64,000 nucleotides of DNA from an uncultured delta proteobacterium. Lineage in GTDB: Bacteria; Myxococcota; Myxococcia; Myxococcales; Myxococcaceae. The translations under genes and the position numbers were made by a program. Location: NCBI GenBank assembly GCA_963771175.1, contig CAVYSY010000046.1:160001-224000 (forward strand), in the 5' to 3' direction. Of this stretch, positions 1 through 64,000 are shown one piece after another. Below the pieces are notes generated by a model. That model was not told the origin of the DNA, did no database searches, and saw only the letters and a program-made list of their open reading frames with translations. Within the stretch, counting starts at the first letter, position 1; each line of letters begins with the position of its first letter.

Positions 1-405
1 GCCCTTGGCGCGCAGCCACGCGGCCGCGGTCTCGAAGAGCGCGCGCGCCACGTCCACGTCATTCACGCACTCGAAGAGGCCGAAGAAGCCGACGTTGGTG
101 CCGTGGAACTCGTTGTAGCGGGGGTTGCTCACCGCCGCGATCCGCCCCACCACCTGACCCTCACGGCGGGCGAGGTAGAACTCCACCTCGCCGAACTCGA
201 AGAAGGGGTGCTTCTTCGGGTTCATGAAGTCCCGGCGCTCCATCTCCAGGTGCGGCACCCAGTTCGGGTCGCCCTGGTAGACGGAGTAGGGGAAGCGGAT
301 GAAGGCCGTGCGATCCGCCGAGGAGCGGACCGGGGTCACCTCCACGTGGGTGGGGAGGGGCGGCTGCTTCGACTCGGTGCTCTGCTTCTCGGCGGTGACG
401 GCCAT
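1..405 (-). CDS. GNAT-fold N-acyltransferase, bacterial ceramide synthase (bCerS/YghO-like); 3' part runs off the window
   Basis: Not in the ORF track; translated by hand from ATG 405: MAVTAEKQ...AFIRFPYSVYQGDPNWVPHL...KHPFF...LARREGQVVGRIAA...GFFGLFEC. These motifs are typical of this family. Starts 7 bp downstream of spt. Confidence 0.75.
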   Translation of the reverse strand, partial: MAVTAEKQSTESKQPPLPTHVEVTPVRSSADRTAFIRFPYSVYQGDPNWVPHLEMERRDFMNPKKHPFFEFGEVEFYLARREGQVVGRIAAVSNPRYNEFHGTNVGFFGLFECVNDVDVARALFETAAAWLRAKG

Positions 406-412
406 GTCCCGT

Positions 413-1954
413 TCAGCTCCTGTCCTCGCGCCCGTTGCGGATGAAGAGGTTGGCGCCCTTTTCCAGCAGCATACCCGGGATGTTCGCGCGCTTCTCCCAG
501 AGCTTCATCGGGACCTGACCCAGCTTCCGGAGATCCTCCGGCTGGAGGTTGGCGGCCCGGTAGGTGAGCGTCTCCACCGCGTCGAACAGCTTGCCGGCCA
601 TCTCGCGCGAGGACATGCGCGAGAGCTGATCCAGCGAGAAGCCGTTGTTGCCGAGCTCGCCCGCGCTCGCGGCGGCCCACTTCTCCGAGGCCTTGTTGTT
701 GAGCACGAAGGTGCCCGGGCGGGCGATCTGCACCGGGGTGTACGTGGAGGGCCGCGTCTGGGGGATGATGTCCAGCTTCTTGCCAATCTGCTCGAAGATG
801 TCGAGCACCCGGTCGAGCTGCTCGTCCGTGTGCGTGGCCATGTAGCTGGTGCGGATGAGGGCGTGGCCCGGCTCCACCGCCGGCGGCACCACGGGGTTGG
901 CGAACACGCCCGCCTCGTGCAGCGCCTTCCAGAAGCGGAAGCACTTCACCTGGTCTCCGATGTGCACCGGCACCACCGGCGTCACCGACACGCCCGTGTC
1001 GAAGCCCATGGCGCGGAAGCCGTTGTGCATCTTCTCGGCGATGTCCAGCAGGCGCGCGCGCCGCTGCGGCTCGGCCTCGATGATCTCCAGCGACTTGAGC
1101 GCCGCGGCGATGGACGCCGGCGTCATGGACGCGGAGAAGATGACCGAGCGCGACTTGTGCCGCATGTAGTTGATGACGTCCGAGGGGCCGGCCAGCACGC
1201 CGCCCAGCGACGCGAAGCTCTTGGAGAACGTCCCCATCACCAGGTCCGTCTCCGCCTCCAGCCCGAAGTACTCGGAGGTGCCACGGCCCTTCTCGCCCAG
1301 CACGCCCATGGCATGGGCGTCATCCGTCATCACCCGCGCGTTGTACTTCTTGGACAGCTCCACGATGCGGGGCAGGTTGCAGATGTCGCCCTCCATCGAG
1401 AACACGCCGTCGGTGATGATGATCTTCCCCGCCTTCGGGTCCTTCTCCGCCGCCTGCTCCAGGAGCTGCTCGAGGTGCTCCAGGTCGTTGTGACGGAACT
1501 TGCGCTCGGTGGCGAAGGACAGCCGGATGCCGTCCACCAGCGAGGCGTGGTTCTGCCGGTCCGCGAAGACGATGTCGTGGCGACCCAGGATGGAGGAGAG
1601 CGCCAGGTTCGTCTGGAAGCCGGTGGAGATGACGAGCGCGGCCTCGCGGTTGAGGAACTTCGCCAGCCGCTGCTCCAGCTCCTCGTGCAGCGCCAGGGTG
1701 CCGTTGAGCAGGCGCGAGCCGGAGCACGTGGTGCCGTAGCGCTCCACCGCCTTGATCGCCGCTTCCTTCACCCGCGGATCCGAGCTCAGGCCCAGGTAGT
1801 TGTTGGAGCCCACCATGATGACCCGGCGGCCCTCGATCTGGACCTCGGTGGCTCCGAACGACTCTTCGATCGCCCGGAAGTACGGATAGAGGCCCGTGGC
1901 CTTGGCGATGCGGTAGTCCTTCCAACTCCGGCACTTCTCGAACACATCACTCAT
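413..1954 (-). CDS. spt: Serine palmitoyltransferase (alpha-oxoamine synthase, PLP class II) with C-terminal extension
   Basis: GSNNYLGL, GSRLLNGT, DDAHAMG and GTFSKS (PLP Lys) motifs. ATG 1954 (MSDVFEKC). Adjacent to a bCerS-like gene. Confidence 0.8.
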   Translation of the reverse strand: MSDVFEKCRSWKDYRIAKATGLYPYFRAIEESFGATEVQIEGRRVIMVGSNNYLGLSSDPRVKEAAIKAVERYGTTCSGSRLLNGTLALHEELEQRLAKFLNREAALVISTGFQTNLALSSILGRHDIVFADRQNHASLVDGIRLSFATERKFRHNDLEHLEQLLEQAAEKDPKAGKIIITDGVFSMEGDICNLPRIVELSKKYNARVMTDDAHAMGVLGEKGRGTSEYFGLEAETDLVMGTFSKSFASLGGVLAGPSDVINYMRHKSRSVIFSASMTPASIAAALKSLEIIEAEPQRRARLLDIAEKMHNGFRAMGFDTGVSVTPVVPVHIGDQVKCFRFWKALHEAGVFANPVVPPAVEPGHALIRTSYMATHTDEQLDRVLDIFEQIGKKLDIIPQTRPSTYTPVQIARPGTFVLNNKASEKWAAASAGELGNNGFSLDQLSRMSSREMAGKLFDAVETLTYRAANLQPEDLRKLGQVPMKLWEKRANIPGMLLEKGANLFIRNGREDRS

Positions 1955-2073
1955 GGCGTTCTTCTCTTCTCGGGGGAGATCCGAGCGGATCCGGGGGGCG
2001 CGCGTCCCTGCAGTGTTCGAACCGACCCGGGGCCCTGCGGCGCGCGTCCTCCTCGGGGGGGTAAGCGTCGGCG

Positions 2074-2102
2074 TGAATAAAGAGTCACCCATCGGGTGTC
2101 AA
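2074..2102 (-). promoter_or_regulatory. Candidate sigma70-type promoter for spt
   Basis: Minus strand TTGACA-N17-TATTCA. The spacer contains a short inverted repeat CACCC-ATC-GGGTG. Confidence 0.35.
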
Positions 2103-2383
2103 GGCGCGGACTGTGGCGCGGCGGGCCCCCCGTCCTCTGGAAGTCCCCGATGCCGGGTTGACACCTGCGATTATTCCCACTTCTGGGCAGGCGGGTGCGC
2201 AACCGGCTGCACAGTCGGGGCATGCCTGCCCTGGGTTCACCCCAGATGGGGGGAACGGGATGGCTTCCAGGCGGGGGGGTGGAAGGCTTCCGGCCCCGGC
2301 GGTGTTTGAACCGGGATTCAGAGGTCCGTGACACGTGGCGGGAAGTCTGCTTTCTCCGGGCCTCCACTCAATTGGGGTCAAGC

Positions 2384-4873
2384 TTGGCTGAGTCTCTTCG
2401 ACGTCGTTGGTCCGAGGCCTTCATCCGGGGCACGCTTGCGCGGCCCTGGCGGGTCGTCCTGCTCTTCACGGTGCTGGCCCTCGTCGGCACGGTGATGGCC
2501 TCGCGCCTGGAGTTCCGTGGCTCCTTCGTGGAGCTGCTGCCCCAGGAGGCGCGTGAGGTGCAGGATCTGACGCGCGTGGCGCAGAAGGCCGGCGGCGACG
2601 GCTACCTCGTGGTGCGCGCGCAGGGGCTGAAGCCCGAGGCGCTGCGGACCTTCGCCGACACCCTGGCGAAGAAGCTCGAGACGCTGCCCGAGGTGCGCTA
2701 CGTCGAGCACCGCTTCGACGTGGGCTTCTTCCAGGATCGCGGCCTGCTGCTGCTGCCCACCGAGAAGCTCGGGGCGCTGCGCCAGGACGTGGACGCGCGG
2801 CTGCGCTACGAGAAGCAGAAGGCCAACCCGCTCTTCGTGGACCTGGAGGCGGGCGAGGAGCCGGCGGACTTCGAGCAGATCGTCAAGAAGTACAGCCCGG
2901 AAGCGCCCATGCGCGAGTACCTCGGGAGCACGGACGGCTCCGAGGTGTACCTGATGGTGAAGCCGGGCGGCACCGCGGGAGACCTGGTCTTCGCGCAGCA
3001 GCTCGTGGACGACGTGAAGCGCGTGGCCGACGAGGTCGCTCAGGGTTCACCCGGAGTGAAGCTGGACTACGCGGGGGCCTTCCAGGCGCGGCTCGAGGAG
3101 GACAAGGTGATGCGGCAGGATCTGTCGCGCGCCGCCATCCTCTCGGCGGTGATGGCCATTGGCATCATCTTGCTGGCCACGCGGCGACTGTGGGCGCTGG
3201 CGGTGGTGGGCGTGCCCGTCATCTTCGGCGTGTCGCTGACGTTCGCCTTCGCGGAGCTGGCCATCGGCCACCTCAACGTCGTCACGGGCTTCCTGGTGGC
3301 CATCCTCATCGGCCTGGGCCTGGAGTACGGCATCCACCTGTCCATGCGCTACTGGGAGGAGCGGCGCGAGCACCCGGCCGCCGAGGCGCTGGCCAACACC
3401 GTGCGTGGCACCTTCGCCGGCGCCCTCACCTCGGCGCTGACGAACGCGGCGGCCTTCTTCGTGCTCCTGTTCGCCCAGTTCGATGCCTTCAAGCAGTTCG
3501 GCATGCTGGCCGGTGTGGGCGTCATCATGGCCGTGCTGGTGGCGTACGGGCTGGGCCCGGCGCTGCTCGTGCTCGCCGAGCGCCTGCGCCCGGGCCGCAA
3601 GTCCGCCGCCGCTCACGCCCCCGAGGCTCCGGCGGATGCGCCGCGGCAGAACCTGCCCGGCAAGCGCATGCCCACGCCGGCCATCGTCGTCATCCTGCTG
3701 TCGGTGCTCGGCTTCGCGGGCTACTCCGTCTACGTGTCGTCGCGCGTGGGCTTCGAGACGAACATGCGCAACCTCAAGGGCGACTCGCCCTCGGTGCGCC
3801 TCGATGACCACATCGTCGAGCAGACCGGCTCGCCGCTCAACCCGGCCATCCTCCTGGTGGACGACCTGAAGCAGGCCCAGGTGGTGCAGGAGGTCATCTC
3901 CGAGGTGAAGGCCCGCCATGGCGCGGACTCGACGTTCAAGCAGTCCGCCTCGCTCAATGATCTGCTGCCCCAGGACGTGGCGGCGCACCAGGAGCAGATC
4001 GCCGGGCTGCGCCAGACGCTGGAGAAGCTGCCCGAGAGCGCGAAGAAGGATCCCCGGCTGGACTCCGTGAAGAAGATGCTGGAGGCCCAGCCCTACGGCC
4101 CCGAGCAGCTGCCCGTGGAGGTGCGCCGTCGTTTCGAGGCGCTGGACGGCAAGGGCATGTTCCTCCTGCTGTTCCCCTCGGTGTCCAACCACGACACCCG
4201 GGAACTGGCGGCGTGGGCCTCGCAGATCGACGAGGTGGTGGATGGCGCCAAGGCCCGGGGTGTGAACCTCGCGGTGTTGGATAGCAACCGGATCGCCGCC
4301 CGCATCTTCGCGATGGTGCGTGGGGACGGCCCGTTCATCCTCTGGGCGGCCGCGGCGGTCGTCTTCCTGACCATCCTCATCAGCCTGCGCAGCTTCAAGC
4401 GCGCCTGCCTGGTGGCTGGGCCGCTGTTCCTGGGCATGCTCTGCCTGGCTGGAGGGATGTATCTGTTCGACATCCAGCTCAACTTCATCAACGCCGTGGT
4501 GCTGCCCAACCTGCTCGCCATCGCCGTGGACAACTCGGTCCACCTCTTCCACCGGTACGAGGAAGAGGGCCCGGGCTCGCTGGGTCACGTCGTGCGCCAC
4601 ACGGGTCTGGCGGCGGTGGTGGCCACGCTGTCCAACGCGGCCGGCTACGGCGCTCTGTTGATCTCCCATCATGCCGGCCTGAAATCGATTGGTCAGATTG
4701 CACTTCTGGGGGTGGTGTGCACCTTCCTGGGAACCACGGTTTTCTTCCCGGCGATGCTCGCGCTGCTCGAGCGGTGGAAGGGGCGGAAGGAGGAGGGGAG
4801 CAAGGTGAGGCGTTTGGAGATCGGCCAGTCCGGTGAGGTGTTGACAGAACCGGAGGAGCGTAAATCTGCGTGA
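2384..4873 (+). CDS. MMPL/RND family lipid transporter
   Basis: Two repeats of TM + large periplasmic loop + 5 TM; GLGLEYGIH and AIAVDNSVH TM4/TM10 motifs. Likely TTG start at 2384. Confidence 0.85.
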   Translation: MAESLRRRWSEAFIRGTLARPWRVVLLFTVLALVGTVMASRLEFRGSFVELLPQEAREVQDLTRVAQKAGGDGYLVVRAQGLKPEALRTFADTLAKKLETLPEVRYVEHRFDVGFFQDRGLLLLPTEKLGALRQDVDARLRYEKQKANPLFVDLEAGEEPADFEQIVKKYSPEAPMREYLGSTDGSEVYLMVKPGGTAGDLVFAQQLVDDVKRVADEVAQGSPGVKLDYAGAFQARLEEDKVMRQDLSRAAILSAVMAIGIILLATRRLWALAVVGVPVIFGVSLTFAFAELAIGHLNVVTGFLVAILIGLGLEYGIHLSMRYWEERREHPAAEALANTVRGTFAGALTSALTNAAAFFVLLFAQFDAFKQFGMLAGVGVIMAVLVAYGLGPALLVLAERLRPGRKSAAAHAPEAPADAPRQNLPGKRMPTPAIVVILLSVLGFAGYSVYVSSRVGFETNMRNLKGDSPSVRLDDHIVEQTGSPLNPAILLVDDLKQAQVVQEVISEVKARHGADSTFKQSASLNDLLPQDVAAHQEQIAGLRQTLEKLPESAKKDPRLDSVKKMLEAQPYGPEQLPVEVRRRFEALDGKGMFLLLFPSVSNHDTRELAAWASQIDEVVDGAKARGVNLAVLDSNRIAARIFAMVRGDGPFILWAAAAVVFLTILISLRSFKRACLVAGPLFLGMLCLAGGMYLFDIQLNFINAVVLPNLLAIAVDNSVHLFHRYEEEGPGSLGHVVRHTGLAAVVATLSNAAGYGALLISHHAGLKSIGQIALLGVVCTFLGTTVFFPAMLALLERWKGRKEEGSKVRRLEIGQSGEVLTEPEERKSA

Positions 4874-5820
4874 GCCCGTGGACCTCGGATGAACCCCGCG
4901 CCAGCGGGGTCGGTCGGGACGTACACCTTCGAGGAGTGGACATCGTCATCCTGGTGTCCTGCTCGTTGGCCGCCCTGGCTCTCGTGGGTCCAGCCAGTTG
5001 GGTTCCCGGTGCCGCGAGGTCCGCTGTCTACTTCTCCGTGTTCGCGCTCGGACCGCTCGTCCTGCGCACCCTGGAGGCCCATTTCCCCAGGCACCGGCTG
5101 CTGGCCTTCGTGGCCGGCTTCTGGCTGCTGCCGGTGTTGACCATCAGCCACGGGCTGCTCAATCCCCTGGTGACCGCCCTCAACGTGGGCCTGCGCGACG
5201 CCCAGCTCGCGGCCCTGGACCAGCGGATGTTCGGGGTGCACGCCTCGGTGGTGCTCGGGCAGCTCGTGCCGCCCTGGCTCACCGAGCTCCTGATGGTCTG
5301 CTACTACGGCCACTTCGTCTGGCCGTTGGTGCTGGGGGGAGTGCTGTACTTCACCGGGCGCCGGGAGGCCTTCGACGAGTACCTGCTCGCGCTGAGCCTC
5401 TTCTTCGCGGGCAACTACGTCTGCTACGCGCTGGTGCCGGCGATCGGCCCCCGCTACTTCCTCGCCCACATGTTCCCCCAGCCGCTGCAGGGGTTGTGGG
5501 TGACGTCCTTCCTGGACTCGGTGATGCGCGAGCCGCCCTTCGCGCGGGACTGCTTCCCGTCGGGGCACACGGGGACCTCGCTGCTGGTGCTGGTGTACGC
5601 CTTCCGGTTCTCGCCGAGCGTCTTCCGCATCATGCTGCTGCCGGCCCTCGGCCTGATCGCCGCCACCCTGGTGGGGCGCTTCCACTATGTGACGGACCTG
5701 CTGTGCGCGGTGCCGCTCCTGCTGGTGGTGGTGGGGATGGCGGTGGGCTGGAGCCGGGCCGCCGCGCGGCGCGAAGGGGTGGCGCGCCCGGTGCCAATGG
5801 ACGCTATCGTGCGCCCGTAA
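4870..5820 (+). CDS. PAP2 superfamily membrane protein, Aur1/IPC-synthase-like (PAP2_3)
   Basis: Multi-TM; PAIGPRY, CFPSGHT and RFHYVTD motifs. Overlaps the MMPL stop (GTGA). Confidence 0.8.
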   Translation: MSPWTSDEPRASGVGRDVHLRGVDIVILVSCSLAALALVGPASWVPGAARSAVYFSVFALGPLVLRTLEAHFPRHRLLAFVAGFWLLPVLTISHGLLNPLVTALNVGLRDAQLAALDQRMFGVHASVVLGQLVPPWLTELLMVCYYGHFVWPLVLGGVLYFTGRREAFDEYLLALSLFFAGNYVCYALVPAIGPRYFLAHMFPQPLQGLWVTSFLDSVMREPPFARDCFPSGHTGTSLLVLVYAFRFSPSVFRIMLLPALGLIAATLVGRFHYVTDLLCAVPLLLVVVGMAVGWSRAAARREGVARPVPMDAIVRP

Positions 5821-5832
5821 AGGAGCGTACGC

Positions 5833-7029
5833 ATGAGCAGGCCGATCCTCGCGGGCCGTGTGGCCCCTCTGGGCACCACCGTCTTCTCCGAGTTCAGCGC
5901 GCTGGCCCTGAAGCACGGGGCCATGAACCTGGGCCAGGGCTTCCCGGACTTCGATGGACCCGAGGCCGTGAAGGAGGCCGCTCGCAAGGCCATCACCGAC
6001 GGGGTGAACCAGTACGCCCCCAGCCCGGGTCTGCGCGATTTCCGCGTGGCCATCGCCGAGCACGGCGCGCGCTTCCACGGGCACACCGGTATCGATCCGG
6101 ACACCATGGTGACGGTCACCAGCGGGGCCACCGAGGCCATCTTCTGCGTGCTGCTCGGTCTGGTGGATCCGGGGGACGAGGTGGTGGTCTTCGAGCCCTT
6201 CTATGACTCGTATGACGCCAACCTGGGCTTCATCGGGGCGAAGGCCCGCTACGTGCCGCTGCGTCCGCCGGATGCCTCGCATGCCGCGTGGTGGTTCGAC
6301 CGGGACGAGGTGCGCGCGGCCTTCGGCCCCCGGACGCGGGTGCTGATCCTCAACTCGCCCCACAACCCCACCGGCAAGGTGTTCACCCGCGAGGAGCTCG
6401 AGTTCCTCGGCGAGCTGTGCGCCGAGCACGACGTGAAGGTGCTCTCCGACGAGGTGTACGAGCACATCCTCTTCGGCTCGGCGCGTCATGTGCGTCCCGC
6501 CACGGTGCCCTCGCTGGCGGAGCGGACGGTGACGGTGAGCAGCGCGGGGAAGAGCTTCAGCCTCACCGGGTGGAAGGTGGGGTGGATCATCGCTCCGCCG
6601 GCACTGCGTGACGCGGTGCAGCGTGCCCACCAGTTCGTCACGTTCTCCACGGCGTCGCCCCTGCAGGCGGCCATGGCGGCGGCGCTGCGGCTGCCGGATG
6701 CGTACTTCCAGGAGCTGGGTGCCATGTACCTGGCGAAGAGGGATCGGCTGATCGCCGGGCTCTCCGAGGCGGGGCTGAAGGCGTACGTGCCCGAGGGCAG
6801 CTACTTCATCATGGCCGATATCTCCGGGCGGGGCTTCGCGGACGACGTGGCCTTCTGCCGACACCTGGTGACGGAGGTGGGAGTGGCGGCCATTCCCCCG
6901 AGCGTCTTCTACGGTTCGGAGCACAAGCACCTGGGGCAGGGAATGGCGCGCTTCGCCTTCTGTAAGACGGAGGGCGTGCTGGACGAGGCGGTGCGGCGGT
7001 TGAAGTCGGGGCTCACGCGAGGGCGCTGA
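5833..7029 (+). CDS. Class I/II PLP aminotransferase (YbdL/methionine aminotransferase-like)
   Basis: NLGQGFPDF, NSPHNPTG, DEVY and SAGKSFSLTGWKVG motifs; AGGAG RBS. Confidence 0.9.
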   Translation: MSRPILAGRVAPLGTTVFSEFSALALKHGAMNLGQGFPDFDGPEAVKEAARKAITDGVNQYAPSPGLRDFRVAIAEHGARFHGHTGIDPDTMVTVTSGATEAIFCVLLGLVDPGDEVVVFEPFYDSYDANLGFIGAKARYVPLRPPDASHAAWWFDRDEVRAAFGPRTRVLILNSPHNPTGKVFTREELEFLGELCAEHDVKVLSDEVYEHILFGSARHVRPATVPSLAERTVTVSSAGKSFSLTGWKVGWIIAPPALRDAVQRAHQFVTFSTASPLQAAMAAALRLPDAYFQELGAMYLAKRDRLIAGLSEAGLKAYVPEGSYFIMADISGRGFADDVAFCRHLVTEVGVAAIPPSVFYGSEHKHLGQGMARFAFCKTEGVLDEAVRRLKSGLTRGR

Positions 7030-7095
7030 CGCTGGGACACCCGGGTGATGGGCGGCTTGCGACCCCCAGACCCGGGTGCTACATCCCCGCGCAAC

Positions 7096-9030
<1,935 letters not shown>

Positions 9031-9040
9031 AGCCCACACC

Positions 9041-9769
9041 GTGAGCTTCTTCGGCGAGCTGTACCTGCGTTCCACGCTGCCGTTCCTCTCCGAGGAGGTG
9101 ACGGCGAAGGAGGTGGCGTACCTCGCCAGGAACTTCCAGGGGCTCCGGGTGCCCGGCCCGGTGGTGGATCTGGGCTGTGGCCATGGTCGGCACGCGGCGC
9201 GACTCAACGCCGCGGGCCCCCTGGCCGGTCGCGTCCTCGGCCTGGAGCTGGATGCGCTCTCGCTCCAGGAGCGGCTCCCGGGTTTTCCGGCGGTGCGAGC
9301 GGATCTCCGCTCGCTCCCATTCCGCACGGGCTCGCTGGCGGGGGCCTATGCCTGGTACTCGACACTGTTCGTCTTCTCGGACGAGGAGCACGTGGCCGTG
9401 CTGCGGGATGTGGCGCGGTGCCTGAAGCCCGGCGGCTGGCTGGTGCTGCACTCGGTGCCGTACGAGCGACTCGCGTCACAGCCCGAGGCCTCCTTCTCCA
9501 CCCGGTTGCCGGACGGGAGCCTGCTGGAGGAGGAGAGCCGCTTCGACGCGGTGCAGGGTCGGGACGAGGGGTACAGGCGACTGACTCGGCCCGACGGGCG
9601 CGTTCTTTCCGGCCGATATGCCATCCGTTACTATCCCCTTGCGGATTTGATGCAACTGTTGGAATTCACGGGGTTTTCGATGCGCTGGGTGCATGGCGGG
9701 CTGGAGGGGGAACAGCCATCCGGCACCTCAACGGATCTCATCGTGGGAGCTGAGCTGCGACATGGCTGA
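9041..9769 (+). CDS. Class I SAM-dependent methyltransferase
   Basis: [11 protein letters not shown] motif [10 protein letters not shown]. Confidence 0.85.
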
Positions 9770-10166
9770 GAAGAAGCTGCGAATTCTGGTGGCCAAGCCG
9801 GGCCTGGATGGTCACGACCGTGGGGCGAAGATCATCGCCCGGGCCTTGCGCGACGCGGGCATGGAGGTCATCTACACGGGGTTGCACCAGACGCCCGAGA
9901 TGATCGTCAACGCCGCCATCCAGGAGGACGTCGACGCCATCGGCATGTCCATCATGTCGGGAGCGCACATGACGCTCTTCCCGGCGGTGATCGATCTGCT
10001 GAAGAAGAGCAACGCGAACGACATCGCGGTGTTCGGCGGAGGCATCATCCCGGACGACGACATCCCCAAGCTGAAGACCCTGGGGGTGACGGAGATCTTC
10101 ACCCCCGGAAGCTCGACGCAGGACATCGTCCAGTGGATTCGAACCCACATCGCGGCCCGCGCCTGA
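9762..10166 (+). CDS. icmB: Cobalamin-binding small subunit of acyl-CoA mutase
   Basis: [13 protein letters not shown] (DxHxxG), SIMSGAH and GGGIIP motifs. Confidence 0.85.
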
Positions 10167-11107
10167 CCGGGCTCGGAAGCCTGCCGGAGCGGGTCGACGT
10201 CTACGAGGTCGGCCCGCGCGACGGCTTGCAGAACGAGCTGCGCACGCTCCCCACGCGCGACAAGGCCCGGCTCATCGAGGCGCTGATCGCGGCGGGGGAG
10301 AAGCGCATCGAAGTGACGTCCTTCGTGTCCCCGAAGTGGATTCCCCAGCTCGCGGACGCGGAGGAATTGCTGCGTCTGGTGGGGCGGCGCGAGGGCGTCA
10401 CCTTCTCCGCGCTGGTGCCCAACCTCAAGGGGCTGGCGCGCGCCAAGGCGGCGGGTCTGGAGGAGGCGGCGATCTTCATCTCCGCGTCCGAGGCCCACTC
10501 GAAGAAGAACATCAACAAGAGCATCGCCGAGGCCGTGGCCGAGGCCCAGCAGACCACCGAGGAGGCCCTGAAGGCGGGGCTGCGGGTGCGCGGCTACCTG
10601 TCCACGGTGTGGGGCTGCCCCTACGAGGGTGAAGTGCCCGTGTCGCGGGTGGTGGAGATCAGCCGGGCCCTCGTGGACGGCGGCATCTACCAGCTCAGCC
10701 TGGGTGACACGATCGGGGTGGGGACTCCGAGGCAGACGGAGGCCATCCTCTCCGCGCTGCTGGAGCACATCCCGGTGGAGAAGCTGGCGCTGCACCTGCA
10801 CGACACGCGTGGCACCGCGCTGGCCAACGCCCTGGTGGGCCTGCAGATGGGTGTGACGACGTTCGACGCCAGCATCGGCGGGCTCGGCGGCTGTCCCTAC
10901 GCTCCGGGCGCCGCGGGCAACCTGGCCACCGAGGACATCGTCTACATGCTCCACGGCATGGGCGTGCAGACGGGGATCAACCTCGACAAGCTCGTCGAGG
11001 CGGGCATGGTCGCGCAGGAGCTCATCGGCCGGAAGCTGGCGGGCAAGTTCCTGCAGGCCGCGCTGGGCGAGCGCGAGAAGAAGGCCAGTCGCCGGCTTCA
11101 GACCTGA
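10133..11107 (+). CDS. hmgL: Hydroxymethylglutaryl-CoA lyase
   Basis: [18 protein letters not shown] and [17 protein letters not shown] motifs. Exact start uncertain. Confidence 0.9.
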
Positions 11108-11142
11108 GCGAATTCCTCCAGACGCTTGCGGTTGAGTGTCTG

Positions 11143-11174
11143 GTGGCGGCTGGCGCGCGGAGGCCAGCCGCCAC
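11143..11174. terminator. Hairpin between convergent genes (probable bidirectional terminator)
   Basis: Perfect 12-bp stem GTGGCGGCTGGC / GCCAGCCGCCAC with an 8-nt loop; no U-tract. Confidence 0.55.
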
Positions 11175-11196
11175 GGGTGCGCCGGTGGGGCCTGGC

Positions 11197-12123
11197 TCAG
11201 GCCTCGGCTTTGCGCTCGTCCACGCCGCTGCGCAGGACGGGGACTTCCTGATTGGCTGGCGCCAGCATCGCCGCGTCGATGGCCCGCATCTCGTCGGGCT
11301 CGAAGCCGTGGAAGGCCACGGTGCGGTGCGGGCGCAACTGGGAGAGCGCGTACAGCTCATTGTAGGACTCGAGCACGCGCGGGTTCTGCCCCAGTGCCGC
11401 GAAGGCCCGGCCCACCGCGGCCGGGTACTGGCCCTTGGCCTCGCCCACCAGGCTCGCCACCTGCGCGCTCGTCTGCGCGTCCAGGAGCGCCACCTGCTGC
11501 CGGCCCTCCTCCTCCACCTGCGCCTTGGCCCGCTCCAACTGCGCCGAGAGCGTGTCGAACACCTGCTGGGCCACCTCGGGCAGCAGGCTCACGTTGCGGA
11601 TGAGCACCCGCTCCACTTCCAGGCCCCACCGCTCCGTCTCCGACTTGATGTCCTGGCGCACCAATTCGCCCAGCTCGCTGCGGTCGCAGAGGATGTGCTC
11701 GAACTCGCGGTTGCCCAGGATGGACAGCGCCGCGTGGGTGACGAGCGCCCGCAGCGACTTGTCCCAGTCCTCCACCCCGAAGAGGGCGCGTGCCGGGTCG
11801 GCCACCCGGAACTCCAGCCACAGGTCCACGATGACCGTGGTGCCACGCGCGTCGTTGACGTGGATGTTGGTGAAGTCCCGGAAGTCACGCCGCAGGCTGA
11901 CGGGGAAGGTGCGCGCCCACGGCAGCACGCGCTCGGGCAGCCAGTGCCAGCCGGGCTCGTGGAGCGTCTTCTCCAGCTTGCCGAAGCGGGTGACGAGCAT
12001 GGCCTCCTCGTCCTCCACCCGGACCGAGAAGAGGCGCGCCAGGCCGATCAGGAAGGGGAGGGTGCACAGGCCGGCGGCGATACCACCGATGAGATGGAGC
12101 ATTTCGGTCGAGTTCATGATCAC
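11197..12123 (-). CDS. SPFH (band 7/stomatin-like) membrane protein
   Basis: N-terminal TM, RFGKL..PGWHW, WGLEVERVLIRNV and an Ala/Glu/Gln coiled coil. Confidence 0.85.
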   Translation of the reverse strand: MIMNSTEMLHLIGGIAAGLCTLPFLIGLARLFSVRVEDEEAMLVTRFGKLEKTLHEPGWHWLPERVLPWARTFPVSLRRDFRDFTNIHVNDARGTTVIVDLWLEFRVADPARALFGVEDWDKSLRALVTHAALSILGNREFEHILCDRSELGELVRQDIKSETERWGLEVERVLIRNVSLLPEVAQQVFDTLSAQLERAKAQVEEEGRQQVALLDAQTSAQVASLVGEAKGQYPAAVGRAFAALGQNPRVLESYNELYALSQLRPHRTVAFHGFEPDEMRAIDAAMLAPANQEVPVLRSGVDERKAEA

Positions 12124-13007
12124 TGCCCCTTGAGGTAGACGGTGCGCGACTCGGACATCACCTCGGCCCGGCGGCGCGACACATAGAGGTTGAGGGTGTT
12201 CTGGCCGTCCAGTTCCGACAGGAAGCCGGCCAGCTTGAGGATCTCCGTCTCGGTGGCCAGGGAGCGCGCTCGGGCGATCTCCACACCGCGCTCGGCGGCG
12301 ACCACGCGCTGCTGGCTCTCCGCCTCGGCGCGCGCGTACGCCGCGTCCGCCTCGTTCTGCGCGGCGATCACCGCGTTGAGCGCGCTCGCCAGCTCGTCCG
12401 GCGGCAGCACGTCAGTCAGGTCCACGCCGACGAACTGCACCCCGTACCTGGCGCCAATCTCCTTATGGCAGAAGTCTTCGATCCGCTCGCTGAGCAGCCG
12501 TCGCTCGCGGCGGATGAGCGCGTAGGAATTGTCGCCAGCGCTCAGCGCCGCCTTGCTCGGGCTGCCCGTCAGGGCGGTGGCGGTGGCGGGGGCGCGGAAG
12601 TTGGCGATCTCGTTGCGCAGCAGGCAGGTGAACAGCCCGGTGATGTGCTCCACCGGCTCCCGCAGCCCGAAGAGGAAGTTGCCGAGGTTCTCCCGTACCG
12701 GGACGTAGCGCAGGGTGCTGTCGAAGCGCAGCACCGTGCCGTCATCGGCCATGGCCGTCTGGCCACCCTTCTCACCGGCCAGCTCGAGGGCCTGCTCCAT
12801 CACGGGAATGTCGTGCACCTTCTCCCAGGGCTTCTTGGTGTGCAGGCCCGGGCCCCAGGTACGCAGTTGCTTCCCGTCCGCCTCCGTTCGCGCCGCGCCG
12901 AAGGCGGTGAGCACCGCCATGTGCCCTTCCTCCACGCGGAAGAAGCAGCGGGACAGCACGTAGGCGCCATAGACCGCCGCGCCAATCAAAATACCCATCA
13001 AGAACAT
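12120..13007 (-). CDS. SPFH (band 7/HflK-like) membrane protein
   Basis: N-terminal TM, WGPGLHTKKPW, YGVQFVGVDLTDV and a coiled coil. GGAG RBS before ATG 13007; overlaps the next SPFH gene. Confidence 0.85.
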   Translation of the reverse strand: MFLMGILIGAAVYGAYVLSRCFFRVEEGHMAVLTAFGAARTEADGKQLRTWGPGLHTKKPWEKVHDIPVMEQALELAGEKGGQTAMADDGTVLRFDSTLRYVPVRENLGNFLFGLREPVEHITGLFTCLLRNEIANFRAPATATALTGSPSKAALSAGDNSYALIRRERRLLSERIEDFCHKEIGARYGVQFVGVDLTDVLPPDELASALNAVIAAQNEADAAYARAEAESQQRVVAAERGVEIARARSLATETEILKLAGFLSELDGQNTLNLYVSRRRAEVMSESRTVYLKGQ

Positions 13008-13049
13008 GTCGTGTGACTCCGTCAAAAGGTTGTTGGGGTGGGGCGGCCG

Positions 13050-15035
13050 TCAGAAACGGTCGTCCCCCGTGCGCCAGTGGGCCCGTCCGGATGTGGTCTC
13101 CTTGCCGGAGTCCAGGCGCGCGCGCGCCGGACCCTTGCCTCCGCCCACCTGGGCGCGGTAGGCGGCCGCCAGCCCGCGGTTGACGTCCACCACGTCCTCG
13201 TTGAACTCGCGGTGGGCCTCGCTCACCGGCGGCAGGCGCTCGGCCTTCTCCGCCGTGTCCACGATGGCGCCGTGGGGGACGAAGCGTCCGTCGGGCACCT
13301 CCACGCCCACCACCACCGCGCCGATGCCGATGTAGCAGTGGTTGCCGACGATGGAGTCATGCACCACCGCATTGAAGCCGACGAAGGTGTCGTCCCCGAC
13401 GTAGCAGGGGCCGTGCACCAGGGCGTCGTGGGCCATGGACACGTTCTTCCCGACGTACACCGCCCACTCCTCGCCCCCCACCAACACCTTGCGCTCCTTG
13501 AGGGCGTGGATGACCACCCCGTCCTGGATGTTGGAGTTGGAGCCGATGTGGAAGGGGGTGCCCTCGTCCGCGCGCACCGAGCTGCCCGCGGCGATGTGCA
13601 CATGGTCTCCGAGCACCACCCGGCCGATGACGGCCGCCTGCGGGTGGACGTAGGACGAGTTGGACATGTGCGGCCTGGCCTGGATGTGCCGCAGCCAGCC
13701 GTGCGATTGGGGGGCGGGCTCCAGGTGGCCGGGGCGGCGCGCCTCGGCGTGCTCGCGAGACAGCACCGCGCGCACTCCCTGCTTCTTCTGCTCCGCCGAG
13801 GGAGCGGTCTCGCTCGGCTGGTGATTCCGCCGGTGCAGCCACGCGCCCACCGCGTGTATCACCATGCCTCCGGCGAGGCCCGCCACCAGATGGCCGCTCA
13901 CCGTGCCGGCCGCGGTGACGAGGAAGGCCATCGCCTCCACCCGCTCCTCCTTCCACAGGTGGCGCAGCGTGCCCACCTCCAGCAGCCGGAGGCCAATCAC
14001 GATCAGCAGGCCCGCCAGCCCCGCCAGGGGCACCTTGGAGATCTGATCCGACAGATAGAGGATGACGAAGAGGAGCGCCCCGGCGTGGACGAGCGCGGAC
14101 AGTCGCGTGCGGCCGCCGCTCTGTACGTTGACGCCCGAGCGCACCACCACGCCGGAGACGGGCATGCCGCCCATCAGACCGACGCCCATGTTGGCCACGC
14201 CCTGGCCCAGCAGCTCCAGGTTGGGCTGGTGGGGCCGTGAGTTGGGGGCCATCCGGTCCACGATGCGCGCCGACAGCAGGGACTCGGCCGCGGCCAGGAT
14301 GGCCAGTGGCAGGCACTTGAGCACCAGCTCCAGCCACCGGCCCTCCATGGCGGGCAGGGACGGGGCGGGCAGGCTGGAGGGCACCTCGCCCACCCGGGCG
14401 ATGTCCCAGCCCAGGTAGCTGGCCAGCGCCGTGACGATGCCCACGCCCACCAATGCCGCGGGGAAGCGCTTGAGGTGACGGGTGGCCACCAGGAGGAAGG
14501 CCACCGCCAGTCCCGAGAGCGCCGCCAGCCAGGACACCTCGTGCAGCCACTGCGGCCGGTGCATCATCTGCGCGAGCTCGGCCACCCGGTAGTCGAAGCC
14601 GAGCAGCTCCGGAATCTGCTGATCGAGCAGCTTGAGGCCCACGCCGGTGGTGAAGCCGGCGAGCACCGACTCGGGCACGTACTCCATCAGCTTGCCGGCG
14701 CGCCCCAGTGCCAGCAGCACCTGGACGCCGCCCACCGCGATGGCCGCGGCGGCCGCGCCCACCACGCCGAACTCGGCCACCAGGACGAGCACCATGGTGG
14801 AGAGCGCGGCGGCCGGCCCCGTCACCTGCAGGGGCGAGCCGCCCATCATCGCCGCCAGGCCACCCCCCACCACGCCGGCGATGAGGCCCGCGGACGGAGG
14901 CAGGCCGCTGGCCACCGCCAGGGCGAGGTTGAGCGGTAGGGCCACCGCCGCCACGGTGATGCCGGCCAGCACGTCCTGCGGCAGCGCGCCCAGGCGCAGC
15001 ACGTCCTTCCAGGCCTCCACCCAGTGGCGCCCCAT
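13050..15035 (-). CDS. SulP/SLC26 anion (bicarbonate) transporter fused to a gamma-class carbonic anhydrase
   Basis: SulP motifs DVLAGITVAAVALP, QVTGPAAA, ESLLSA and ELLGQGVAN, followed by a left-handed beta-helix with RADEG, SNIQDG, IHAL, AH..VHGP and a C-terminal VDVNRGLA helix. Confidence 0.85.
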   Translation of the reverse strand: MGRHWVEAWKDVLRLGALPQDVLAGITVAAVALPLNLALAVASGLPPSAGLIAGVVGGGLAAMMGGSPLQVTGPAAALSTMVLVLVAEFGVVGAAAAAIAVGGVQVLLALGRAGKLMEYVPESVLAGFTTGVGLKLLDQQIPELLGFDYRVAELAQMMHRPQWLHEVSWLAALSGLAVAFLLVATRHLKRFPAALVGVGIVTALASYLGWDIARVGEVPSSLPAPSLPAMEGRWLELVLKCLPLAILAAAESLLSARIVDRMAPNSRPHQPNLELLGQGVANMGVGLMGGMPVSGVVVRSGVNVQSGGRTRLSALVHAGALLFVILYLSDQISKVPLAGLAGLLIVIGLRLLEVGTLRHLWKEERVEAMAFLVTAAGTVSGHLVAGLAGGMVIHAVGAWLHRRNHQPSETAPSAEQKKQGVRAVLSREHAEARRPGHLEPAPQSHGWLRHIQARPHMSNSSYVHPQAAVIGRVVLGDHVHIAAGSSVRADEGTPFHIGSNSNIQDGVVIHALKERKVLVGGEEWAVYVGKNVSMAHDALVHGPCYVGDDTFVGFNAVVHDSIVGNHCYIGIGAVVVGVEVPDGRFVPHGAIVDTAEKAERLPPVSEAHREFNEDVVDVNRGLAAAYRAQVGGGKGPARARLDSGKETTSGRAHWRTGDDRF

Positions 15036-15387
15036 GGCGCTCAGCTCGGCGGTGTAGCGCGGCTTCGAGGGAGGAGGACGTTGCCGCTCCAGGAGGCGGG
15101 AGAGGGGCCTTGGCGCGGGCAGGCGCCGGGCACGGGTCAGGTTGTTCTTCTCACGAGCTCGTTGCATCGGGCACACACGTGTCCAGAGCGGCATGCACGC
15201 GAGGGCACACGCCGGCGGGCGGGCCCGGGCGAACGAAGGACACACGAGTGCCTTCACGCGCACGGGCGTCTTGAGCGAGCGGATCCAGCGGGCGCGCGAG
15301 AGGGCACGAGGCCATCACGCGCACGCGCGGGTCAGCGCGAGGGTTGGGAAATGAAGAGGGTGAAGCCGTGGCGGGACCGGAGTCCGG

Positions 15388-15717
15388 TCACACGCGCGAT
15401 GGGTCGTCGTCAGCCGAGCCCAGGCGCGACGGCTGCCACACCACGACGACGCGTGGGAGCAGGGTCTGCGCGGGCGGCAGTACCCGTGCGATGGAGCGTG
15501 GTGCACTCCGGGCGCCGCGGGGACGGTGGTAGGGCACGATGCCCCGCCCCTCCGTCAATCGTGGCTCGCTCCGGAAGATGGCGAGCTCCTTGTGGGAGTC
15601 GTGCTCCTCCTCGAACATGCCGACCCGGACCGCAACACTCCAGGCGTATGCGCTCATCGGGCCGAGAAGCCCGACGATCAACAACCGGATGATGAGATCT
15701 TGGAGGAGCCGCTTCAT
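15388..15717 (-). CDS. Small hypothetical protein with N-terminal hydrophobic segment, upstream of SulP-CA
   Basis: MKRLLQDLIIRLLIVGLLGPMSAYA signal-like start; co-oriented with the SulP operon. Confidence 0.4.
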   Translation of the reverse strand: MKRLLQDLIIRLLIVGLLGPMSAYAWSVAVRVGMFEEEHDSHKELAIFRSEPRLTEGRGIVPYHRPRGARSAPRSIARVLPPAQTLLPRVVVVWQPSRLGSADDDPSRV

Positions 15718-15816
15718 CGCTTCGAGAACGCGCCCAGCAACCGCGCCCTTCCTACTAACATTCCCCCAGTGCGGATGTGTAGAGGGCGCGAGAAGGTTCT
15801 GCGGTTCCGTGAAGGC

Positions 15817-16545
15817 CTACATCACTGGAGGGAGCACGTCGGCCAGATCCGTTGCCACGGTGAAGCCGTCGTGGAACACCACGCCCTGGGCCGCGATGGT
15901 CGCGTTCCGGTAGAGGCCCTGCTTCACGTAGACGCCATCGCCCGGGTACATCGTGGCCATGGGCGTGGGCGGAACGACCTGCTGGCCATTGTGGTACAGC
16001 TCGACGAAGCCCACGCTCGGGTCGGAGCTCCACTTCACGTGGACCACGAAGTCGTTCCAGACGCCGCGCTGCAGGGGGGCCGTCCACATGTCCTGCGCCT
16101 GTGCTCCACCCACGCGCATCCGCATCTCCTCGCCGATGACGTAGAACTCCACCGGAGGCGAGCCATTGAGGCCCGTGTGGTGCCACTGGGTGAAGACCTG
16201 CCATGTCTTCTCACTGGGATAACTCTCGTCGAAGAGGGTGCTCCAGGCGTAGTACCGCTCGGCCCCTTCGGCCATCCCGCCCATGAGCGAGTCGTCCACG
16301 TAGACCAGCTCATTGCGGTTGCCGCTGGCCCGGATGGGATTGTCTCCCTGATCCACCTGCACGCGCATGGCATAGGCGCCCTCGCGCACCCGGTCGGCCA
16401 CCACGAGGAGCCGGTTGCTGTTGACCTTCTCCTCCTTGGACCACTGCGAGGCGTTACCCGTCTCGAAATCACCCTTCCACAGCACGCTCGCGCTCGCCAT
16501 CGTGGGGAGCAGCAGGAGGCCGGAGAGTATCCAGGACTTCTTCAA
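15817..16545 (-). CDS. Secreted polysaccharide lyase-like protein (Polysacc_lyase/jelly-roll)
   Basis: TTG start after an AAGGA RBS; signal peptide ending ASA; LWKGDFETG, RNEL, FTQWH and YVKQGLYR motifs. Confidence 0.75.
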   Translation of the reverse strand: MKKSWILSGLLLLPTMASASVLWKGDFETGNASQWSKEEKVNSNRLLVVADRVREGAYAMRVQVDQGDNPIRASGNRNELVYVDDSLMGGMAEGAERYYAWSTLFDESYPSEKTWQVFTQWHHTGLNGSPPVEFYVIGEEMRMRVGGAQAQDMWTAPLQRGVWNDFVVHVKWSSDPSVGFVELYHNGQQVVPPTPMATMYPGDGVYVKQGLYRNATIAAQGVVFHDGFTVATDLADVLPPVM

Positions 16546-16721
16546 ACGGAGGTTCCTTTCGTTCGGGTTGGATGGAGGGGACAACTCGCCGCGCCGGGAG
16601 CTTCCCCGCCTCGATCGTCTGCCCTCCGTCAGCGCCCCCCGCCTGCTTGCTTCCCAATGGAGCGGGCGGGACCGCGAGTATAGTCCCGAGGCCGTCCACG
16701 ACACTTTCCAGAGGCTCACGC

Positions 16722-17123
16722 ATGACCACTCAGGCCAGAGGCGCTTTCGACATCAAAGGGACTCCCCATCCCGCCAACGACATGGCCGAGGGTCTGAACG
16801 TGGGGCGCATGACGTTCCACAAGCGGTTCCACGGCGACCTCGAGGGGACGAGCGTGGTCGAGATGCTCGGCGTGATGGACAAGGCCCTGGGCTCCGGCGC
16901 CTACGTCGCGCTCGAGCGCTTGACCGGGATGCTCGAGGGGCGTGGAGGCAGCTTCCTCATGCAGCACAGCTCGACCATGACGCGCGGCAAGCCCACGCAG
17001 ATCATCACGGTCGTCCCGGACTCGGGCACCGGTGAGCTCGTGGGCCTGGCTGGCGCGATGACGATCGACATCGTCGACGGAAAGCACTTCTACGTCTTCG
17101 ACTACACGCTGAACGGCGCGTAG
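16722..17123 (+). CDS. DUF3224 family protein
   Basis: KRFHGDLEGTS, GAYVALER, GSFLMQH and VVPDSGTGELVGLAG motifs. Confidence 0.85.
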   Translation: MTTQARGAFDIKGTPHPANDMAEGLNVGRMTFHKRFHGDLEGTSVVEMLGVMDKALGSGAYVALERLTGMLEGRGGSFLMQHSSTMTRGKPTQIITVVPDSGTGELVGLAGAMTIDIVDGKHFYVFDYTLNGA

Positions 17124-17150
17124 CGCGCATCTGGTGAAGCACCGCGCTCG

Positions 17151-17207
17151 CCGTCACAGGCCCGTCACACCCCTCCTGGTACGACCCACGCTGCTCGAAC
17201 GAGCAGC
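17151..17207 (+). promoter_or_regulatory. Candidate regulator sites upstream of the Vps62-like gene
   Basis: CCGTCACA direct repeat at 11-bp spacing (17151, 17162) and a perfect 8-bp inverted repeat GCTGCTCG-AA-CGAGCAGC (17190-17207). Confidence 0.3.
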
Positions 17208-17236
17208 TCACTCGCTGTGTCGTGAAGGAGAATCAC

Positions 17237-18328
17237 ATGAACAAGCATCACCTGCCGTGGAAGCTATTCCCCGCGCTGGCGGGCGTGGTCACCGCGATGG
17301 CCTGTGGCCCCATGCCAGAGGACGTGGATCCTTCGCTGGAGAGTGTGGAGCAGGCCGCGATCTGCGAGGACTGCGAGCCCGGCGGAGGAGGAGGCGGCGG
17401 CGGAGGGGGAACGACCACCTCCTGCGGCGATGGCGTCTGCAACCAGAAGGAGACGCACTGCGGTTGCCCGAGTGACTGCGTGGACGACGAGTCGGCGATG
17501 GTGAATGCCTTCGCGCCGATCTTCCGCTTCGATGCCCGCGAGGACAACCTGCCCTCCAGCGTGGAGTGGTACCTGGCTCGAACCACGCTGCGCTTCAACC
17601 ACGACGGGGGTTGCTCGGACGAGTCGGTCCTGTCGCCCTACACCGTCAACACGACGAATCTGCTCCAGCAGTCGCGCGCGACCCGCAGCGGATGGCCGTG
17701 GTGCGGCAATGAATCCACCTACAAGTACAGCAACAGCTATAACGGATCCGACGAGTTCTTCTTCCTGCAGATTCCCAACGACGGGAACGAGCTGAGCACC
17801 CGGAACGGAGACACCTCGGGCTGGTCGTGGCGGACCTATGCGCACGTCCGCCGGGACGGCGGCACCGGCTGGGAGATCCAGTACTGGTTGTTCTTCCCCT
17901 ACAACGGCATGACCCCCGGAGAGCACGAGGGGGACTTCGAGCACGTCACCGTCCGGGTGGCGGCCGACAAGGTGACCCCGATCTCCGTCTACTACGCGGC
18001 CCACGACAGCGAGGGCTCCACGGTGCCGTGGAGCTCGGTGGAGCGGGAGGGGAACCATCCATACGCCTACGTGGCCCACGACTCGCACGCGAGCTACCCG
18101 CATTCGGGCTGGACGGACCGCACCTGGCCGCTGCCCAACGACGAGCACTGGGGAGACGGCCGCGTCTACAACTCCACCAACACCGTCATCCACGTGGGTG
18201 ACAGCGCCTGCAACTTCAACGGCCACACGTGGTTGCGCTTCGGCGGGCGCTGGGGCGAGGTGGGGGAGAACTTCAGCGGGCCATTCAGCCCGACCTACCA
18301 GTCGTACTGGACCACCCTGGGCCAGTAG
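17237..18328 (+). CDS. Lipoprotein with Cys-rich motif and Vps62-related domain
   Basis: AAGGAG RBS; lipobox-like AMAC; CGDGVC repeat; FAPIFRF, QYWLFFPYN, HEGDFEHV, HASYP and FGGRWG motifs. Confidence 0.7.
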   Translation: MNKHHLPWKLFPALAGVVTAMACGPMPEDVDPSLESVEQAAICEDCEPGGGGGGGGGGTTTSCGDGVCNQKETHCGCPSDCVDDESAMVNAFAPIFRFDAREDNLPSSVEWYLARTTLRFNHDGGCSDESVLSPYTVNTTNLLQQSRATRSGWPWCGNESTYKYSNSYNGSDEFFFLQIPNDGNELSTRNGDTSGWSWRTYAHVRRDGGTGWEIQYWLFFPYNGMTPGEHEGDFEHVTVRVAADKVTPISVYYAAHDSEGSTVPWSSVEREGNHPYAYVAHDSHASYPHSGWTDRTWPLPNDEHWGDGRVYNSTNTVIHVGDSACNFNGHTWLRFGGRWGEVGENFSGPFSPTYQSYWTTLGQ

Positions 18329-18518
18329 CCGTTACGAGGGTCACCGCCCCCGTCACCTTGAAGGCGGGCGAGGTGCTCGCCGTGCCGTTGGCCACCGTGT
18401 CTCCATCCTCATGGATGGACGACAGGGTGGCCAGAAGGCCGCTGGGGTGACGAGTTCCGCACATGCGCCCATGCACCGCATGGCAAGCCACCAGTGTGCG
18501 CCGTATCAGTAACTCTCT

Positions 18519-21500
18519 ATGGCGATACCGAACTACCGGCTGACGGAAAAACTGGGAGCTGGCCCATATTCCTCCGTCTTCAAGGGCTGGCACAAGGACT
18601 CGCCCCAGCGCCCGCTTGTCATCAAGATTCTCAAGCCGGAGGTCGGCTCGCTAAGTCGGAAGCGGTATTTCAGGCAGAAGATCGAGCACCTGAGCACCCT
18701 GAACGACGAGCGACTCATCCCGCCGTCCGACTTCATCGAGCATCGCGGCTTCCAGGTCATCGTCCGGGATTACTTCAACGGCCTGACGCTCGACCAGTGG
18801 GCCAAGACCCAGCCCAGAATCTCGCTGGAGTCGTTCTTCGACCTCGCATGCAAGCTCGCCGACGCAGTCGAGGCCTCTCACAAGGTGGGCATCATCCATG
18901 GGGGCATCAAGCCGCACAACATCCTCGTCCAGCCCGCCACGGGAGAGATTCGACTCGTCGACTTCCTCACCCCGATGGATGTCCGCAACGTCAGTCATTT
19001 CATCTATGACCGCGCGTTCGTCGAAGGGACGCTTGCCTACACCTCACCCGAACAGACGGGCCGGATCAGCCATCGCGTTGGCTTCACGACCGACCTCTAT
19101 TCCCTCGGAATCGTGCTGTATGAGCTGCTGTCGGGCCGGCTGCCGTTCTTCTCGACCGATCCGCTCGAGCTCATCCATTCGCACCTGGCGGAGGAGGCTC
19201 CTCCAGTCCACGAGCTCAACCCCGACGTGCCGCCGATGGTGAGCAGGATCATCGCCAGGCTCACTCGTGAAGGAACCGGAGAAGCGCTACCAGTCGGGGG
19301 CGGGCCTTCTGGCGGATCTCCAGCGGTGCAGGGAGGAGTACAGGGCGCACGGTGGAGCCGTCGGCGAGTTCGCCCTGGGGACCCGCGACCGGACGCACCG
19401 GGTGATGTTCGTCTCGAAGATGGTCGGCCGCGACAAGGAGGCGAAGACCATCCTCGGTGAATACGAGCAGGTCGCGAACGGGGCATTTCGCAGCCTCCTG
19501 ATCTCCGGCTACTCGGGAATCGGGAAGACGCGCCTCATCCAGGAGCTCCAGCGGCCCATCGTCAAGAGCCACGGCTACTTCACGTCAGGGAAGTTCGACG
19601 TCTACCAGAAGAACATTCCCTACAGCTCCATGATTCAGGCGTTCCGGAATCTCATCCGGACCATCCTGACGGAGAGCAACGAGCGAGTGGCCTGCTGGAA
19701 GAGGCGAATCCTGGAGGCCGTTGGGAGCCGCGGGCGAGTCATCACGGAGATTGTCCCTGAGCTCGAGACGCTCATCGGGCCCCAACCCGAGGTGCCGGCA
19801 CTTCCTCCCATCGAGGCCCGGAACCGCTTCCACGACGTCTTCGGCAGGTTCCTCGGCTGTCTCGCGAGCGCTGAGAGCCCCCTCGTCCTTTTCATCGACG
19901 ACCTCCAGTGGTGCGATATCGCCACCCTGGAGTTCCTCGCGAACATCTTCGCGGACGCCCAGGAGCATCCGTACCTGTTCCTCCTGGGCGCGTACCGCGA
20001 CAACGAGGTCGACGACAGCCATCCCTTGTCGAAGTTGGTGCGCTGCATCCGGGCGGGGGGCAGCCCCTCAAGGAAATCCATCTCGGGGCGCTCCAGGCCG
20101 AGCACACCCATGAGATGGTGTCCTACATCCTGGCCTCTCCGCTGCAGGCCACCCAGTCCCTGGCGCACTTCATCTTCGATTTGACGGAGGGCAACCCGCT
20201 GTTCGTCAGCGAGAGCCTGTCCTATCTCCACAACGAGAACCTGCTCTCCCTCGATGAAGACACGCACGAGTGGCACTGGAACATGGCGAAGATTCGCCAG
20301 ACCCGGATGCCCTCCAGTGTCGTCACCATCTTCAGCTCGAAGGTGCAGAGGCTTCCCAAGGAGACCGTCGACCTTCTGGAGTCCTGCGCCTGCATGGGCA
20401 ACTCGTTCCATGCGGAGGACCTCGCCCAGGCGCGTGAGCTGAGCGTCGCCGAGGTGTTCCGGAGGCTGAACCCCGCGCTGAGCCACTGGCTGCTCGTCGA
20501 GAACAGGGAGCAGTTGCAGTTCGTGCACGACAAGGTCCAAGAGGCGATCCTGAGTGCGATACCCGGGGATCGGCGCCGGCGGATTCACGCGCGGCTGGGG
20601 CGGCACTTCCTGTCGCGGGTGCCTCCCGGTACGGACCTGCAGGAGGCCGACCATCTCTTCATGATTGCCTCGCACATGAACCTGGGGCGCGAGCCAGTCC
20701 TCGAGACCGAGGCGGCCTACGCGCTCTCTCATGTCAACTACTGCGCTGGCTCCAAGGCGCTCGAGTCCCTGGCGACCGAGGCGGCAAACGACTACTTCCA
20801 CAAGAGCCTGGAAGCCCTGCCCGAGGACTGCTGGGAGGTCCAGTACGAACGCACCTTCAAGATCCTCCAGAAGCTCGCGAAGACGGAGCTCATGGTGGGT
20901 CGGTCCGAGAAGTCGGAGTCGCTCCTCAACCAGCTCCTCGAGCACGCCAGGTCCGAGCTGGACAAGGCAGAGGCGCTCGCGGAGCAGACCACGTCGCTCT
21001 CTTCGATTGGCAACTTCGCCAAGGCCATCGAGACCGCGAATCGAGGGCTCGCGTTCTTCGGCAAGTCGCTGCCAGAAGAGGGGGCGCTCGCGGAGCGCAA
21101 GCGCGACGCCATCATGGCCGAGATCGACGCCGGGTATTCCGACGTCTGGTCCACCATCCTTCGCATGCCGTTCACGGAGGACAGGAAGAGCAAGGTGGAG
21201 CTCGCGTTCTACGCCGAGCTCATCCCCGACCTCTACCTGTCAGGGCTCGTCCCCCAGCTCTATCTGTCGGCCGCGCAGTCCACGCGGAACTGCCTCGCCG
21301 GAGGCATGGACGAGTCAGTCATCTATTCGTTCTCCATCATGGGGCTCTTCCTGGGGGAGCAGGGGCGGTTCGAGGAGGCCTTCAGGTACGAGGACCTGGC
21401 GAAGAACCTCTCCGAGAGACACCCCAACACCTTCGGCGCCACTCGCGGAATCAATGGCGTCGTCTGGTGCAACATGCACTCCCGCAGTCGGCCGGAGGAG

Positions 21501-23759
21501 ATCGTCAAGTACTGCCACAAGGGCATCCAGTCCGGGAAGAACTGCGGGGACCTGTACAACGCCGGGCTTTGCTACGGCCCGTTGATGTGGAACCTCCAGG
21601 TGCGCGGAGCGAACCTGCTGGAGATCGAGAGTTGCGCGCGCGAGTGCCTGCTGTTCTCGCAGAAGTTTCAGCTCTCCTTCTCCGTGGGTCTGGCGGAGTC
21701 CATGGAGGCCGGATGGATCAGGCCGTTCAGGAAGGACTACAGCCCCCTCCCCATGGAGGAGAAGATAGCGAAGTGGAAGGCGGCCAATCACATCGCTTCC
21801 ATTGGGGCGTACTACGTGCTCCTCGGCCTCGCGTCGTACTATTTCGGCGAACATGAGGCCGCGGAAGTGAATCTCCAGTGTGCCGCCCGATACATGCACG
21901 GCCTGACCGACAACGTCCTCAAGCGCCAGTGGTATGTGTTCCGGGCCCTCAACGCCATCCGCCTCCATGCGCGGGGACTGTCCTACAAGTCCCACGAGGA
22001 GCTCATGGAATATGTCGGCCCCCTACTCGGAAAGGTGGAGACGTGGGCAGGACTCGGGCCGCTGCTCGTGCCCTATCTGATGCTTCTTCGTGCGGAGCTG
22101 CAGCGCATCGCGGGGGATTTCAGGGCGACGAGAGGAGCCTATCTCGACGCAATCGATGCTGCCCGGAGGGAGGGCTATACGTTCCTCGAAGGGCACATGA
22201 ACGAGCGTCTGGGCATGTTGCTGCGGGAGTCCGCGGCGCCGACAGCCGACGTGTATCTCAAGAGCGCGATGCGGCTGTACCGGGAGTGTCACGCGGAGCG
22301 GGCGGAGGCCTTGCTGGCCGAGAGGTTCCCGGACTCCGTGGAGGAGGTTCGGGCGGTCTCGGGTGAGGCCGAGGCTTCCCCGACGCTTCCGAGCCTCGAT
22401 GTGGACTACCTCATGAAGTCCGCACGCTCCATTTCGGCGGAAATCGATACGGAGTCGCTCCAGAAGAAGATCATGAACGTGGTGCTCGAGTCGTCCGGCG
22501 CGCAGCATGGTTACCTGCTGCTGGCGGAGGGCGGCGAGCTGCTCGTCGTGGCGGAGAGCCATGTCGGTGAGAGCCGGTCGCGCGGGGCCCTGCGTCGAAA
22601 GCTGAGCGAGTCCCCGGAAATCTGCGGGTCCATCGTGCGCTACGTCTCCAGGACGAAGCAGCCGCTGATTCTCGATTCCGCCTCCGAGCGCGGCCCGTTC
22701 ACGAACGACCAGGAGACACAGGCCCTGAAGTTGCGTTCGGTCTTCTGTCTTCCTCTCCTCGAGAAGGCGAGGCTGCTCGGCGTGCTGTATCTCGAGAATC
22801 GGCTCTCCGACTCCGTGTTCACGGAGGCCCGGACCGAGATGACCCGCCTCCTGGCCGCCCAGGCGGTGATTTCACTCGACAACGCCGAGCTCGTCGAGCG
22901 CATGCGGCGAGCGGAAGAGCAGATCAGCGCCTCGCTTCGTGAGAAGGACGTCCTTCTGGGTGAGATCCAGCAACTGCTCGCCAGGGAGCAGGCGGCGAGG
23001 GCCGAGGCCCAGGAGGCCAACCGCGAGAAGGACATCTTTCTCGCGAAGCTCTCTCATGAGCTCCGGACTCCGCTGACGCCCATCCTGGCGTGGTCTCAGG
23101 CGCTGAGGCAGGGAAAGCTCTGCCCGGAAAAAATCGCCAAGGCGGCCCTGGTCATCGAGCGCAGCGCCAGGGGGCAGCGGCAGCTCGTCGAGGACCTGCT
23201 GGATGTCTCGAGAATCGTTCTTGGCAAGCTCTCCCTGGAGCGCCAGGAGGTCGCCGTCCCGGACGTCCTGGAGGCGGCGATCGACTCCGTTCGACCCGCG
23301 GCGGAGGAGAAGCCCATTCGGCTCGTGGTGGACCTCGCCCTGAGGGTGCCACCGATTCGTGGGGATGCGGGCCGGCTACAGCAGGTCTTCGCGAACCTGC
23401 TCACCAACGCGGTCAAGTTCACGCCGGCGGGAGGGGAGGTCTTCGTCCGGTTGCGGGCCGGTGTCATGCCGGCCCAGCCCGGGCGAGAGGCTGTCGTCGT
23501 CGAGGTCTCGGACTCGGGGCAGGGGATTGATCCGGCGTTCCTTCCTCGCGTGTTCGATCGTTTCTCGCAGGGAGACGACTCGATGGCTCGTTCACGCCGC
23601 GGGCTGGGGCTCGGGCTCTCCATCGTGCGAAGCATGGTCTTGCTGCACGGTGGCAGCGTGGAGGCTGAAAGCCCGGGCCTTGGGCGCGGGGCAACGTTCC
23701 GGGTCGTCCTCCCGGTGGGCGTGCCCCGGCTCATCGCCTCCAGCGCGCAGCCCTCATGA
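18519..23759 (+). CDS. Hybrid Ser/Thr kinase-AAA ATPase-GAF-histidine kinase (HstK-like); frameshifts at ~19266 and ~20055
   Basis: Three consecutive ORFs join: kinase (YTSPEQTGR), Walker A GYSGIGKT and Walker B LFIDDLQW, GAF (LYLEN), HisKA SHELRTPL and HATPase NAVKFT/DSGQG/GLGLGL. Confidence 0.85.
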
Positions 23760-23770
23760 GCCGCACGCCG
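23748..23770. repeat. Left copy of 23-bp direct repeat bounding the NRPS cassette
   Basis: CAGCCCTCATGAGCCGCACGCCG, identical to 49901-49923; contains the hybrid kinase stop codon. Confidence 0.9.
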
Positions 23771-23780
23771 CTCCGGCTCC

Positions 23781-45837
<22,057 letters not shown>

Positions 45838-45910
45838 ATAGACTTAACTCTTTTAATGAGGACAAGCAGGAAGTCAACAAGCTCCGAGGATCTCTCTTGG
45901 GAATCGGAGC

Positions 45911-47188
45911 GTGCCTCGGACTGCCCAGGGAGCTCCCATCCTCGCGGTATTGAAACATCGTGACTTCGCGCTCATCTGGTCGGGCCAGCTCGTCTCCGGC
46001 CTGGGGGACTGGCTGCGGAACATGGCGCTGCTGTACTGGGTGTTCTCCGTCACCGGGGGTGAGTCGCCCCTGGCCACGGCGGCCATCACGGTAGCGACCA
46101 CGGCCCCGGCGCTCCTGCTGGGCCTGACGGCGGGCACCCTGGCAGACCGATGGGAGCGGCGTCGAGTCCTCATCTTCTGCGACGCCACGCGCTGCGTGCT
46201 GAGCCTGCTGCAGTTGGTGGCCGTGGCGAAACAGAGCCTGCCCCTGGCGTACACGGTGGCCTTCTGCTCGAGCGCGGTGGAGCAGTTGTACGATCCAGCT
46301 CGCGTCGCGCTGATCCGCACGACGGTGCCTCGCGAGGACCTGGTGGCAGCCAGTTCCCTGCGGCAGACCACGACGAGCGCCATCATGATCCTGGGAATGG
46401 CGCTCGGCACCGGCATCTACTTCGTGCTGGGGCCGTGGGTGAGCTTTGCCCTCGACGCGGCATCTTTCTTCGTGGCGATGCTGATCAACCTGGCGATCCG
46501 CACCCGGTGCGTGAGCACCAGCGCGCGAGCCGTCTCCTCGGTATGGAGGGAGGCACGAGAGGGGCTGGAGTACGTGCGCGGCAGCCTCTTCGTCCGCAGC
46601 ATGCTGGTGCTCGGGGCCATGGCCATGGCGGCCTCTGGCTTGATCGAGGTGGTGCAGATCTACCTGGTCACCCGGGAGCTGGGGCTGCCGGAGGATCGCC
46701 TGGCGTGGCTGGGCACGGCGCTGGGCGTGTCGATGTTCGCCGGTTTCGCGGTCGCCGGCTTCTTCCATCGCCGGCTGCGGTTGGAGTGGCTTCCGGGCCT
46801 GGGGCTGGGAGTCTGTGGCGTGGGCGTGATGCTGATGGCCATGGCCCCATCGCTGCTGGTGGCCATCGTGGGCATGGTGCTGGTGGGCCTGGGCAACGTG
46901 CTGCTCAACGTGGGGCTGGGACCGCTCATGCAGACGCATGTCGAGATGGGGCTGCTGGGGCGGGTGATGGGGGTCTTCCGCTCCGTGAGCACGGCCAGCA
47001 TGTTGTTGGGGGCCAGCAGTGCGGGCTACCTGATTGCCTATGCGAACACGCGGCAGGTCACTGCCGCCGCCGGTGTGCTGCTGGTGCTGGCGGCACTCCT
47101 CGCTGGACGCCGGCTGGCTCGCGCGGTCGTCACGCTGCGGGCCGAGCACCCCGAGGAGCACGTGCTACCCACCGCCACTGTGAAGTGA
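45911..47188 (+). CDS. MFS efflux transporter (EntS/MefA-like)
   Basis: RDFALIWSGQLVSGLGDW, GTLADRWERRRVL motif A, about 12 TM; divergent from NRPS A. Confidence 0.88.
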   Translation: MPRTAQGAPILAVLKHRDFALIWSGQLVSGLGDWLRNMALLYWVFSVTGGESPLATAAITVATTAPALLLGLTAGTLADRWERRRVLIFCDATRCVLSLLQLVAVAKQSLPLAYTVAFCSSAVEQLYDPARVALIRTTVPREDLVAASSLRQTTTSAIMILGMALGTGIYFVLGPWVSFALDAASFFVAMLINLAIRTRCVSTSARAVSSVWREAREGLEYVRGSLFVRSMLVLGAMAMAASGLIEVVQIYLVTRELGLPEDRLAWLGTALGVSMFAGFAVAGFFHRRLRLEWLPGLGLGVCGVGVMLMAMAPSLLVAIVGMVLVGLGNVLLNVGLGPLMQTHVEMGLLGRVMGVFRSVSTASMLLGASSAGYLIAYANTRQVTAAAGVLLVLAALLAGRRLARAVVTLRAEHPEEHVLPTATVK

Positions 47189-47194
47189 GCCGAT

Positions 47195-49894
47195 ATGTCG
47201 AGTCTCGGTGTGTCCGGTGAGCGGGAGCGGGAGCCGGCCCGCGTGCATCCGATACGTGTCGGAGCCCCGGGGGTGGCCGTGCTGGCCCTCTGGCTGGTGG
47301 GACTCTCCGCGCAGGCGCAGGAGACGGCCCCCGTCGAGCAGCGTCAGCTCCAGGCTCTTCAGGTGGAGAAGGGCCCGGTGCTGGACGGCGTGCTCGATGA
47401 CGAGGTCTGGAAGCGCGCCTCCTTTATCCGGGATTTTCTGCAGAAGGAGCCCGAGCAGGGCACGCCCGCTTCGCTGCGTACGGAGGTGGCCTTCGTCTAT
47501 GACGCGGACGCCCTCTACGTGGGCGCGCGCATGTTCAGTGTCTCTTCCGAGGACATCGAGACGGTGATGACCCGGCGTGACGAGAGTGGCTCCGCCGAGC
47601 GGTTCATCATCTCGCTGGACACCTACCGGGACCGACGCACCGCCTACAGCTTCGCCGTCACCGCCGCGGGCGTGCGGGTGGATTGGTACCACCCGGATGA
47701 CCACGAGTACGTCCGCGACCTTTCCTTCAACCCCGTCTGGGAAGCCCGCACCACCCAGGTTTCCGACGGGTGGATCGCCGAGCTGCGCATTCCCTTCTCG
47801 CAGCTGCGCTTCGACGCCGCCAACGAGCAGGTGTGGGGTCTCAACATCAACCGCTTCATCCCCCGCCGCAACGAGGACGACTTCTGGGTGGTGGTACCGC
47901 GCGATGTCACCGGCTGGTCCTCGCACTTCGGCGAGCTCTCCGGCATCCGCGGCGTGGCTCCCTCGCACCGCGTCGAGCTGGTGCCCTATGTGGCGGGAGA
48001 CCTGCAAGTGAGCTCGGGCGCGAACCCGCGTGCCGGGACGCCCTTCGAGAACCAGCGCCCGTACTCAGGCCGCGTGGGTCTGGACGGCAAGGTGGGCCTG
48101 GGGCCCAACCTCAACCTGGACCTCACGGTGAACCCGGACTTCGGGCAGGTCGACGCGGATCCAGCCCAGGTGAATCTCACGGACTTCGAGACCATCGTCG
48201 ACGAGCGCCGTCCCTTCTTCACCGAGGGCAGCCAGCTCTTCAACAACAACAACACCAACAACAATGCGCCGGCGTACTTCTACTCACGGCGTATCGGCGC
48301 CGCGCCACGGCTCAGGGCGAGCGCTGACTTCGTCGAGCCTCCGGGGGCCAGTCCCATCTGGGGCGCGGCGAAGCTCACCGGGCGGTTGTCCTCGGGCCTG
48401 TCCCTGGGTGCACTGGGCGCCTTCACCGGCGAGGGGTCCGCGGACACCTATGACTTCGCGACCCAGGAGCAGGGCCGGGTGAAGTTGGACTCGCGCACCG
48501 GCTACGGCGTGCTGCGTGCGCAGCAGGAACTGGGCAAGGGCTCGACGGTAGGTGCCACCCTCACCACGGTGTATCGGGACATTGGCGAGGGGGAGGGGCG
48601 CACGTTGGAGCTGACCCGTGAGGCCTATACGGGTGGCGCGGACTTCCGGCTGCGACTGCTCGGTGGCGAGTACATCGTCTCCGGTTACGCGGGTGGCAGC
48701 CTGGTGCGCGGGGACCCGGCGGCGATCACTCGCCTGCAGCGCTCCAGCGCCCGCTACTTCCAGCGGCCGGATCAGACGTACGTCCAGCTGGATCCCCAAG
48801 CCACCTCGATGTCCGGTTACGCGCTGGGGGCGAAGGTGGTCCGCCAGAGTGGCGAGCACTGGCTGTGGAACAGCAGCATCGGAGTCGAGTCCCCAGGCTT
48901 CGAGCTCAACGACCTGGGCCGGCTCGGCACCACGGATGACATCGACGTCAACCTGGGCCTCACCTACCGGGAGACGAACCCGGGCCCGCTGCTGCGTGGA
49001 TACAACCTGAGTCTGCTGGGCTACGGCAATTGGAACCACGGCGGGGTGCGGACGGTGAACCAGTTCGTGCTCTCCAATGCGGTCACCTTCCTCAACTTCT
49101 GGGAAGCCAGCCTGGCGCTCACCTATCTGCCGCGTGCATTCTCGGACTCGCTCACCCGCGGCGGGCCGCTGATGCAGACGCCGCAGGGATTGGAGGCCGA
49201 GCTCACCCTGAACAACAACTCCTCGGGCACCCAGCTCTGGAACGTGGACGCCCTGGGGTGGACGTACGAGGACGGCAGCCGTGGCGCCATCTTGACGGGG
49301 GCGCTCACCGTGCAGCCCTTCCGCAACCTGAGATTGTCGCTCGAGCCCGTTGCCTCGCTCTACACGGAAGCGCGCCAATACATGGCCACGCTGGGGGAGG
49401 GGAGCGCGGAGACGTACGGCAAGCGCTACGTCTTCGGCACGGTGCTGCGGCGCGAGTTGGCGCTGCGGCTGCGCGCCAACCTCTTCCTCACCCCGGACCT
49501 GAGTCTCGAGGCCTACGCCGAGCCCTTCGCCTCCAGCGGTGTCTACAGCGAGCTGGGCGAGCTGGCCCGGGCACGTGGGCGGCTCCTGCGCAACTACGGT
49601 GAGGACGGCACGTCCATCTCGCGGCTCGAGGACGGCAGCTGGGAGGTGATGGACGGCGAGCGCTCGTTCCTGCTGGACGATCAGGACTTCAACGTGCGCT
49701 CGTTCCGCGCCAACGTGGTGTTGCGCTGGGAATGGCGTCCGGGCAGCACCCTCTTCCTGGTGTGGCAACAGGACCGCTCCGCGAACGAGCTCCTGGGCAG
49801 TGCGCTGGCGCCTCGTGCCCTGGGCGATGCACTGCTCAGCCCGGGAGGCCACACCTTCGCCGTCAAGCTGACGTGGTGGTTCCCCGCGGGCTGA
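47195..49894 (+). CDS. DUF5916-like outer-membrane protein with N-terminal CBM9/DOMON-like domain
   Basis: Signal peptide; LDGVLDDEVW, DLTVNPDFGQVDAD, ERRPFFTEG, FYSRRIG; beta-signal-like end VKLTWWF. Confidence 0.8.
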   Translation: MSSLGVSGEREREPARVHPIRVGAPGVAVLALWLVGLSAQAQETAPVEQRQLQALQVEKGPVLDGVLDDEVWKRASFIRDFLQKEPEQGTPASLRTEVAFVYDADALYVGARMFSVSSEDIETVMTRRDESGSAERFIISLDTYRDRRTAYSFAVTAAGVRVDWYHPDDHEYVRDLSFNPVWEARTTQVSDGWIAELRIPFSQLRFDAANEQVWGLNINRFIPRRNEDDFWVVVPRDVTGWSSHFGELSGIRGVAPSHRVELVPYVAGDLQVSSGANPRAGTPFENQRPYSGRVGLDGKVGLGPNLNLDLTVNPDFGQVDADPAQVNLTDFETIVDERRPFFTEGSQLFNNNNTNNNAPAYFYSRRIGAAPRLRASADFVEPPGASPIWGAAKLTGRLSSGLSLGALGAFTGEGSADTYDFATQEQGRVKLDSRTGYGVLRAQQELGKGSTVGATLTTVYRDIGEGEGRTLELTREAYTGGADFRLRLLGGEYIVSGYAGGSLVRGDPAAITRLQRSSARYFQRPDQTYVQLDPQATSMSGYALGAKVVRQSGEHWLWNSSIGVESPGFELNDLGRLGTTDDIDVNLGLTYRETNPGPLLRGYNLSLLGYGNWNHGGVRTVNQFVLSNAVTFLNFWEASLALTYLPRAFSDSLTRGGPLMQTPQGLEAELTLNNNSSGTQLWNVDALGWTYEDGSRGAILTGALTVQPFRNLRLSLEPVASLYTEARQYMATLGEGSAETYGKRYVFGTVLRRELALRLRANLFLTPDLSLEAYAEPFASSGVYSELGELARARGRLLRNYGEDGTSISRLEDGSWEVMDGERSFLLDDQDFNVRSFRANVVLRWEWRPGSTLFLVWQQDRSANELLGSALAPRALGDALLSPGGHTFAVKLTWWFPAG

Positions 49895-49899
49895 ATCGC

Positions 49900-50295
49900 T
49901 CAGCCCTCATGAGCCGCACGCCGGGTCTCCCCGCCGCGTGAGCGCTCGGCCACCTTCCGCCGGACCTCTTCCATGTCCAGCGCCTTCGCCTGGCGCACGA
50001 GATCCTCCAGTGCGGCCTCGGGCAGCGCGCCCGCCTGCTGGAACAGCAGCACCCCGTCCCGGTAGAGGCTCAGCGTGGGCATGGCTTGGATGCCGAGCGC
50101 ACCCGCCAGCCGAGGCTGATCGTCCACGTCGACCTTCACGAACGTGGCGTCCGGGTTCTTCGCGGCCACGCGCTCGAAGATGGGGCCGAAGAATCGGCAC
50201 GGTGCGCACCAGCGCGCCCACCAGTCGATGACGAGAATCCCCGGCCGGGCGACCGCCTCCGCGAAACCCTTCTGATCCAAAGTTCCCACCGACAT
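49900..50295 (-). CDS. trxA: Thioredoxin
   Basis: WWARWCAPC active site; GIQAMPTL; GGAGG RBS. Confidence 0.9.
   Translation of the reverse strand: MSVGTLDQKGFAEAVARPGILVIDWWARWCAPCRFFGPIFERVAAKNPDATFVKVDVDDQPRLAGALGIQAMPTLSLYRDGVLLFQQAGALPEAALEDLVRQAKALDMEEVRRKVAERSRGGETRRAAHEG
49901..49923. repeat. Right copy of 23-bp direct repeat, at the 3' end of the thioredoxin gene
   Basis: CAGCCCTCATGAGCCGCACGCCG, identical to 23748-23770. Confidence 0.9.
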
Positions 50296-50445
50296 GTGCA
50301 TCCTCCTGGGAGCCGGACCGCGCCGGCCCTTCCAAATGTGAGAGCCAGGAGGGGCCCTGGAGGATTCACCGCGCCCGCATCCGAGGGGGATTCACGCGGT
50401 GACAGTCACATCGCGAAGCCGAGCACGTACAGCTAGACTGGTCGG

Positions 50446-51423
50446 ATGCGGGAGATCACCGAAGCCACGGAATTGTGCCTTGCGCACGGTACGCTGAACC
50501 CGGCCGCTGTCGGTTACACCCGCTCACAGCGGCACCGGACCAACCTCCGCGGCTGGGGCCGGACCAAGCGCTGGGAGTACTGGGGCATCATCACTCCCAC
50601 TCATGTCCTGGGGCTGACCCTCTCCAGCCTGGACTATGCCGGAGTGCTGCAGGTGTACCTCCATGACCGGGAAAGCGGCGAGGAGCTCAGCCAGGACGCC
50701 ATCGTTCCGCTGGCCCGCGGGGTGATCCTTCCGGACGGGCTGCCACCCTTCTCGGCGAGCGCGTCAGGGGGCGGTCTGGAGCTTCACTTCACGGACGGCG
50801 CCGACGGCACTGTCCTCGAGGTCAGCTCGCCCCGGGTGGCCGCCCGGCTGATCGCCCCCCCTGGCGGTGAGGCGCTCGGCGTCGTCGTTCCTTGGAGCGA
50901 GAGGCTGTTCCAGTACACGCTCAAGGACGTGGCCCGGCGGGTTGGCGGCACCCTCACGGTGGATGGCCGCACGTTCGAGGTGGACCCGGCGGAGAGCTGG
51001 GCGGTGCTGGATCGCGGGCGAGGCCGCTGGCCCTATTCCATGACGTGGAACTGGGGGGCTGGGATGGGCACCGTGGAGGGAGGGCGGCTGGGTCTGCAGC
51101 TGGGCGGGAAGTGGACGGACGGCACGGGTGCGACGGAGAACGCGCTGATGGTCAACGGCCGGCTCCACCACCTCCCGGAGGAGCTGCGCTGGAGCTATGA
51201 GCTGGCGACTCCCGCGTCCCCGTGGCGCGTGGAGGGCGAGCGGGTCTGTGCCACGCTGACGCCGTTCCACGTCCGGCACGCCAGGACGGATGCGCTCGTC
51301 ATCGCCTCGGACACGTACCAGGCGTTTGGACACTGGAGCGGCTGGGCCGTGGACGACGAGGGCGTGACGCATCGCTTCGAGGGCCTCGTGGGCTGGGCGG
51401 AAGAGGCCCGGAACCGCTGGTGA
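50446..51423 (+). CDS. DUF2804 family protein
   Basis: KRWEYW, AVLDRGRGRWPY, WNW, GATEN and GWAEEARNRW motifs. Confidence 0.8.
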   Translation: MREITEATELCLAHGTLNPAAVGYTRSQRHRTNLRGWGRTKRWEYWGIITPTHVLGLTLSSLDYAGVLQVYLHDRESGEELSQDAIVPLARGVILPDGLPPFSASASGGGLELHFTDGADGTVLEVSSPRVAARLIAPPGGEALGVVVPWSERLFQYTLKDVARRVGGTLTVDGRTFEVDPAESWAVLDRGRGRWPYSMTWNWGAGMGTVEGGRLGLQLGGKWTDGTGATENALMVNGRLHHLPEELRWSYELATPASPWRVEGERVCATLTPFHVRHARTDALVIASDTYQAFGHWSGWAVDDEGVTHRFEGLVGWAEEARNRW

Positions 51424-51506
51424 CGGGCTCGCCTTTAGACATCCCCCGACACCCAGAAGGGCGTGGTAACCAGCAGCAGAACTAACCCCGCTGCGCGTGT
51501 TGTCCG

Positions 51507-51547
51507 GCTGGAGCCTCGGGTGGCACGGTGCCACCCGGGGCTTCAGC
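51507..51547. repeat. 20-bp-arm imperfect palindrome (REP-like element or terminator)
   Basis: GCTGGAGCCTCGGGTGGCAC-G-GTGCCACCCGGGGCTTCAGC followed by TTT. Confidence 0.55.
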
Positions 51548-51812
51548 TTTGCGCGGCCAACCTCTCGCGTGGAGGCGGATGGACCAGGGAACGGCGACCT
51601 CGGTCGGGTCGAAGTCGGAGTCGGGGAGGGCGAACAGGACGCGGCGAGCGACGGGCACGCGCGAACCCTACAGAGATTCGCCCGACGCTCGCTACTGAAG
51701 AGCCGCCACGTCTCCACCACGTCATCCGTCGGATAGATGAGGGCGTCTCCATCGACGCGGTCAAGGAGCAGTTCACCCTGCTGCTGGGCCCCATCTCATC
51801 CATACTTCAGAC

Positions 51813-52653
51813 ATGACATCCCAGAGACCGTCGCTACAGACCTGGTGGGCCGAGCGAGCCACCGTCATCCGCCGGTACGACGAGATGGAGTCCCGCCTCA
51901 CTGCGTCCGTCAGCGAGCGGATGCTCGACCTGGCCTGCCTTCGGCCGGGAATGAGGGTGCTCGATGTGGCTTCGGGGATGGGCGAGCCGTCCCTCCGCGC
52001 CGCGCAACGGGTGGGCCCCTCCGGCTTCGTGCTGGGAACGGACCTGGCCGGACGGCATGCTGGAGGCCGCACGGGAGAAGGCACGAGCCCAGGCCCTCTC
52101 GAACATCGAGTTTCGTGCCGAGGATGCGGAGACGCTCGAGGTGCCGGAGCAGTCCTTCGATGCGGCGACCGTGCGCTGGGGGTTGATGTACATGCCCCGG
52201 CCCGAGCGGGCGCTCGAGCGGCTCTGGCGGGCGCTCCGTCCCTCCGGACGACTGGTGTGCGCATGCTGGGCGGGGCCCGAGCAGGTCGAGTACTGGTCGC
52301 TGCCACGCAGGACCCTGGCCCGCTTCCGTCAGCTTCCCCCCGTCGCGCCCGATGCCCCGGGCGTGTTCCGCTTCTCCGACCCCGAGCACCTGCGCCCACT
52401 GTTGACGCGCAGCGGGTTCGCGATGGAGCACGTCGAGTCCATGCATGTCCCCGTGATGGAAGCAGAGGAGGGTGAGGGAGTCGTGCGCTGGATTCGCGAG
52501 CTCGGGGGCCCCGTGGCGAAGGCCGTGGAGGAGTTGCCGCCGGAGGCGCAGCGGGCGTGGGAGGAGGATGTCGCCCGCGAATGCGAGCACCATCGGACTG
52601 GCGGGAAGGTCCTGCTCGGCGGAGTGACGTGGCTCGTCGTGGCGAGGAGGTGA
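51813..52653 (+). CDS. Class I SAM methyltransferase (UbiE-like); frameshift at ~52050
   Basis: VLDVASGMGEP in the first frame; DAETL..FDA..RWGLMY and LRPSGRL in the second. Confidence 0.8.
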
Positions 52654-52869
52654 GCGCGAAGGCGCCGGTGGGCTTCAAGTAGTCTCAACACCCTTTTACG
52701 CACGCTTCTTGAGCGTCCGGGCCTGGATTTCGTGCTGCGGGCTTCGAACCCGTTGGGGAGGAGAGGGATCAGCTCGCCTTGGCAACCGGGTGCTCGACCA
52801 CGATGTTCGAGCGGGAGCTGCCGTCCGGAGTGTCAGACGACTTGACGGAGCTGCCCGGCGAGCTCCCCC

Positions 52870-53346
52870 TCACGCCGCGCTCTTCATCCGGTCGCGCGCC
52901 TGGTTCATGTGGCCCACGGCCGGCACCAACTCGCCCACCTTGCCCAGGCCGAAGCGCGGCATGCCGTAGTAGATGGACTCGAAGCTCCCGGGGCGCACCG
53001 CGTACGTCTCGTGCCAGATGCCCACGGCGGACGAGCCCTTCACCCGCTGGTTGAATTCGCGCCACGCCGGCAGGTGCTCGCCATTGCGGTCCCGCGCGTA
53101 GTCCATGAGCTGCTCCAACGAACGCCAGTACTGCACGGTGAGCAGGGTGCGGCCGAAGAAGAACTCGTGGCCCACCAGCCCCAGCTCCGGCTTGGAGTAC
53201 AGCTCCTTCATCATCCGCCCCATGGCGAGGGCCACCGGCAGCCACAGGTGCGGCTTCCACCACTGGTTGATGCGCATGCCGATGAGCAACACCACGAATT
53301 CCCCCTCCATGCGCGCCGACATCCGCTCCGCGATCACCTGGCTCAT
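52870..53346 (-). CDS. DUF4188 family (monooxygenase/aldoxime dehydratase-like) protein
   Basis: FVVLLIGMRIN, VQYWRS, HLPAW, VGIWHETY and YGMPRFGL motifs. Confidence 0.85.
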   Translation of the reverse strand: MSQVIAERMSARMEGEFVVLLIGMRINQWWKPHLWLPVALAMGRMMKELYSKPELGLVGHEFFFGRTLLTVQYWRSLEQLMDYARDRNGEHLPAWREFNQRVKGSSAVGIWHETYAVRPGSFESIYYGMPRFGLGKVGELVPAVGHMNQARDRMKSAA

Positions 53347-53358
53347 GTGCTCCCCTCT

Positions 53359-53373
53359 GTAAACAGCGTTAAC
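53359..53373. promoter_or_regulatory. Putative TetR operator upstream of the DUF4188 gene
   Basis: GTAAACAGCGTTAAC; 13/15 identical to the site at 54050. Confidence 0.7.
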
Positions 53374-53383
53374 TTCCAGGACG

Positions 53384-53408
53384 AAAAAAAACCCGCCACG
53401 GCGGCGGG
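53384..53408 (-). terminator. Intrinsic terminator after tetR
   Basis: Minus strand CCCGCC-GCCGT-GGCGGG followed by T8. Confidence 0.7.
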
Positions 53409-53419
53409 CACCGCGCCAC

Positions 53420-54046
53420 TCAGCCCCCGTGCCGGTGAGAGCCGCCGTGCTCCGCCGGGCGCAGGCCCGCAAGCAGCCGCCGCACCGAGCGGAGGTACAG
53501 CTCCACGAACTGGGCTTCCTCCAGCCGACCCAGGTGCCCCATCAACCGCAGCGAGACCAGTCCGTGTACGTGGGCCCAGATGGTGACGGCCACCTCCACG
53601 GGATCGCCCTCGGCCACCGCGCCCGCCACCATGCACTCCTTCACCCTGTCCACCAGGAACTGGAAGGTGGAGCCCAGCCGGTCGCAGTTGTGCTGGGACA
53701 TTCGCTCCAGGCCCAGCTCGTCCGCGTGCGAGATGAAGATGACCTGGTAGTACCGCGACTGCTCGAGCGCGAAGCGCAGGTAGCGCTCGCAGGTGCGCTG
53801 CAGCCGGGCCTCGGGGGTGGACTCGCCCAGCGCCTCCCACAGATAGGCGCCGAAGAGCCGGAAGCCCTCCTCGGCCAGCGCCTGGAGCAGCGCCTCCTTG
53901 TCCTCGAAATGCCGGTAGATGGCCGCCGCCGTCAGCCCCACCTTCTCCGCCACCCGCCGCATCGACAACCCCACCAACCCCTCGCGCGCGTACACCTCGC
54001 TCGCGGCGGACAGGATTCGGCTCCGGGTGTCACTCGGCTCGACCAT
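53420..54046 (-). CDS. TetR/AcrR family transcriptional regulator
   Basis: RILSAA...SMRRVAEKVGLTAAAIYRHFEDKEALL HTH; WAHVHG (WHG-type) C-terminal domain. Confidence 0.92.
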   Translation of the reverse strand: MVEPSDTRSRILSAASEVYAREGLVGLSMRRVAEKVGLTAAAIYRHFEDKEALLQALAEEGFRLFGAYLWEALGESTPEARLQRTCERYLRFALEQSRYYQVIFISHADELGLERMSQHNCDRLGSTFQFLVDRVKECMVAGAVAEGDPVEVAVTIWAHVHGLVSLRLMGHLGRLEEAQFVELYLRSVRRLLAGLRPAEHGGSHRHGG

Positions 54047-54049
54047 GAT

Positions 54050-54064
54050 GTGAACAGTGTTAAC
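54050..54064. promoter_or_regulatory. Putative TetR autoregulatory operator
   Basis: Near-palindrome GTGAACAGTGTTAAC, 3 bp upstream of the tetR ATG. Confidence 0.7.
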
Positions 54065-54162
54065 GATGCCGGGGACGTAGCACAAGGTATCCGGGGCGAG
54101 GAGGCGCTCGGGGGCGCGGCGGCCAGGTTCAGCGTCCGCCACTCACAGCGTGACGTACACGC

Positions 54163-56495
54163 TCACGCCGTGTCGTTGGCGGTGGAGGCCGCGGCCTTCT
54201 CCTGGCGCTCGAGCTTGCGCAGGTGCCGCTGCTCGCGCCGGCGCTGGCGGGCGCGCTGCAGGGCGTCCATCCCTCGGATGAGCGGGTCCCTCCAGGCCCC
54301 ATGCTTCTTGCGGGGGAGCTCGCGGTCGTTGCGGCCCCACTTCTCGCGCGCCACCAGCTTCGCGTCGTAGCCGAAGAGGGCCTCGTAGAAGGACTCCCAG
54401 TGCTCGCCGCTGTACTTGCACACGAACTGCCGCAGCGCGCCCTCCTCGAGCCCGCGCAGTCGCATGGAGCGCAGCATCTGCTCGAGGTCATCGACGAAGG
54501 GCTTGCGCTCGGCGGCCACCCGGCGGTCCACCAGCACGTAGAAGGCACTGGCGACGACGAGCGAGCCCCCCAGCACGGCCAGCGCCAGATCGTGCAGCCC
54601 GAAGTGGACGAGCGCCCAGCCCGCGCCGCCCAGCAGCAGCAGCCATACCCCCCAGGTGAGCAGCGGGGCCTGGAAGACGAGCTGCCGGAAGCGCAGGAAG
54701 AGCGCCCCCTTCTGGAAGAGCCCCCGCACGAGGAAGGAAGCCATCCACGTGACCACCCCCGCCGCCCCCGACACCACCGCCGGCAGCCGGCCCACCCACC
54801 AGCCCAGCCCAGCCGTGGTCAGCACCGCCAGCAGGAAGAAACCCAGCACCAGCCAGCGCCGCCGCTTCGCCCAGCGCGCGCCGGTGTAGCCCTGCGCGCA
54901 GCCCTCGAGGAAGTTGGCGTGCTCCTCCCGCGGGGTGAAGGCCGCCGTCCCGTCGATGCCCAGGTAGCTCTGCAGCTCGTGGATGACCTCGGACATGTCC
55001 TGGTAGCGCTCCTCGGGGCGCTTCTCCATCATCCGCATCACCGACGGCCGACAGCTGGCGGGGCACGCGCTTGACGCACTCGTCCGGCGGCACCGGCCGC
55101 TGCGTCATGTGCAGGGCGAGCATCGCCACCGAGGTCTCCGCCTCGAAAGGGGGGCGTCCGGTGAGCAGGTGGTAGAAGGTGCAGCCCAGCGAGTAGAGGT
55201 CCGCGCGCGCGTCCACCTCCGAGGAGTTCTCCACCTGCTCCGGCGCCATGTAGGCCGGCGTCCCGAGGACGGCCTCCTCCGCGATGGAGGAGTCGCCGGG
55301 GCGAGCCTCGCGGCTATCGGGGGATGTCACCTGGGCGCGCAACACGCGCCGGGTGTAGCTCGCGGCGTGCTTCACCAGGCCCAGGTCCGCCACCTTCACC
55401 ACGCCGTTGCGGTTGAGCAGCAGGTTGTCCGGCTTGATGTCCCGGTGCACCATGCCCCGTGCGTGGGCGAACTTCAGCCCGCGCGCCGCCTGGAGGATGT
55501 AGCCGGCGGCCACCTCCGGATCCACGCCGGCCCTGCCGCTGCACCAGCGAGGCGAGGCTCCCGTCATCCACGTACTCCATGCTGAAGAAGTGGACCTGCC
55601 CCTCCGAGCCGCAGTCGTGGATTTGCGCGATGTTGTGGTGGATGAGCTGTGCCGCGGCGAGCGCCTCCTGGGTGAAGCGGAAGACGAACTGTGGGTCCCC
55701 CGCGAGGCTGGGCCGCAGCACCTTCACCGCCACGTTGCGGTCCAGCGACAGCTGGCGGGCCAGCCACACCGTGCCCATGGCGCCGCCTCCAATCTTCTTG
55801 ATCAGCTGGTAGCCCCCCAGCGTCGTGCCCTCGGCGAGGGACACCGCGTCCTGGCGCCAGGATTCGGCGGGGAGGTCCCAGACGGGGCGGGCCGCCTCGG
55901 CCGTGGGCTCCTTCGGCGGTTCCTCCTTGGGAGGCGGCTCCTTCTTGAGGGGCGGGGCCGCTTTGGGGCGGGGGGGACTGGGGACGGGGCTCACCTCGGG
56001 GTCCGCGGCCGCTGCGCTCACGGACGAGCGCGTGCGGGCCCGAGGGGGTTGCCCGGGACGAGCCACCACCCGGGTGGACTCGGAGGACGAGTCCGGCAGT
56101 GGCACGAGGACGGTGCGCTCCTCCTTCGGCTCCTGGGAGTTGGCCCTGGGCTGCGAGCGGGGGGTGGGGGCAAAGGGCTTCGCCAGCTCGCTGGCGGTCC
56201 GCGTCTTCGGAGTGCCGGGGCTGGCCGCGCGGGCGGGGACGCCCTCCGGGGTGGGCGTGGGGCTCGGGCGGGAGGGCGCGACGGTGGGGACCCTGTCCGT
56301 GGGGCGCTCTGGTGGGTGGGGCAGGCTGCGCGCGGTACGCCCCGGCGGAGGCTGGGGCTGCGGGGTGACGAGGGTCCGCGCCTCCTCGGCGGAGGCTGGC
56401 GCGACATCGCCAGGGGACTGCTGACACTTGGAACAGGGCTCTCCTGACGCGTCGAGCAGGTGCCCTTTCAGGCAACGGGTAGACTCCAGGGCCAT
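54163..56495 (-). CDS. Membrane Ser/Thr protein kinase with Pro-rich N-terminus; frameshifts at ~55530 and ~55045
   Basis: GGGAMGTV, VAVK, HRDIKPDN, DLG and YMAPE across joined frames; about four C-terminal TMs. Confidence 0.8.
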
Positions 56496-56781
56496 CTCCA
56501 CGCCTCGGCACCACCATCCTGGCGGAGGTGGACAAAAGTTCGGGGATACTCCTTCGCGGCGCCCTGCATCTACCGTACCCGGGCCCGGTGTGAGCAACCC
56601 AGGTGTGCGATGGCCATTCTCGCCTGAAGTGGAGTGGATGTTTCGTGCCGTTGGCGCGAGTCCGAGGGCGGCCGCGGTGGGCCTGGAGAACGCGCAAGAA
56701 GTAACGCTTCGCGGCATTCACGCGCAGTCTCTGCGCGATTCTCCTGGCGTTCTGGTTTCCGTGATTGTAGAAAAATACAGA

Positions 56782-57744
56782 ATGCAGAAAGTCGTTCAAT
56801 CGGGCCCTCGCACCCCAAGGGGGTGGAGCCACTGGAGCAGGGAGGCGTTGGCGACCCAGCCCAACGGCCTGCCCACGCTGATGGTCGGGGCGTCGCCCGA
56901 GGGGCGCTCGGTGGAACGGGGCCTGTTCGCCGAACGTTACCTGCTGCACCGGATGGTGGCGCGAGGGGGCATGGGGACGGTGTACCTGGCGTGGGACCAG
57001 GTGCAGGAGAAGGACGTGGCGTTGAAGGTGCTGGAGGCGGCGGGCCCACGGAGCGCCGTGGCCCTGGAGCGCTTCCGCCGCGAGGCGACGCTGGCGCAGC
57101 GCATCACCCACCCCCATGTGGCGCGGGTGTACGAACTGGGCAGCTACCAGGGGCGCGCCTTCCTGACGATGGAGTACGTGGAGGGAGAGGATCTGCGGAT
57201 CCGCCTGGCGCGGGAGGGTGCGCTGGCGGTGAGGGAGGCGGCGCGGCTGGCGAGGGCGGTGTGCGCCGGGCTGGAGGCGGCACACGCGGCGGCGGTGGTG
57301 CACCGGGACTTGAAGCCAGCCAATGTGCTGCTGGAGCGCGGGGGCCGGGTGGTGCTGACGGACTTCGGCATCGCGCGAGCCATGGAGGATCAGTCGGAGG
57401 GAGGACTGACCCAGGTCCACGGAATGGTGGGCACGCCGCAGTACATGGCGCCAGAGCAGCTCACCGAGGGGAGGGTGGACGCGCGCACGGACGTGTACGC
57501 GGTGGGGCTGCTGCTCTACGAGATGCTGGTGGGAGAGCCGGCCTTCCGCCAGAGCACGTCCCTCAAGGCCGCATTCGAGCGGCTGCGCCAGCCCCCTCCG
57601 GAGCCGCGCGAGCGCCGGGATGTGCCCCACGCACTGGCGGAGTTGGTCCGGAGGTGTCTGGCCCTGTCCCCCGAGGAGCGGCCCGCGGGGGCGGGTGAGG
57701 TGGCCCGGGTGCTGGAACCGTGGCTGCCTGGACCGAGCGCGTAG
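56782..57744 (+). CDS. Ser/Thr protein kinase (single domain)
   Basis: RGGMGTVY, VALK, HRDLKPAN, DFG and YMAPE motifs. Start uncertain. Confidence 0.88.
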   Translation: MQKVVQSGPRTPRGWSHWSREALATQPNGLPTLMVGASPEGRSVERGLFAERYLLHRMVARGGMGTVYLAWDQVQEKDVALKVLEAAGPRSAVALERFRREATLAQRITHPHVARVYELGSYQGRAFLTMEYVEGEDLRIRLAREGALAVREAARLARAVCAGLEAAHAAAVVHRDLKPANVLLERGGRVVLTDFGIARAMEDQSEGGLTQVHGMVGTPQYMAPEQLTEGRVDARTDVYAVGLLLYEMLVGEPAFRQSTSLKAAFERLRQPPPEPRERRDVPHALAELVRRCLALSPEERPAGAGEVARVLEPWLPGPSA

Positions 57745-57877
57745 CTCCACAGGCCCGAGCTGCGGCTGCCGTGTGTCGCTCCCCCGCGTGCTCGTCCCTC
57801 GCTGTCGGGGCGTGCTGGCATACTCCCCAACAAGCCCGACTTGAGCCTGCCCCCTCGCTTGATGAAAGGACGTGACG

Positions 57878-58487
57878 ATGCGCTTGCGGACCTGGAGCGC
57901 GCTCTTGGTGCTGCTCACCGCCTGCGCGAGCGCGCCCGCCCCGGCAGATCGATGCCACGGTCCCACGCCTTCGCGTCGACTCCCACTTCGGGCCCGCGCA
58001 TCCTATTCGTTTCCGCGCCGATGGAGCCGGCGCCGGAACGGTCGTGGATTGGAAAGGCGGACCTGGACAAGGTCAGGGCACTGATGTCTCGGGCGCGCAA
58101 AGACATCGAGCCGCGTCAGTGGGAACAGTTGGACCGCAAGCTCACCGCGGCGGAACGGGCCTTCGAGAGCTTCTCCCGCGCCGCGAGGACGAGCGGGCAA
58201 GCCGCTGAGGTGGCGAGGGGAGGCGAGGGCCTCGCCCAGGCTGGACGCGCAAGCGAAACCCCTTTAGCGCTCTCCAGGGTGGGCCCGGTGCTCGTGGCCC
58301 TCGTCCTGCTCTGGCCCGCTCACAAGCGTTCTTCGCCAAAGTGAAGTTGCCGGAAATACGACGCGAAGCCAGACTCGCCAAGGAGTGTGGCTATAGCTTC
58401 GCTGTTGGCGTCAAAAGCACCGCACACAAAGAAGCTCTTGAGAAATTGGATAAAACCCTCGCCATTGTCGTGATGGAGTGGTGTTGA
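57878..58487 (+). pseudogene. Internally deleted myxobacterial lipoprotein toxin (DUF6310-like)
   Basis: Lipobox MRLRTWSALLVLLTAC after an AAGGA RBS; frameshift; then an abrupt join near 58315 to a lower-GC tail ...ARLAKECGYSFAVGVKSTAHKEAL...IVVMEWC*. Confidence 0.6.
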
Positions 58488-58488
58488 T

Positions 58489-59247
58489 ATGGAGTTTGCT
58501 CTAAATGACATTACCGTCAGCGTGTACGCGCCCGCGCTCGTAGGCGATGATGGGCGCCCGCTTGCTATAGTTCATGGAGTGGAGCGTGCGTTTCCTGGAT
58601 TGCGCTTGCGGTGGACAACCTCGAAGAAGGACGACCTCATCGCAGTACCCCACCGCGATGCGTGGGTCGCGTCCGACAGGACAGACGGAGGGTTTCCGTT
58701 CCTTTGCAACGATGACGACGCCCACCCTGTGACGATTTTTGGGCTCGAAAACCCGAACGGTCTTTCCGCAGAAGGCCCGCCGCATTTTGAAGTGCATGCG
58801 TCGCTGCCAGCGCATGCAGCCGGCCTTGCGGCGGCAGCGGATGTGCTGGCGGCCGTAGGGGAAGGCGCACGTGCGTACTGGGGGCACGCCACGCCCTCCA
58901 ACGCGACCGTGGAGATTTCGCGGCAGACGACCGATCCGGTGCGTAAGCCAGGAGTTCCGCCACGAGGGCTGCCAGCGCTCAGGTTCCCAGACTACATCCT
59001 CGCGCCCGAGATTCCGCATAACCTCGGCTGGCTGAACTACTGGTCGGATGCTGCCGCACGGGCCATCGGCTTTCCGGACCCCGCCCGCGACGTGGAACTG
59101 CTCGCGCGCTCACGGCGTACCGCGACGGGCGGGTGGGTTGTTCAGCTCACCGATGCGCCGCTCGACCTGGACAACCCCGCCCACCTGGACGCGCTTAAAC
59201 GGGCCTACGAGCGCTTCCCGGAGATCGGCGGGCGAGCCACCCCTTGA
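58489..59247 (+). CDS. DUF5953 family protein (putative immunity protein)
   Basis: VYAPALVG, AYWGHATP, PPRGLPAL, LGWLNYWS, GGWVVQLTDAPLDLDNPAH and YERFPEIGGR; directly after the toxin remnant. Confidence 0.75.
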   Translation: MEFALNDITVSVYAPALVGDDGRPLAIVHGVERAFPGLRLRWTTSKKDDLIAVPHRDAWVASDRTDGGFPFLCNDDDAHPVTIFGLENPNGLSAEGPPHFEVHASLPAHAAGLAAAADVLAAVGEGARAYWGHATPSNATVEISRQTTDPVRKPGVPPRGLPALRFPDYILAPEIPHNLGWLNYWSDAAARAIGFPDPARDVELLARSRRTATGGWVVQLTDAPLDLDNPAHLDALKRAYERFPEIGGRATP

Positions 59248-59353
59248 GGCTCGGCGCGGCTCGCAGTGGCCATGCTCGAGGTTCCGCCTTCGGGCTCACC
59301 GGGAAGGTGACGTTCCCGAGGGTGGCGATGGAGCGAGAAAACCAGCTCGCGGC

Positions 59354-60232
59354 TCAGTAACGCGCCGTGAGGGTGAGCGCGCTGTAGCTGCTCCAGCCGT
59401 GCAGCATCACGTACCAGGTGCCAGGAGCCGGGGAGCTGAAGGTGCACACCTCGTAATTGCCCCCCACGTAGGGCCGGCAGTTGAACGAGGAGAAGGTCGG
59501 AGAGGAGCCGGACTTGACGTAGAGGTCCACATCCCCCGTCCCGCCACTCGTCTCGAAAGTCAGGCTGCTCACCCCCGCCGGGAGGGTGAGGGAGTAGTAC
59601 TTGCGCCCGTTCATGGTGTCGGCCAGGCCGCTGACCGGGGTGTTGTTCGCGAGGGGAGTGATGGGGAGCGCGTCGCAGAAGCCATTCACGTAGAAGGTGG
59701 TGGCCTGGGTGGTCGCGTAGCGGTCCGTGTAGAGATTGCAGCCGGCCAGCGTGGGGTGCGGGTAGAGCTGCGTGCTGACGACCACGTCGTATTGATTGCC
59801 ATAGACGGGGTAGCGGGGGCGCGGCCTCTTGCGGCCAGGTGCATTGGTCCACTTCAGGTAGAGATCCGGGTCCGGCAGCTGATCGCTCACGCCACTCATG
59901 TACAGCATGGTGAGGTAGGTCTGATTGACCTGGAAGCCTTCCGCGGAGCCGACATAGGCATTCATGCCGAAGAAGTCGGAGGGCTCTGTGTAGTCATACA
60001 TGGGGTTGCCATCGATCCCCATCATGCCGGTATCGGCCGCCTGGCTGGGATTGCCCACATGCATCACCAGCGCGCACCGGCGCATCCAGTTCAGCCGCTC
60101 CTCGGCCAGGTCCGCCGGCAGGCTGTCCGAATCACAGCGCTGCGCCAGGGCCTGCAGCTGCGCTCGAGCCATCGTGGGGAGCAATACCAGCCCCCCCACC
60201 AGCGCCACCGTGACTGTCATTTGTCGTCTCAT
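59354..60232 (-). CDS. Secreted protein with C-terminal PPC (pre-peptidase C-terminal) domain
   Basis: Signal peptide ending ARA; SGGTGDVDLYVK...CRPYVGGNYEVCTF...GTWYVML PPC motif. Confidence 0.8.
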   Translation of the reverse strand: MRRQMTVTVALVGGLVLLPTMARAQLQALAQRCDSDSLPADLAEERLNWMRRCALVMHVGNPSQAADTGMMGIDGNPMYDYTEPSDFFGMNAYVGSAEGFQVNQTYLTMLYMSGVSDQLPDPDLYLKWTNAPGRKRPRPRYPVYGNQYDVVVSTQLYPHPTLAGCNLYTDRYATTQATTFYVNGFCDALPITPLANNTPVSGLADTMNGRKYYSLTLPAGVSSLTFETSGGTGDVDLYVKSGSSPTFSSFNCRPYVGGNYEVCTFSSPAPGTWYVMLHGWSSYSALTLTARY

Positions 60233-60276
60233 GACCGCGCTCTCCATTCCGGGTGCCGTGACAAGCGAAGCGAGGC

Positions 60277-60846
60277 TCAGGGCAGCAACGGCTCCCCCGG
60301 GTCATCCGGGACCACCTGGCCCAGATTGAGGGCCACCACGAGCCGCTTGCGGAGGGCCTCCGCCTCGGGGGTGCCCTCGATGGGAGCCAGCTCGCGCCGC
60401 AGGCGCAGGACGTCCTCCTGCGACAGCCGGCCCCGGGCCAGCACCTCCTCCAGCAGCGCCTGGGATTGCTGGAGGGCCGCCTGGTGCTCGGAGGCGAGCA
60501 TCAGGCGCGGCTTGGAGGCCGGGTCGGCCCCAGCCTCGGATTGTCGCGCCACCAGCAGGGAGGCCACCCGCGAGGACAGGGCCTCCAACTGCTGCTCGGA
60601 CGGCCGGGCGTCTCCGCCTCGTCCCGCGCCGGTGCATCCGCGCTGGCCAAGGGCGGCATCCCCTCCCGCGGTGCGCCCACGGGCGGCCGGGAAGCCCGGC
60701 AGCTCGGAGACGGCCCGCTCCAGGCCCTCGAGCCGCGCTTCCTGCGCAAGCAGCCGGCTGCGTTGCGCCCCCAGCAGCCCCGTGCCCACCACGGCCCAGG
60801 CGGCCGCGGCCCCCCATCCCATGCGTGACAGAGTGAGCCAGCGCAT
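60277..60846 (-). CDS. Hypothetical membrane-anchored helical protein
   Basis: N-terminal hydrophobic segment and coiled coils; TGATG coupling with the upstream gene. Confidence 0.6.
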   Translation of the reverse strand: MRWLTLSRMGWGAAAAWAVVGTGLLGAQRSRLLAQEARLEGLERAVSELPGFPAARGRTAGGDAALGQRGCTGAGRGGDARPSEQQLEALSSRVASLLVARQSEAGADPASKPRLMLASEHQAALQQSQALLEEVLARGRLSQEDVLRLRRELAPIEGTPEAEALRKRLVVALNLGQVVPDDPGEPLLP

Positions 60847-61229
60847 CAGAAGGACGAGTGCTGGGAGCCGTTGTTGAGGATGAGCGTGGTACAGGTCCCG
60901 GTGGTGTCCCACGTGAGGTAGAAGTAGCCCTCGTGAAGCATGACGCGGGGCCACACGTTGGCCACCGTGGCACTGGGCACACGAGACGACCCCGGTCGTC
61001 GGCCACCAAGCCTGGAAATATCTCGACCCGGACGCGTACTCGATGAAGCTCACGTACGTGGCGGCATCCGAGTGGTTCCGGAAGGACTGGAAGTTGCCAA
61101 AGCACGAGCCCGAACCATCGGCCGCCTTGTTACAGCCGGCCGACGTCAAGCCTGCCCGGCCTCCGCGTTCATCGAAACCAGCAGGCCCACCACGGCCAGC
61201 GCTCCTCCGCACTTCAGCACGCGCGACAT
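60846..61229 (-). CDS. Small secreted Cys-containing protein (two compensating frameshifts)
   Basis: GGAGGAG RBS; signal MSRVLKCGGALAVVGLLVSMNAEA; joined frames read SAGCNKAADGSGSCFGNF...GYFYLTWDTTGTCTTLILNNGS. Confidence 0.55.
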
Positions 61230-61409
61230 CTCGCTCCTCCTCACCGTGGGCCCCTCATCCCGCACCTCACGCCGGACGCGTGGCTCCATCAATTCCGAGG
61301 AATATACCATAAGTGATGAATATTCTACTAGCAGTAAAAACGGGAAATTCGCTCCCCCAAGTGGGAGCGGAGCCGTCACGTACTCCCACCAGCTGCGCAG
61401 GCCGCGGGA

Positions 61410-62496
61410 TTAGGGACAGAGCCGCTCGACCGACTTGATCCGCACCGCTCCGTCGACGTTCGCGTCGTTCGTCTGGTCGCCGATGGCGATGGTGCCGTTC
61501 GTCGTGAAGTTGTTCCGCGTGAGCTTCGCGACGCCGTCGACGCTCACCGTCGCCACCTTCGCTGCATCCACCGCGAGCTCGTAGACATGATACGCGCCGT
61601 CGGTCACCGAGAACGCCGCGGACTGCGTGTCGTCCGCCCAGCCGATCGCCGCGCTGTCGAGGTAGATCATCTGCGAACGATCCGTGCTGTTGCCGAACGA
61701 CGGCGTGAAGCTCCCCAGGATGGCCGCGCCGCTGTCGAGCGAGTTGTGGGTGTTCACCGACTCGACCTGCATCGTCACGTCGGAGCTTGAACGGCTTCGT
61801 TCCGTCGAACGCGTTCGCCCGCGTGATGAGCAACTGCCCGCTCGTCGACGCGCCGCCGTTCGTCGACGTCGCGAGGCGAACGTAGTCCGCGCCGTACGTG
61901 AGCGTGTTCGGCGTCTGCGCGACCGTCGTCCAGCCTTGCGCCGTGATGTCGTCGCCGCCGACCAGCAGCGGAACGCTCGCGCGCGCCGTCCACTTCGTCG
62001 TCGACGTCGCCGGCACGCACGTCTCGCAGGCGTTCGCCGGGTTCGGCGCACCCGCGGCGTAGACCACGCCGTCGATGAAGCACTTCGGGCTGCACACGCC
62101 GGCCGAGCAGACCTGTCCCGGGTTGCACGACGTCCCGTCAGCGCGTTGCGTCCACGTGGTCGCGGACGTCGTCGGCGTGCACTGTTCGCACGAATTCGCC
62201 GCGTTCACCGCCCCGGCGGCGACCTGCTTGCCGTCGATCTGACAGAGCGCGACGCAGACGCCGCCCTCACAGGCCTCGCCGGTCGCGCAGGCCTTGTCGC
62301 AACCACCGCAGTGCGCCGGGTCGCTCTCGGTGCTCACGCAGGAGCCGCCGCACAGCGCGACGCCGACGCTGTTGCACGTCACCGGCACAGACGCGTCGGG
62401 TGTGTCGACGGGGCAGGAGGTGGAATCTTCGCCGCAAGCAGCTACGAAGCCGAGCACGACGATGCAGGAGAGAGCGGTAGAGCGAATGGAGACCAT
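61410..62496 (-). CDS. Cys-rich repeat lipoprotein with C-terminal beta-sandwich (ConA-like) domain; frameshift at ~61785
   Basis: Lipobox VAAC; CGGSCVSTESDPAHCGGCDKAC and two C-x-IDG...NxCExC repeats. Confidence 0.7.
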
Positions 62497-62620
62497 AGAG
62501 CCTGCCACCTTACGCGACCACACGCCCGCGCGACGTGTGATCATGAAGACGTGAAACATGATAGGGAAACCTGAACGCCTACAAAACCAAGGCGGAGCCC
62601 CACGAGGCAGAGGAACAGTC

Positions 62621-64000
<1,380 letters not shown>

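Follow-up and report, generated by a model that had tools for sequence, protein, structure and literature searches.

Insertion of DNA with a long target duplication was reportedly recognised by Nobusato et al. in 2000, as cited by Furuta et al. 2010. The available sections of Furuta et al. (2010; PMC2853133) describe target duplications of 25-423 bp, without mobility genes and often spanning start or stop codons, in which the cargo is a restriction-modification system. In the same sections, the first screen of Furuta, Abe and Kobayashi had a 20-kb limit for the insert and a 30-bp limit for the repeat, and the second screen included cases of 25 and 29 bp.

A second class of comparable elements is formed by the CIMEs, as defined in the accessible part of PMC5704250. 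CIMEs carry no integration or transfer genes of their own, have att cores that are common wherever the element sits and target the end of a conserved tRNA or housekeeping gene; they require a common att site and a partner integrase. One CIME, the thaxtomin region TR1 of Streptomyces scabiei, shares with the locus described here an NRPS cluster of ~20-26 kb between short repeats and the lack of an integrase of its own. As far as the accessible text of PMC8369830 goes, TR1 adjoins an ICE, undergoes excision and occupies a fixed att site.

The present locus lies in a window of 64,000 nucleotides from the genome of an uncultured soil-dwelling member of the Myxococcaceae (G000; 69% GC, 9.8 Mb, 82% complete), with neighbouring genes whose named homologues are from Archangium and Vitiosangium. 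Two NRPS genes, an MFS gene and a DUF5916 gene, together the cassette, stand between two copies of a 23-bp sequence (Table 1). As in the long-target-duplication class, the direct repeat is longer than 20 bp and unique in the genome, with two exact copies. The insert has no mobility gene, no integrase match lies on its contig (C46), and the target-derived repeat spans stop codons, with the host genes staying whole. An empty allele in relatives would be a further likeness, but the one seen here, in metagenome run X1, is inexact, lacks a 24-bp segment and was read over 30 letters. Unlike the members of that class, the cassette brings in a 26-kb biosynthetic cluster that lacks a restriction enzyme able to make the break, and the insert exceeds the 20-kb limit of the first Furuta screen while the repeat falls below its 30-bp limit. 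The cassette works like the long-target-duplication class but is no restriction-modification case. In contrast to TR1, it has no partner element that could be found, no site common to its carriers and no known excision. Probably, though with appreciable room for doubt, the repeat is the duplicated 3′ end of a thioredoxin gene (trx), produced by recombinase-free insertion of the four-gene NRPS cluster between touching kinase and trx ends.

Table 1. Features of the locus and related duplications; positions are those of the window, except in the last row, where contigs are named.
Feature	Position	Strand	Remarks
Ser/Thr kinase-AAA-GAF-histidine kinase gene (left neighbour)	18519..23759	+	three reading-frame pieces, breaks near 19262 and 20055
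Segment absent from the X1 empty allele, 24 bp	23720..23743	+	imperfect inverted copy of part of the repeat inside
Four-base extension of the duplication	23744..23747	+	pairs with 49897-49900; single mismatch inside
Left repeat copy (duplicate of trx 3′ end)	23748..23770	+	holds kinase TGA stop, 23757-23759
NRPS gene 2	23781..34728	-	three C-A-T modules and terminal epimerase-like domain, no thioesterase; frame break near 29495
NRPS gene 1	34823..45837	-	C-A-MT-T, C-A-T, C-A-T; frame breaks near 41390 and 35855
MFS transporter gene	45911..47188	+	divergent from NRPS gene 1
DUF5916 gene, CBM9-like N-terminus	47195..49894	+	groups with cassette-borne copies
trx (right neighbour; target gene with duplicated 3′ end)	49900..50301	-	
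Right repeat copy	49901..49923	+	last trx codons (trx on minus strand)
Further integrase-free 23-30-bp gene 3′-end duplications	C33:311332-316967; C6:55209-59524; C26:543376-556898; C33 near 537767		

A genome-unique duplication of the thioredoxin 3′ end

The direct repeat, CAGCCCTCATGAGCCGCACGCCG, is exact over 23 bp, has an 8-bp palindrome in its core and cannot be extended exactly. Adding four bases at the left lengthens the pair to 27 bp with one mismatch, which is the third base of the trx stop codon; this codon occupies 49900-49902, and its third base falls just outside the 23-bp repeat. The copies are 26,130 bp apart. The original prediction, made from the sequence, was of a perfect repeat bracketing the cassette, with the kinase stop in one copy, the thioredoxin 3′ end in the other and the outer stop codons of the cassette 10 and 6 bp inside. 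All of this agrees with the measured coordinates, the 10 bp belonging to the NRPS stop and the 6 bp to that of DUF5916. The spacing adds little evidence, because tight convergent stops are ordinary in this genome: 46% of 715 predicted convergent gene pairs are no more than 25 bp apart.

Chance, a dispersed repeat or an assembly artefact could also account for such a pair, and would be in keeping with the assembly frame breaks in nearby genes and with the 40 isolated two-copy direct repeats of at least 23 bp that the genome holds at 5-100 kb spacing. This reading is nonetheless extremely unlikely. Only two copies of the 23-mer occur in the 9.83-Mb genome, even when up to 3 mismatches are allowed, so that the search for further copies suggested by the original prediction found no dispersed repeat. 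None of 100 shuffles gave two matches to the 23-mer, and base composition leads to an expectation of 0.0004 exact 23-mer pairs in the window. Both junctions occur in independent samples. The right one is bridged by contigs of X20, X1, X2 and X3 (four of four runs, from four studies), and the left one by contigs of X20 and X1 (two of four runs, with X6 and X8 having no cover there). The bridging contigs differ by ~1-3% from G000 and therefore probably do not come from its source sample; the duplication thus also withstands the check for an assembly artefact. In addition, the repeats match boundaries set independently by four other genomes.

Evidence for the origin of the repeat came from the neighbouring genes. 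Three trx homologues at 84-85% identity have the same length and similar terminal residues, and the kinase resembles P0012, its best full-length homologue, only as far as 23717, short of the left copy. Since the right copy encodes the trx tail and kinase homology ends before the left copy, the left copy duplicates the trx end, and the ends of kinase and trx were formerly adjacent. The ancestral kinase tail is not readable, because a search for kinase homologues returned nothing above 58% besides the kinase itself. Frame breaks affect the kinase twice and the NRPS genes three times. At one kinase break, X1 contigs have an additional base (20054/20060), and the orthologues of the NRPS genes in one other carrier of the block (G133) are intact at 3723 and 3636 aa, which makes an assembly error likely at this kinase break.

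Between 17100 and 23747, a Vps62-like gene and the kinase lie in a stretch of lower GC content (64.5% vs 68-69%); no close homologue of the kinase was found in the genus or in the protein collection, and the stretch is probably an earlier acquisition. Run X20 lacks the kinase part 18550-23529, with 18520-18549 fused to 23530, keeps the repeat and the cassette, and has 49 additional bases between the MFS and DUF5916 genes. A methylmalonyl-CoA mutase gene (7065-9007) is absent from an otherwise collinear block of genome G003, in which its flanks are joined, and a DUF2804 neighbour is present in G003 at 93%, but beside different genes.

The four-gene cassette and its relatives

A Pfam scan of the cassette gave two minus-strand NRPS genes, then plus-strand MFS and DUF5916 genes. 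Homology of NRPS gene 1 to relatives starts near 45750, and in the six-module NRPS (23781-45837) modules 2-5 share 93-97% DNA identity in their A-domain regions. The terminal domain of NRPS gene 2 is presumably of the epimerase type, judged by its motifs. Specificity codes of the A domains, read by eye, suggest what we take to be a basic residue, four Ile/Val and Asp; these are a lead only. The MFS protein is likely an exporter. DUF5916 had no PDB match, its AlphaFold model has a pLDDT of 35 and is unusable, the Atlas returned DUF5916 clusters only, and the term was absent from the open-access literature searched. The same literature gave no description of the NRPS cluster and its scar, and neither is mentioned in the accessible part of PMC12766979. 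The six-module cluster, with a terminal epimerase-like domain and no thioesterase, appears uncharacterised.

The scan of the cassette ORFs found no recombinase or transposase family, in agreement with the original prediction that the cassette carries no recombinase. Only NRPS, MFS and DUF5916 genes were found in the insert, with no restriction-modification genes among them, and end-anchored terminal inverted repeats were lacking (best 10 of 25). A DNA transposon was considered and rejected, as there are no terminal inverted repeats, no transposase family and no IS110 match in G000.

The claim that the four genes form one unit whose boundary is set by the repeats received support from another genus, g69, in which 4 of 32 genomes (G133, G186, G187 and G198) carry a collinear NRPS-NRPS-MFS-DUF5916 block, split across two contigs in G187. 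These blocks are 78-85% identical in nucleotide sequence to that of G000, and their homology to it ends at window positions 23788-23791 and 49894, within ~20 bp of the repeats. The DUF5916 proteins of the four carriers cluster with the G000 copy (81-85% identity, 100/100 support), and the eight host-genus copies that adjoin rapZ/PTS genes form a separate group at 71-73%, with this context confirmed by Pfam in G010 and G008. The rapZ-EIIA slot is empty in G000, and DUF5916 is held elsewhere in 9 of 17 genomes of the host genus. No close donor of the block was found. Two other candidates were rejected. DUF5916 is not a passenger from the rapZ/PTS locus, since the same block is collinear in g69 and DUF5916 groups with the cassette copies; nor was the cluster truncated at the repeat, since that of G133 ends alike with intact ORFs.

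A related NRPS-MFS cluster occurs in the host genus, in G004. Its MFS gene and NRPS gene 1 are 76-78% identical in nucleotide sequence to those of G000, and it has the same C-A-MT-T start. In contrast to the G000 cluster, which has an epimerase-like end without a thioesterase and is accompanied by DUF5916, the G004 cluster has a thioesterase end followed by a FAD-binding gene, with no adjoining DUF5916. The thioesterase-free form accompanies DUF5916 in five genomes and the thioesterase form of G004 is without it, which hints at a role for DUF5916 in release or export. Near the G004 cluster lies a CBASS-like defence locus (L070:7-7628) with a SMODS nucleotidyltransferase, SAVED, an AAA ATPase and a helicase. 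In G133, DUF5916 faces a convergent gene of 198 aa (L214:11558-12151) that matches no Pfam or NCBIfam family; a similar gene end stands 3′ of DUF5916 in G187 and G198, a homologue lies 16 kb off in G186, and the gene is absent from the G000 block.

An empty allele and the route of insertion

The original prediction also held that the cluster had been inserted between formerly adjacent kinase and trx genes, and that relatives might show an empty site. The first part stands, the repeat being native trx coding sequence and the two ends being joined in an X1 contig. The second found no usable locus among 60 relatives, in which neither the kinase 3′ region (67% in the best long match) nor trx has a close orthologue; the kinase-trx join came instead from that one metagenome contig, and inexactly. 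The exact 23-mer had no match in the metagenome contig collection or in the genome contig collection, and a trx search of metagenome contigs returned distant homologues only (31-51%).

The X1 contig aligns from 49896 rightward, with 107 loose letters before that point. The 30 displayed letters correspond to 23690-23719 in 29 of 30 positions, their place next to the junction is borne out by other alignment rows, and this 30-mer has no other match at up to 6 mismatches in G000 or the fetched loci. In this contig (one contig of one run, read over 30 letters) the kinase 3′ end runs directly into the trx end, without the cassette, and a single base stands in place of the 24 bases 23720-23743 of G000. 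The resulting 23-bp gap may explain why the contig gave no alignment to the left flank at a 92% threshold. Depth in X1 is ~9 for cassette contigs and 34 for a trx contig, and by subtraction at most ~30 for the junction contig. An exact crossover between the repeat copies removes the trx stop, giving 350 aa instead of 133. With the X1-type join, trx stays at 133 aa and the kinase stop falls at 49941. The X1 empty allele is not an exact crossover product.

A different view of this allele is that it arose by later imprecise deletion of the cassette (23720-49895) and is not ancestral, in which case the insertion would stand and the repeats would act mainly as a route to loss. The junction does retain 49896-49900, five bases on the cassette side of the right copy in G000, the locus is prone to deletion, as the loss from the kinase in X20 illustrates, and a deletion sparing the trx stop would be favoured over exact crossover. 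However, the breakpoints lack microhomology, and the X1 trx contig is ~96% identical to G000 vs ~99% for the cassette-bearing contigs, which fits a sister lineage. Later loss would, moreover, leave the origin of the left copy unexplained, and we consider it very unlikely.

With recombinase-free insertion as the preferred explanation, we infer the following steps of break and repair. Foreign DNA with the block would have been ligated at a staggered or resected break where the kinase and trx ends converge, with fill-in repair copying ~27 bp of the target. The insertion probably persisted because the stop codons of both neighbours lie in the duplicated stretch, so that kinase and trx stay complete. 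The block itself would be self-sufficient, with promoters facing outward from the NRPS-MFS gap, so that both of its edges are gene 3′ ends. Counting against such a route, a plain duplication needs one later substitution, in the left copy at the trx stop position, and a separate 23-bp indel.

The original prediction called the duplication att-like, and the locus could be a decayed site-specific element, a CIME whose copies are attL/attR cores of a tyrosine integrase that targets the trx 3′ end and has been lost or acts in trans. Several features fit. The repeat length is within the 8-60-bp range, and the repeat includes a gene end, as for integrative elements in the accessible part of PMC5704250; the palindrome lies in the core; and an imperfect inverted pairing at the left junction (23727-23734 with 23756-23763) is equalled by random 24-mers in 2-4% of trials. 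The cassette has no integration or transfer genes of its own, TR1 provides a precedent for an NRPS cluster, and G000 has 8 tyrosine-integrase and 3 serine-recombinase matches; a helper recombinase may also be missing from the 82%-complete genome. Yet none of the 11 matches lies on contig C46, and the cassette has neither room for an integrase nor a remnant of one. Flanking repeats are absent from the four other carriers: no direct repeat above 13 bp was found between their 1.4-kb flanks in four of four, and the best match to the repeat in the G133 flanks is 14 of 23. The repeat of G000 is thus not an att core common wherever the element sits. Nor is the target a conserved tRNA or housekeeping gene end, as the window has no tRNA and trx is a patchy accessory gene: a search of 17 other genomes in the genus yielded no close orthologue (68-73% at best, along a portion of the gene), which makes trx a poor integrase target. 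A crossover at the core would remove the trx stop, and five viral matches to a 17-mer gain at most one of the remaining six bases. With neither a common att site nor a partner integrase found, an att site is not supported, and the label did not survive these comparisons; a CIME is unlikely here. It would also require that several unrelated gene ends in G000 showing the same pattern had each lost an integrase of their own.

Similar gene-end duplications and their implications

The genome contains 78 isolated two-copy repeats of at least 23 bp, and in five of them both copies are near a stop codon, where ~0.6% would be expected. Five other gene ends have a 23-30-bp downstream copy ending no more than 5 bp from a stop codon. 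Over six such intervals, a Pfam search of 39 ORFs found no integrase family; one of the six intervals has a weak Y2_Tnp fragment (E 4e-5). At C33:311332-316967 and C6:55209-59524, the two copies cease to be identical inside the stop codon and the distal one lacks a stop; trx shows the same. Copies of at least 23 bp of a gene's own end, searched for in 6626 genes, numbered 13 downstream and 7 upstream, with 6/7 and 5/6 in mid-gene controls; the genome-wide enrichment is weak.

One such integrase-free locus is the polA 3′ end (C25:65656-67699), where a 2-kb insert with an Imm11-like gene stands between two 27-bp copies of the polA end. Among 15 relatives, five carry one copy only, in a clean site that runs on into the G000 distal flank, two have a decayed second copy and eight none in the stretch fetched. 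Empty, filled and decayed alleles of the site thus occur among the relatives, and inserts akin to this one are scattered widely over the genus. At two other loci, a second copy was seen in 0/10 and 0/10 relatives, several of which have other inserts there.

These observations do not constitute evidence for a new site-specific recombination system. Genes are known to move by insertion without a dedicated recombinase, although the process is poorly understood, and the present case adds a 26-kb biosynthetic cluster, in which no cargo nuclease can account for the break, to the restriction-modification genes for which insertion with long target duplication was described. Filled, decayed and empty alleles at polA across the genus open the process to tests by comparative genomics. 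It also gives an apparently uncharacterised thioesterase-free NRPS cluster a base-level boundary, confirmed by four other genomes, that makes for easy cloning as a unit. A bolder proposal is that these myxobacteria possess a general means of insertion, independent of integrases, in which the final 23-30 bases of a gene, as far as the stop codon, are copied and the cargo can be as large as a whole cluster, the stop preference being mechanistic and not only a product of selection. This is distinctly unlikely at present. If true, such a general route would explain how biosynthetic clusters build up in myxobacteria without visible mobile elements.
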